This document shows positions 1-47,319 of a DNA stretch of 47,319 nucleotides, one piece after another. The notes below the pieces were generated by a model. The model made no database searches, was not told where the DNA came from, and worked only from the letters and a program-made list of their open reading frames with translations. Every line of letters starts with the position of its first letter. The first letter of the stretch is position 1. The DNA is from Oculatellaceae cyanobacterium bins.114 (GTDB taxonomy: Bacteria; Cyanobacteriota; Cyanobacteriia; Elainellales; Elainellaceae), in contig JANRJA010000006.1 of assembly GCA_033764315.1 (NCBI GenBank), positions 1-47,319 of the forward strand, in the 5' to 3' direction. The position numbers and the translations under genes are program-made.

Positions 1-2
1 GA

Positions 3-3000
3 ACCGAAGGAAAACTCGGTGTACAAGCGGTCGTGCCTGGAGTCGCTGGAACCTGGAAAGACTTGACCGACAACGTAAACTCAATGGCAGGCAACCTCAC
101 CGCTCAGGTACGGAACATTGCCGAAGTTGCCACCGCGATCGCCAATGGCGACCTCTCGAAGAAAATCACCGTCGATGTCAAAGGCGAAATCCTGGAGTTG
201 AAAAACACCATCAACATCATGGTGGATCAGCTCAACTCCTTTGCCTCCGAGGTGACGCGGGTTGCTCGTGAGGTGGGCGCAGAAGGAAAACTAGGGGGAC
301 AGGCGCAAGTGCCGGGGGTTGCCGGAACCTGGAAAGACTTGACCGACTCAGTGAACTTCATGGCGGGTTCCTTAACGGCGCAAGTACGGAACATCGCGGA
401 AGTGACGACAGCGGTGGCAAATGGCGACCTGTCTAAGAAGATCACGGTGGATGTAAAAGGCGAGATTTTAGAGCTAAAAAATACCATCAACATCATGGTG
501 GATCAGCTCAACTCCTTTGCCTCTGAGGTGACGCGGGTCGCTCGTGAGGTGGGAACGGAAGGAAAACTGGGGGTACAGGCTGAGGTGCGTGGAGTGGCTG
601 GCACCTGGAAAGACTTGACGGATTCGGTGAACTCAATGGCGGGTAACCTGACGGGGCAGGTGCGAAACATCGCGGAAGTAACCACGGCGGTGGCAAACGG
701 CGACTTGTCTAAGAAGATTACGGTGGATGTCAAAGGCGAGATTCTCGAACTGAAAAACACGATCAACACGATGGTGGATCAACTCAGTTCCTTTGCCTCT
801 GAGGTAACGCGGGTTGCCCGTGAGGTGGGAACGGAAGGAAAACTGGGGGTACAAGCGGAGGTACGGGGCGTTGCCGGAACCTGGAAAGACCTGACCGACA
901 ATGTGAACTCGATGGCCGGTAACTTGACCGCCCAGGTGCGGAATATTGCCGAGGTATCAACGGCGATCGCCAACGGGGATCTGTCTAAGAAAATTACGGT
1001 ACAGGTCAAAGGCGAGATTCTTGAACTGAAAAACACGATCAACACAATGGTGGATCAGCTCAGTGCCTTTGCCTCTGAGGTAACACGGGTGGCACGAGAA
1101 GTAGGCTCTGAAGGAAAACTGGGGGTACAAGCCGATGTACGGGGGGTGGCTGGCACCTGGAAAGACCTGACGGACTCGGTGAACTTCATGGCAGGGTCGT
1201 TGACCGCGCAAGTGCGGAACATTGCGGCAGTTACCACGGCAGTAGCAAATGGCGACCTCTCCAAGAAGATTACGGTAGACGTCAAAGGCGAGATTTTGGA
1301 ATTGAAGAACACGATCAACACGATGGTGGATCAGCTCAACTCCTTTGCTTCTGAGGTGACGCGGGTAGCGCGAGAAGTGGGAACGGAAGGAAAACTGGGG
1401 GTGCAAGCTGAGGTGCGGGGGGTGGCTGGCACCTGGAAAGACTTGACCGACTCGGTGAACTCGATGGCAGGCTCCCTCACCGCCCAGGTACGGAACATTG
1501 CTGAAGTGACGACAGCGGTAGCCAACGGCGACCTCTCCAAAAAGATTACGGTGGATGTTAAAGGCGAGATCCTTGAACTGAAAAACACGATCAATACGAT
1601 GGTGGATCAGCTCAGTGCCTTTGCCTCTGAGGTGACGCGGGTGGCCCGCGAAGTAGGAACGGAAGGAAAACTGGGGGCACAAGCCTATGTGCGGGGGGTT
1701 GCGGGCATTTGGAAAGACCTCACCGACAACGTGAACTCGATGGCCGGTAACTTGACCGCTCAGGTGCGAAACATTGCCGAAGTGACCAAGGCGGTAGCCA
1801 ATGGCGACCTCTCGAAACAAATCACAGTAGACGTTAAGGGCGAAATTCTTGAACTGAAGAATACCATCAACGTCATGGTGGATCAGCTCAACTCCTTTGC
1901 CTCTGAGGTGACACGGGTAGCGCGAGAAGTAGGAACAGAAGGCATTCTCGGTGGGCAAGCCAATGTCAAGGGGGTCGCCGGAACCTGGAAAGACCTGACC
2001 GACTCGGTGAACTCGATGGCCGGTAACTTGACCGCCCAGGTACGAGGCATCGCGAAGGTTGTGACCGCTGTGGCAAACGGCGACCTGAAACGCAAGTTGA
2101 TGTTGGAGGCCAAGGGTGAAATTGAGACCCTGGCGGAAACCATCAACGAGATGATCGACACACTGGCAACCTTTGCTGACCAGGTAACCACGGTCGCCCG
2201 TGAGGTAGGAATCGAAGGAAAACTGGGTGGTCAGGCGAAAGTGCCGGGCGCATCGGGAACGTGGCGTGACTTGACCGACAACGTCAACGAACTGGCGGCA
2301 ACACTCACGACTCAGCTAAGAACCATTGCTGAGGTGGCAACGGCGGTGACAAAGGGCGACCTGACGCGATCGATTTCCGTCGAAGCCCAGGGCGAGGTAG
2401 CCGTCTTGAAGGACAACATCAACCAGATGATTGCCAACTTGCGCGAAACCACCCAAAAGAACACCGAACAAGACTGGCTCAAGACCAACCTGGCGAAGTT
2501 TACCCGCATGTTGCAGGGGCAACGCGACCTGGAGACAGTGTCGAAGTTGATCTTGTCCGAGTTGGCTCCATTGGTGTCAGCCCAACATGGGGTGTTTTAC
2601 CTGATGGAAACCACCGAAATGCATCCGTCTTATCTAAAGTTGCTTAGCACCTATGCCTACCGCGAACGCAAGCACTTGGCAAACCGCTTCCATTTGGGTG
2701 AAGGCATTGTGGGTCAGTGTGCATTAGAGAAAGAGCGGATCTTATTAACAGAAGTGCCGAATGACTACATCAAGATTGCTTCTGGCTTAGGAGAAGCAAC
2801 GCCCTTGAATGTGGTCGTTTTGCCAGTGCTATTTGAGGGACAGGTAACAGCCGTCATTGAACTAGCGTCCTTCCGACGCTTTAGCGAAATTCACCTGACC
2901 TTCTTTGATCAGTTGACAGAAAGTATCGCGATCGTCTTAAACACGATCGCCGCCAGTATGAGAACGGAGGAACTGCTGAAGCAATCGCAATCTCTCGCAG

Positions 3001-5324
3001 AGGAACTGCAAACACAACAAAAAGAGTTAACGGAAACCAACAAGCGATTAGAGCAACAAGCCCAATCCTTGAAGGCGTCTGAAGAACTGTTGAAAAATCA
3101 GCAAGAACAGTTGCAACAAACCAACGAAGAGTTGGAAGAAAAAGCCGAACTGTTGGCACTGCAAAACCGCGAAGTAGAGCGCAAGAACCGAGAGATCGAA
3201 CAAGCCAAGCGATCGCTCGAAGAAAAAGCCGAGCAGCTCTCTCTGACCTCCAAATACAAGTCTGAGTTTCTGGCTAACATGTCGCACGAGTTGCGAACGC
3301 CGCTCAATAGTTTGTTGATCTTGGCACGGTTATTGTCTGATAACCCTGAAACCAACTTGACCGACAAACAGGTGGAGTATGCTCGCACGATCTACTCCTC
3401 TGGTAACGATCTGTTAGGACTGATTAACGATATTTTGGATCTTGCCAAGATCGAGTCTGGAACCATGTCAGTCCAGATTGATCAGACGCTGTTTAGCACA
3501 TTGCGACAACACATGGAACGCACCTTCCAACAAGTCGCTCAAGATCGTAAACTCGATTTTGTGGTGCAGTTAGATGAGACCTTGCCGCGTGCCATTTACA
3601 CTGACTCAAAACGACTGCAACAAGTTCTCAAAAACCTGTTAGCCAATGCGTTCAAATTTACTGAACAGGGACAAGTTCGATTAGATATAACAACCGCGAT
3701 CGAAGGATGGAGTTCTGAAAATAACACGTTAAACCAAGCTGCAACGGTCATTGCTTTTACGGTGATTGATACGGGTATTGGCATTCCCTCAGATAAGCAA
3801 AAAATTATTTTTGAAGCCTTCCAACAAGCCGATGGCACCACATCTCGTAAATATGGCGGCACTGGATTGGGGCTATCCATTAGCCGAGAAATTGCTCGGT
3901 TGTTGGGAGGTGAAATCACCCTGCATAGCGAGCTAGGCCAAGGCAGTACCTTTACCCTCTATCTGCCGTTGACCTATGTGCCCCTTGTAACAAATGGCTC
4001 TGGCTCTGAAGTCAGTCTCAGAGATGAACACCGCTATCGCAGTCAAGGTGAGATGGATTTGTTTATGCCATCCTCCCACTCCCTCTTTTTGCCTCAATCT
4101 CTAACCACATCACCCGAAGTCGAGGACGATCGCGAAACTATTCAAACGGGCGATCGCACTCTGTTGATTATTGAAGATGACGTTCCATTTGCCCGACTAT
4201 TACTCGACATGGCGCGTCAGCAAGGGTTTAAGGGATTGGTCGCCATTCGCAGTGATGTCGGTTTAGCCCTGGCACAGGAATATAAACCTACCGCCATCAC
4301 CTTAGACATTCGTCTACCAATTATGGATGGATGGACCGTGCTCGATCGCCTCAAACACAATCCTGAAACCCGACACATCCCCGTTCACATTATGTCGGTC
4401 GAAGAAGTGCGACAACGCAGTTTGCATCAAGGGGCGATCGCTTATTTGCAGAAACCAATTGATGCCGAAGCCTTATCCAAAGCTCTGAGTGACATCAAAC
4501 AATATGCTGAGCGAGCCGTCAAAAACCTGCTTGTGGTCGAGGATGACGAACTGCAACGACAGGGTATCGTCAATTTGATTGGCAACAGTGATGTCAGCAC
4601 AACGACCGTTAGCACGGGGGCAACCGCACTAGAGCATCTGCAAACTGGAAACTTTGATTGTCTGGTGCTCGACCTGACATTGCCCGATATGAGCGGCGTG
4701 GATCTGATTCAACGGATTCAACAAGATCCTGAGTTGCGGCAGATTCCCATCATTGTTTACACCGGGCAAGATCTGACCTCGCAACAAGAATCAGAACTTC
4801 AAAAAGTTTCCACATCGCTGGTGGTTAAAAGTGCGCGATCGCCTGAGCACCTGCTCGACGAAACGTCTCTATTTTTACATCGGGTGCAGTCCAACTTGCC
4901 CAATGAGCAACAACAAATGTTAGAGCGACTGCGACAACGTGATCCAGTTTTAGCTGACAAAAAGATCTTGATTGTAGATGACGATGTTCGCAATATCTTT
5001 GCTCTGACCAGTTTGTTAGAGCGATATCAAATGGAGGTGCTCTATGCCGAAAACGGACGCGATGGCATCAACGTCTTGCAAACCACACCTGACATTCACA
5101 TTGTTCTCATGGACGTGATGATGCCAGAAATGGACGGCTATGAAACGATGTATGCCATTCGACAGATTAGCCAGTTTAAATCTCTGCCTATGATTGCACT
5201 AACTGCAAAAGCCATGAAGGGCGATCGTGAGAAATGTATTGATGCCGGAGCGTCTGATTACATCACCAAACCCGTTGATCAAGAACAATTACTGTCACTG
5301 CTACGAGTGTGGCTATACCAATAG
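3..5324 (+). CDS. Hybrid sensor histidine kinase: poly-HAMP array, GAF, coiled coil, HisKA, HATPase and three receiver domains (5'-partial, runs off the window start)
   Basis: The frame is open from base 3 ([12 protein letters not shown]...). It has 92-aa repeats (WKDLTD.VN.MAG.LT.QVRNIA...), an H-box [16 protein letters not shown] boxes ([23 protein letters not shown]), and three REC domains with intact Asp (LDIRLP, LDLTLP, MDVMMP). Confidence 0.95.
54..2400 (+). repeat. Tandem 276-bp coding repeat (HAMP units), at least 8 units within the window
   Basis: The TGGAAAGAC motif recurs at 54, 330, 606, 882, 1158, 1434, 1710 and 1986, with the variant TGGCGTGAC at 2262, an exact 276-nt period. 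Confidence 0.95.
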
Positions 5325-5336
5325 GAACTCGTGTGT

Positions 5337-7094
5337 ATGACCTCAGACGTTAACATTTTGCTCGTGGATGACCATCCCGAAAACTTGGTGGCCTTAGAAG
5401 CCATCTTGAGCGGGTTAGGAAATCTGGTCATGGCGCACTCTGGAGCAGAGGCTTTGAAGTATCTGCTCAATCAGGAATTTGCTGTGGTTTTGTTGGATGT
5501 ACAAATGCCTGGAATCAATGGTTTTGAAACGGCCTCTCTGATTCGACAGCGGCAACGGTCAAGCCACACCCCCATCATCTTTCTCACGGCCTTTAGCACC
5601 AGCGACATCATGATGTTTAAGGGCTATTCACTGGGTGCCGTTGATTATTTGCTCAAGCCTATTGATCCGGTGGTGTTGACCTCTAAAGTTTCAGTTTTTG
5701 TCGATCTGTATAAAAAGAATGCTGAGATTCAACGGCAGGCCACTCAACTTGCTGTCATGAATACTGAGTTACAGCAAAGTGAAGAGCGATTTCGTCGGCT
5801 GAGTACGTGTTCTCCAGTGGGCATCTTTTTAGCCGATTTAGAACGGGGTTGTTTTTACACAAATCCTCGTTGTCAGAGCATTTGTGGGTTCACATTTGAA
5901 GAAAGTTTGGGTGACGGTTGGATCGATTTTATATATGCAGACGATCGCGATCGCGCCGTTCACAACTGGTTGAACTACATTCATGCCAACGCTCAAACGG
6001 AGTTCTCTGATGAATATCGCTATCAAACCAAAGATGGCACAATTCGGTGGATCACCCTGCGAGCCTCACCCCTGTTTTCAGATAACGGTAAGTTAATGGG
6101 GCATGTTGGCACCGTTGAAGACATTACAGAGCGCAAACAAGCCGAAGCCGCACGACTGCAAATTATTCAAGAACAGGTAGCCCGTCAAGAAGCAGAACGG
6201 GCTAACCGCATGAAAGATGAGTTTTTAGCGGTGTTATCGCACGAATTGCGGACTCCCTTAAATGCCATTTTGGGGTGGTCAAAACTGCTGTTGACCCGTG
6301 AATTAGACTCCGCCATGATGGAGCGAGCACTTGAGACCATTGAGCGCAATGCTAAATCTCAAGCAAAGTTAGTCGAAGATATTTTAGACGTGTCGTTGAT
6401 TGTTCAAGGCAAATTACGGCTTAATCCATGCCAGATCAATCTGATTCCATTGCTTGAAAGCATTCTCGAAACCTTTCAACCGATCGCCCTCGAACAACAA
6501 GTCCAACTCAAGTTCATTACACCAGCGGGCACAGCTCATCTGGCTTCTAATGACGTTGATTTGAGTTCTAGCTTGACCGTCAATGGCGACCCAGAGAGGT
6601 TACGACAGGTGATTCGCAATTTGCTCTCAAACGCGATTAAATTTACCCCAGAGCATGGCCTGGTTGAAGTGCGTGTGTCGGTCGTCGATCATCCGGTTTC
6701 AACGAATGGTCAATGGTCAATTGTCAGTGGCGAAGAACTGCTGCTCAATGACAAGGAACGACTGACCCACGACAATTCACCGGTTCATTATGCTCAAATT
6801 CAAGTGAAAGACACGGGCATTGGGATTGACCCTGACTTTCTGCCCTATGTGTTTGATCGTTTTCGGCAAGCCGATAGCACAACTACCCGTTCTTATAGTG
6901 GGCTAGGGCTAGGTTTGGCGATCGTTCACCACATCATCAAGTTACACAATGGCACCATTCACGCCGAGAGTGAAGGAGTGGGTCAAGGGGCAATGTTTAC
7001 GGTCACACTGCCCTTGGTTCAGCCCCAAGACCAGTCTCAGTGCGAGATTAAGCTTGAGGAAACGAGTCAGTTGTCGATCGTCAACGGTCAATAG
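5337..7094 (+). CDS. Hybrid histidine kinase (REC-PAS-HisKA-HATPase)
   Basis: N-terminal REC (LLVDD...LLDVQMP...LLKP), a PAS/PAC segment, H-box [30 protein letters not shown] and GLGLGL. ATG 5337 is preferred over GTG 5331; it lies 12 nt after the upstream kinase stop. Confidence 0.93.
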
Positions 7095-7117
7095 GGCGTC
7101 AACGGTCAATAGGGAGC

Positions 7118-7170
7118 ATTTGAGAATCCTATGAGAATCCCAGATTCGGCGAGAATTCAAGGATCTCAAA
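7118..7170. terminator. Imperfect hairpin between convergent genes, possible bidirectional terminator
   Basis: TTTGAGAATCCT ... AGGATCTCAAA inverted repeat between the stops at 7094 (+) and 7175 (-). Confidence 0.35.
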
Positions 7171-7174
7171 CTGG

Positions 7175-8302
7175 TTATGCCGGTTGCTCTACCCCGGCTC
7201 GTTTTTGCAACAGTTGAACGATCGAGGCTTTTTCGATCAACCCCACTAGCACATTATTATCTTTCAACACTGCCAGCACTGGAGTGGTCTGATCATCCAA
7301 CAGATTGATCACTTCTAAGAGGGGTTTGTCAGAGGGTACTGTGGGCAGTTGCTCCAACGGTTGAGTCAACGCTTGCACTTGAATATCCCACCAGTCGTTT
7401 GTTGGAATGGTTTTTAAGTCATCGACTCTGACTTCACCCACCAGTTGACCGTCTGCATTGGTGACTAAAAACTTTTGCCACTGGCGATCGCTGCCAATGA
7501 TGTGGTTATTAACAAACTCACGCAGCGAACTCGTTGCCACAATGATCGGGCTATCCGGATAGACCGCATCAGCAGCCGTCAAACCACTTAACTGCTCTTG
7601 AATTGTGGCCGTTTGAGCCGAACGCCCCGCATTTTGTAGTAAAAACAAACCGATGAGCAACGTCCAGAAACTACCGACATTGGTAAAGCCCAAGATCGAA
7701 GCTAGACCTAAGCCAATTCCTAGCCAACCAAAAACCTGACCGACTGCACTCGCAAAGGCGACCCCTTTGTAAGGTTTGCCTGTGATCTTCCAGACGATAG
7801 ACTTGAGAACATTGCCCCCATCTAACGGCAATCCTGGAATTAAGTTGAACAGTCCCAATGCCAGGTTGATGTAAGCCAGCGTTCCTAAAATAGAGGCGAT
7901 CGGCCCTGAGATCGGGGTGAAATAGGCGATCGCATTAAACAGTCCAAAGAAAAAGAAGCTCACTAATGGCCCCGCGATCGCCACTTGAAAGGCTGCACCC
8001 GGAGTTTTTGACTCTTCGCCCAGACTTGCTAAACCGCCAAAGATAAACAGCGTGATAGAGTTCACCGGAATTCCCTGACGAATGGCCACTAGACTATGCC
8101 CCAACTCATGGGCTAGCACCGAGGAAAACAACAACAGCGCGGTCGCTAACCCTAACACCCAGGCAATTACCCCCAATTGCGGAAATTGCACCGCTAACCC
8201 CCGACCAAAATCCCAGGTCACGAGTGCTAGCACCAGAAACCAGGAGGGGTTAATAAAGAAGGGGATGCCAAACAAGTTGCCGACGCGTAAGTTGCCGTCC
8301 AT
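7175..8302 (-). CDS. Site-2 protease (M50 zinc metalloprotease) with C-terminal CBS domains
   Basis: HELGH zinc motif, NLIPGLPLDGG motif, several hydrophobic helices and a C-terminal CBS-like pair. Confidence 0.93.
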   Translation of the reverse strand: MDGNLRVGNLFGIPFFINPSWFLVLALVTWDFGRGLAVQFPQLGVIAWVLGLATALLLFSSVLAHELGHSLVAIRQGIPVNSITLFIFGGLASLGEESKTPGAAFQVAIAGPLVSFFFFGLFNAIAYFTPISGPIASILGTLAYINLALGLFNLIPGLPLDGGNVLKSIVWKITGKPYKGVAFASAVGQVFGWLGIGLGLASILGFTNVGSFWTLLIGLFLLQNAGRSAQTATIQEQLSGLTAADAVYPDSPIIVATSSLREFVNNHIIGSDRQWQKFLVTNADGQLVGEVRVDDLKTIPTNDWWDIQVQALTQPLEQLPTVPSDKPLLEVINLLDDQTTPVLAVLKDNNVLVGLIEKASIVQLLQKRAGVEQPA

Positions 8303-8446
8303 GCCATTACCTCAAATTCGGCTTGATTAATTTTGTCTCTATCAGACTATATCCCGATCGTAACGGAGTATTGCCCATGCCTTTATCCACCTAGTGGATG
8401 TAAATACCGCCCTACTAAGGTCGGTATTCTTCCTGATCTAAAGTGG

Positions 8447-8552
8447 TATAGCACCTGAAGAGCGGGTCAGAACGGGGTGCAAGGGTTTTATCCCTTAGCT
8501 GGGGGCAAAGCTCCACAACCCCTTGTATCACCTGTTAAGACAGTTGCTATAG
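8447..8552 (+). mobile_element. MITE-like dispersed repeat, family A, copy 1
   Basis: Ends TATAGCACCTG ... CAGTTGCTATA form an imperfect terminal inverted repeat. It is visibly similar to 36803-36876 and to 41502-41586 (reverse strand). Confidence 0.6.
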
Positions 8553-8675
8553 AGGCATTTGCTGCTTGAGAGTACCTTACTAGAGCAAGGAACACAAGAG
8601 AGACAGGTTTTAATCCTGATAAGTTTGGTGAATTAGGGGGCAAGGGGGCGATCGCCTCCCGTGAGATAGGGCTTA

Positions 8676-9239
8676 TCAAGAACTAAAGATTGACTCTAAC
8701 AGTTGACCGAGCATGACAATAAACACTCGTGTCCAGCCTTCGCTGAGCCACACGGCAGTTTGGGGTTGTTGCAGGAAAACACAGTAAGCACTCAAAGCGG
8801 TTCCCGCAACTAATCCATAGATCCAGAGTCTCAGTTTGAGTTCAAAAGCTTGAGTATAGAGCCAATAAAAAACGGCTATTGCGATGACCATACCTAAAAC
8901 CCCGGTCATATGAACCGCGATCGCATACTCTGTTGAGGCTTCTAGCGTTGAGGAGTGAACCAAATGAGCCGCATATCCGGCATACCAGATCTGAATCAAT
9001 AGGGCTGGCAGACAGCCGACCCACTCAATCTTAAAGACCTGGATCATCTGTCCCATGCCATCAAAACACCCTAAAATCCATTTCCACTCCTCAGTGCGGC
9101 CTGTCATCTTGTTCCATATCTGGTTGCTCACGACGACCAGGGCAAACGCTAATAGCCAAGGCGTAAAACAAAGTAACGCGACACCCCAATACATCACCAC
9201 ACTGCCCAGGGCACAGCCCAATAACTTTAGAAATACCAT
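8676..9239 (-). CDS. Hypothetical integral membrane protein
   Basis: The ORF has about 4-5 hydrophobic segments. ATG 9239 is preceded by GGAGG at good spacing (the track starts at 9317). It lies downstream of and co-directional with the deaminase. Confidence 0.65.
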   Translation of the reverse strand: MVFLKLLGCALGSVVMYWGVALLCFTPWLLAFALVVVSNQIWNKMTGRTEEWKWILGCFDGMGQMIQVFKIEWVGCLPALLIQIWYAGYAAHLVHSSTLEASTEYAIAVHMTGVLGMVIAIAVFYWLYTQAFELKLRLWIYGLVAGTALSAYCVFLQQPQTAVWLSEGWTRVFIVMLGQLLESIFSS

Positions 9240-9329
9240 TCGCATTCCTCCTGCACTAAGCGATGGTTGTGTAACGGTGAGTGAGTTTGTCGTATACAGC
9301 CCATAATGAATCAACATTAACCCATCACA

Positions 9330-10688
9330 TTAACCCATCAGTTGATGTGCTAATCGGTTGTGTTTTTCCACTAATGTTTCCAGTTCAAGCGTGGTTAGTC
9401 GTCCTTGATCCACCACTTTTCGACCGTTGATAAAACTGTAATCTACCGTGTTCACCTGACAAAAGATCAGGGCAGCCACGGGATCATGGAGGGCACCTGC
9501 AAGAGCAGGGCGATCGAGGTTAATGGCAATAAAATCTGCCGACATTCCTGGAGCCAGGTAGCCAATATCATCTCGTCCTAAGACCTTTGCCCCTCCCAGT
9601 GTCGCCAATTCTAAAACGTCGCGAGCCGTCATCGCCGCTGCCTCGAGTTCACGCACCCGTGCCATAAGAAAGGCAGTGCGGGCTTCATTCAACAAGTTTG
9701 ATGTGTCATTCGAGGCTGAGCCATCCACCCCTAACCCCACTGGGACTTTGTGACTGAGCATCTGACGAATGGGAGCCATGCCACTGGCCAGACGCATATT
9801 ACTACAGGGACAATGGGCTACCCCAGTGCCTGTCTTGCCAAAGGCTTGAATGGCGCGATCGTCTAACTGCACACAGTGGGCGTGCCAGACATCCTCGCCT
9901 AGCCAACCTACTGATTCTGCATAGTCACCGGGTGTCATGCCAAAGGTAGCTAAGCTGTACTCGATATCTGACTTATTCTCGGCAAGGTGCGTATGTAAAC
10001 GAATACCAGGGTGCGATCGCGCTAATGCCGCCGATTCTCGCATTAAATCAGGTGACACCGAAAAAGGAGAGCAGGGAGCCAGCGTGATGCGTAGCATGGC
10101 ATGGCGCGAATTGTCATGATATTGCTCAATTAGCCGTTGGCTATCTTGCAACACATGGGCTTCTTTCTCAACAACGGTGTCGGGGGGCAGTCCTCCCTGG
10201 CTCTGACCCACACTCATACTGCCTCGACTAGCATGAAACCGCAGCCCGATCGCTTGCACCGCTTCAATTTCATCATCTAACGTGGTGCCATTGGGGAAAA
10301 TATACAGATGATCACTTGCAGTTGTGCAACCTGACAACATTAACTCGGCGGCTGCCATCTGAGCACTGATAAACACCGACTCTGGCGTAAGATTTGCCCA
10401 AATCGGATAAAGCGTTTGCAGCCAGTGGAATAAGTCGCAATTTTGAGCCGCAGGAACTGCACGGGTGAGAGTCTGATAAAAGTGATGGTGAGTGTTGACC
10501 AAACCAGGAAGGACGACATACCGACCCTGTAGATCTAGCACATCGTCTGCAGTTTGAGGCAACTCAGCGGTTGTTCCAACCTGCTCAACAATGTTGTCTC
10601 GCACGAACAACCCCCCATTTAGGATTTCTCGCCGGGATGCATCCATCGTTACTAGAGTATGAATATTTTTAATCAACAAAGTAGACAT
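9330..10688 (-). CDS. 8-oxoguanine deaminase-like amidohydrolase (AtzB/GuaD-related)
   Basis: PGLVNTHHHFYQTLTRA metal-binding motif, APCSPFSVS, HTHLAEN, HCPCSNMRLASG and GLGVDGSASND, all typical of 8-oxoguanine deaminase family proteins. Confidence 0.88.
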   Translation of the reverse strand: MSTLLIKNIHTLVTMDASRREILNGGLFVRDNIVEQVGTTAELPQTADDVLDLQGRYVVLPGLVNTHHHFYQTLTRAVPAAQNCDLFHWLQTLYPIWANLTPESVFISAQMAAAELMLSGCTTASDHLYIFPNGTTLDDEIEAVQAIGLRFHASRGSMSVGQSQGGLPPDTVVEKEAHVLQDSQRLIEQYHDNSRHAMLRITLAPCSPFSVSPDLMRESAALARSHPGIRLHTHLAENKSDIEYSLATFGMTPGDYAESVGWLGEDVWHAHCVQLDDRAIQAFGKTGTGVAHCPCSNMRLASGMAPIRQMLSHKVPVGLGVDGSASNDTSNLLNEARTAFLMARVRELEAAAMTARDVLELATLGGAKVLGRDDIGYLAPGMSADFIAINLDRPALAGALHDPVAALIFCQVNTVDYSFINGRKVVDQGRLTTLELETLVEKHNRLAHQLMG

Positions 10689-10743
10689 AGCAACCTAAAC
10701 ATCAGGGATGTGCTTGGTCTACAGCATTAACAGATGGTTTGAT

Positions 10744-10757
10744 GTATTAAGGTGCAC
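10744..10757 (-). promoter_or_regulatory. Possible degenerate NtcA site upstream of the deaminase
   Basis: The minus strand reads GTG-CACCTTAA-TAC-A (one mismatch to GTA-N8-TAC). An imperfect -10 (TAGACC) lies 22 nt downstream, and the ATG is about 55 nt from the site. Confidence 0.3.
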
Positions 10758-11068
10758 CGTTTTGCCCTCAACTTCAATGAGAGCAGGTGAAATCAGACGC
10801 TCGACAGCCAATATACAGAGGTGATGTGAAGACTGCTGGAATGATGGCTGACTAACTCCCTATCGACCATCTGCATTATTCACCACTCACCCGTTGATAG
10901 TGCTCTAAAGTGCTCTCAAAGTAATGACTTTGACTGGATATCACGTCAGCTACAGTGCACTTTGATGCATTCATCTTATTTGTCAAACTGTTGGATAGCA
11001 CTCTATTTGTCTTGGATCTGGGTGATAAGCTAACGACGGCAAAACTCGTTGTTGTAAGTCCCCTTGTT

Positions 11069-11641
11069 ATGAATGCAAACCATGCCCTTGAAAAGCTTAT
11101 TGCTGGTAATCAACGCTATGTCACGAGTCAATTGGTTCATCATCACCAGTCTGCTAGTCGAATGCGGGCGATCGCTGTGGGTCAACACCCCTTTGCCATC
11201 ATCTTGGGCTGTGCTGATTCGCGTGTACCACCAGAGATTATTTTTGATCAGGGTTTGGGTGATTTGTTTGTGATCCGAGTTGCAGGAAACATCTTAGATG
11301 ATGCTATTTTGGGCAGTATTGAGTATGCTGTCGCAGAACTGGGTACAGCTCTCGTTTTAGTATTGGGACACGAACGCTGTGGTGCTGTTGCGGCAACCGT
11401 CAATCACGCACAAATTTTAGGACACATCAGCACTCTGCTGAGTGCGATCCAACCGGCTATAGACCGAGCTAAAACCGAACCGGGTGACCTGCTGGATAAT
11501 GCAGTACGGGCAAATATTGAATTGGTGGTTGAACAGCTAAAGTCGTCTATGCCAGTGGCTGAGTTGGTGCAGCACAACCGATTAAAAGTAGTGGGGGCAC
11601 AATATAATCTCAATTGTGGTGAGGTTGAGATTATTGCTTAA
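11069..11641 (+). CDS. Beta-class carbonic anhydrase
   Basis: GCADSRVPPE and GHERCGAV zinc-ligand motifs, plus GLGDLFVIRVAGN. Likely start is ATG 11069 (MNANHALEKL); the track starts at 10955. Confidence 0.92.
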   Translation: MNANHALEKLIAGNQRYVTSQLVHHHQSASRMRAIAVGQHPFAIILGCADSRVPPEIIFDQGLGDLFVIRVAGNILDDAILGSIEYAVAELGTALVLVLGHERCGAVAATVNHAQILGHISTLLSAIQPAIDRAKTEPGDLLDNAVRANIELVVEQLKSSMPVAELVQHNRLKVVGAQYNLNCGEVEIIA

Positions 11642-11783
11642 AAGTAGCGGTGGCGATCGCCCTTTAGGACTGCCGATATACTAATTTGTTAGACTGCTTT
11701 TAAAAGCTAAAAATCTTTAACAGTATTGGTTAGGCTACGCTACCTTATCCTACAAAAAATCAGCAATTTTTAGGGTTGCTGCG

Positions 11784-12095
11784 CTACTGCTTTGAAGAAA
11801 ACCAAAATTCAATTTCAGAGGTTGGTTCATCAAAACGAGCGGCATGAGTGGCTTGAGCAGGCACATGATACCACTCTCCAGCTTTATACCGAGTTTCGGC
11901 ACCATCCATGATGAGAATTAGCTCTCCCTGAGTAATCACCCCCACATTATCAGTGTTATGGGTGTGGGGTGGAATGATTGTTCCCGCTGGGTAGGATGCA
12001 AACAATACATCGCAATTTTTGGCTTCTAACTTGAAGGCATCAAACGGGCCATCAAATTGAGGGAGCGATCGCAATTGCTGAGGAAAGTGAGTCAT
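11784..12095 (-). CDS. Cupin domain protein
   Basis: PPHTH...G.L and GEWYHVPAQATH cupin motifs 1 and 2; 103 aa. Confidence 0.85.
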   Translation of the reverse strand: MTHFPQQLRSLPQFDGPFDAFKLEAKNCDVLFASYPAGTIIPPHTHNTDNVGVITQGELILIMDGAETRYKAGEWYHVPAQATHAARFDEPTSEIEFWFSSKQ

Positions 12096-12285
12096 GATCT
12101 ATATCCTTGTGAGAGTTTATAAGGTAGGCTTTGACAACTGTTGCAGGGGCTGAGATCGCTTTGAGAGGATGTCTTAACAGACTAGGTTTTGGCAGCATTT
12201 AGGCGGCATTAGCGACCAACGTTGCAGACGTTCGGCGATTCTCAGACGTTCGGCGAAGCTCAGTTGAGCTGTCAAACCATCGAAC

Positions 12286-12390
12286 GCTACAAAGGCAAAA
12301 ACCTGCCTTCGCAAGTTGCAGAAAGCCTGGATTGACTTGAGTCTGCAACGGCAGACTTGGTTTTTGTAGTCGCGGTTTTAACCGCCAAAA
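12286..12390 (+). repeat. Degenerate dispersed repeat, family B (related to the interior of the element at 22511-22673)
   Basis: Shares GCTAC...CTGCCTTCGCA and GCGGTTT(T/C)AACCGCCAAAA with 22551-22653. Confidence 0.55.
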
Positions 12391-12490
12391 ACGTCTCAGA
12401 CTACAATAGACAAAATTGGGAAAGCAAATCTTTCAAATTTCAATCTTTCAAAATCTTGCAGCATCAACTTGCAGCATCACTATTAGAACG

Positions 12491-13402
12491 ATGGAAGATG
12501 CTAGATCGATGGCCGTAGATCCTCTCAACCCGCTCTCTCTTGACGATGCTGTCTTGCCGATCGCTCCTCCTGTGTGGGGACGACGATTTGAGAGCGATCG
12601 CCTGTTTATTGAGTTGTGCCCCAAGCAACCCTATCAAGTGCGCTATCAACCCGATTGGCACATCTTAGGATTTTCATTGGAATCTCAAACTGGCTCTCAT
12701 GCTTTTGCCAGCGATCGCATTACGGCCTATCACGCCCCTGCCAATACGTTTGCCTTTACCCCAGCCACCTGTGAAACGTTTTCAGAGTCTATCCAGGGAG
12801 GTGCTTATCTGATCTGTGCGGTGTCTCCAGGTTTATTTGACACCTATGTGGATGACATAGGTGATCACAGGTTGGCTCACCCATCCCTTGCGTTGCGTCG
12901 GCTCTCCCATTGTCGTAATCGACATGTCACGGCGATCGCACGAGCGACTCAGCAGTTTATGCAAACCCATCCATCCGGGGGGCGGCTCTATTTGGAGGCG
13001 TTGGCAGGGCAATTTGTGACTCATGTGATTCTTGCTCTGTTAGCAAAGTCTGAGGTCACAACACCTCCCGATCACCTGAATGGGCTTGCATTCGATCAAC
13101 TGCTCGAATTTGTTGAAACTCATCTCTGTGAAGATTTATCCCTCGCAGTTCTAGCTGAGGTAGTAGGCATGTCTCCGTCTCAGTTTGTGCGCTCATTTAA
13201 GGCAACCGTTGGTCAGTCTCCCCATGCTTGGGTAATTATGCGTCGTCTCGGTCGGGCCAAAGCGTTATTAGCTCAGTCTAAGCAGTCGATTACACAAATT
13301 GCTCTTGATTGTGGTTTTAGTAGTCAGAGCCACATGACAATGCTATTTTCCAAACAGTTGGGTGTAACCCCCCGACAATATCGGACTGAGGTTAGGGAGT
13401 AG
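12491..13402 (+). CDS. AraC/XylS family transcriptional regulator
   Basis: C-terminal double HTH (LSLAVLAEVVGMSPSQFVRSFK...SITQIALDCGFSSQSHMTMLFSKQLGVTPRQYR). The start is uncertain (ATG 12491 or 12509). It is divergent from the cupin. Confidence 0.92.
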   Translation: MEDARSMAVDPLNPLSLDDAVLPIAPPVWGRRFESDRLFIELCPKQPYQVRYQPDWHILGFSLESQTGSHAFASDRITAYHAPANTFAFTPATCETFSESIQGGAYLICAVSPGLFDTYVDDIGDHRLAHPSLALRRLSHCRNRHVTAIARATQQFMQTHPSGGRLYLEALAGQFVTHVILALLAKSEVTTPPDHLNGLAFDQLLEFVETHLCEDLSLAVLAEVVGMSPSQFVRSFKATVGQSPHAWVIMRRLGRAKALLAQSKQSITQIALDCGFSSQSHMTMLFSKQLGVTPRQYRTEVRE

Positions 13403-13409
13403 ATCATTA

Positions 13410-13423
13410 GTAATAATTAATAC
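13410..13423 (+). promoter_or_regulatory. NtcA-binding site
   Basis: Perfect GTA-N8-TAC (GTA ATAATTAA TAC, followed by A), about 150 nt upstream of the riboswitch. Confidence 0.6.
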
Positions 13424-13572
13424 AATCTTGAGGGCCATCCTCATGCGTATATGATATTGAGCATTCCACTGGCTCAATGGATCGAATACCTTAATTTGAA
13501 TACCTTATAAAAGTAAAATTAATTCCCATTCTTAGAAATGACCACTTGAGGTCAAACAGTAAAATAACTATC

Positions 13573-13689
13573 GCCTCTAGGGTTCCGGCTGAGCATCAAT
13601 GTTGGCAGTGCTGGTCCGAGAGAGGCAAGCTGGTTAAAATCGCTATCCGTGATTTAAACAAGCTACACGGCGGGATAAAAGCCCGGGAG
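13573..13689 (+). ncRNA. Guanidine-I riboswitch (ykkC-yxkD, subtype 1) aptamer
   Basis: It has the conserved blocks CTAGGGTTCCG, CTGGTCCGAGAG and ACACGGCGGGATAAAAGCCCGGGAG. P1 is GCCTCT/AGAGGC, with a P1 extension hairpin at 13588-13609 and P2 at 13628-13664. A TAAAAT -10 candidate at 13560-13565 would place the start of transcription at the aptamer 5' end. Confidence 0.93.
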
Positions 13690-13739
13690 AAGTCAGCCAT
13701 CTGGTTTAAAGGTGGGGCTTTCCTGGGCTTTGTTGTATT
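13678..13739 (+). terminator. Riboswitch expression platform: terminator hairpin overlapping the aptamer 3' end
   Basis: AAAGCCCGGGAGAAGTC pairs with GGCTTTCCTGGGCTTT, with an inner stem CCATCT/AGGTGG, followed by T-rich GTTGTATT. It is mutually exclusive with aptamer P3. Confidence 0.75.
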
Positions 13740-13777
13740 GCATGTGCCCAATTTTTCTTTTTGTTGAGGGATTGCCA

Positions 13778-14737
13778 ATGACTGCATCGATTCAAGCGAA
13801 CACTGTTGAGCCAATTAACTTTGTGATCAATCAACCCGCACCGGGCAATCTCGATGTTCGTTGGATTCACGGCTCCATCTCAGCCAAGCACAACACGGAT
13901 CCTGACATTCAAGTTCACGCCTATAACGACCATACCTACATCTTGCGTCAAAACATGGCGGTGCATTACGAAGCACCGTTTATGTTTCTCTTATTTGGCA
14001 ACGATCGCGCCATTTTACTCGATACAGGATCAACGCGATCGCCTGAGTTCTTTCCATTGCGTCAAACGGTGGATGACTTGATAGATCAATGGTTAATCAA
14101 AAATCCGCGTGACAATTACTCCCTGGTGGTTGCCCACACCCACCTGCATCGGGATCACTTTGAGGGCGATCCTCAGTTTTTTGACCGCCCCAATACCCAG
14201 ATCGTCGGTCACAGCTTGGCTGAAACGATCGAGTTTTATGGGTTTCAAGATTGGGCAAATGAAGTTGTGCCATTTGACTTGGGGGGGCGAGTCTTGCAAG
14301 TGATGGGCACTCCCGGTCATGAGGATGCAGAAGTGTCGATTTATGACCCCTATACGCAAATCTTTTTCACAGGAGACTTGCTCTACCCGGGTCGCCTCTA
14401 CATTCGTGACTGGAATGCCTTCCGCAACAGTATCGATCGAATCGTTGCCTTTACAGATACCCACCCAATCACGCACCTACTCGGATGCCATGTGGAGATG
14501 TCGATCTATCCTCGGTTGGACTACTTAATTCGCACCAACTATCAACCCTATGAACGTCCCTTAGAAATGACTGTGGCACAGTTGCATTCGGTCAAAGCGG
14601 CGATCGCCCAGGTTAATGGTCAACCGGGAATCCATGTCTTTGACGACTACATCCTCTACAACGGCGTCCCTGATCGCTACTTTAGTTACGAAAATATGGA
14701 CCCCAATGCGGCCCCCGGCGATCTTCGACCTGCTTAA
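13778..14737 (+). CDS. Metallo-beta-lactamase (MBL) fold metallo-hydrolase, riboswitch-controlled
   Basis: LLDTG, HLHRDH (HxHxDH), TPGH, TGDLL and GCH motifs. ATG 13778 has GAGGGA upstream; the track start at 13712 falls inside the terminator. Confidence 0.9.
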   Translation: MTASIQANTVEPINFVINQPAPGNLDVRWIHGSISAKHNTDPDIQVHAYNDHTYILRQNMAVHYEAPFMFLLFGNDRAILLDTGSTRSPEFFPLRQTVDDLIDQWLIKNPRDNYSLVVAHTHLHRDHFEGDPQFFDRPNTQIVGHSLAETIEFYGFQDWANEVVPFDLGGRVLQVMGTPGHEDAEVSIYDPYTQIFFTGDLLYPGRLYIRDWNAFRNSIDRIVAFTDTHPITHLLGCHVEMSIYPRLDYLIRTNYQPYERPLEMTVAQLHSVKAAIAQVNGQPGIHVFDDYILYNGVPDRYFSYENMDPNAAPGDLRPA

Positions 14738-14801
14738 CTGGTTTTCAAAAAGTCAAGATGATGCCCGTCAGCGTGTATTTACCAACTCAGGAATTTGTAT
14801 T

Positions 14802-16001
14802 ATGAACCCATCTCGTCGTCTGATTTTGCCTCGTCGAAGTGTGATTCGCGGGTTACTTTCCTTGGGAGCCTTTGGTGTCACTTCCCAGTTCTGGACAGGA
14901 TGTACGGCTCCCTCGTCTACCTCCTCTTCTGGCGAATCCGCTAGTCCATCCACCGCTAGCATCGAACCCATGACCATCGGGTTTATCTACGTCGGCCCTA
15001 AAGATGACTATGGTTATAACCAGGCGCACGCAGAAGCCGCTGCCCGCATGGCAAGTGCATTTCCCTGGATTAAGCTCGTTGAGGAAGCCAGCGTTCCTGA
15101 AACAACCGCCGTTCAGGAGACCATGCGGAACATGATTGAGCAAGATGGAGCCAAGGTTATCTTTCCAACCTCTTGGGGTTATTTTGACCCCCATAGTCTA
15201 AAGCTGGCCGCAGAATATCCAGAGGTGCAGTTTTTCCACCCCAACCATCCATTAGAGCCGTCCCATCCTAAAAATGTCGGCACCTACTTTAGTGCACTGA
15301 TGGAGCCTGCTTATCTAACAGGCATTGTGGCAGCCTCGATGTCTAAAACGGGTAAGCTCGGATTTGTGATTCCCAAACCGATTCCAGTGGTCTTACAAGA
15401 AGTGAATAGTTTCACGTTAGGGGCAAAAAGCATAAATCCTGACATCACCGTTCAAGCCATCTTTACCGGAGATTGGTCACTGCCGCTCAAAGAGGCAGAG
15501 GCCACTAATAGCCTGATAGACCAACAAGTGGATGTTGTAATTACACGAGTAGACAGCCCAAAGACGGTGATCACAACCGCTGAACAACGGGGGATCTATA
15601 GCTGTGGCTATCATGTCAATGAGCAAAGTATTGCCCCTAAGGGATTTTTGACTGGGGTTGAATGGAACTGGGAGCAGATCTATAAAAACTATGCTGAGTT
15701 GTTTCAAAATGGCAAAACGTTGACTAATGGAGGGGTTCCTCAGGTTGTTGCGGGGGGGCTGAAGGAATCATTTTCCAAGATTTCTGACTATGGCGTAGCT
15801 GTGAGTCCTGAGGCAAAGGCGGCTGTGGATCAAGCTAAACAGCAACTCATCTCTGGAGAATTGACCATCTTTAAAGGTGAGCTAAAAGATAACAAAGGTA
15901 ATGTGGTTATTCCATCTGGAGAGGCTTATCAACCAGGAGATGCTCGCCTCAACTCGATTGATTGGTTGGTTGAGGGTATAGAAGGACAACCGACTAGTTA
16001 A
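14802..16001 (+). CDS. BMP/PnrA family ABC substrate-binding lipoprotein with Tat-like signal
   Basis: N-terminal RRSVIRGLL twin-arginine-like motif and lipobox WTGC, then GFIYVGPKDDYGYNQAH and other BMP family blocks. ATG 14802 is 64 nt after the MBL stop. Confidence 0.9.
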   Translation: MNPSRRLILPRRSVIRGLLSLGAFGVTSQFWTGCTAPSSTSSSGESASPSTASIEPMTIGFIYVGPKDDYGYNQAHAEAAARMASAFPWIKLVEEASVPETTAVQETMRNMIEQDGAKVIFPTSWGYFDPHSLKLAAEYPEVQFFHPNHPLEPSHPKNVGTYFSALMEPAYLTGIVAASMSKTGKLGFVIPKPIPVVLQEVNSFTLGAKSINPDITVQAIFTGDWSLPLKEAEATNSLIDQQVDVVITRVDSPKTVITTAEQRGIYSCGYHVNEQSIAPKGFLTGVEWNWEQIYKNYAELFQNGKTLTNGGVPQVVAGGLKESFSKISDYGVAVSPEAKAAVDQAKQQLISGELTIFKGELKDNKGNVVIPSGEAYQPGDARLNSIDWLVEGIEGQPTS

Positions 16002-16055
16002 TCAGAGGTTCAATCCAGTGCGGATATGCAGGCTGGGTGGCAAAGTAGCTTTATA

Positions 16056-16152
16056 AAACGTACCCCTCCCAACCTGCCCTTAACTAAGGAGAGGTGCCGT
16101 TTACTGTCGTTTAAGGAAATGGAGGGGCGGATAGACTATTTCCTTAAACGGT
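16056..16152. repeat. REP-like segment plus hairpin downstream of the BMP gene
   Basis: ACCCCTCCCAACCTGCCCTTAACTAAGGAGAGG-type short repeat, followed by the CGTTTAAGGAAAT...ATTTCCTTAAACG inverted repeat between convergent genes. Confidence 0.45.
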
Positions 16153-16175
16153 TTGCCACACCTGATTTTGAACCG

Positions 16176-16712
16176 CTAGATCTGATTAAAATTTGCAGGG
16201 CAAGTAAACTGACCCCTGATCAGTCTTGGTTCAGGAGGTTTAGCCGTTGTGGGCTGCTCAGACTCACACAGAATTGAAATATATTCACCGTTATGAAAAG
16301 CCGTTACACCCACGATGCTTCTAAACTTGAGTGTCCGCAATCCCAGGTGAAACCGATCGATCACTGTTGTTTCTGAGAGAGGGATTGCGTCAATAACAGC
16401 TCTCTCAGAATTGGCTTCGACTGAGAACTGAAACGATTGGGTGTAGCTGGAGGGAATCTGAAGAGCAGTGGTTTGCTGCAACATCGGAAGCGATTCGGCA
16501 AACGTGCCATACTTCTCACGATACTCGATCTGCATCGCTCGGATGAGCACAATTCCATATCGACCGCGATCGCTAGGACTGCCACAAGCACACCCTGACT
16601 CTGACTCAAAAAGCATCTGCAAGCCAACCAGACTGAGTGGCAGTAGAACGATTGCCAAACCTAACCGAGTAGAAATAACTCTTTTTGGGGTGCGATCGCT
16701 GGGAACAGCCAT
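16176..16712 (-). CDS. Type IV pilin-like G/H family protein
   Basis: Single N-terminal hydrophobic helix, IRAMQIEYREKYGTFA segment and C-terminal SILCES...P...CP pattern typical of cyanobacterial pilin-like G/H proteins. Confidence 0.7.
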   Translation of the reverse strand: MAVPSDRTPKRVISTRLGLAIVLLPLSLVGLQMLFESESGCACGSPSDRGRYGIVLIRAMQIEYREKYGTFAESLPMLQQTTALQIPSSYTQSFQFSVEANSERAVIDAIPLSETTVIDRFHLGLRTLKFRSIVGVTAFHNGEYISILCESEQPTTAKPPEPRLIRGQFTCPANFNQI

Positions 16713-16903
16713 TGACTCAGAACTCTTGTGCTTTCAAGCAGCTACCGTTGACCAGGCATGATTGACATCCTCGGCTCTATTATCTCTCTACATGACAACG
16801 ATTTTAAACAGATTTTTGGGCAGATCGAAGTTTAGAAGGGGTTTGGCATTGCCCAGCCTGTACCAGGATTGGTCGTGTTTTCAATTCAAATCAATTCAGA
16901 AAC

Positions 16904-18511
16904 TTAGCGATTCGCGGCTTCAATTTGTCGCACAACAGTTAATGCCGAATAGCTGACGCCTGCGGTGCCTTCGCCGGGGTGGGTAGAGTCGCCAACGAGC
17001 CAGAGGTGTTGAATTGGCGTGCGATTCGCAAAACCAAACGGGCCAAACGTGGGGATGCGTTGTCCGACACCGCCGACGACACCGCGATCGCGCCCTGTGA
17101 AGTGGGCAAAGGTTCGGGGGGTGGCGGCTTCCTGGTGCACCAATGTGTTAGGAGTCAGATCAAAGAATTGAGATAGACGGGCGATCGCTTCCTGAGTATA
17201 GTGTTGCTTCAGATCTTCGTAGTCTTGGCATTGCCACCACAGCGTTGGATCAGTGAAAGAGGAGGCAGTAATCGTTGCTTTTCCCGCTGGGGCACGACCA
17301 TCACCGGGGTGGCTAACAGAGACAAACAGGGAGTTGTTTTCACAGATGGGGCCGTTGTAGTCATAGAGAAATTGCAAATGGGGCGGGCAGTCAATCGGAA
17401 TGGCCGCTTGCTCAACACCGAGATAGACGACAAACGCACCCGACGAGGGGGGCAATTGATCGACTCGGCGTTGATAGCCGATGGGAGCCGCTTCTCCCAG
17501 GAGTTGCATCAGGTTTTGCACAGTGACATTAGCCACGACCTGATCCGCCTGTTCTGTCCAGATTTCCCCTGTGTTTTGATTACAGATGGTTACGGCGGTG
17601 GCTTTGCCGTTTTCAGTGTGGATCCGCTGCACTGTGTGACGCATTAATAATTTGCCCCCATCCCGCTCAAGCGCATCTACGAGGCGATCGCTCAACACTT
17701 GCATACTTCCCTGCAAATGCCATAGCCCTTGGGGTGCCTGAGAGACTCCCAGAGCCGTTGCGGCATACAGTAAGGCGGTTTCCTCTGCATTCACTTGTGA
17801 GTAAAGCTTAAGTTGCAAATCGAGGAATGTTTTGAGGCGGCGATCGCCCGCTAGCCCATAATCCCGCAGCACTTGACCCACGGTTGAAAAGGTGTGGGGT
17901 AAGGTCAGCAATGTGTCGGGACGAACCGCTTGAGTTAGTTGCCAGAAATCCCAGATGTTACGGGGCGGCAAGACTGGATCTCGTGCTTGAAAAGCCCAAC
18001 TGTGGCGAAATAAATTTGCCATCAGTTGCCAAAAGGCTTCACTTCCAGGAAACTGCTGCTGTCGTTCAGCTTGCCATTGCAGGGGGTTACGCCAAACCCG
18101 AATCGGATCAGTTTCACCGGGCAAGTAAACAGCACACGCCGGATCGCAGGGAGTCGCGTCAGGGGGGGCAATGCCTAGCTCTGAAAAGATGCGGTGATGA
18201 ATGCCACCCGGTTCTAATCCTGCCACTTGGGTGGCACCCACATCAAAGGTAAAGCCCCGACGCTTAAAGGTAGAAGCACATCCTCCTGGGGCGATCGCTT
18301 GATCGAGCACCAAGACCGAATAGCCCCGACGTGCCAATAAAGCCGCTGTGGTCAATCCACCAATCCCGGCCCCGATCACCACAACGGTTTGAGGTGACAT
18401 ATTGGTTGCAATAACTGGTGGTTGGCTAGGTAATGGACTTGGTCGTTGATTGGGGATCGGACTGGGGGTGCGTTGGCTTTGCCGTGCCTCAAAGGAGTAA
18501 TCGCGGGTCAT
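16904..18511 (-). CDS. crtD: C-3',4' carotenoid desaturase (myxoxanthophyll pathway)
   Basis: FAD motif VIGAGIGGLT, GGCASTFKRRGFTFDVGATQVAGLEPGGIH and C-terminal VGDSTHPGEGTAGVSYSA. An alternative start is ATG 18400. Confidence 0.88.
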   Translation of the reverse strand: MTRDYSFEARQSQRTPSPIPNQRPSPLPSQPPVIATNMSPQTVVVIGAGIGGLTTAALLARRGYSVLVLDQAIAPGGCASTFKRRGFTFDVGATQVAGLEPGGIHHRIFSELGIAPPDATPCDPACAVYLPGETDPIRVWRNPLQWQAERQQQFPGSEAFWQLMANLFRHSWAFQARDPVLPPRNIWDFWQLTQAVRPDTLLTLPHTFSTVGQVLRDYGLAGDRRLKTFLDLQLKLYSQVNAEETALLYAATALGVSQAPQGLWHLQGSMQVLSDRLVDALERDGGKLLMRHTVQRIHTENGKATAVTICNQNTGEIWTEQADQVVANVTVQNLMQLLGEAAPIGYQRRVDQLPPSSGAFVVYLGVEQAAIPIDCPPHLQFLYDYNGPICENNSLFVSVSHPGDGRAPAGKATITASSFTDPTLWWQCQDYEDLKQHYTQEAIARLSQFFDLTPNTLVHQEAATPRTFAHFTGRDRGVVGGVGQRIPTFGPFGFANRTPIQHLWLVGDSTHPGEGTAGVSYSALTVVRQIEAANR

Positions 18512-18919
18512 GAGTGCTTTCTAAATGAAAGAAAAACTTTTTTACAATTCTTAATATTCCTATCATAGAGTGCTTTTTGACACGAGTGTTGCCTTGCGGA
18601 CGAATCAGACTCTGGCGCGTTCGGTGACCTCAGCGGAACCGTGAGCTGAGTCAAACGGTGCTCATCCCACCCATGTCAGCCGATTAAGGCGATAGTCTTA
18701 AGGCCATAAATTCAATAAAATCCGTCAGTCTGGCATAAAGACAAAGCATTTGGAAAGCAACTCTTGTTCAATGTCGCAATATTAAGTCTGAATGCGTTGC
18801 CCTGCCTCCATCTTTTGCAGCTTAAAGGCTAAAAAAGTGACTGAATTGTAGCTTACGACCCCTGAGAGACGAGCAGTAATAGTTAAGATAGGTGAAGATC
18901 GGTCAATTCATTTGGTTTC

Positions 18920-20224
18920 ATGACCCCAACTCTTCTTCCCTCCTCCGCTACATTTTGTTTAAATTCCCCTACGGTTCATCGGCTTCCCAATGGATTGACC
19001 ATTGTTGCTGAGCAGATGCCTGTTGAGGCGGTTAACCTCAGCCTCTGGTTGGGTATTGGCTCTGCGATCGAGTCAGATGCGATCAATGGCATGGCTCATT
19101 TCTTAGAACACATGATTTTTAAGGGCACTCAACGGTTAAAGTTGGGTGAGTTTGAACGCCACATTGAGCAGCGTGGGGCAGTGACCAACGCCGCCACTAG
19201 TCAAGACTATACCCACTACTACATCACAACGGCTCCGCGCGATTTTGCTGAATTAGCACCCTTACAAATTGAAGTGGCACTCAATGCTGCCATTCCAGAT
19301 GAAGAGTTTGAGCGAGAGCGATCGGTCATTCTTGAAGAAATTCGTCGAGCCAATGACAATCCTCGTCGGCGCACGTTTTATCGATCTATGGAAATGGCGT
19401 TCGATCGCCTGCCCTATCGTCGCCCAGTGTTGGGTTTGTCTGAAGTGGTGGAACGGTTGACACCGCAACAAATGCGTGATTTTCATGCGACCTGGTATAA
19501 GCCCCAATCCATGACTGCTGTTGCGGTGGGCAATCTGCCCGTAGAGCAGTTGATAGAGATCGTGGCAGAGAGCTTTGAGACGGCACAAGCCCACCGAGCT
19601 ATGCGATCGGATGCTCCTTTGCCAGCGTTGCCGACCCATGAACTAGAGCAACCGTTTGATCGCATTTTGCGCCAAGAATATGTAGACGAGAGCTTGCAAC
19701 AAGCCCGGATGGTCATGACCTGGCGAGTTCCGGGTATGGAGGATGTGGCACAAACCTATGCTCTGGATGCGCTGGCCTCTATTTTGAGTCAAGGACGTAC
19801 GGCTCGCCTGGTGCGTGAGTTGCGCGAAGACCAACAGTTGGTGACAGGTATCTCGGTCAGTAACATGACTTACACTACACAAGGGGTGTTTTATATCGTG
19901 GCTCAGTTGCCCCTTGAGAATGTGCCTGCGGTGGAAGCCGCGATCGCCCGTCATCTGCACCAATTGCAAACTGAGTTAGTCACTGATGCTGAGATTGACC
20001 GAGTGCGGACGGTGGTTGCCAATCGGTATATTTTTGCCAGTGAAACTCCAAGCGATCGCGCTGGATTGTATGGCTATTACCATGCGGTGATGGGTGATTT
20101 AGATCCAGCGTTGAACTATCCGACTTATATCCAAGCGTTGACTGCCCTAGATTTGCAAAGTGCAGCCCAGCGTTATTTGTCTCCAAATGCCTATGCCATG
20201 CTGGTGATGAAGCCTTCAATATAG
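18920..20224 (+). CDS. M16 family (pitrilysin-like) zinc peptidase
   Basis: GMAHFLEHMIFKGT (HxxEH), NAATSQDYTHYY and ERSVILEE. Confidence 0.92.
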   Translation: MTPTLLPSSATFCLNSPTVHRLPNGLTIVAEQMPVEAVNLSLWLGIGSAIESDAINGMAHFLEHMIFKGTQRLKLGEFERHIEQRGAVTNAATSQDYTHYYITTAPRDFAELAPLQIEVALNAAIPDEEFERERSVILEEIRRANDNPRRRTFYRSMEMAFDRLPYRRPVLGLSEVVERLTPQQMRDFHATWYKPQSMTAVAVGNLPVEQLIEIVAESFETAQAHRAMRSDAPLPALPTHELEQPFDRILRQEYVDESLQQARMVMTWRVPGMEDVAQTYALDALASILSQGRTARLVRELREDQQLVTGISVSNMTYTTQGVFYIVAQLPLENVPAVEAAIARHLHQLQTELVTDAEIDRVRTVVANRYIFASETPSDRAGLYGYYHAVMGDLDPALNYPTYIQALTALDLQSAAQRYLSPNAYAMLVMKPSI

Positions 20225-20312
20225 GCTTGAGTCAAGGTTGTCAAGACGCTGTTTTGGTCACTTGCCCTTGAGATGCCACAATGAGCAGTTGATCCCTAAC
20301 CCTACCCTAGCC

Positions 20313-21173
20313 ATGTGGAATCAGATTGCTGTACACATTCGTCAGGCAACTCAACACGATTTTCAGATCACCCATCGTCGTCCGGTGGGGGGTGGCAGCA
20401 TCAACCAAGCCTATGCTTTGGTAGGTGGAGACAGGGCATATTTCGTCAAAGTCAATGACGCTAGCCGTGTGAGGATGTTTGAGACAGAGGCGATCGCCCT
20501 CCGGCAAATCACTAAAACTCAGACGATCCGAGTCCCTCAGCCGATTGTGTGGGGTACGGCTAATGGGGTCTCTTATCTGGTGATGGAGTGGCTTGATCTC
20601 GGTTATGGCACCCATCAGTCCTGGCAAGAGATGGGGCAACGGTTGGCCGCCCTGCACCGGGTTACCAATTCACAAGGGTTTGGTTGGGATCAAGACAACG
20701 TCATTGGAGCCACCCCCCAACCCAATCCCTGGATGACTGACTGGGTAGAGTTTTTTACCGAACATCGGATTCGACATCAACTGCAACTGGCACGACGCCG
20801 CGGCGGACACTTTCCTAAACAAGATCAACTCCTGGCTACGATTCCTCAGATCTTGGCAGACCACAACCCTCAACCATCGCTGGTGCATGGCGATTTGTGG
20901 TCGGGCAATGCTGTTGTCACTCAGCTCGGAGAACCTGTGATCGTTGACCCTGCAACTTATTTTGGCGATCGCGAAGTAGACCTTGCCATGACTGAGCTAT
21001 TTGGCAGCTTCCCCAATGACTTCTACCGTGCTTACAATGACGCCTTTCCATTAGAACCGGGCTATCAACAGCGCAAAATTCTCTACAACCTTTATCACAT
21101 CCTCAACCATTTCAACCTGTTTGGCGGGGGATATGAATCGCAAGCCAATCGAATGATTGAGTCGTTAGTTTAA
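20313..21173 (+). CDS. Fructosamine/ketosamine kinase family protein
   Basis: VGGGSINQA, YFVKVN, HGDLWSGN and DPATYFGDREVDLAMTELFG. Likely start is ATG 20313. Confidence 0.92.
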   Translation: MWNQIAVHIRQATQHDFQITHRRPVGGGSINQAYALVGGDRAYFVKVNDASRVRMFETEAIALRQITKTQTIRVPQPIVWGTANGVSYLVMEWLDLGYGTHQSWQEMGQRLAALHRVTNSQGFGWDQDNVIGATPQPNPWMTDWVEFFTEHRIRHQLQLARRRGGHFPKQDQLLATIPQILADHNPQPSLVHGDLWSGNAVVTQLGEPVIVDPATYFGDREVDLAMTELFGSFPNDFYRAYNDAFPLEPGYQQRKILYNLYHILNHFNLFGGGYESQANRMIESLV

Positions 21174-21184
21174 AGGCAAGGCAA

Positions 21185-21280
21185 GGAGAGACGCGATTAA
21201 TCGCGTCTCTCCCTCCTGTATAGTCGCGTCTCTCCTTGCTGTATGGTCACGTCTCCCCTTCCCAACAATCGCCTCTCTCC
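21185..21280. repeat. Perfect 28-bp palindrome followed by about 23-bp tandem half-repeats
   Basis: GGAGAGACGCGATTAATCGCGTCTCTCC at 21185-21212; TC(G/A)C(G/C)TCTC units at 21201, 21224, 21247 and 21269. Confidence 0.7.
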
Positions 21281-21307
21281 TATCCATTACGTGTTATGCT
21301 GAAATCT

Positions 21308-21401
21308 GACTCGGACCTACGCGATTACAACGCCCAAATCTTGTCAGGACCGGAAGGTAGCAGCAATACGGGATGCTTGGAATAGGCGTGGACTCCGGGT
21401 C
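21308..21401 (+). ncRNA. ffs: Signal recognition particle RNA (small bacterial type, 4.5S)
   Basis: Conserved domain IV TCAGGACCGGAAGGTAGCAGC. Terminal pairing GACTCGGA...TCCGGGTC is followed by a T-run, and an extended -10 TGnTATGCT lies at 21292-21300. Confidence 0.93.
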
Positions 21402-21487
21402 TCTTTTTTGGTAGGCAGTAGGATAAATTTACTCCTATGCTAGAGCTAATACCCTACCGCCAACCGTATTAAGGAGTGGTTTTAGCA

Positions 21488-21871
21488 ATGCCTGGATTTG
21501 GAGATTTGGTGCAAAAGGCGTTTTACCTCGGAGTCGGCATCGCTTCCTATGCGGGTGAAAAAGCAAGCAGCACCCTGACAGAATTGCGATCGCAGGCTCA
21601 AAAGTTAGCCGATGAAATGGTGGCTCGTGGTGAGATCACCGCCGACGAAGCCAAGCGGATGGTTGACGAGATGGTCAGTCGAGCACAACAACCTCCGACC
21701 TCCTCAAGCCCATCATCGAGTGAGAAATCAGAGCCACGTCGCATTGAGATTCTCTCAGATGATGAACCCCCGGTCGAAACTAAATCTGAGACTAAGCCTG
21801 AAGCTGTTGATGATTTGCGTCAACAAGTGCTTAACTTGCAAGAAGAATTGCGCCGACTAAAGCGAGACTAG
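21488..21871 (+). CDS. Conserved cyanobacterial phasin/PhaF-like coiled-coil protein
   Basis: MPGFGDLVQKAFYLGVG...QKLADEMVARGE...EPRRIEI pattern, with AAGGAG upstream. Confidence 0.75.
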   Translation: MPGFGDLVQKAFYLGVGIASYAGEKASSTLTELRSQAQKLADEMVARGEITADEAKRMVDEMVSRAQQPPTSSSPSSSEKSEPRRIEILSDDEPPVETKSETKPEAVDDLRQQVLNLQEELRRLKRD

Positions 21872-22036
21872 TTATAGCAAATAGCCATGTCTTGTAGGAA
21901 TGGGTTGGGTGCTCAATGTTCCACCCATTCTGATCAAGATTGACCTATGACCGAAATCTACATGTTGCCGGAATTTACATGTTGCGGGAATCTGAAGGTT
22001 ACGGAAACCGAACACGTAAAGCGAGAAGGGGCAGAT

Positions 22037-22501
22037 ATGGAGGATTGGCAGCGGGAGTTTTATAAGGTGCTAGATGAAATGACTGAAACTGTCGATGAGT
22101 TTGTTCAAACCTTGATGCGAGACGTTAACAAAGCCGCCGATGAGTTTGTTGATTTCTCAGAGAGCATTGCCGAGCAGATTGAGCAAACGATCGCCTCAGA
22201 AATCGACAAGTTTGACGAACAAATGGATGATTGGGTTGAGCCAATGTTGCAGGCGATCGCCCTATTTGAGTCAGTCTTGGGGCAAACGACCGAACCCGTT
22301 AGCCAAACCCTTGAACCGATGCTAAATGAGCATTCTGTCTGTATCGGATGCCGTCATTATCATGGTCAGAGTTACAACGGAGTGATGTTTGTCTGCGCTA
22401 TGCACCCCTATGGAGTGGCTGAGGGAGATTTGACCTGCCCTGATAAAGAGAGCCATCCCTGGATTCCTAAAAGCACTGATTTCTTTGACGATCATCATTA
22501 A
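22037..22501 (+). CDS. Hypothetical protein: acidic helical region plus C-terminal Cys/His cluster
   Basis: C-terminal CIGCRHYHG...VCAMHPYG...CPD motif. Likely start is ATG 22037 (the track starts at 21947). Confidence 0.75.
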   Translation: MEDWQREFYKVLDEMTETVDEFVQTLMRDVNKAADEFVDFSESIAEQIEQTIASEIDKFDEQMDDWVEPMLQAIALFESVLGQTTEPVSQTLEPMLNEHSVCIGCRHYHGQSYNGVMFVCAMHPYGVAEGDLTCPDKESHPWIPKSTDFFDDHH

Positions 22502-22510
22502 CGATCATTA

Positions 22511-22673
22511 ACGTCAGTTCGGTTTAAGCAGCCCAGCGAATAAATTCGCGGCTACCAGAACGAAGTCTGCCTTCGCAGACTGGCAAAATCAAAGGTTTAC
22601 TGAACCGACGTAGGTCGGTTTTGTCCCTATAGCAGCGGTTTCAACCGCCAAAATCTTTATCCCAAACTCAGGT
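22511..22673. mobile_element. MITE (163 bp) with imperfect terminal inverted repeats and an 8-bp target-site duplication
   Basis: Starts ACGTCAGTTCGGTTTAAG and ends TTTATCCCAAACTCAGGT, flanked by GATCATTA at 22503-22510 and 22674-22681. It contains several internal hairpins. Confidence 0.72.
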
Positions 22674-22709
22674 GATCATTAAAAACGTCCCTTTGCTAAA
22701 TCCAGGTAA

Positions 22710-22782
22710 GATTTATGGACGCTGATTTTTACAGCAGAGGGTTTCGCAAAATGCCCTGACAAAATTCATACAGCGATCAGCA
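22710..22782 (+). repeat. About 75-bp direct repeat, family C, copy 1
   Basis: GATTTATGGACGCTGATTTTTACAGCAG...AAATTCAT...GATCAGCA matches 24072-24146. Confidence 0.65.
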
Positions 22783-22895
22783 ACACCAAACTGTTTATTC
22801 ACATGAGCCACCTGATCCATCCTCAAGACCTTAAGGTTGCTGATGTTTTAGATAGACTGAGTTGGCTGTAGAGGCTTTGTCGGTTTAATCACGGT

Positions 22896-23654
22896 CTATT
22901 GTTCACGTACAATTTGCTCTTGCACAAAAGGCTCTTGCACAAAAGGGTTTCCTATAACGCCATCTAACTCGACCGACTGCAACAGCGATCGCCAATCATT
23001 TAAAATCTCTGCATTCTCTGGCGAGTCTTGTCGAGCCTGGGCTAAAGTGGCGATCGCTTCAACCCAAATTCCGGCATTGGCGTAACGGCTAGCCAACTGG
23101 TGAGGAGTGGCCTGTTCGCTCAGCGTCGAGAGGTCTGCTGGAGGCTCCACTCGTCGGACTATGCCATACACCCCAATGGGGTGATCGTCGTCACAAATGA
23201 GGCTAAACCCCCACTCGTAATCTTTGCCCATTTGCAAAGCGGGTAGATCCGCAGACAACGGAAGTCGCAGAATTCCTGCCTGTTCTGGCAATGGCAAGCG
23301 AACTAAATAGAGGAGCTCTTGGGTATCACTATCGCTCAGCCAAAACTCTGTCCAAATCTCTCCTTCGGGGCGATCGCTGATGTCTGACAAAGCGGGTACA
23401 GCGACAAAAAAGTCAGGGTGGGTTGAGACGGTCAGGACAGCTTCATGTTCAGGCACCAAAGCTAACAGACGCGATCGCCGACAACCACACGGACACCCAG
23501 CATAATTAGGTTCTTGTCGTCGTTGTTGATATTCATGCGACAACCTGGTGTGTGGGTTAGCTCTAAACTCAACCTCTGCCTGGACTGGGGTAACAAGTAC
23601 TAGAGAGACCGCAAACAAAAGAAAACCCGATAGCGAGTGATAAAAGCGCAGCAT
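22896..23654 (-). CDS. DUF928 domain protein (exported)
   Basis: Signal peptide, LLALVP...LTVSTHPDFFVAVP, GKDYEWGFSLIC, YANAGIWVEAIATLA and WRSLLQSVEL, the typical DUF928 blocks. Confidence 0.85.
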   Translation of the reverse strand: MLRFYHSLSGFLLFAVSLVLVTPVQAEVEFRANPHTRLSHEYQQRRQEPNYAGCPCGCRRSRLLALVPEHEAVLTVSTHPDFFVAVPALSDISDRPEGEIWTEFWLSDSDTQELLYLVRLPLPEQAGILRLPLSADLPALQMGKDYEWGFSLICDDDHPIGVYGIVRRVEPPADLSTLSEQATPHQLASRYANAGIWVEAIATLAQARQDSPENAEILNDWRSLLQSVELDGVIGNPFVQEPFVQEQIVREQ

Positions 23655-24071
23655 AAAGTGGAATCATTCAACGCATCACCCTATTCTTCAGCGTGTCTTT
23701 AAGCAGTTCCCCAGAAAAGCAGTACTGCGTTTTAACTAGATTGATAACTTTTATACCTATTCTCTAAAGTAGTCTTAATTCCCAGGAAGGGTCTGGGGGA
23801 AGGAGGCCATGATCAGCTCAGAAATTGAGGTTGGAGCGAGTGAACATCGAAGCAATCAACCTTTCAAAACTTTTGTCAGTCAACTCAGTACACGGTTAGC
23901 CCTTAAAGAGAAATTGGTAGTTTTCTGAAAGTAATGATTTTTGAGTAAGGATTACCGAGAAATTTAGGGTGAGGGATAAAATCTACAGTTTGCAACCTGG
24001 AGTCGGGGGATGTGAGTAAATGAGCTGTCTTTACAAAAGTTTACTAAGACCGATATTGCTTAATCAGATGT

Positions 24072-24146
24072 GATTCATGGACGCTAATCCTTACAGCAGG
24101 AGCGTTTTGCGAAATGCCTCGACGAAATTCATGGAGTCGATCAGCA
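24072..24146 (+). repeat. About 75-bp direct repeat, family C, copy 2
   Basis: GATTCATGGACGCTAATCCTTACAGCAG...AAATTCAT...GATCAGCA matches 22710-22782. Confidence 0.65.
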
Positions 24147-24308
24147 GGGCATGGCTAAAACCGGCCAAAGGGTATTTGAGCCTATCCATCTGTTTCCCAA
24201 ATCTCTGACAGATCCCCCAATCCTTTGCAGCGAGAGGTGTTCACGGCATTTGCCAGACGCTACTTCTAATTGATAAGTAATTCTTTACCTTTTGAATAGC
24301 AACTTCGT

Positions 24309-24406
24309 ATCAAATTCCATATTGATTTTTTCCCATTAAACGTTAGACTTTTTTAAGATAGATTTTTAGCTATCCTAAGTCACTCATCTATAGACTTTTA
24401 TAGATG
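24309..24406 (+). promoter_or_regulatory. Putative LysR-type (CmpR/CcmR) operator region of the cmp operon
   Basis: TTA-N8-TAA (24343-24356), ATAG-N8-CTAT (24358-24373), CATCTATA-N6-TATAGATG (24385-24406) and ATCAA-N8-TTGAT (24309-24326). Confidence 0.5.
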
Positions 24407-24598
24407 CTTTTCCAAAGCTACTCGACGCTTTTTGTTGGTGTAGTTTCAAGTCTCGATTTTTCCCAAGATGGGCTAAAAAGCGGCTGGTTATCACCCTAAG
24501 TAGCTGATTCAGTTCAACCTGAGCAGAGACTTCAGCCATTTTTGCCCCCTGCAATATTGCGTGTTGATGCAACCCCGATTGGGCTGTTAGGAGGTTTT

Positions 24599-25957
24599 AT
24601 GTCTAATTTTTCACATTTGACTCGTCGTAAGTTTTTGGCAACCGCTGGAGCCTCAGCCACAGGAGCTATTCTCTTGCAAGGCTGTTTAGGCAATCCCCCT
24701 GCGTCTATGGTTGGGGCAGTTGAGACTACAGCGGCTCCTGCATCCCCTGTGGCGGCTGGAGATACACCTGAAACGACTGCCGTTAAATTGGGCTATATCC
24801 CCATTGTGGAATCGGCTCCTCTAATCGTCGCTCAAGTTAAAGGCTTCTTTGCAAAATATGGCATGACACAGGTTGAAGTGTCGAAGCAAGCCAGTTGGGC
24901 GGCTGCACGAGACAACGTCATTATTGGGTCTCAAGGAGGCGGGATTGATGGTGGACAATGGCAAATGCCCATGCCTCATTTGATTACTGAGGGCATCATC
25001 AGTAATGGAAATAAGGTGCCGATGTATGTTTTAGCTCAGTTAAATACTCAGGGAAATGGCATCGCGATCGCCAATGTCCACACGGGCAAAGAGATGGGCT
25101 TGAATCTGTCTAATGCAGCGGATTATGTTAAGGGATTTCAGGCTACCAACGGTCGTAAGTTTAAGGCAGCGTATACCTTTCCCAATGCCAATCAAGATTT
25201 CTGGATTCGTTATTGGTTTGCGGCAGGTGGCATTGACCCTGATCAAGATATCGATTTGTTGGCAGTTCCCTCAGCTGAAACTGTGCAAGGGATGCGGAAT
25301 GGCACGATGGATGCCTTTAGCACAGGCGACCCTTGGCCCTACCGGATCATCACCGATGGCATTGGCTTTTTGGCAGCGTTGACGGCTGAGATGTGGAAGT
25401 TTCACCCTGAGGAATATTTGGCAATTCGGGCAGATTGGGTGGATGCTAACCCCAAAGCCACTAAAGCATTGCTCAAAGGCGTTATGGAAGCTCAGCAGTG
25501 GTGTGATAAACCCGAAAACCGGGCAGAACTGGTTCAAATCGTGGCAGGACGCAACTTCTTCAACATTCCCAAAGAGGTTTTAGAGTCTCCCTACAACGGC
25601 AAATACACAATGGGAGATGGCAAGCCCGAAGTCAATGATTTCAAGCTAGGAGCTTTGTATTGGGCAGATGATTTGGGCAGCGTGTCCTATCCCTATAAGA
25701 GCCATGATCTGTGGTTCTTGACAGAAACCCTGCGCTGGAATTTTCACAATGGGGCGATCGCTGATATTGACACCGCTAAGAAATTAATCGATCGCGTCAA
25801 CCGTGAAGATCTCTGGCGCGAAGCGGCTCAGGAAGCAGGTTTCTCAGGTATTCCTAGTGGTACTTCTAGAGGGATTGAAACCTTCTTTGATGGCATCAAG
25901 TTTGATCCAGAAAACCCAGAAGCATACTTAAACAGCTTGCAGATTAAGCGGGTATGA
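24599..25957 (+). CDS. cmpA: Bicarbonate ABC transporter BCT1 substrate-binding lipoprotein
   Basis: TRRKFL Tat signal and LQGC lipobox. [13 protein letters not shown] and [15 protein letters not shown] are CmpA-type, whereas NrtA has GFIALTD and GAHIL. GGAGG precedes ATG 24599. Confidence 0.9.
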
Positions 25958-26009
25958 GGCTTGGTCATTTTTCTCTTCTTTTTTCCTTCTTTTTATTTAC
26001 GGAGTAACT

Positions 26010-26852
26010 ATGGTTGCAAACGCTAAGACTCAAACTGGTAATAGTGCGCTGATTACCAACCTCCAAGCCTATTGGAAGAAAAATTCTGAAAATATTGTGT
26101 TGCCGCTGGTGGGTATCTTAGGGTTCCTCGCGATTTGGCAATTAGTCTCATCGGCGGGTCTCACGAAACTGCCAGGACCCTTGAGCATCTGGACCGATGA
26201 GCGAACTCGCGTGCTTTTGTTGTATCCCTTTTATGACTTTGGTGGACTAGATAAAGGATTGTTTTGGCAAACCCTGGCGAGTTTAGGTCGCGTTGCCCAG
26301 GGGTACTCCGCTGCGGCGATCGTGGGGATTGGGTTAGGGGTGCTCGTCGGCACTAATCGCATCCTCAACAAAGCCCTTGATCCTATTTTTCAATTTCTGC
26401 GAATGGTTGCTCCTCTAGCGTGGGTGCCGATCGCCCTTGTTGCACTGCAACAAAACCAGCCCGCCGCTATCTTCGTGATTTTTATCACCGCTCTGTGGCC
26501 CATCTTAATTAACACCGCTGAAGGCGTCCGTCAGGTTCCTCAAGACTACATTAACGTGGCTCGTGTATTGCGGATTTCTCGCTGGAAGTACTTCTCTAAA
26601 GTGCTCATGCCCTCTGCATTGCCCTACATCTTCACCGGATTGAGAATTGCAATTGGTCTGGCATGGTTGGCGATTATTGCAGCTGAAATTGTGATGTCTG
26701 GTATCGTTGGCATCGGTTTCTTTATCTGGGATGCATACCAACAAAACTACGTCAGTGAAATTATTCTTGCTGTGGTTTATATCGGGGCAGTCGGTCTGTT
26801 GTTAGACAAACTTATAGTCTTCATTCAACGACTTATTTTGCCACAAGGATAA
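26010..26852 (+). CDS. cmpB: BCT1 permease
   Basis: NrtB/CmpB permease blocks (DKGLFWQTLASL, FQFLRMVAPLAWVPIAL, GLRIAIGLAWLAIIAAE), in an operon with cmpA. Confidence 0.88.
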   Translation: MVANAKTQTGNSALITNLQAYWKKNSENIVLPLVGILGFLAIWQLVSSAGLTKLPGPLSIWTDERTRVLLLYPFYDFGGLDKGLFWQTLASLGRVAQGYSAAAIVGIGLGVLVGTNRILNKALDPIFQFLRMVAPLAWVPIALVALQQNQPAAIFVIFITALWPILINTAEGVRQVPQDYINVARVLRISRWKYFSKVLMPSALPYIFTGLRIAIGLAWLAIIAAEIVMSGIVGIGFFIWDAYQQNYVSEIILAVVYIGAVGLLLDKLIVFIQRLILPQG

Positions 26853-26957
26853 CCGAGTCCTGAGTAGGGAGCGATGAGTAGATGGGTGAATGGGCTGGTG
26901 GGTGCATGAAATAACGCAATGATGAGCTTCACCCTCTTACGCCCTAACCATCTTTTC

Positions 26958-27027
26958 GCACAGGTGTTTTTGCACAGGTATTGTCATACAGACGTTTTCA
27001 CACAGACGTTTTCACACAGACGTTCTT
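26958..27027 (+). repeat. 14-bp tandem repeat, 5 units, in the cmpB-cmpC spacer
   Basis: GCACAGGTGTTTTT, GCACAGGTATTGTC, ATACAGACGTTTTC, ACACAGACGTTTTC, ACACAGACGTTCTT. Confidence 0.7.
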
Positions 27028-27126
27028 GCGTAAACGCGATTAATTGTGCCTCTCCCTACCTGCTCTCTCGCTTCTTTGTATTCTTTTCTCTTCCTTCTTT
27101 TTCCCTTCTTCTATTTTTTTTCACCT

Positions 27127-29127
27127 ATGTCTACTTTTGTTGCTGTTGATCAAATCGAAAAAGTCTTCCCCCTTACAGGAGGCGGTCAATACATCGCTCT
27201 CAAAGGCATTGATTTAGAAATCAAACAAGGCGAATTTATCTCCTTAATTGGTCACTCTGGTTGTGGCAAATCGACCCTGCTAAACATGATTGCTGGGCTT
27301 GATTTACCAACCGATGGACTAGTGACATTAGAGGGCAAACGTATTGATAGCCCTGGCCCCGATCGGATGGTGGTGTTTCAAAACTACTCGCTGTTGCCCT
27401 GGTTAACTGTGCGAGAAAATATTGCACTGGCCGTGGATGAGGTCTGTAAAGGCTTACCTAAATCAGAGCGGCGTGATCTGATTGAAGAACATATCGATTT
27501 GGTAGGTTTACGTCATGCGGCAGATCGGCAACCGGGGCATCTATCGGGTGGTATGAAACAACGGGTGGCGATCGCCCGGGCGTTAGCAACTCGTCCAAAA
27601 CTGCTGCTGCTGGATGAACCGTTTGGGGCATTAGATGCTTTGACTCGCGGTAATCTGCAAGAACAACTGATGCGGATTTGCGAACAATATCATGTCACCT
27701 CCGTGATGGTGACACACGATGTGGATGAAGCAGTGCTGTTATCCGATCGCATTGTCATGTTGACCAATGGGCCCGCCTCTAAAATTGGTGGCATTCTGGA
27801 TGTAGATATTCCTCGTCCCCGTAAACGCATGGATGTGGTCAGTCACCCCAGCTATTACAGCTTGCGATCGGAGTTGATCTACTTCCTCAACCAACAAAAG
27901 CGCATCAAAAAATTGCAAGCCCGCAAACAAGTGGCGATCGCCCATCACGGCTTAGAAAAAGTCAATCTCGAAATTGGTTTTGTGCCTCTGACTGCCTGTG
28001 CACCAGTGGTTGTTGCCAAAGAAAAAGGCTTCTTCACAAAGCATGGATTAGACGATGTGCATCTCGTGCGCGAAACCAGTTGGCGCGGCATTGTCGATGG
28101 CATCACAGGGAAGTATCTAGATGCGGCTCAAATGCCTGCGGGAATGCCTGTTTGGCTCTCAGCCGGAGGACACCAGGAAACGCCAACGCCAGTAGTGAGT
28201 GCCTTAACGATGACTCGCAATGGCAACGCCATCACCCTCGATCGCAAGTTTTACGACCAGGGCATTTATTCCGCCAAAGATATCAAGCGCATGTTGCTAG
28301 AGTCAGTCGATCGGCAACACACCTTTGGTATTGTTCACCCCTCTTCTATGCACAACCTGTTGTTGCGCTATTGGTTGGCGGCGGGCGGCATTGACCCCGA
28401 TCGCGATGTGACTCTCAAAAATCTGCCTCCGGCTCAAATGATTGTAGATTTAAAGGCAGGCAGCATTGATGGTTATTGCGTGGGTGAACCCTGGAATCTG
28501 CGGGCAGCGATCGAAGGGATTGGTTTTACCGTTGCCACCGATCTAGAGATTTGGGAAGGACACCCCGGCAAGGTGTTAGGCGTTCGGGAGGAGTGGGCAA
28601 ACCAATATCCCAATACTCACATTGCTCTAGTCAAAGCGTTGCTGGAAGCGTGCCGCTATTGCGCCGATGAAGCTAATGCAGAAGAAATTCGTACCATTTT
28701 GGCACAACGGGAATATATTGGCACCAGCGTCGATTACATTCATTTAGGCGACCCCAATCGACTGGTCTGCAACTTAGAAAGCCCCATGCGGGAATATGCT
28801 CACCACTTGTTCTATGGTCAGGGAGTCAATCGCCCCAGCCGTAGCGAACATTTGTGGATGATGACCCAAATGGCTCGCTGGTCAGATATTCCTTTCCCAC
28901 GCAACTGGTTAGAGGTGCTAGAGCGGGTTTGTCGGGTTGATGTGTTTAGCACTGCCGCACGGGAGATTGGCATTCTCGATGTGAAATATCATCGGGGACC
29001 GATTCAACTGTTTGATGGTATTCCTTTTGACTCTGATGAACCGATCGCCTATCTCAATAGCTTGTCGATTAAACGCGATTTTAGCGTGGCAGAAGTGGCG
29101 ATCGGCTCTCGTCGAATAGCGGCATAG
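27127..29127 (+). CDS. cmpC: BCT1 ATP-binding subunit with C-terminal regulatory solute-binding-like domain
   Basis: GHSGCGKST, LSGGMKQR and LLLLDEPF, plus a C-terminal NrtA-like domain. Start is ATG 27127. Confidence 0.9.
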   Translation: MSTFVAVDQIEKVFPLTGGGQYIALKGIDLEIKQGEFISLIGHSGCGKSTLLNMIAGLDLPTDGLVTLEGKRIDSPGPDRMVVFQNYSLLPWLTVRENIALAVDEVCKGLPKSERRDLIEEHIDLVGLRHAADRQPGHLSGGMKQRVAIARALATRPKLLLLDEPFGALDALTRGNLQEQLMRICEQYHVTSVMVTHDVDEAVLLSDRIVMLTNGPASKIGGILDVDIPRPRKRMDVVSHPSYYSLRSELIYFLNQQKRIKKLQARKQVAIAHHGLEKVNLEIGFVPLTACAPVVVAKEKGFFTKHGLDDVHLVRETSWRGIVDGITGKYLDAAQMPAGMPVWLSAGGHQETPTPVVSALTMTRNGNAITLDRKFYDQGIYSAKDIKRMLLESVDRQHTFGIVHPSSMHNLLLRYWLAAGGIDPDRDVTLKNLPPAQMIVDLKAGSIDGYCVGEPWNLRAAIEGIGFTVATDLEIWEGHPGKVLGVREEWANQYPNTHIALVKALLEACRYCADEANAEEIRTILAQREYIGTSVDYIHLGDPNRLVCNLESPMREYAHHLFYGQGVNRPSRSEHLWMMTQMARWSDIPFPRNWLEVLERVCRVDVFSTAAREIGILDVKYHRGPIQLFDGIPFDSDEPIAYLNSLSIKRDFSVAEVAIGSRRIAA

Positions 29128-29399
29128 TTCATCAAGCAGCGTCTCTTTGAGAGAGCAAATTAGGCGGGTGACGTGGTGCGAGCACCTCGCTCGTGGGCAA
29201 GATGCCCGCACTACAACCATCCACGAATTGTACTAACTTAAGAATGGTGAGCAACGCCCACCCTAAAGTTACTCCAAGGTTCTTGGCGATTGATGAACGC
29301 TTGTTTCGGTACTCTTCATTTGCACATTGATGTATTCACCTCTGACCACTGAGGTTTTGATCCTATCCCTCCTAGTTTTTTTACCGTGATACTCAGCCT

Positions 29400-30107
29400 A
29401 TGTCTACGCTATTTGACTTGATTGTAAAAGGGGGTCCGATCATGATTCCGATTATGGGATTGTCTGTCGGAACCATTGCCTGTGCGTTTGATCGGGCCTG
29501 GTTTTGGTATCGTCTACTCAGCCAAGAAAAACAAATTGTTCATGATGTGCTGACAGCCGCCAAAACTGATTTAGAGGAAGCTGCTGCGATCGCTGAAAAT
29601 GCTCAAAACTTACCGATTGGTCGCTTTCTCTTAGCCCCCTTGCGATTGCAAACTCCTAGCCCTGAAACATTTCGACTGGCAATGGAAACCACGGCAGATG
29701 AGGAATTTATGCAAATGTCAAAGGGCAACACCATGCTAGAAGCAGGCATTACCATTGCACCTTTGTTAGGGTTGCTCGGTACTGTAACCGGGTTAATTAT
29801 CACCTTCAACAACATTAATATTGGCGGCGGAGGGGGTGCCAATGTTGACCTCTCTAAAGCTGCCGCTGGTATTGCAGAAGCGTTAATTACAACTGCAGGG
29901 GGAATGATTGTTGCGATCATTGCTGCTTCTTTATTGCGGGTGTTTTTAAGATTGCAACAACAACAGGTTGATTACTTCGCCCAAGTTGGAGGCAAGTTAG
30001 AGCTGGTGTATCGCCAACATTGGTATGAACCGCTCTTTCAACACAGCCAGTATGCAACACCTGATTCAAATGAATCTGAATTGTTAGCCAGTTCTGGGCA
30101 AAAATAA
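29400..30107 (+). CDS. MotA/TolQ/ExbB proton channel family protein
   Basis: KGGPIMIPI, APLLGLLGTVTGLI and GIAEALITTAGGMIVAI, with three TM helices. Confidence 0.9.
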   Translation: MSTLFDLIVKGGPIMIPIMGLSVGTIACAFDRAWFWYRLLSQEKQIVHDVLTAAKTDLEEAAAIAENAQNLPIGRFLLAPLRLQTPSPETFRLAMETTADEEFMQMSKGNTMLEAGITIAPLLGLLGTVTGLIITFNNINIGGGGGANVDLSKAAAGIAEALITTAGGMIVAIIAASLLRVFLRLQQQQVDYFAQVGGKLELVYRQHWYEPLFQHSQYATPDSNESELLASSGQK

Positions 30108-30191
30108 CACGCCTAACCCATTGGTGCGGCTGATGTATTGTCGTTCATTCATTTCACCATTTCTATGTTGTCGTCTAACCCTCCCACCCAA

Positions 30192-31034
30192 ATGTCTACA
30201 GCTACTATTCCACAATCCGTCTCAGACCAATTTTCTACAAGTCCTTCGTTTCTCACGTTGAGCAACGTCACTAAAGTCTACCCAACGCCATCGGGTATGA
30301 ATGTGGTGATCAAAGACATTGACCTGACGGTGCAAGAAGGGGAGTTTATCTGCATCATTGGACACTCAGGCTGTGGCAAATCAACTTTGTTAAACACAAT
30401 TTCTGGATTTGCTTTGCCTGATGCAGGAGAAGTGTTGTTGCGGGGTAAAAAAGTCACCCAGCCTGGGCCCGATCGCATGGTGGTGTTTCAAAACTATGCC
30501 CTATTACCGTGGTTGACTGCCTTTGAGAACGTCTACATCGCGATCGACTCGGTGCACCCTCGTAAACTCGAAGCCGAAAAACGGGCGATCGCTCGTGATC
30601 ATTTGGCAATGGTGGGGTTGGGTGATGCAATGGATAAGAAACCTCCGCAACTCTCTGGGGGAATGAAGCAACGGGTCGCGATCGCCCGAGCATTAGCTAT
30701 TCAACCCGAAGTGCTGATCTTAGATGAACCCTTTGGGGCACTGGATGCCATCACCAAAGAAGAACTACAAGAGGAACTCTTGAAAATCTGGCAAGAGCAT
30801 CGCTGCACTGTGTTGATGATCACTCACGACATTGATGAGGCTCTGTTCCTTGCCGATCGCTTGGTGATGATGACCAACGGACCTGCGGCAGGGATTGGGG
30901 AAATTCTCGATATTTCATTCCCTCGTCCTCGCGATCGCGCCCAAATTATGGAAGATCCGCACTACTATGATTTGCGAAACCATGCCCTCGACTTTCTCTA
31001 TAATCGCTTTGCTCACGATGACACAGCCGATTAG
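30192..31034 (+). CDS. cmpD: BCT1 ATP-binding subunit
   Basis: GHSGCGKST, LSGGMKQR, LILDEPF and C-terminal YYDLRNHALDFLY. The start is uncertain (30165 or 30192). Confidence 0.87.
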   Translation: MSTATIPQSVSDQFSTSPSFLTLSNVTKVYPTPSGMNVVIKDIDLTVQEGEFICIIGHSGCGKSTLLNTISGFALPDAGEVLLRGKKVTQPGPDRMVVFQNYALLPWLTAFENVYIAIDSVHPRKLEAEKRAIARDHLAMVGLGDAMDKKPPQLSGGMKQRVAIARALAIQPEVLILDEPFGALDAITKEELQEELLKIWQEHRCTVLMITHDIDEALFLADRLVMMTNGPAAGIGEILDISFPRPRDRAQIMEDPHYYDLRNHALDFLYNRFAHDDTAD

Positions 31035-31065
31035 GATCGTGGATTTAATAACTCCGAATTCTTGC

Positions 31066-31142
31066 GTAGGATGGATTAGCATAGCATAACCCACGCGGTT
31101 CGCGGGATTGATGCGTTACGGCTAACGCCTAAAACATCCTAC
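31066..31142. repeat. REP-like palindromic element
   Basis: GTAGGATG ... CATCCTAC termini with internal imperfect palindromes, directly after cmpD. Confidence 0.55.
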
Positions 31143-31280
31143 AAAAGCCAATGTTATAGCCGTAGCCACATTCGATGGAGCGGAGGCGAGTCAGAAAGCT
31201 TTCCCAGCATCAGGATTTGAGCCATTGCCTTTGCCTTAAGCTTTCTGACCAAAGCTATATTTAATTCTCATTTCTAAACA

Positions 31281-31319
31281 AGTAAGGATATGCCGCGCAG
31301 GGCGCGGCATATCCTTACT
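31281..31319. repeat. Perfect 18-bp-stem hairpin
   Basis: AGTAAGGATATGCCGCGC-AGG-GCGCGGCATATCCTTACT. Confidence 0.8.
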
Positions 31320-31450
31320 CAAAAATCATTACTTTTAGAGGACTACTCGGTAATATAGGTATTGGTGAAAACCATCTTATGGTTTGCCAACTGCTGCGTC
31401 CTTACGACGGTTGACCGTTACCTTTTTTTCTCTCTTTGCTTCTTTCTGCT

Positions 31451-32305
31451 ATGTCATCAGATCGCTTTCGAGGGCGAGTTGGAGTGATTGCCACGATGCA
31501 TGGCAAAGAGGCGGTCATGGCTCCCCTGTTAGAGCAGGAGTTGGGGATTCGCGCGACGGTTCCCAAAGATTTTAATACCGATGTGTGGGGGACATTTACT
31601 CGCGATGTTAAGCGTCCGGGTGATCAGCTGCAAACGGTCTGGCTCAAAGCTCAAGAGGCGATCGCCCGCACTGGTATCACACTTGCCTTTGCCAGCGAGG
31701 GCAGCTTTGGACCTCATCCGGTGTTGCCATTTGTGGGGTGCGATCGCGAAATTGTGATGCTAGTCGATCGCGACCATGACCTCAAAATTGTGGGTCAAGC
31801 GATTTCTACAGACACCAACTATGCCCAAAAACGGGTCGATAACCTGGAGACTGCCCTGGCATTTGCAACTCAGGTTGGCTTTCCTCAGCATGGGTTGATT
31901 GCTATGCCCGATCCCCATACAACAGATCCTTCGATAATAATTAAAGGCATTGCCACCAATACCCAATTAGAGGAAGTAGTCACAACATTACTTCAGCAGT
32001 TTGGACAGGCTCACCTCGAAACTGACATGCGAGCGATGCATAACCCGACTCGCATGAAGGTGATTGCCGAGGCGACTCAAGACTTACTCAATAAGATCAG
32101 CCAGACCTGCCCCCAGTGTGGTACTCCTGGTTTTAATGTTGTGAATCACAAACTGGGTTTGCCCTGTGCGTTGTGTGCCTTCCCAACCGGATTAACTCTA
32201 GCTGACATCCAACAGTGTTCTAAGTGCGGTTTTACAAACACTGTGTATTTTCCTAAAGGGCAAGAAACGGCTGATCCGGCTCAATGCGGGTATTGTAATC
32301 CGTAG
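31451..32305 (+). CDS. DUF6671-like protein with C-terminal four-CxxC zinc-binding region
   Basis: IATMHGKE, ASEGSFGPHP, ETDMRAMHNPTRM, then CPQC, CALC, CSKC and CGYCNP. Start is ATG 31451. Confidence 0.8.
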   Translation: MSSDRFRGRVGVIATMHGKEAVMAPLLEQELGIRATVPKDFNTDVWGTFTRDVKRPGDQLQTVWLKAQEAIARTGITLAFASEGSFGPHPVLPFVGCDREIVMLVDRDHDLKIVGQAISTDTNYAQKRVDNLETALAFATQVGFPQHGLIAMPDPHTTDPSIIIKGIATNTQLEEVVTTLLQQFGQAHLETDMRAMHNPTRMKVIAEATQDLLNKISQTCPQCGTPGFNVVNHKLGLPCALCAFPTGLTLADIQQCSKCGFTNTVYFPKGQETADPAQCGYCNP

Positions 32306-32334
32306 GGAGGAATGTAGGGGGTGGGGATTGGGGC

Positions 32335-32686
32335 GATCGCCCCAACTAATGCTTTTTGGTCAATCGGTTTCGCTAAAAAGAATTGATAGCTCGCTGTCCA
32401 CTTTCTTTATCAACCATCGCAGTGATGGCGATCGCCGTTAGTGCGCCCCCTCGATCTCAGCCACTACTTCTAATCTGGTGTATCAACTGATAGCCATCCG
32501 TTTCAGGCATAGCAATGTCACTCAGCAGAATATCCGGTTTTGCCGCTCTAAAATCTCTAGAGCTTCAGTGGCAGAGGCGATAGATGTTACGTTTGCCCCC
32601 TCCTGTTCAAGGATGTAAGTCAGAAGAAAGCGAGTATTCCAGTCATCATCTACAATCAGCAGTGAAAGTCTGCCTAGAACTGTCAT
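32335..32686 (-). pseudogene. Degraded response-regulator receiver domain
   Basis: Manual translation gives MTVLGRLSLLIVDDDWNTRFLLTYILEQEGANVTSIASATEALEILER, a frameshift, KPDILLSDIAMPETDGYQLIHQIRSSG*DRGGALTAIAITA...., a second frameshift, then FLAKPIDQKALVGAIA. Confidence 0.8.
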
Positions 32687-33038
32687 CCACACCCCCATTT
32701 ACTGGAACATTACGCTACTATTTCTCTAAAGCTGTCAACAGGGTAAAATCAGCCGAACAAAAATAGAGTTGTGGCTTCCAAGACACTCCAGTTTGCTCGA
32801 CAAGCTTTATATTCTTTAAATAACTACCATAAGGCAGAATTTGTGGTCGCGTTTCCAATTTTGATTTAGACAAATCGTCCTAAAATCGGTCATAGCTACC
32901 CCCATTAACCGCATTAACCCTGCTGCCTGAACGTCTTATTAGGAAAGCCCCCTCTACGCCTTCGAAGATCCACTTCAAGGTGTCAACGTCTGAGTGATCA
33001 TCTCTCCATAGTCCACTTGTAGCAAAGCCCCCATAATC

Positions 33039-33470
33039 ATGACTGCATCATTCGCTTCCGAACAACCCGTTCCCCAGTGGTTTCGTTATTGCTTATACCT
33101 TTCAGCCATCATTAGTTTTTTAGGAGCGGTCTTCTTCTCGCCGCCCATCTATTTCACCCGTGGCGTCAAAATTGGATTGCCTGCGGATGCCGCTCCGTTT
33201 TGCCTATGGATCATTACCGCCTGGATTTTTATTTTGGGCGTGGGCTATGCCTATGTCGCTTGGACTAATCAGATGCAAAAATTCTTTCTTGCAGTATCGG
33301 CTGCATTTAAGTTGTCGATTGGCGTCATCTTGTTGGTGTACTGGTTCAATGGAACGCTGCCCTGGATCTCCGGTTTAGTGGGTTCCAGTGATGTATTTTT
33401 TGGTCTTGTTTTTATCTTTGTGCTGTTGCAAGCTTCTACTAGTCGGCGATCGCAACCTAGCGTTACATGA
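33039..33470 (+). CDS. Hypothetical four-TM membrane protein
   Basis: 143-aa ORF with four hydrophobic segments. Its stop overlaps the next start (ATGA). Confidence 0.7.
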   Translation: MTASFASEQPVPQWFRYCLYLSAIISFLGAVFFSPPIYFTRGVKIGLPADAAPFCLWIITAWIFILGVGYAYVAWTNQMQKFFLAVSAAFKLSIGVILLVYWFNGTLPWISGLVGSSDVFFGLVFIFVLLQASTSRRSQPSVT

Positions 33471-33889
33471 TCATTCGCGTGTTTGATCCAGCGGATGAGT
33501 CTGCCGTGATTGCGTTATGGCAACAATGCGGTTTGACTCGTCCCTGGAACGATCCTCACAAAGATATTCAGCGCAAACGGCAGATACAACCCCATCTGTT
33601 TTTGGTTGGTGTTGCCGAATCAGCGATCGCCGCAACGGTGATGGCAGGCTATGATGGACACCGGGGGTGGATCAATTATCTGGCGGTGGCTCCTCAATAT
33701 CAGCGTCAAGGGTTTGGCAAAACAATGCTGGCAGAAGCTGAGCAACGGCTATGCGAAATGGGTTGCCCTAAAATAAGCTTGTTGGTGCGATCAAGCAATC
33801 GCGAGGTGATTGAGTTTTATCAACGCTTGGGGTTCACGCTTGATGATGCAGTGAGCCTAGGCAAACGGTTAGAACACGACGATCGCTAA
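33467..33889 (+). CDS. GNAT family acetyltransferase (YpeA-like)
   Basis: GLTRPWNDP, MAGYDGHRGWINYLAV, QRQGFG and FYQRLGF. Confidence 0.9.
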   Translation: MIIRVFDPADESAVIALWQQCGLTRPWNDPHKDIQRKRQIQPHLFLVGVAESAIAATVMAGYDGHRGWINYLAVAPQYQRQGFGKTMLAEAEQRLCEMGCPKISLLVRSSNREVIEFYQRLGFTLDDAVSLGKRLEHDDR

Positions 33890-33900
33890 TGCCGTTTCAT

Positions 33901-33964
33901 ATGAGCTTGCACACATAAACGATATGAAAAAGGGGCTTAAGCCCTTTGTCTAGTGCAGCTTCAT
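33901..33964. repeat. Short inverted-repeat element with internal hairpin between convergent genes
   Basis: ATGAGCTTGCAC ... GTGCAGCTTCAT ends enclosing AAGGGGCTTAAGCCCTTT. Confidence 0.45.
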
Positions 33965-34031
33965 CATATTGAATAAGCGTCTATAGCTGCGTTTCAACCT
34001 CCCCCAAATCGTCATCCCAAAATCAGGTTAA

Positions 34032-34601
34032 CTAATCGATGGCTCTCAAAACTTGACAGGGATTGCCTACTGCAACGACATTCGCAGGAATATCTTTGGT
34101 GACGACACTCCCTGCGCCAATGACTGTGTTATCGCCAATGGTGACTCCAGGACAGACGATCGCCCCACCCCCAATCCACACTTGATCGCCGATGTAAATC
34201 GGTGCAGCGAGTTCTTTGCCACTGACGCGAATCGTCGGATCGATTGGGTGATAAGCCGTATATAGTTGCACATTGGGTGCCATCAGCAAATTATTGCCCA
34301 AATGCACTTCGTTGCAATCTAAGATGACGCAGCCAAAATTCATATACACGTTGTCTCCGGCATAAATATTGTTGCCGTAATCGCAATAGAACGGTGGAGT
34401 AATAAAGATATTGCTGCCCACTCGCCCAAATAGTTCTGTAATCAGAGTGGTGCGTTTGTCTAATTCGTCTTCTGTCGTGTTGTTATAGAGCCGCATAAAT
34501 TGCGTTGCTCGTCGTCGTTCTGCAACTAGCTCGTCATCAAAGGAGAGATACAACTCCCCTGCCAACATCTTTTGTTTTTCAGTTTTGAATGGGTCTGTCA
34601 T
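34032..34601 (-). CDS. Sugar O-acetyltransferase (maltose O-acetyltransferase/Maa-like, hexapeptide repeat)
   Basis: EKQKMLAGELY, PPFYCDYG.NI and VWIGGGAIVCPGVTIGDNTVIGAGSVVTKDIP. Confidence 0.9.
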   Translation of the reverse strand: MTDPFKTEKQKMLAGELYLSFDDELVAERRRATQFMRLYNNTTEDELDKRTTLITELFGRVGSNIFITPPFYCDYGNNIYAGDNVYMNFGCVILDCNEVHLGNNLLMAPNVQLYTAYHPIDPTIRVSGKELAAPIYIGDQVWIGGGAIVCPGVTIGDNTVIGAGSVVTKDIPANVVAVGNPCQVLRAID

Positions 34602-35142
34602 TTGTGTTTTTCTGAACTAATGCTTTGTCGATCAATACCTGAATGTCTGCCCATCCAAAAGCAATTTCGATCAGATCTTTACCTCCAATGTTAATCCGTT
34701 GTTGTCGGATGGGTTGTCCCCCTAATGCTTGATAAAATTTACACGCCGGATTGTTAATCAACGCCCATACTAACGTGGATGCAAACCCTGATTGCTTCAG
34801 TTGAGAGGCGATCGCCCCTGCTAACTGGCGTCCATATCCCTGGCGTTGGTAAGCTTGTAAAATATAGATAGCATACACCTCGCCCCAACAGGTTGGTAGT
34901 TGGGTGCGCTCTGCTCCCCCGTTGGCAAATCCAATCACCTCTCCTGTTTGATCTTGAGCCACAAAAATATGGTGATAGTTGCCCTTGATTGCGAGCCACT
35001 TTTGCCAACGGGCTTCTGACTGCTCATATGACATTTGATCTAGATATTGATCAGGCACGATGCCGCGATAGGTTGTGCGCCAGGAATCCACATGGACACG
35101 GGCGATCGCAGGAATATCATCTAGCGTGGCAGGGCGGATCAT
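34579..35142 (-). CDS. GNAT family N-acetyltransferase
   Basis: IRPATLDD.PAIARVHVDSWRTTYRGIVP, YQRQGYG and FYQALGG. Confidence 0.88.
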   Translation of the reverse strand: MIRPATLDDIPAIARVHVDSWRTTYRGIVPDQYLDQMSYEQSEARWQKWLAIKGNYHHIFVAQDQTGEVIGFANGGAERTQLPTCWGEVYAIYILQAYQRQGYGRQLAGAIASQLKQSGFASTLVWALINNPACKFYQALGGQPIRQQRINIGGKDLIEIAFGWADIQVLIDKALVQKNTNDRPIQN

Positions 35143-35266
35143 TCAAAAAAGAAGAAAGAAGAGAAAAAAAGATGCAGGGTAAAAAGTGAAGGTTACGTGT
35201 CATGTGTTGTTGACTCACAATCAATGACGAATAACCAATGACTCCCCATTCAAGACTTATCATCAC

Positions 35267-36766
35267 TCAAAACACCCTTGCGCCAATGTGAATAGCAGTT
35301 GCCTGCATGGGCAACGTTGAAATCGTTACCTGCCCCTGTGCATTGACCGTTAGCATTTGAGTGCGATCGCCACAGCTAGGCTGCCTGAATGTGGTTTCTC
35401 CTTTAAGCGTATTGCAATAGTTTCCTTCAGGCAAATCAGTTTGAAAGGTGCGTGTCAAGAGCTGATCTTCGCGATTAATCACGACAAAGCCTTTGTCTCC
35501 TCGACCAAAGGCAATCTGATTGTTGCCGTTGCTCCACCAGTGGTTGATGGGGGTGTCGGTTGTGATATTGCGGAACTGAATCATCGGGGCGATCGCGTCA
35601 CGTCGATGTTCGCAAACCCATTCCCCAAAACAAACAGCTTGTTCACCTCGATAAACCCTGTGGGTGTTGCCGTTAGCATCGGCGGGTGGGCCTTGATCAC
35701 TATCGTTAAAGCGATAACTCGACATCACCTGGGGGTAGCCATAGGGAAACGCCAACATAAACACGTTTGCCAAATCATATAAGTCAGGGTCTTGGTGAGT
35801 TAGATAGGTGCCGCCACCCCCGTGTCCGCGTTGTTTGTCGTGGTTATCGATAAACACGATCGCCTTGTCACTGGGCATTAACCCCCAGCTTTCGCCCAAG
35901 GTTTCTAACTGAGCGATCGCCTGTCCATCAATTCCCAAAAACTTAGCACCAACCTGTTTACCATATTCAAACTCAATCACATTGCCGTTGTCGTAATACT
36001 CACTTTTTTTGATGGCTTCATTACCCGGATCGATCACCTCTTGATAAATGTAGGGTTCTTGTGTGGTTTGGTGATCGAGCAATGTCAAAATCTCTGCGAT
36101 ATCGCGACTCTCTATATGTTTCGCTGCATCAATGCGAAATCCATCTACGCCCAAGTCCAGCAAGCTGGTCAAATAATCCACAATGTGTTGTTGCACCTGA
36201 GGTGAACTGGTGTTGAGATCGGGCAATCCGACTAGTTGACAGTTAATCACCTCATCCCGATTGGTGTAGTCGGTGATGTTGCGCTTGCAAGGATGGAAAT
36301 CAGAGGGTTGATAGAGGTTGGGATAATGATAAGGCGTGAAGTGTGTGCCCGCACTGCCTACCCCTGGCTCTTGGGCTGACATGTGGTTAATCACCGCATC
36401 AGCGTATATTTTGACGCCTGCACGATGACACCGTTGAATCATGTTGGCAAGCTGAGTGCGATCGCCACTGCGGCTCTGTAATTTATAACTAACAGGTTGA
36501 TAACGCTGCCACCAGGGAAACCTGAATTCAGCAATCACGGCATGCTCGTTAGGAGGTGAAATCTGGACTGCTGCAAACCCATGTGGCCCTAAAAACGTTT
36601 CACATTCTTGGGCAATGTCATCCCATTTCCACTCAAATAAATGGACAAATGCAGTACGAGGGAGCGTTTTTGATGTGCCCATCAGGTCGCTTCGCAGCGA
36701 TAATCCAATAACGAGTACAGATAGCAGTGAAAGAATAAACGCCATCCACGAGAAGCGATTGCCCAT
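35267..36766 (-). CDS. Alpha-amylase, GH13 (animal/actinobacterial-like type), with N-terminal signal or anchor
   Basis: HLFEW, WWQRYQPVSY, DAVINH, GFRIDAAKH, QEVID, FIDNHD and a C-terminal beta domain (WWSNGNNQIAFGRG). Confidence 0.92.
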   Translation of the reverse strand: MGNRFSWMAFILSLLSVLVIGLSLRSDLMGTSKTLPRTAFVHLFEWKWDDIAQECETFLGPHGFAAVQISPPNEHAVIAEFRFPWWQRYQPVSYKLQSRSGDRTQLANMIQRCHRAGVKIYADAVINHMSAQEPGVGSAGTHFTPYHYPNLYQPSDFHPCKRNITDYTNRDEVINCQLVGLPDLNTSSPQVQQHIVDYLTSLLDLGVDGFRIDAAKHIESRDIAEILTLLDHQTTQEPYIYQEVIDPGNEAIKKSEYYDNGNVIEFEYGKQVGAKFLGIDGQAIAQLETLGESWGLMPSDKAIVFIDNHDKQRGHGGGGTYLTHQDPDLYDLANVFMLAFPYGYPQVMSSYRFNDSDQGPPADANGNTHRVYRGEQAVCFGEWVCEHRRDAIAPMIQFRNITTDTPINHWWSNGNNQIAFGRGDKGFVVINREDQLLTRTFQTDLPEGNYCNTLKGETTFRQPSCGDRTQMLTVNAQGQVTISTLPMQATAIHIGARVF

Positions 36767-36802
36767 AAGGTCAGGAACTCAAAAACTGTGTGATTTTAGT
36801 TT

Positions 36803-36876
36803 CTATAGCCACTGAAGAGTTGGTTAGGACGAGGTACAGGGGTTTTGCCCCTTGTATCAACCTTGACAGTTGCTAT
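36803..36876 (+). mobile_element. MITE-like dispersed repeat, family A, copy 2 (internally shorter)
   Basis: CTATAGCCACTGAAGAGTTGGTTAGGACGAGGTACAGGGGTTTTGCCCCTTGTATC...GACAGTTGCTAT. Confidence 0.6.
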
Positions 36877-36924
36877 CGCAATCAATATAAATGGTCAGAC
36901 TTTAGGAAAGTGTCAGGGGTTGAT

Positions 36925-36985
36925 GGTTATGGTGAATGGTCAAGGGTCAATAGTCAATGGTTAATGAGTCGATGGTTGATGCTGA
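36925..36985 (+). repeat. Heptamer short tandem repeats (STRR-like)
   Basis: GTGAATG GTCAAGG GTCAATA GTCAATG GTTAATG. Similar tracts lie near 6700-6780, 7066-7112, 35210-35245 and 42095-42150. Confidence 0.6.
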
Positions 36986-37297
36986 ATGGGGATGTAGGCT
37001 TGACGATTGACAAAGTTAACAGCGATTGATACTAGATCGCCAACAATTTTAGATCGCTAACAATCGACGATGAATGATTTACGGATAATATAGTAAACCT
37101 GCCCATCTCACAGTTGATTTAAGACGGCAATAGTATGGCTAATATATTGATGATTAACGATTAATCGATCAATAACTACCTTATCTTTTACCTATCCTTC
37201 CCTGTTTTGTTTCATTTTTCATCTTTCATTCTTTAAATTCCCTCTTCCCTCTTCCCTCTTCCCGTGGCACATTGATTAAAGTCATGAGGATCACATT

Positions 37298-37993
37298 GTG
37301 TATCTGTTAATTCCAGCGGCAGGATCAGGGCGACGGATGGGGAGCGATCGCAACAAATTGCTCTTGCCACTCTTAAATCGACCGCTACTGGCATGGACAT
37401 TGTTAGCCGCTAAACAATCGCAGCACATCCACTGGATTGGCATCATCGGTCAACCCAATGATTGGCAAGACTTTAAGGATATTGTTACCAGTTTGGAATT
37501 GACAAAAATGGTGCATTTTATTCCAGGAGGGGCAACGCGCCAAGAATCGGTTTATCGCGGTTTACAAGGGCTTCCGGCGATCGCCGAGCGGGTGTTGATT
37601 CACGATGGGGCACGCTGTCTCGCCACACCAGAGTTGTTCGATCGCTGTACCGAGGCGTTGATGAACTGTTCAGGACTGATTGCAGCCATTCCTGTAAAAG
37701 ACACGATTAAGGTGGTTTCCTCAAGTAGCCGCTTGATCGAAGACACCCCTGATCGCAGTCGCTTGTGGGCGGCTCAAACCCCTCAAGGGTTTGCCGTTGA
37801 GCCGCTGTTGCGCTGTCACAAAGAGGGAATTCGTCAGCAGTGGGAAGTTACTGATGATGCTGCTTTGTTTGAGCAGTGCGGTTTGCCCGTGCAGATTGTT
37901 GAGGGTGAAGAAACCAACCTCAAAGTAACGACTCCTGTTGATTTGGCGATCGCTGAGTTTATTTTACGTCAGCGTCTTCAGCCTTCGGCATGA
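37298..37993 (+). CDS. ispD: 2-C-methyl-D-erythritol 4-phosphate cytidylyltransferase
   Basis: LIPAAGSGRRMG...NKLL, GGATRQESV, VLIHDGARC, AAQTPQGF and NLKVTTPVDL. Confidence 0.95.
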   Translation: MYLLIPAAGSGRRMGSDRNKLLLPLLNRPLLAWTLLAAKQSQHIHWIGIIGQPNDWQDFKDIVTSLELTKMVHFIPGGATRQESVYRGLQGLPAIAERVLIHDGARCLATPELFDRCTEALMNCSGLIAAIPVKDTIKVVSSSSRLIEDTPDRSRLWAAQTPQGFAVEPLLRCHKEGIRQQWEVTDDAALFEQCGLPVQIVEGEETNLKVTTPVDLAIAEFILRQRLQPSA

Positions 37994-39992
37994 TCCACGG
38001 TTGACTGGCTAAAAAGCGAATTGGGCTTCCTTTTACCATCATCTCGATCTCGGTTTTGATCACCTCATCTGAGAGAAATGGGCTGGCAGTCAACAAAAAT
38101 TTGAGAATTTGAAAGGATCGGGTTTGGGTTTGAAAATAACCCCCGTGAATATCCAGACGATTGATGCCTGTTGTAGTGCCTAAGCCAAACCAGGCCATGT
38201 TGAGCGCATCGATCAGCAATCCGTTAATCCCATTTAGTTTGAGGGGCACGCTATTGACCCCACCATCTCTGCCAGAGCCACCCATCTCAGAGCAGTCTAG
38301 ATAGTTGAACTTGCGAAACAGATCATAAGACGATGTAGGTTGCACTGCCTTTTCTGAGTGCAGCATGATCCGAATGTAGGGGAGATATTCTGGAATCGTG
38401 GGCTGCTCAAGACTGGCACCATTTCCGCGCCTAAAAGAATTGCGTTTCCGTCGTTTTCCGGGTTTGACGTTAGAGACTTCTCGCAAATAGACATTGCCCA
38501 ATCGTAGCCCTGCCATTTGAATGCTCGGTTCAATAAACCAGTTTGCCAGGGTTGAGAGATAGCGTAAAACAAAGTCGCGATCGCTTGACATCAAATAAAT
38601 CCGCCGACATCGGTGCATTGCTGATCGCACGTAGTTGTTTCGCCCCTCGCGCAAAAACTCTAAGGGAATGTCAGGGGATGCCAAGATCAGCTTATCGAGT
38701 TCCAGATGCTTGCCAATATCGTCGGTTTCGTCTTCATTGAAGCTCAAGATAGAGTCAGGTTTGAGGATGCCATGCTCATCTTTGCCAAAACGGTCAGACA
38801 AAATTCGCAACATGTTGACAACCACCAGTGCCCCCATGCTGTGTCCTAAAAGATTGACTTTGATGCGCCGCTCTCGATCAGATTTGCCATTTTGGTCAGG
38901 TTTCACGGCCCAGTTTTCAGGTTTATCTAAGGCTGTGTCGAGTCGCCAAAAAAACTCTGCTAGATCGGGTGCGCCATAGTGAATCGCCCGATAGCGATCG
39001 CGCTGATAGACCACAATGCGAAGCAACAAAAACAGCAGCAACCACAGCATAAAAATGGTAGGAATCAGCCAATGCAATTGCACGGCATATTCAGCTACCG
39101 TGCCCATATGACTCCATCGCCAGAGTGGAGCCAAAGGTGGAAATCGCTCTGGCAACATCAAAATAGGAAGACCAACAATCCACAAAAACAAGTAAAGCAG
39201 CGTGCCAAAGATGCCTGACAACGCACTTAGCACCAGCAAAAACTTTAAGACAATGCCGGGTGCTTTGCGATAGTCTTTCCACAAACCGGGGCTAGTGATG
39301 GGTTGTTCACTGGGCCAATGATAGCCAACGTAAAAGTGATCAGAGGTTAGAGGTGGAGTCCCTGTTTGATTGGGGTCTGAGTTCAGCCCATTGGCCTCAT
39401 CTCTAAAGATCTGATAAAACCCAGCCGCAGGGTTGGAATAACCGTGAGTACGCAGGGTTAACCGCTTAACGTCATGAGCATGAACAATTTTGGCAAGTTC
39501 ATCCACATTAAATAGAGGCCGAAAGCGATCGCTCGGTGGTAAGACCCGATCGACGTCTAAAGAAATGGGTGCGGTGCTGACGACTAAGAATGTGTTGGAG
39601 AGAGTGCGATCGGCATAGACATCAAAGTTGCGACTGATAGCTTGGGCAAACTGTTTAGCTTTCCAAGCATTCAGAGTGTTGATAACAAAGGATTCAGTCA
39701 CCTGACGGTCAAAATCAGGATGCTGTGTTAAATCGACCCCATCTCTCAAAAAACGGACAATTTCGGCTTCGGATAGCCCTGCATAGGTAAGCTTACCCTC
39801 TGTCGTTAAGCTCTCTGCACCGGGTGGAGGCAAATAGGCAAGTTGAACAATCCGAGCTTTAGCCCACCCGTCGGATAGCGGAGCAGAATTTCGAGTAATG
39901 GATTCTAGCCAGTTGCGATCGTTTTGAATGGTTTGCTCTGACTTGCCCTGCCAAGAGAAGGGAGGACGATCGTAAAGGCGTTTAGTATCCAT
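37959..39992 (-). CDS. Membrane-anchored alpha/beta hydrolase (DUF900-like)
   Basis: THGYSN, GYHWPS, LLGHSMG nucleophile elbow, LILASPDI and C-terminal HGGYF, with two to three TM segments inserted. Confidence 0.75.
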   Translation of the reverse strand: MDTKRLYDRPPFSWQGKSEQTIQNDRNWLESITRNSAPLSDGWAKARIVQLAYLPPPGAESLTTEGKLTYAGLSEAEIVRFLRDGVDLTQHPDFDRQVTESFVINTLNAWKAKQFAQAISRNFDVYADRTLSNTFLVVSTAPISLDVDRVLPPSDRFRPLFNVDELAKIVHAHDVKRLTLRTHGYSNPAAGFYQIFRDEANGLNSDPNQTGTPPLTSDHFYVGYHWPSEQPITSPGLWKDYRKAPGIVLKFLLVLSALSGIFGTLLYLFLWIVGLPILMLPERFPPLAPLWRWSHMGTVAEYAVQLHWLIPTIFMLWLLLFLLLRIVVYQRDRYRAIHYGAPDLAEFFWRLDTALDKPENWAVKPDQNGKSDRERRIKVNLLGHSMGALVVVNMLRILSDRFGKDEHGILKPDSILSFNEDETDDIGKHLELDKLILASPDIPLEFLREGRNNYVRSAMHRCRRIYLMSSDRDFVLRYLSTLANWFIEPSIQMAGLRLGNVYLREVSNVKPGKRRKRNSFRRGNGASLEQPTIPEYLPYIRIMLHSEKAVQPTSSYDLFRKFNYLDCSEMGGSGRDGGVNSVPLKLNGINGLLIDALNMAWFGLGTTTGINRLDIHGGYFQTQTRSFQILKFLLTASPFLSDEVIKTEIEMMVKGSPIRFLASQPWIMPKAEDADVK

Positions 39993-40094
39993 AAGGTAAT
40001 CCCAAAACGATATGGAGTGAAAGGCTCATACGAGTGTCTGTAGGTTAGATTAGTAACCTTTTAACAGGTATTGTCAATCACAGCCACATAGAAA

Positions 40095-41207
40095 TTAAAG
40101 GTCTCGCAAAATTGCCTCGACGGTATCTACTCCTTCAGTGTTCTGTTGTTGTCGATATAAATCGCGGGCTGTTTCTAACGCTGCCACGGCCTCTTGGTTG
40201 CGTTCTCGTCCCTGTAGGGCTAAGCCTAAGTGGTAATAACCATCTGGATCTTGGGGGGCTAACTCAACCACTCGGCGATAAGCGACGATCGCCCGTAAAT
40301 AGTCTTGTTGTTCCAGCAATATTTCACCAATCAGTTCATGCGCTTGCACCGAGGTAGCATCCGCAGAAATTGCCTGTTGATAATATTGAATGGCGCGATC
40401 GACATCTCCTTGAGACCGCAAAATATTCCCGATTTGCAGATGAATTTGAGCATTTCTCGGTTCTAAATCAGCGGCCCGTTTGAGAGCCACCAATCCTTCA
40501 TCCACATCTCCTAGGCTCAATAGAGCCACACCCAAATTGATTTGAATGCTGCCTCGTCGAGGTGCCAGATCAGCCGCTTGTTTCAGAATATTGACGGCCT
40601 CTTGAAAGCGTCCCTGCTGAATATAGACGGCTCCCATAAACTCAAAGACCTGAGTGTTGTTGGGACGGAGTGAAATCACTTGTTGATAAGCTCGCAACGC
40701 GCCATCATAGTCTCCTTCACGGGTCAACACAACCCCCAATCCCAAAAATGCTTCAACATTGTTGGGATCTAACTCAGTGGCACGACGATAGGCACTAGCT
40801 GCCGCTTCATAGTCCCCTAAATTTGCCAAGCTAAAGCCAAGGGCATATTGAAAATTGGCATTTCGATTATCTAGAGCGATCGCCCGCTGATAGGCATCAA
40901 CCGCCTCTGGAAAATTGCTCTGACGCGCGTAGCAAAACCCGATGGCTGAAAAAATGCGGGCGTTGTCTGAGTCTAAAGCGGCGGCTTCGCGGTAAGTGAT
41001 GATTGCTCCTGCACAATCATTGGCATCAACTAACTCACGCCCACGCCGCAGCAGGTCATTGATTTGTTGAGTACTGTTTTGAGCAATGTTTTCTGCCAGA
41101 GAAGGATCTGGACTTGCCGTTGGAGTTTGGGCGATCGCGACTGGTGGAACGAGTGTTGCCACTCCTCCCATCACGCAGAGGCTCACCATCAGAAGGAATC
41201 TATTCAC
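40095..41207 (-). CDS. Exported tetratricopeptide repeat protein
   Basis: Signal peptide followed by about 9 TPR units (A...Y..A..LDP.N). Confidence 0.9.
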   Translation of the reverse strand: MNRFLLMVSLCVMGGVATLVPPVAIAQTPTASPDPSLAENIAQNSTQQINDLLRRGRELVDANDCAGAIITYREAAALDSDNARIFSAIGFCYARQSNFPEAVDAYQRAIALDNRNANFQYALGFSLANLGDYEAAASAYRRATELDPNNVEAFLGLGVVLTREGDYDGALRAYQQVISLRPNNTQVFEFMGAVYIQQGRFQEAVNILKQAADLAPRRGSIQINLGVALLSLGDVDEGLVALKRAADLEPRNAQIHLQIGNILRSQGDVDRAIQYYQQAISADATSVQAHELIGEILLEQQDYLRAIVAYRRVVELAPQDPDGYYHLGLALQGRERNQEAVAALETARDLYRQQQNTEGVDTVEAILRDL

Positions 41208-41501
41208 GGTTAACTGTCCTGTGCTCTCCTTTATCCTTTGTGATGTTTTCTGAAATAGCTCAGATTGTCAATGCATTACACAAATCCGCATTTGAAATCA
41301 GGGAAATTATTGAACTTTATTTTCTCTCATGTTGATTTTTTAGCCTTATAAGCACAAAATCTATGAGATTGTAAGGGTTGTAAGCATTGATGGAGGTTAG
41401 AAAATTGATTTGGTTAAACAAGTATGAGTATCTTGTCCGCAAGCGAGACGCCCGCATTACGGAATTGCCAAATTATTTCCTTAATCGCCATCAACGCTTG
41501 T

Positions 41502-41586
41502 TATGGCGACTGTCAAGCCGGTTAATGCGAGGGGGTGTGGGGGCAAAACCCCCGTACCTCGTTCTAACCAACTCTTGAGTTGCTAC
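41502..41586 (-). mobile_element. MITE-like dispersed repeat, family A, copy 3
   Basis: The reverse complement GTAGCAACTCAAGAGTTGGTTAGAACGAGGTACGGGGGTTTTGCCCC...TTGACAGTCGCCATA matches copies 1 and 2. Confidence 0.6.
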
Positions 41587-41616
41587 AAGTACTCACATTG
41601 ATGTAGGAGTCAAGGC

Positions 41617-41952
41617 ATGATTTTATCAACAACTGATGTAATTCAGGGAGCAATCGTCGAAACCTATTTAGGAGTCGTCACCGCTGAGGTCGTCTACGGC
41701 AGCAATGCCCTACGTGACTTTTTTGCCGGAATTCGAGATATTGTGGGTGGTCGCACTGCCAGTTATGAGCACGTGTTTGAACGGGGACAACGAGAAGCCT
41801 TGGAAGAACTGGCCGACCGAGCTAATCGTTTGGGTGCTAACGCAGTAATCGGCATCGAAGTAGACACTGGCACGATCAACGTCGATCAAGCGGGAGTGCT
41901 CTTGCTCATCACCGCCACAGGAACGGCTGTGAAACTGCAAGGTAATTATTAA
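41617..41952 (+). CDS. YbjQ / UPF0145 family protein
   Basis: MILSTTDVIQG...LRDFFAGIRDIVGGR...GANAVIGI...TATGTAV, with AGGAG upstream. Confidence 0.9.
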   Translation: MILSTTDVIQGAIVETYLGVVTAEVVYGSNALRDFFAGIRDIVGGRTASYEHVFERGQREALEELADRANRLGANAVIGIEVDTGTINVDQAGVLLLITATGTAVKLQGNY

Positions 41953-42190
41953 GAGCTTGAGGGAGGAGGAGGGTAAAGGGTCATCATAGCTCTACCGCAT
42001 CAGGGCATAGCATTTGAAAACGTTGATGGCGATCAAAGGCTACACCCCAAAACCCCTAACCTTCTCCACCCAAATAACCTCTGACCCATCACCTAGTGAC
42101 AAATGACCATTAGCCAGTGACCCATGACTAATGACAATTGCCCCGTGACAGACTCCTGACACGATTAACCCCAACTACTAACTTTTACGT

Positions 42191-42937
42191 TTAACTCTTA
42201 CGTTCAGCAGGTTTGCTAGAGGTAGAGGGGCGAGGTGCAACAGTGGGGGCGGTCTTCGGGGGGGTGGTCTTCGGGGGGATAGGAGACTCAACCTGGAGTT
42301 GTTGACGACCGTTGCGAATAACTCGCATCATTTCAGCTAATTGTTGCTCCATGTCACGCAAGACACTGTCAGCGTAAGCATCTGCCCCGGCTTGAATTTC
42401 TTCAGCCTCAGCGATCGCCCGTCGTCGAATTTCCTCTAAATCCTGTTGAGCTTGTCGCCGCATTCGCTCAATTTCAGCCAGGGTTTGGTCTTGAGCCGCC
42501 TCACATTCCTGTTTCATCTGTTGGCGAATCTGATTAACCTCTAACTCTGCCTGCCTGACCAAATTGGTCTCATCTAAAATTTGAGCGGCTCGCCGTTCAG
42601 CCGTCTCAATAATTTCCTGGGCATATTGCTCTGCCTCTAAGAGAATTTCCTCTTTTTGACGTACTAGCTCAACGGCTTCTTGAAAGGCGGGTGGAAGGTT
42701 GATCCGAATTAGATCTAATTGATCTAAAAACTGCTCCTCATCCACCAGTGTTCGCCGGCTCAGTGGAATCCGAGGACTGTCCAAGATCATCTCTTCCAGT
42801 TTGTTGAGTTCACGCGCAATATCTACACCCCCGACTCGTGTTGCCTCTCCATAGGAAACGGAGTTGGAGGATGCTCCTGCAATAGGGTTGGTTCCATTGC
42901 GATCGGGGGTGATACTGGGGGATTCTTGGCGTAGCAT
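42191..42937 (-). CDS. cdv3: DivIVA-like cell division protein (Cdv3)
   Basis: [22 protein letters not shown] followed by a long coiled coil, directly downstream of coaD, which is the conserved cyanobacterial arrangement. Confidence 0.75.
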
Positions 42938-43398
42938 CGGTGAATATCCAAAGCAACAGGTTGAGGAACGAGGTGATCAACGGGACCTCCAAACTTGGCA
43001 ATCTCCTTAACAAGACTGCTGCTAAGGAAACTGTATTCGTTTGAGGTCGCTAGGAAAACAGTTTCGACATCGTCAGAAAGGGTCTTATTAGTGTGCGCCA
43101 TTTGCAGCTCTTTCTCAAAATCTGAGAGAACTCTCAGGCCCCGCAATAACACCCCTGCTTTCCGCATTCTTGCATAGGTTACAGTCAAGCCGTCAAAGCT
43201 GTCTACCTCCACATTAGAGAGATGACTGGTTGACAGGCGAATCTGCTCTAACCGTTTTTGAATTGTGAATAAGGGGGTCTTACTCACATTTCGAGATACA
43301 ACGACGATCACGGTGTCATAAAGGCGACAACCGCGCTCAATGACATCTAAATGCCCCAATGTAATTGGGTCAAAGCTACCTGGGTAGACTGCAATCAC
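42823..43398 (-). CDS. coaD: Phosphopantetheine adenylyltransferase
   Basis: [31 protein letters not shown] and [11 protein letters not shown]. Confidence 0.96.
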
Positions 43399-43522
43399 AG
43401 CGGTGTGAGTTAAATTTCTAACTGGCTGAAGCGATCATTATACCGAATGCCCTGACCCTCATTCTGGAGGTGTCAAGTCATTATACAGGGAAGCCTATTT
43501 GTTCACGCAACGTTTTTATAGC

Positions 43523-45676
43523 CTACACCTCCAGGGTAATGGTTTGGATGGCGGGGATCGCTCGATTTACAAGAGTTAGCAGGGGGCCATTTTGTTCTTG
43601 TCCATTGGTTGCCAGGTCACTATGGCAGAGATAGAGTCGATGACTGACCCGTCCCAGCAAGTCTAGCAACTGTCGGTGCAACCGTTGCTGATCAAAGTCC
43701 AACGCATCACTAGCCGTCCATGCCCGCCCTGACCACTGTTGTAAAAATAAGGGTGCCCCAAACAAGGCTCCTCCCCCGGTTAACCATAGCGATGAGCCTG
43801 CATCTAGCCAAAACTGCCAGCGGTGAGCCCGCCGATTAGAGCGATATTGAAAGATCGTTGCCAAGGTTACTGCCTGACTCGTGAACCCTACAGGACGAGC
43901 GGGATAAGGATCTGCTGTAATCGTGCCATTGCGTAAAAGTTGGACGAATTGACCCACGGCGACACTGGTTGGCAACTCCGATCGCTCTTGAGTCCCCCAT
44001 CGAGCGGTGCTTTGGCGGAGTCGCCGATCAACATCCCAATAGTGCTGAGCCGTTTCCATTAACTCCCGCAGGGCGGCTAATTGGTCGTAGGGTAAATGGC
44101 TACCGCCATAGAGAAATTGTTGAATAGCGCGATCGAGCAACGTTACCGGACTGGGGATTAGCCGTTGCTGCTGTTGCAGGATTTGTGCCTCTAACCATTG
44201 CAAGATCTCAGCATAGGATTGAGCGGCTCGATAACCCAGGCGATCCCACCGAGGAAAATGGGTCGCCGATAACAACTGGGGGCGATCGCGATCGGGAACA
44301 AAGCAATGGTCAGTCAACAACCCTGCCCGCGCCGGATCAATAGCGGCTAACTCTAACCCTGTTTGCCCCTCAAATACAGCAGGTTGGCTTAAGACCACTA
44401 ACATTTCAGCGATCGCATCTTGCGTCAGTAGGTGCCCCAAACCAGGGTAGACGAGGGCTAACAGAGTTAACAGGGCGCGCACCATCGCTGAACTGACCAA
44501 GGGCTGTTGATCGCTGAGGGACTCAACCGCAATCCCCCGATTCATCAAAATTTCCTTAAGAGTGTAGCGGGCGATCGCATCCACACCCGGACCAATCACG
44601 GCAACATCTTGGGGTTGCACCTGCCGCGAATGAATGGCATGAACGATCGTCTCAGCAGTTTGACGCAGCAATTGTGCTCTAGAGGTTGTTTGAATACCTT
44701 GAATAGCCTCTGGTAAATCGGGCAGCAAAAATGGCTCACCGACCCAACCCACGATCTCAGTGCCCCATTGTGATCCCAAAGAGTTGTCTGCCGTCTGAGT
44801 ACACAGTTCAACTTGACAGCGTTCAGCTAAGGTCGCCAGATGCTCTGGATCGGCTCCTAACCCCAATCGCAAGGCCCCATCTGGGTTGAAGGTAAAGCAC
44901 CCTGGAATACCGTGGTCGAGCAACGTTGTAAACAGAGTCTGAGCGATCGCCGGATATTCATCGACATCATCGGCAAAAAGGGTGTTGTAGCGGCGCAACA
45001 AGTGCTGCTGATAGGTGGCATCGGGTAACAGATGACGCCCATACAACTCGGTGATAATGCCATAGGTCAGCAACCCCCGCTCTAAGCACCAACCTCGCCA
45101 GTGCAGTAATGCCTCGCCAATGCACTCCCACAAGTCGTCAGAGCCACCCTCTTGCCCCGCAAACCCCTCTTTGAGAAGGGTGGCAATATCTTCAGTCGGC
45201 ACCTCCCCTAACGCTGCAAGTTGCAACAAATCAAGCGATCGCCGCACTAAATAATATTCTGGGACTCCTTCTTGGCGTAGTCTGCCATTGTCCAGTTCAT
45301 CGCGCCATAACTGAGTAGCCAGTTCCTGCTCGGTTTCAGGACGGAGTCGCAGGGGAAACTGGGCAGGAAGACCCAACTTTTCAACTAACAAGGGATAAAA
45401 CAAGACCACTTCATCCTGAAAAAAACCTAAAGGAGTAGTCGAGTCAAAAGGCACTTTCCCCTGCGTTGCCTCTGCCAAGCGATCGGCTAATTCAAGGCGA
45501 TTGTCCCCGTTGGCCGCAAAGACCAGGGCGATCGCGGCAGATATTGACTGGGGCGCGATCTGGGGTGCGATTGGGGGAGGTTGTGCCCGATCACAAAACC
45601 GCTCAACCAGGCGCGTTGTTTTGCCACTCTGGGCAGGACCACTCATCCAAATAGAATCAAGAGACACCAATTTCAC
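43523..45676 (-). CDS. Conserved cyanobacterial P-loop protein with degenerate UvrD/SF1 helicase-like motifs
   Basis: GPAQSGKT (Walker A), LFADDVDEY (Walker B-like), VQPQDVAVIGP and VTLATIFQYR. Confidence 0.65.
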   Translation of the reverse strand: MKLVSLDSIWMSGPAQSGKTTRLVERFCDRAQPPPIAPQIAPQSISAAIALVFAANGDNRLELADRLAEATQGKVPFDSTTPLGFFQDEVVLFYPLLVEKLGLPAQFPLRLRPETEQELATQLWRDELDNGRLRQEGVPEYYLVRRSLDLLQLAALGEVPTEDIATLLKEGFAGQEGGSDDLWECIGEALLHWRGWCLERGLLTYGIITELYGRHLLPDATYQQHLLRRYNTLFADDVDEYPAIAQTLFTTLLDHGIPGCFTFNPDGALRLGLGADPEHLATLAERCQVELCTQTADNSLGSQWGTEIVGWVGEPFLLPDLPEAIQGIQTTSRAQLLRQTAETIVHAIHSRQVQPQDVAVIGPGVDAIARYTLKEILMNRGIAVESLSDQQPLVSSAMVRALLTLLALVYPGLGHLLTQDAIAEMLVVLSQPAVFEGQTGLELAAIDPARAGLLTDHCFVPDRDRPQLLSATHFPRWDRLGYRAAQSYAEILQWLEAQILQQQQRLIPSPVTLLDRAIQQFLYGGSHLPYDQLAALRELMETAQHYWDVDRRLRQSTARWGTQERSELPTSVAVGQFVQLLRNGTITADPYPARPVGFTSQAVTLATIFQYRSNRRAHRWQFWLDAGSSLWLTGGGALFGAPLFLQQWSGRAWTASDALDFDQQRLHRQLLDLLGRVSHRLYLCHSDLATNGQEQNGPLLTLVNRAIPAIQTITLEV

Positions 45677-45839
45677 TTTGATACACTTGTTATGATCCTA
45701 ACTACTAGATTCTTAAAATTTTAGGAGTAGTGTCATATCTTGCCGTTCTTTGAGAAAAAACTTTAGCGGCATCTCCATCTCATCCACCTGGTTAAAGATA
45801 CATATTGAGACATATTAATGAATGCCGCTTGATTAACTT

Positions 45840-47186
45840 ATGAGAAGTCCCATTTTTTCAGCCCTTAGGGAGTATTTTCAAACTGCAAATCAATGGCTTT
45901 TAAAAACCCCTGAGCGGGCATTAGATGAAGCCTATGAAGCTGCTTTAATGATTAAGGCAATCGAAGATGCTCATTTTGGTGGAGGCAGAATATCACTTGA
46001 TTTTGGGAGCTATAGTCAAAGTGAGCGTGCCGTTTTTCAAGAAGACCTTAAAACAAATTTAAGTATTGTCAAAGTTAGATTGGCAGAATTTAGACTCAGT
46101 CGTTTAATCACGCGCATCTCAAACAGACCCATCACTGAGGTAGAAGAAGTCGAAGATGAAGAAGAAGGCTTGAGAATTAGCGTTATTGACAAGCAAGCCG
46201 TCATTCTCAGAAAACTCAGAATTATTGATGAGGTCATTGCTCGATATGAGAATGTTCCCTCTACTTCTTCCTTAATTGTGGTTCCAGAGTCAAGCCAGCT
46301 TGAACTCAATGGTCAAACTCCCCGCACGCCCAAAAGCCAATCGACAATGGTGAGAGCACAAACAGGGGCCGACGATACTGCATCCATTGTAGACAAAACA
46401 GGAGTTTTACCTCGCTCCATTCTCAAAACCGTTGATCGGATCAAACGAGAATTGGATCCCAAAGCTGAAGAAGAAGTGGTTGAAAATTTCCGCAACTCAA
46501 AAGCGAGAACGGTGATCTCGCTCAGACTTGTTTTGTTGCTGATCATTGCGCCCTTATTGGCGCAACAAATGACTAAAAACTTTTTAGTTGGTCCTATTGT
46601 GGATCACTTTAGAAATAATGAGAAAACAGAAATCTTTTTGAATGTTGAGATGGAGGAAGAAGCCTTAAGTGAGCTTCATCGGTTTGAGGAACGATTAAAG
46701 TTTAGCTCATTGATTGGGCAGGCTCCAGCATTAACCGAAGAAGAAACTGAGGCTCAAGTCCGAGAAAAAGCGGCTGAAATTAGAGAAGAATTTCGTTATC
46801 AAAGTAATGATGCTGTTAAGAATGTTTTTTCAGACCTTTTCTCTGTAATTGCGTTTGCAGCCATTATTCTGACCAGCAAACGAGAAATAGCTGTCCTTAA
46901 ATCATTTATTGATGAATTAGTGTATGGCTTAAGCGACAGTGCAAAAGCATTTATTATTATTTTGTTTACTGATACATTTGTTGGATTTCATTCTCCTCAC
47001 GGTTGGGAGGTGTTATTAGAAGGCATTGCTAAACACTTGGGATTGCCTGCTAATCGCAGCTTTATCTTTTTGTTTATTGCAACCTTCCCTGTTATTTTGG
47101 ACACCATCTTTAAATATTGGATCTTCCGGTATTTGAACCGAATTTCACCCTCAGCCGTTGCCACTTATCGCAATATGAATGAGTAG
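45840..47186 (+). CDS. pxcA: Proton extrusion protein (CemA family)
   Basis: TPERALDEAY and C-terminal GLSDSAKAFIIILFTD.FVGFHSPHGWE...IATFPVILDTIFKYWIFRYLNRISPSAVATY. Confidence 0.95.
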   Translation: MRSPIFSALREYFQTANQWLLKTPERALDEAYEAALMIKAIEDAHFGGGRISLDFGSYSQSERAVFQEDLKTNLSIVKVRLAEFRLSRLITRISNRPITEVEEVEDEEEGLRISVIDKQAVILRKLRIIDEVIARYENVPSTSSLIVVPESSQLELNGQTPRTPKSQSTMVRAQTGADDTASIVDKTGVLPRSILKTVDRIKRELDPKAEEEVVENFRNSKARTVISLRLVLLLIIAPLLAQQMTKNFLVGPIVDHFRNNEKTEIFLNVEMEEEALSELHRFEERLKFSSLIGQAPALTEEETEAQVREKAAEIREEFRYQSNDAVKNVFSDLFSVIAFAAIILTSKREIAVLKSFIDELVYGLSDSAKAFIIILFTDTFVGFHSPHGWEVLLEGIAKHLGLPANRSFIFLFIATFPVILDTIFKYWIFRYLNRISPSAVATYRNMNE

Positions 47187-47319
47187 ATGAAGAGCGAAAA
47201 AGGGCTGAGTTTGGTAAGGCGTGCCGAATACTCTGACTGACCAAATCTTCTCATCTATAGCAGTCCTAAATCATTTGTGAGATTAGCAGGTTGTGAGAGG
47301 CGCACCCTGGAGGGGTGCG

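Follow-up and report, generated by a model that had tools for sequence, protein, structure and literature searches.

A Guanidine-I riboswitch precedes two genes, for an MBL-fold metallo-hydrolase and a BMP-family lipoprotein, in the 47,319-nt stretch of cyanobacterial DNA analyzed here (the window). With a probability of about 0.85, we conclude that the MBL protein is a guanidine-regulated enzyme of guanidine metabolism, and probably one that has so far gone undescribed. Its relatives mark the MBL family as a recurrent target of guanidine riboswitches, suggesting that the switch in the window is not orphaned. The presence of this family under two unrelated guanidine riboswitch classes in two phyla makes it very likely another piece of guanidine biology. 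Guanidine riboswitches are widespread. To our knowledge, only a small number of protein types have been found to handle guanidine (SMR exporters, the set of carboxylase, CgdAB, and allophanate hydrolase, NMT1-type importers, and the nickel enzyme GdmH), and the metabolic origin of guanidine in most bacteria is, as far as we know, still open. Once identified, the MBL reaction would prove to be either a new way in which guanidine is detoxified or its nitrogen assimilated, or a natural process that supplies guanidine. The initial annotation of this DNA knew of no description of such a pairing, and our full-text literature search found none of a guanidine riboswitch with the MBL and BMP genes.

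An Rfam cmscan of the whole window placed a Guanidine-I (ykkC subtype 1) aptamer at positions 13566–13691 on the forward strand (RF00442; 74.9 bits, E 1.3e-11), above the curated gathering score of 63 bits. The match spans model positions 1–107 of 107, is not truncated, and was recovered a second time in a whole-genome search for Guanidine-I. The three conserved core blocks, CUAGGGUUCCG, GGUCCGAGAG, and ACGGnGGGAnAAAAGCCCGGGAG, are all exact in this aptamer; which of their positions contact the ligand we take from the presumed assignment. The ykkC-yxkD aptamer proposed earlier from the sequence (13573–13689) falls within the match and is thus borne out by the covariance model, as is its assignment to subtype 1 rather than subtype 2: the 3′ signature on which that assignment was based aligns with the most conserved part of the model with posterior "*", and the same cmscan of the whole window returned no ykkC subtype-2 or other ykkC-like Rfam family at threshold. 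These data identify the RNA element, as judged from its sequence, as a genuine Guanidine-I switch of the guanidine subtype.

ViennaRNA folds revealed an intrinsic terminator at 13678–13740 (+), composed of a 22-bp hairpin (13678–13731; 22 pairs, −31 kcal/mol when folded alone) and a U-rich tail, with UUUGUUGUAUU directly after the hairpin. It escaped a simple terminator scan, whose pattern is too small for a loop and stem of this size. The aptamer and the hairpin have positions 13678–13691 in common, the 5′ arm of the terminator being the 3′ strand of the aptamer, and the leader therefore contains the terminator competing with the aptamer 3′ strand by which a Guanidine-I expression platform is recognized. 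The 195-nt leader folds with a z score of −3.24 (0 of 200 shuffles were as stable), and the terminator 3′ arm, CCUGGGCUUU, is kept in two cyanobacterial orthologous loci (L005 and L004) and in the leader of the host genome's own gdmH. The ON-switch logic of Guanidine-I is described in a J Bacteriol 2025 review (PMC12186494), and the shared-strand terminator is, by its layout, the usual platform of this kind. The terminator and two co-directional genes that the initial annotation had seen 3′ of the aptamer were thus recovered, the latter as ORFs at 13778–14737 and 14802–16001.

From this leader anatomy and the established Guanidine-I mechanism, we infer that 13410–16001 would constitute a guanidine-inducible transcription unit. 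When guanidine is absent, the leader would fold the 13678–13731 terminator and transcription would halt before the genes; when guanidine is bound, strand 13678–13691 would be held by the aptamer, blocking the terminator and allowing MBL and BMP to be transcribed. A sigma-70-like match (ATGACC-16-TAAAAT, 9 of 12 positions matched in a consensus scan) at 13538–13565 (+) runs up to the first base of the aptamer; five promoter-like sites were found in the region versus 4.5 expected from shuffles, so this promoter is only a candidate. Further upstream, a regex scan located a GTAN8TAC palindrome (13410–13423, unstranded), which we take to be an NtcA-type site, 143 nt 5′ of the Rfam start of the aptamer (13566). 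The same motif occurs ~120–180 nt 5′ of the aptamer start in L067, L069, and the gdmH copy of the host genome, and the scan found none at a comparable place in L005 and L004. NtcA control of gdmH is stated in PMC12704784, and nitrogen-status control of the window unit is possible.

The first gene (13778–14737, +) encodes a 319-aa MBL-fold metallo-hydrolase (Pfam PF00753 Lactamase_B, 5.1e-13; 49.8 bits versus a cut-off of 22.7). N-terminal alignment with L005, L004, and L006 backs the ATG at 13778 as start; the protein has no signal peptide and was read as cytoplasmic. The set of metal ligands is complete (H122, H124, D126, H127, H181, D200, and H238), with HxHxDH, H181, D200, and H238 invariant in the cyanobacterial, actinobacterial, and proteobacterial copy-1 rows of our alignment of MBL orthologs (A1). 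An AF2 model (pLDDT 87, pTM 0.87) and its VIA-align matches support an αβ/βα sandwich fold; these structural matches are to generic MBL proteins only (LACTB2, Z 18.0, rmsd 3.1, 199 residues aligned; B1 lactamases, Z 16–17). Among proteins of solved structure, glyoxalase II enzymes come closest by sequence (1xm8, E 1.2e-07). Glyoxalase II, LACTB2, and the B1 metallo-β-lactamases have the fold and the HxHxDH...H...D...H site in common with the window protein, but identity is only 14–18%, and the latter has its own N-terminal region (WIHGS.SAKHNTDP...RQNMAVHYEAPF) and a C-terminal extension and lies far under all curated-family cut-offs. No NCBIfam equivalog was found (best score 39 bits versus cut-offs of 200–300), and assignment as glyoxalase II (TIGR03413 GSH_gloB) was rejected at 37.6 bits versus 200.8; the NCBIfam, sequence, and structure matches included no curated family or solved structure indicating the substrate. 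Also rejected was membership in the arginase/ureohydrolase family of GdmH, as a PF00491 match is absent, although the protein may work in a GdmH-like way. We therefore predict a metallo-hydrolase with a complete binuclear metal site from an uncharacterized family, which has 519 relatives in species-representative genomes and, in a separate count, 297 clusters at 50% identity (E ≤ 1e-30).

The second gene (14802–16001, +) encodes a 399-aa BMP/PnrA-family (AtzT-like) substrate-binding lipoprotein (Pfam PF02608 Bmp, 1.3e-36; 126.6 bits versus a cut-off of 24.1), whose start is backed by tblastn: in L005, L007, L008, L010, and L011, the matches run the full length, beginning at residue 1. Its N terminus reads as a twin-arginine-like signal (SRRLIL) followed by a Cys at a WTGC lipobox. 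The closest solved chain is AtzT (PDB entry 6pi5, E 7.5e-55 over 343 residues), then 3s99, which have the twin-arginine signal and the stacking Tyr/Trp and Ser in common with the window protein (PMC6834077). Sequence alignment to 6pi5 with the PMC6834077 numbering (constant offset 5) maps AtzT Tyr45, Trp194, and Ser97 to the retained Y72, W225, and S124, whereas Glu165, Asn169, Asn218, and Asn220 correspond to V196, E200, R249, and D251 (E165V, N169E, N218R, and N220D). With four polar positions replaced, an AtzT-type purine-base binder by the full residue set was rejected. The remodeled signature is common to 12 aligned MBL-linked BMP sequences, in place of which permease-linked paralogs carry Q196/N200/H249. 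Unlike the AtzT-type system, the window BMP has no transporter genes of its own, as neither permease (BPD_transp_2) nor ABC ATPase genes flank it in the window; permease genes are present at 44 of 79 related loci, and two paralogous complete BMP-permease sets (C87 and C21) lie elsewhere in the host genome.

BMP accompanies MBL at 14 of the 33 cyanobacterial loci and at none of the actinobacterial and proteobacterial loci tested, which places it outside the conserved core. The BMP protein is thus, in our reading of these alignments, a cyanobacteria-specific addition with a remodeled purine pocket. As a member of the BMP/AtzT subfamily of purine-base binders, it would be a lipoprotein located in the periplasm. 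Its pocket retains the aromatic sandwich, but the polar side chains that contact guanine in AtzT have given way to others, some of them acidic. The probable ligand is guanidinium or a small, planar compound with a guanidino group, which would then be passed to one of the two permease sets. According to PMC12704784, aromatic side chains together with two aspartates enclose the guanidinium bound by GimA, and gimA/gimB mutants keep guanidine uptake above 1 mM, indicating that another uptake route exists.

The usual Guanidine-I targets had been reported missing from the window, and we found no Gdx/SMR, carboxylase, CgdAB, NMT1 transporter, or arginase-family genes among the ORFs annotated at ~10.9–20.2 kb of the window. 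The operon is also as unexpected a target as had been supposed: in 150 sampled genomes of the phylum, none of the 42 other Guanidine-I matches precedes an MBL gene, and the MBL family itself was found in 0 of the 150. The host genome does not lack a classical guanidine system. A second Guanidine-I (75.9 bits) on another contig precedes a canonical gdmH-hypA-hypB-gimABC operon, making the window operon a second guanidine unit. The two units share riboswitch class, terminator-type ON platform, an upstream NtcA-type site, and a gene order in which a metal-dependent hydrolase comes first and a periplasmic binding protein follows. They differ in that the putative window hydrolase has an MBL rather than an arginase fold, HypA/HypB nickel chaperones are lacking, and the binding protein is of the BMP/AtzT rather than NMT1 type, with permease and ATPase genes absent. 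A Guanidine-I gdmH operon was reportedly described in Synechocystis (sll1077-sll1082) by Funck et al. in 2022. Genes of the guanidine carboxylase pathway (carboxylase, CgdAB/DUF1989, allophanate hydrolase, and NMT1 importer) are likewise absent from the annotated part of the window, and the MBL protein has no domain in common with its enzymes; this pathway is under Guanidine-I in the L005 genome, and in gammaproteobacterial islands it lies next to the two MBL genes.

The order Guanidine-I, MBL, BMP recurs in three other cyanobacteria: L005 (73.3 bits), L067 (80.1 bits), and L069 (73.2 bits), which are spread over two subclades in the tree of cyanobacterial MBL proteins. A guanidine riboswitch was detected at 4 of 33 cyanobacterial MBL loci and none at the other 29. 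GdmH is present in the host, L067, and L069 genomes, and that of L005 has a Guanidine-I-controlled DUF1989 (CgdAB-like) locus.

In Actinobacteria, Guanidine-III (RF01763) lies on the same strand directly 5′ of the MBL ortholog at 54 of 85 distinct loci. The initial annotation had held that a motif absent upstream of all homologs would point to an orphaned switch; the Guanidine-III and cyanobacterial Guanidine-I counts show that it is not. The guanidine link that it had proposed for both genes stands for MBL, with Guanidine-III before its orthologs, but not for BMP as part of a conserved core. At the gathering threshold, RF01763 was found at 16 of 33 actinobacterial loci and in 6 of 9 further genera (22 of 42 scanned). 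Our own Guanidine-III model, R1, detected the element at 5 of the 17 loci that Rfam had left negative and at 33 of 53 added loci, and its matches lay directly 5′ of MBL in 39 of 39 cases, with none elsewhere in 307 kb; R1 was built largely from MBL-linked examples, so the 33 matches found by R1 alone carry that bias. Rfam and R1 together detected no guanidine riboswitch at 31 of the 85 loci. At one locus (L032), Guanidine-III ends 4 nt 5′ of a GGAGA Shine-Dalgarno sequence and 13 nt 5′ of the GTG start. In three Streptomyces genomes, only two Guanidine-III elements each were found, one before MBL and one elsewhere; in G007, the single genome in which the target of the latter was looked up, it lies before a gene for an SMR exporter. 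The actinobacterial Guanidine-III (ykkC-III) regulon is described in PMC12186494 as controlling SMR exporters and metabolic enzymes, and the portions of the literature examined did not name an MBL hydrolase as a Guanidine-III target. This regulon thus includes orthologs of the window MBL gene 3′ of the riboswitch, whereas control in the window is by Guanidine-I and would act through transcription termination instead of a translational pseudoknot.

The gene order HupE/UreJ_2–MBL–MBL′, with an active/inactive MBL pair, was found at 9 of 9 gammaproteobacterial loci, and a guanidine riboswitch was detected at none of them. In the three loci that extend far enough, genes for a GimABC-like importer come after the pair: a binding protein of the NMT1 type, a permease, and an ATPase; the binding protein is 35–40% identical to the host GimA, with an invariant WPGW..W motif, and the MBL pair and metal-transporter gene occupy the place of the cyanobacterial gdmH-hypAB before gimABC. 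Urea/guanidine carboxylase genes are present at four loci, with allophanate hydrolase also adjacent. One contig with the pair (G002) also carries a DIOX_N-type 2OG-Fe(II) oxygenase, two DUF1989 genes, a 1222-aa carboxylase, and allophanate hydrolase.

The most likely substrate, as far as genomic context can tell, is guanidine or a close derivative, which the MBL protein would hydrolyze. That it hydrolyzes or consumes free guanidine directly is plausible, at somewhat less than even odds; guanidine would then most likely yield urea and ammonium, and MBL would be an analog, with an unrelated fold, of the arginase-family, Ni-dependent GdmH. More tentatively still, MBL may be a second guanidine hydrolase unrelated to arginase-fold GdmH, or another enzyme consuming guanidine directly, which would serve as the main non-exporter output of actinobacterial Guanidine-III riboswitches, have been independently recruited under Guanidine-I in some cyanobacteria, and act as an active/inactive heteromer beside a metal transporter and guanidine importer in marine Gammaproteobacteria. 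If so, no BMP-family receptor before the MBL-linked BMP would have had guanidinium, or a small compound with a guanidino group, as its ligand. Direct action is supported by the Streptomyces gene, whose next neighbor lies on the opposite strand, leaving it by itself and with no need of a dedicated importer or partner, and by S. cellostaticus (G007), which has Guanidine-III before MBL yet no DUF1989 match and a best GdmH relative of 36% identity. The gammaproteobacterial pair in the gdmH-hypAB position also counts for it, as does the finding that in none of the five gammaproteobacterial genomes does a GdmH relative exceed 31% identity. Against it count the Old-Yellow-Enzyme (OYE)-type flavin reductase gene 5′ of MBL in L007, L010, and L014, needless for a plain guanidine hydrolase, the purine-sized planar rings bound by the BMP subfamily, larger than guanidinium, and the riboswitch-less loci (29/33 cyanobacterial, 31/85 actinobacterial, and 9/9 proteobacterial).

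Under the same regulation, MBL could instead open or cleave a guanidine-containing precursor or adduct (a planar guanidino-heterocycle, for example an oxidized-guanine product, a creatinine-like ring, guanylurea, or an alkyl-guanidine) that feeds the GdmH or carboxylase route, with BMP importing the substrate and guanidine being both product and inducing signal. We consider this somewhat less likely than direct action, although a second guanidinase would be redundant beside the complete known routes with which MBL usually co-occurs (4/4 riboswitch-bearing cyanobacteria, 5/5 Gammaproteobacteria, and 3/5 Actinobacteria, with DUF1989 pairs in the same 5/5 and 3/5 genomes), which favors a complementary substrate. 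The G002 oxygenase points the same way, its class including known guanidine producers (PMC12186494), as do the OYE gene, the xanthine-dehydrogenase genes flanking the Streptomyces locus, and the relationship of BMP to the guanine/2-hydroxyatrazine binder AtzT, with ring-stacking residues kept; product sensing has a precedent in ctdA (canavanine), which is under guanidine riboswitches (PMC12623156). However, the BMP, OYE, and xanthine-dehydrogenase neighbors are each limited to one lineage and may reflect synteny without function, the guanine-reading polar residues of AtzT are not conserved, the actinobacterial gene is monocistronic behind Guanidine-III without an importer, and G007 and G010, neither of which gave a DUF1989 match or a GdmH relative above 36% identity, showed no known pathway by which the guanidine set free could be consumed.

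It is improbable that MBL acts downstream of guanidine on a breakdown intermediate or by-product (carboxyguanidine, a ureide, or a guanidine-dicarbonyl adduct, as glyoxalase II clears its thioester), co-induced with the main pathway. Its glyoxalase II relatives and weak NCBIfam hits, GloB among them, agree with such a role, as do its co-occurrence with known guanidine pathways and its gammaproteobacterial neighbors, which encode carboxylase, allophanate hydrolase, and DUF1989 proteins; but the GloB score is far under its cut-off, the structural matches are generic, G007 and G010 have MBL but yielded nothing that could supply such an intermediate, and the known pathways are complete without MBL (PMC12186494). 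Very improbable is a riboswitch that is a relic or hitch-hiker, such as a gdmH-leader copy before unrelated genes, leaving MBL and BMP unconnected with guanidine. The switch does occur at few cyanobacterial MBL loci, a close relative (L004) has a decayed aptamer (46.5 bits, with substitutions at otherwise invariant positions), and the absence of MBL from the other sampled genomes is consistent with a recently acquired gene. Yet the window aptamer and terminator are intact, the window leader diverges from the gdmH leader outside the conserved core and is therefore not a recent copy, the gammaproteobacterial MBL genes sit among guanidine/urea metabolism genes without a riboswitch, and in many actinobacterial genera the orthologs lie behind a riboswitch of another, unrelated class that senses the same ligand.

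Scanned against Rfam at the gathering score, the whole window gave two matches. One was a bacterial small SRP RNA (RF00169, 21308-21404, 59.3 bits), an ordinary and unrelated housekeeping RNA. The other bore out the aptamer proposed in the initial annotation as a full-length Guanidine-I match (RF00442, model positions 1-107 of 107) on the forward strand at 13566-13691, scoring 74.9 bits against a cut-off of 63 (E = 1.3e-11). The most conserved blocks were all exact, including the 3' block that the annotation had quoted. When 13566-13760 was folded, the expected P1/P1a/P1b and P2 helices were present, and the leader was more stable than 200 of 200 shuffled sequences (z = -3.24). Folding also revealed a terminator hairpin at 13678-13731 (22 pairs, -31 kcal/mol folded alone) with UUUGUUGUAUU directly after it, for which a simple terminator scan gave no match. 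The 3' strand of the aptamer doubles as the 5' arm of this hairpin, as in the standard Guanidine-I platform, in which ligand binding blocks the terminator and turns transcription on, according to a guanidine riboswitch review (PMC12186494). The last base of an upstream sigma-70-like match coincides with the first base of the aptamer; because such matches were no commoner here than in shuffled sequence, we regard it as only a candidate promoter. A perfect GTAN8TAC palindrome lies at 13410-13423.

The riboswitch itself is of a known kind; the novelty lies in the target family and, in cyanobacteria, in the operon design. The initial annotation knew of no description of a guanidine riboswitch paired with an MBL-fold hydrolase and a BMP-family lipoprotein, and our search agreed, as neither protein was tied to guanidine riboswitches in the texts searched. 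The word "lactamase" is absent from PMC12704784, PMC12186494, PMC12623156, and PMC7736828, "Bmp" from the first three of these, and "MBL" from PMC12704784, PMC12186494, and PMC7736828. Nelson 2017, Sherlock 2017, and Sinn 2021 may already include the MBL family in their gene tables as uncommented "beta-lactamase-like" entries.

The first gene behind the leader (13778-14737) encodes a 319-aa MBL-fold protein (Pfam Lactamase_B, 5.1e-13) with no signal peptide and a complete metal site formed by His-122, His-124, Asp-126, His-127, His-181, Asp-200, and His-238. NCBIfam held no equivalog for this protein or for the BMP protein, the best MBL scores being 37-39 bits against cut-offs of 200-300. Its solved relatives by sequence were glyoxalase II enzymes only (E = 1e-07). 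An AlphaFold model built from a 40-row alignment (pLDDT 87, pTM 0.87) matched LACTB2 with a Z score of 18.0 and B1 lactamases and flavodiiron cores with Z scores of 15-17. Foldseek against the PDB and VIA-align against 48,161 chains gave generic MBL-superfamily matches that singled out no specific enzyme, and the Protein Atlas matched only clusters labeled "putative MBL fold metallo-hydrolase," for the most part actinobacterial. An orthologue from a marine cyanobacterial MAG (L013:4001-4945) carries an in-frame stop close to its start and was excluded from the protein alignment; it may represent a pseudogene, a later start, or an assembly error.

We collected 519 MBL relatives from species-representative genomes and scanned the best 80 of these genome-contig relatives for riboswitches. 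In actinobacteria, Rfam placed Guanidine-III (RF01763), a pseudoknot whose fold is unrelated to that of Guanidine-I but which binds the same ligand, directly upstream of the MBL gene on the same strand. At the gathering score it preceded 16 of the first 33 loci and 6 of 9 further genera drawn from 53 new loci. Our own Guanidine-III model, trained on 19 elements, largely MBL-linked, and leaning to its own training set, added 5 of the 17 Rfam-negative loci in the first set and gave 33 strong matches and 1 weak match among the 53 new loci, one of which is a duplicate. All 39 matches of this model lay directly upstream of an MBL gene, with none elsewhere in 307 kb. Both models together found the element before 54 of 85 distinct actinobacterial loci (22 of 42 scanned with Rfam alone). 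At one of them (L032), 4 nt separate the end of the element from GGAGA and 13 nt separate it from the GTG start. The MBL gene is monocistronic at the Guanidine-III-linked Streptomyces locus. In each of three Streptomyces genomes, one Guanidine-III element precedes the MBL gene and only one other was found; in G007, the one genome of the three in which this other element was checked, it precedes an SMR exporter gene. Separately, a Guanidine-I aptamer of 73.9 bits lies immediately 3' of the MBL gene in Luedemannella flava (L220:2184-2283), where it fronts an Opp/Dpp-type ABC ATPase gene (ABC_tran plus oligo_HPY), a class of transporter not usually associated with guanidine riboswitches.

The nine gammaproteobacterial loci all lacked a riboswitch. 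Their gene order is HupE/UreJ_2, MBL, and a second copy, MBL', followed, in the three loci with sufficient sequence beyond it, by an NMT1 binding protein, a permease, and an ATPase. The binding protein shares 35-40% identity with GimA, the guanidine-importer binding protein, of the window's source genome, with an invariant WPGW..W block, and allophanate hydrolase and a biotin carboxylase C terminus are encoded convergently. Judged by these genes, the context is guanidine/urea metabolism. Tandem paralogues occur in L041, L045, L047, and L049-L054 (for example, L047:4001-4864 and 4927-5793); the metal ligands are all intact in copy 1 and missing altogether from copy 2 (LPLGSDFSQ, PGL, TGN, GGR). 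This suggests that MBL and MBL' might form an active/inactive heteromer, to which the heteromeric metformin hydrolase would be a parallel. A 605-aa database protein (P0001) contains two stretches that match the MBL query. One gammaproteobacterial genome (G002, contig C21) holds an approximately 20-kb "guanidine island" (L141:2554-16653 plus L047). It encodes a DIOX_N/2OG-Fe(II) oxygenase, a 211-aa ORF, two CgdAB-like DUF1989 proteins, a 1222-aa biotin carboxylase, allophanate hydrolase, a TonB-dependent receptor on the opposite strand, HupE/UreJ_2, MBL, MBL', the NMT1 binding protein, permease, and ATPase.

Among the 33 distinct cyanobacterial loci, four have the order Guanidine-I, MBL, BMP: the window, L005 (73.3 bits), L067 (80.1 bits), and L069 (73.2 bits). 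The cyanobacterial MBL sequences form a well-supported clade, and these four loci are spread over two of its subclades, a distribution that implies either an ancestral origin followed by losses or two gains. The closest MBL orthologue (88% identity), from Cyanobacteria bacterium FACHB-471, lies downstream of a decayed Guanidine-I element (L004:3791-3920, 46.5 bits against the cut-off of 63) with substitutions in the otherwise invariant blocks CTAAGG, TTCTGG, GGTCCAAGAG, GGCGGAAT, and AGCCCCGGAG and a retained terminator arm; this leader is either a dying switch or one of altered specificity. The family is rare in the phylum, being found in none of 150 sampled genomes apart from the window's own. 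None of the 42 other Guanidine-I matches in that sample precedes an MBL gene. They stand before gdmH-hypA (19), a gimA-like binding-protein gene (6), DUF1989 genes (3), an ABC ATPase gene (1), an unassigned ORF (1), or a 105-113-aa ORF (at least 5 cases among 12 small genomes of one family); the two such ORFs run through Pfam were SMR exporters. Positive genomes mostly carry one Guanidine-I each; the L067 and L069 genomes carry four and three aptamers, respectively.

The source genome has a second Guanidine-I (contig C251, 75.9 bits), followed by an arginase-family gene, hypA, a hypB-like gene, and genes for an NMT1 binding protein, a permease, and an ATPase. These genes make up the gdmH-hypAB-gimABC operon, encoding the guanidine hydrolase GdmH and a guanidine importer, that PMC12704784 describes for Synechocystis; the unit in the window is therefore an additional guanidine-controlled operon and not a replacement. 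The window neighbors encode a β-carbonic anhydrase (10955-11641), an AraC-family regulator (12416-13402), a pilin-like protein (16176-16712, reverse strand), the carotenoid desaturase CrtD (16904-18511, reverse strand, 787 bits against the equivalog), and an M16 peptidase (18920-20224), and none of the five is conserved beside MBL in other genomes. We rejected the AraC regulator as a part of the system, as it had matches at the HTH level only, at 2 of 58 loci.

Two unrelated riboswitch classes in two phyla, together with riboswitch-free synteny in a third, place the MBL family in guanidine biology, and we counted these three lines as independent. The initial annotation had proposed surveying MBL homologues for upstream guanidine motifs and had named an orphaned riboswitch as the counter-explanation. 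The survey yielded the 54 Guanidine-III-linked actinobacterial and four Guanidine-I-linked cyanobacterial loci, and the orphan explanation fails on these and on the gammaproteobacterial synteny. We conclude that MBL is a guanidine-regulated enzyme of guanidine metabolism, with a probability of roughly 0.85; an MBL family without any guanidine link is most improbable.

What the enzyme does is a more tentative matter. Direct hydrolysis or consumption of guanidine is plausible, if a little short of probable: the riboswitches sense free guanidine in the cytoplasm, the actinobacterial gene stands alone, and the proteobacterial MBL pair and metal transporter gene occupy the place of gdmH-hypAB before gimABC. 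Moreover, G007 has the switch and MBL, yet it gave no DUF1989 match and its GdmH relatives did not exceed 36% identity. A simple second guanidinase is at odds with the presence of MBL nearly always alongside a complete known route. GdmH is present in the window's genome and in those of L067 and L069, the L005 genome carries a DUF1989 locus under riboswitch control, and DUF1989 pairs occur in five of five gammaproteobacterial and three of five actinobacterial genomes. It also fits poorly with the lineage-specific neighbors, namely an OYE reductase gene in L007, L010, and L014, the AtzT-like BMP gene, and Streptomyces xanthine dehydrogenase genes, which point tentatively to a substrate that is larger and ring-shaped. 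That the enzyme cleaves a guanidine-containing precursor or adduct is rather unlikely, and action on a downstream intermediate is a good deal less likely still; we assigned the remaining probability to no reading.

The second gene (14802-16001) encodes a 399-aa BMP/PnrA-family protein (1.3e-36) with a twin-arginine-like signal and a cysteine at WTGC. Of the 33 cyanobacterial loci, 14 have it beside MBL, all four riboswitch-bearing ones among them, and it was never paired with MBL in the loci tested outside cyanobacteria. Its closest solved structure is AtzT (6pi5, E = 7.5e-55), followed by 3s99. The AtzT structure paper (PMC6834077) reports guanine bound at 110 nM, its ring stacked by Tyr-45 and Trp-194 and read by Ser-97, Glu-165, Asn-218, and Asn-220. 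We mapped this pocket by alignment; with a constant offset of 5, every named residue landed on the correct residue type. Tyr-72, Ser-124, and Trp-225 are kept in BMP, whereas Glu-165, Asn-169, Asn-218, and Asn-220 of AtzT are replaced by Val-196, Glu-200, Arg-249, and Asp-251. Acidic residues would lie beside an aromatic sandwich, a predicted resemblance to GimA that we treat as a lead; PMC12704784 reports that GimA holds guanidinium in this way and deduces a second guanidine uptake route besides gim.

No permease or ATPase gene adjoins BMP in the window. Two BMP paralogues in the source genome (57-58% identity; contigs C87 and C21) are each followed by two BPD_transp_2 permease genes. The signature Ala-170/Val-196/Glu-200/Arg-249/Asp-251 is common to 12 aligned MBL-linked BMPs and a sister group near HbpS-like genes, whereas the permease-linked paralogues have Glu or Gln-170, Gln-196, Asn-200, His-249, and Asp-251, indicating that specificity has diverged. 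Outside the window, the paralogous operon at C87:6400-15100 encodes BMP, two BPD_transp_2 permeases, a CN_hydrolase, an isochorismatase, an ABC ATPase, a second isochorismatase-family protein, and a stand-alone AH_C domain. Of 79 related cyanobacterial loci, 44 have permease genes after BMP, and subsets of these also carry the isochorismatase, ATPase, CN_hydrolase, and AH_C genes. The isochorismatase-family, CN-hydrolase, and AH_C genes suggest scavenging, and the permease-type operon looks like an uptake and hydrolysis system for a nitrogen-rich small molecule. A third BMP arrangement occurs in L068, L070, L072, L073, L075, and L077-L081; an HbpS-like (PF03928) gene comes next in all ten, these BMPs carry the MBL-linked signature, and gene cluster b12, a PAS histidine kinase where checked (L068), also follows in six.

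Follow-up and report, generated by a model that had tools for sequence, protein, structure and literature searches.

An uncharacterised MBL-fold hydrolase family behind two classes of guanidine riboswitch is a strong candidate for a novel type of guanidine-metabolising enzyme

What does an MBL-fold hydrolase do immediately behind a guanidine riboswitch? Free guanidine is a recently recognised metabolite for which two degradation routes are known, and its sources and fates are open in most bacteria. Guanidine carboxylase, CgdAB, GdmH and MgdHL all came from leads of this kind. The case considered here lies in a 47,319-nucleotide stretch of DNA from Oculatellaceae cyanobacterium bins.114 (contig JANRJA010000006.1), called the window below, in which a first-pass annotation had picked out the MBL-fold gene at 13,778–14,737 (+ strand) as a candidate guanidino-compound hydrolase. 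That proposal gains support from the regulatory and genomic links of the family, namely two riboswitch classes and gene clusters for guanidine in gammaproteobacteria. On the strength of its riboswitches, gene order, intact metal site and recurrence across phyla, we rate the family a strong candidate for an enzyme type new to guanidine metabolism; that it lies behind guanidine riboswitches of two unrelated classes, and within guanidine clusters of a third phylum, is a noteworthy lead.

In the window, a guanidine-I (ykkC subtype 1) riboswitch aptamer occupies positions 13,566–13,691 of the + strand, where Rfam RF00442 matches along model positions 1–107 of 107 at 74.9 bits (gathering score 63). 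The assignment to subtype 1 rests on the core blocks CTCTAGGGTTCCGGCTG, CTGGTCCGAGAGA and ACACGGCGGGA.AAAAGCCCGGGAGAAG, which are identical to those of the riboswitch that precedes the genome's own gdmH. The aptamer runs into a putative expression platform (13,678–13,739, +) composed of a terminator hairpin (13,678–13,731) and the U-rich tail GUUGUAUU. The 5′ arm of this hairpin is the 3′ half of aptamer stem P3, which predicts an ON switch; its fold of −34.7 kcal/mol (z −3.65) was equalled in stability by 0 of 200 shuffles, and a terminator competing with P3 also occurs in the cyanobacterial relative L002 and before gdmH of the window genome. One base 5′ of the aptamer ends a promoter-like site (ATGACC, 16-nt spacer, TAAAAT; 13,538–13,565, +; 9/12 matches in a consensus scan), which is weak evidence since such sites are no more numerous in the region than in shuffles. 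The ATG of the MBL gene follows 87 nt 3′ of the aptamer and has a GAGGG Shine-Dalgarno ahead of it, and therefore the MBL gene is the first regulated gene, just as the first-pass annotation had placed it. Because the same arrangement is found in L002 and a second riboswitch class precedes the actinobacterial relatives, chance can be excluded as its origin.

The stop-free reading frame encodes a protein of 319 residues, cytoplasmic by inspection, that Pfam and an AlphaFold model identify as an MBL-fold binuclear metallohydrolase (Lactamase_B, PF00753, E 5.1e-13, 49.8 bits versus a gathering score of 22.7). The binuclear metal motifs that had been called intact were all located: HLHRDH at residues 122–127 (window 14,141–14,158), TPGH at 178–181 (14,309–14,320), GD at 199–200 (14,372–14,377) and GCH at 236–238 (14,483–14,491). 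Their seven ligands (H122, H124, D126, H127, H181, D200 and H238) are invariant in 18/18 aligned active relatives from three phyla. Inspection of the N-terminus, MTASIQANTVEPINFVINQPAPGNLD, revealed no hydrophobic stretch, which bears out the earlier claim that a signal peptide is missing; the protein also carries about 40 extra N-terminal residues with an invariant W-x-H-G. The AlphaFold model (pLDDT 89.4) shows the predicted alpha-beta/beta-alpha sandwich, and in VIA-align its best match was LACTB2 (Z 18.0), with other MBL-fold proteins close at Z 14–17.5, including B1 lactamases (Z 17.4–17.5 over 197–207 residues, rmsd about 3 Å). The model shares its fold (Z 14–18) and the HxHxDH...H...D...H pattern with GloB, LACTB2, B1/B3 beta-lactamases and persulfide dioxygenase, whereas its identity to GloB and other MBL-fold hydrolases is only 10–21%. 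Foldseek and VIA-align gave generic MBL matches among which no subfamily stands out, and only unnamed 'MBL fold metallo-hydrolase' clusters were matched in the ESM Atlas; this generic outcome of the fold search counts against guanidine hydrolysis. The protein does not resemble a secreted B1/B2/B3 beta-lactamase, having a non-hydrophobic N-terminus and 10–18% identity, and it matches neither the arginase family (PF00491) nor DUF1989.

Could the protein be an ordinary stress enzyme? It might act on no guanidino substrate at all and serve instead in stress defence or detoxification, as a hydrolase or dioxygenase (a glyoxalase II-like thioesterase, a persulfide dioxygenase or a lactonase) that some lineages would have put under guanidine control since guanidine marks a stress. 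Persulfide dioxygenases do reach Z 15.4–15.5 in the fold search, tied with many other MBL proteins, and the PDB sequence search returned only a weak glyoxalase II match (1xm8, E 1.2e-7). The glyoxalase II equivalog TIGR03413 of NCBIfam scores 37.6 bits, over residues 118–228 only, against a cut-off of 200.8. Cyanobacterial relatives that lack the switch follow a gene for an old yellow enzyme accompanied by an HxlR regulator, and in two actinobacterial loci the MBL gene is surrounded by genes for a mycothiol transferase, a disulfide reductase and a sulfite exporter (TauE); such a sulfur-type context is limited to 3 actinobacterial loci, which are without a switch or deviate in other ways. Nevertheless, a generic stress role would hardly account for three independent links to guanidine spread over three phyla, and the gammaproteobacterial unit sits among genes of guanidine import and catabolism. 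We consider this explanation unlikely.

One of these links comes from Actinobacteria, whose relatives are 52–58% identical to the window protein and lie directly behind guanidine-III, a different riboswitch class. Rfam located Guanidine-III on the same strand, just 5′ of the MBL gene, in 9 of 13 actinobacterial loci. A guanidine-III model of our own, R1, matched at 21 of 33 actinobacterial genome loci and at 23 of 80 metagenome loci, and at none of 22 cyanobacterial or gammaproteobacterial ones. The 3′ ends of all 23 metagenome matches fall in the range from 3 nt within the MBL match to 62 nt ahead of its start; Rfam upheld 8 of the 12 that were re-tested, and guanidine-III before MBL is upheld by Rfam at 17 loci in total. 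By R1, 12 of the 33 actinobacterial genome loci and 57 of the 80 metagenome loci are without a switch, and Rfam found no riboswitch in 7 R1-negative actinobacterial or 20 R1-negative metagenome loci. Directly 3′ of the aptamer come GGAG and a GTG or ATG start codon. Five actinobacterial genomes contain exactly two guanidine-III matches each, one before the MBL gene and one before an SMR/Gdx exporter (the exporter-side match of G066, at 34.2 bits, is below the Rfam cut-off of 36). DUF1989 (CgdAB) is absent from 3 of these five, and their top GdmH-like matches are 35–37% identical, with none in one genome. The MBL gene appears monocistronic, given that the next gene is convergent in L026, L015, L027 and L033 (the four clear calls of seven loci examined; reading frames of high-GC loci were called with a GC3 filter). 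An enzyme induced alone, with an exporter as the other target, is most simply one that removes the inducer, and this monocistronic context favours guanidine itself as the substrate.

Another link comes from marine gammaproteobacteria, in which the order HupE/UreJ-like gene, MBL gene, ligand-less MBL paralogue was found in 10/10 genome loci. All seven metal ligands are replaced in 3/3 aligned paralogues, and the tandem genes, with the whole set lost from one copy, suggest that the pair may form a heteromer. In this respect, metformin hydrolase, a heteromeric, Ni-dependent ureohydrolase according to PMC11399263, may offer an analogy for the gammaproteobacterial pair only, with two paralogous subunits, a guanidine-type substrate and a different fold. 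The signature of the HupE-like protein (H..P.GLDH) is a hint that Ni or Co may be required, as it is by GdmH. The unit is followed in 3/10 loci by a GimABC-like guanidine importer whose binding protein is 41% identical to GimA of the window genome, and in G004 mgdH-like, cgdAB, carboxylase and allophanate hydrolase genes lie upstream of it, separated from it by one TonB-receptor gene. The gene neighbourhoods of the family, whose analysis had been proposed as a check, tie it to guanidine through guanidine-III in Actinobacteria and through importer and, in one genome, carboxylase genes in gammaproteobacteria. The gammaproteobacterial loci gave no riboswitch match with Rfam. Both gammaproteobacterial copies have N-terminal signal-like or anchor-like segments and look periplasmic from their sequences, an observation that counts against guanidine hydrolysis. 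Next to an importer and a carboxylase pathway in the cytoplasm, copies of periplasmic look fit better with guanidine being released outside the cell than with its destruction. The notion that the MBL pair replaces CgdAB was abandoned, since DUF1989 pairs occur in 4 of 5 genomes searched and on the same contig in G004.

How does the locus fare among cyanobacteria? The MBL gene is present in 16 of 57 genomes of the window's order and missing from the other genome of the same genus. Of the 16 copies, 11 have no switch, 2 an intact one and 1 a degenerate one, and 2 could not be judged. Among cyanobacteria guanidine-I was confined to the three closest relatives, with one copy degenerate (Rfam: 73.3 bits in L002, 46.5 bits for the degenerate copy in L001); a strict guanidine-I regular expression matched L002 only, and our own guanidine-I model R2 added nothing new across 96 loci. 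Such a narrow distribution, together with the patchiness of the gene, could mean that the riboswitch before the MBL gene of the window is a recent regulatory accident devoid of functional meaning. However, guanidine-III was captured independently in Actinobacteria and the relatives in gammaproteobacteria are grouped with genes for guanidine, and we hold an accident to be very improbable. The many relatives without a switch are counted against guanidine hydrolysis, and the neighbours of the switch-less copies are not nitrogen-related (OYE/HxlR, P450, pyridine-nucleotide disulfide reductase/TauE).

Both cyanobacteria with an intact switch also control a known guanidine pathway by riboswitch: the window genome has a gdmH-ghaAB-gimABC cluster on another contig (gdmH on C251), and the other, G047, has cgdAB. 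A second guanidine hydrolase would be redundant in these genomes, a point against guanidine hydrolysis by the MBL protein. The full gdmH cluster rules out the MBL protein as the sole guanidine hydrolase of the window genome. An 8-oxoguanine deaminase gene 3 kb upstream was considered as a member of the unit and dropped, as it is not kept beside the MBL gene in L002.

Hydrolysis of a guanidinium group is not known to us from any MBL-fold enzyme, which likewise counts against guanidine hydrolysis. In the papers covered by full-text search, nothing linked the MBL family to guanidine. That known guanidine hydrolases have other folds, as had been claimed, holds where checked: GdmH (Sll1077), a Ni-dependent guanidine hydrolase associated with GhaAB and GimABC, belongs to the arginase family according to PMC12704784. 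Like GdmH, the window protein is encoded behind guanidine-I in a cyanobacterium and would be a cytoplasmic hydrolase with a binuclear metal centre. It differs from GdmH in its unrelated fold (PF00753 versus the arginase fold, PF00491), in that no HypA/HypB-type maturases adjoin its gene, and in the accompanying binding protein, of Bmp/AtzT type instead of NitT/TauT type. The second known route, in which guanidine carboxylase, CgdAB and allophanate hydrolase act with MgdH/MgdL in guanidine-riboswitch-regulated catabolism (described in PMC12508155), is ATP- and biotin-dependent and takes several enzymes, whereas the MBL protein would act in a single step and is homologous to none of its components.

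In the model that we put first, with confidence only just short of even, the substrate is guanidine itself and the MBL protein hydrolyses it. This conserved, uncharacterised family would then serve bacteria specifically in responding to free guanidine. Guanidine would bind the guanidine-I aptamer and keep P3 closed, so that the terminator is blocked and the genes of the MBL protein and of the AtzT-like binding protein are transcribed. A metal-bridged hydroxide would attack guanidine at its guanidinium carbon, or in the same way a very small derivative that is also able to trigger the switch, giving urea and ammonia. The MBL protein would be the third guanidine-degrading enzyme, its fold unrelated to those of GdmH and of the carboxylase/CgdAB pathway. 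If it does degrade guanidine, it would bring new chemistry to the MBL fold and explain how Streptomyces and relatives, which have an exporter and often no known pathway, handle guanidine. A more far-reaching version, which we advance more tentatively still, is that an MBL 'guanidinase' is a third non-homologous class and, in Actinobacteria, the main enzymatic arm of the guanidine-III regulon beside Gdx, and that in the window a purine-binding scaffold with Asn-to-Asp/Glu changes captures guanidinium for an existing ABC importer, as a second assimilation module independent of GdmH.

The scaffold in question is encoded at 14,802–16,001 (+), downstream of the MBL gene, and is an exported lipoprotein substrate-binding protein of 399 residues in the Bmp/PnrA family (Pfam Bmp, 1.7e-36), whose N-terminus, MNPSRRLILPRRSVIRG...FWTGC, has twin arginines and a lipobox. 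No permease gene adjoins it; two paralogous Bmp-type ABC importers are encoded elsewhere in the window genome, and the binding protein may hand its ligand to one of them. Its gene follows or neighbours the MBL gene in 9 cyanobacterial loci. The closest solved relative is AtzT (6pi5, E 7.5e-55), a binder of purines and 2-hydroxyatrazine, with which it shares the Tat-like signal, the aromatic sandwich and a serine (Y72, W225 and S124 align with Tyr45, Trp194 and Ser97). It differs at four pocket positions, mapped by hand from the HMMER alignment: Glu165, Asn169, Asn218 and Asn220 of AtzT are replaced by Val196, Glu200, Arg249 and Asp251. Glu165, Asn218 and Asn220 contact guanine in AtzT, a set that the binding protein does not keep, and Asn169 is second-shell; therefore the ligand is probably not guanine. 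E200, R249 and D251 are invariant in 6/6 MBL-linked orthologues, and position 196 is V, L or I. The acidic Glu200 and Asp251, which stand in for the second-shell Asn169 and the ligand-contacting Asn220, were counted with the aromatic residues in favour of guanidinium, as in the acidic, aromatic pocket for guanidinium attributed to GimA in PMC12704784. The planar heterocycles bound by AtzT, guanine and 2-hydroxyatrazine, and the arginine R249 in the pocket are noted against guanidine hydrolysis.

Because a purine/triazine-type binding protein is co-transcribed with the MBL gene, cyclic or conjugated guanidines also come into consideration. The enzyme may hydrolyse a guanidino compound, conjugated or cyclic, or a related planar N-heterocycle (guanylurea, N-acylguanidines, creatinine-like or imidazolone rings, guanidinohydantoin and other guanine-oxidation products, aminotriazines), guanidine being its product or a co-occurring signal. 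Uptake of the substrate would fall to the binding protein, or to the TonB receptor in gammaproteobacteria, and GdmH or the carboxylase would consume the guanidine. This reading, possible but rather doubtful in our estimate, fits an AtzT-like partner that keeps the aromatic sandwich and changes the hydrogen-bonding residues, and gammaproteobacterial copies of periplasmic look that have a TonB-dependent receptor as neighbour and an importer of guanidine type downstream. It also agrees with the full guanidine pathway present in every closely inspected guanidine-context genome except those of Actinobacteria. In the latter, however, the MBL gene stands monocistronic behind guanidine-III without a transporter, in genomes of which 3/5 lack DUF1989 and none has a close GdmH, and releasing more of a toxic product under the control that induces its exporter would serve little purpose. 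Moreover, free guanidine is what guanidine riboswitches selectively recognise, according to Battaglia et al. (PMC5340920). A precedent exists in riboswitch-controlled enzymes that make guanidine from methylguanidine, as PMC12508155 describes. If the MBL enzyme releases guanidine, it would point to a so far unknown natural guanidine source. A conjugated or cyclic substrate would also suit the locus L001, in which the MBL gene is divergent from a gene for cyanuric acid amidohydrolase (NCBIfam, 469.7 bits versus a cut-off of 360).

In the window, the MBL-fold metallohydrolase gene (13778–14737, + strand, 319 aa; ATG at 13778 after GAGGG; Pfam Lactamase_B, 5.1e-13) lies behind a full-length guanidine-I riboswitch (13566–13691, +; Rfam, 74.9 bits, gathering score 63). 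A second guanidine-I riboswitch of the same genome, on contig C251, heads the canonical gdmH-ghaA-ghaB-gimABC cluster. The window aptamer agrees with it exactly in the conserved blocks and is therefore predicted to be a genuine guanidine sensor of subtype 1. A hairpin with a U-rich tail (13678–13731, +; fold −34.7 kcal/mol, z −3.65) incorporates the 3′ half of P3, the layout usual for an ON switch. The metallohydrolase is followed, after a 64-nt spacer, by a Bmp-family binding protein (14802–16001, +, ATG at 14802; 399 aa, with twin arginines and a lipobox; Pfam and sequence). Because the genes that come next are on the opposite strand, the regulated unit consists of these two genes. The binuclear metal motif set reported by the first-pass annotation could be placed in full: HLHRDH at residues 122–127, TPGH at 178–181, GD at 199–200 and GCH at 236–238.

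The key result of the analysis is that a guanidine-sensing RNA of a different class precedes the homologous gene in Actinobacteria. An Rfam scan detected guanidine-III (RF01763) in 9 of 13 actinobacterial loci, with scores of 40.7–47.7 bits (gathering score 36), always on the strand of the gene and immediately 5′ of it; the aptamer is followed by GGAG and then a GTG or ATG start codon. A covariance model built from these nine hits (R1) matched 21 of 33 actinobacterial genome loci, none of 22 cyanobacterial or gammaproteobacterial loci and 23 of 80 metagenome loci (23 of 72 when those of cyanobacterial or gammaproteobacterial type are left out), although matches with R1 support alone are weaker evidence because the model was trained on copies linked to this family. 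The metagenome matches all stop at most 62 nt short of the metallohydrolase match or overlap its start by up to 3 nt. When 12 of them were re-tested with Rfam, 8 were confirmed and the four weakest (loci L153, L157, L162 and L165) fell under the gathering score, while Rfam found nothing in 7 genome and 20 metagenome loci negative for R1. In the family tree, the guanidine-III copies belong to a single large clade of Actinobacteria, which makes up 44 of 70 rows and includes both Streptomycetaceae and Streptosporangiaceae.

Five actinobacterial genomes carry exactly two guanidine-III riboswitches each, one 5′ of the metallohydrolase and the other 5′ of an SMR/Gdx-type exporter (in G066 the exporter-side match, at 34.2 bits, is slightly below the Rfam cut-off of 36). 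DUF1989 is absent from three of the five; the best GdmH-like matches are only 35–37% identical and one genome has none. A convergent gene follows the metallohydrolase in four of seven loci examined, and no clear downstream gene was called in the other three. This pattern speaks for a guanidine-removing enzyme: the protein is a lone cytoplasmic enzyme that guanidine would switch on alongside an exporter, in genomes that often lack any other known pathway. Some copies without a switch lie beside old-yellow-enzyme/HxlR genes or thiol and sulfite genes, which suggests a generic stress role, yet such a role leaves the convergence on guanidine unexplained. Two such switchless loci, L031 and L032, share a long tree branch and place the gene among mycothiol S-transferase, DyP peroxidase, a pyridine-nucleotide disulfide oxidoreductase and a TauE sulfite exporter; L036, which has an R1 match, shares only the oxidoreductase with them. 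This context looks sulfur- or thiol-related.

Gammaproteobacteria provide a third association. In 10 of 10 genome loci (L045–L054) and three metagenome loci (L174, L176 and L177) the order is a HupE/UreJ_2-like membrane protein, the active metallohydrolase and a paralogue that has lost all seven metal ligands and retained many other invariant residues. Both copies are probably periplasmic, since on inspection each has an N-terminal hydrophobic, signal-like segment. Together with the ligand-less paralogue and the periplasmic domain of about 200 aa in the upstream membrane protein, this points to a heteromer located in the periplasm, of which one subunit is dead. The unit is followed in L045, L049, L050 and L176 by an ABC system whose binding protein is 41% identical to GimA, the importer's binding protein, of the window genome; allophanate hydrolase lies nearby in L050, L051, L053 and L054, followed by carboxylase in L051 and L053. 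One contig of genome G004 encodes a 2OG-dioxygenase, a 211-aa protein, two DUF1989 proteins, a carboxylase (TIGR02712, 1735 bits) and allophanate hydrolase, the gene order of the methylguanidine/guanidine operon in the portion of PMC12508155 consulted, and then a TonB receptor and the metallohydrolase unit. No riboswitch was found in the gammaproteobacterial clusters. The candidate guanidino-compound role proposed in the first-pass annotation is supported by riboswitches and gene neighbourhoods: guanidine-I in cyanobacteria, guanidine-III in Actinobacteria and importer/carboxylase clusters in gammaproteobacteria. Because these are independent links in three phyla, the family very probably belongs to guanidine biology.

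Within cyanobacteria the switch is rare. Among 14 loci, only L002, whose protein is 87% identical to that of the window, has an intact guanidine-I riboswitch (73.3 bits). The closest relative (L001, 88% identical) is preceded by a degenerate guanidine-I-like element (L001:4791–4920, that is G040:C36:12259–12388; 46.5 bits against 63) that keeps the terminator and departs at six positions from the nucleotides that are invariant in the three intact aptamers compared; it is either in decay or a variant whose ligand specificity has changed. Upstream of it, in divergent orientation, L001 has a cyanuric acid amidohydrolase gene (AtzD equivalog, 469.7 bits). The gene is patchily distributed: of 57 genomes of the order, 16 have it, and the scan did not detect it in the other genome belonging to the window's genus. 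The switch is intact in two of the 16, degenerate in one and lacking in 11; the remaining two could not be judged because the 5′ end of the gene coincides with a contig end. The three switch-bearing genomes form one small clade (SH-aLRT 89), and the binding protein follows or neighbours the gene in nine cyanobacterial loci. In two relatives, guanidine-I precedes cgdAB, the DUF1989 pair, rather than gdmH (L095, G047:C67:56157–56283; L096, G011:C385), so this cyanobacterial family has both guanidine pathways. A second guanidine-I riboswitch in G011 heads a gene truncated at the end of its contig.

For the cyanobacterial and gammaproteobacterial patterns, a conjugate of guanidine or a related heterocycle would be as good a substrate as guanidine itself, or a better one: these genomes already have complete guanidine pathways, the gammaproteobacterial copies look periplasmic and the partner binding protein belongs to the purine type. 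Its closest solved relative is AtzT (6pi5, E 7.5e-55), which, in the part of PMC6834077 consulted, binds guanine (110 nM) and 2-hydroxyatrazine between Tyr45 and Trp194, with hydrogen bonds from Ser97, Glu165, Asn218 and Asn220. According to a mapping made by hand from the alignment, the window protein keeps the Tyr, Trp and Ser (Y72, W225 and S124), whereas Glu165, Asn169, Asn218 and Asn220 are replaced by V196, E200, R249 and D251. All 6 of the metallohydrolase-linked orthologues compared have E200, R249 and D251, and V, L or I at position 196. Such an acidic, aromatic pocket would suit guanidinium, by analogy with that described for GimA in the sections seen of PMC12704784; the AtzT-type scaffold and the Arg equally permit a planar heterocycle. 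The window genome has two paralogues, 57–60% identical and with differing pocket residues, each followed by a BPD_transp_2 permease (contig C87, L193:1312–2499; contig C21, L195:1309–2508). Judging from sequence, its AtzT-like proteins form a small paralogue family with diversified ligands. Since the paralogues have their own permeases, the window protein is an orphan that could use the transporter of either.

A word-indexed homology search found 2660 proteins at E ≤ 0.001; with clustering at 50%, 297 clusters reach E ≤ 1e-30. Of the 58 loci that a scan of the genome collection yielded, 16 are cyanobacterial, 32 actinobacterial and 10 gammaproteobacterial. The best match in the 50%-cluster library, P0125 (605 aa), has two matched stretches in a single protein and may be a fused tandem form. 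The AlphaFold model of the window protein is confident (pLDDT 89.4), and structure searches (Foldseek, VIA-align) returned generic MBL matches only: Z 18.0 for LACTB2, about 17 for B1 lactamases and 14–16 for flavodiiron proteins, persulfide dioxygenases and glyoxalase II. Glyoxalase II is also the top PDB sequence match (E 1.2e-7 over 113 residues); against the NCBIfam equivalog GloB the protein reaches 37.6, where the cut-off is 200.8. The family is a distinct MBL subfamily without a characterised close relative. Full-text searches returned no paper tying it to guanidine; the gene may be listed without comment in the gene-association lists of Weinberg 2010 (Additional file 8), Nelson 2017 or Sherlock and Breaker 2017. 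The passages seen of Weinberg 2010 on ykkC-III name only emrE and speB. The words lactamase, MBL and glyoxalase are absent from PMC12704784, PMC12186494, PMC12623156 and PMC12508155, and lactamase from PMC7266159.

An 8-oxoguanine deaminase equivalog (9330–10688, −; NCBIfam 698 bits, cut-off 532) is encoded on the opposite strand 3 kb upstream of the unit, in the vicinity of genes for a beta-carbonic anhydrase, a cupin and an AraC regulator. It is of note because guanidine has been proposed to arise from guanine oxidation (PMC12623156, in the excerpts consulted), and it may be a coincidence, since it is not conserved beside the metallohydrolase in L002. The signal recognition particle RNA (21308–21404, +; 59.3 bits), an NrtA/CmpA-type ABC transporter cluster (24542–31034, +; NMT1_2 binding protein, permease and two ATPases) and the CrtD carotenoid desaturase (16904–18511, −) are ordinary cyanobacterial housekeeping genes.
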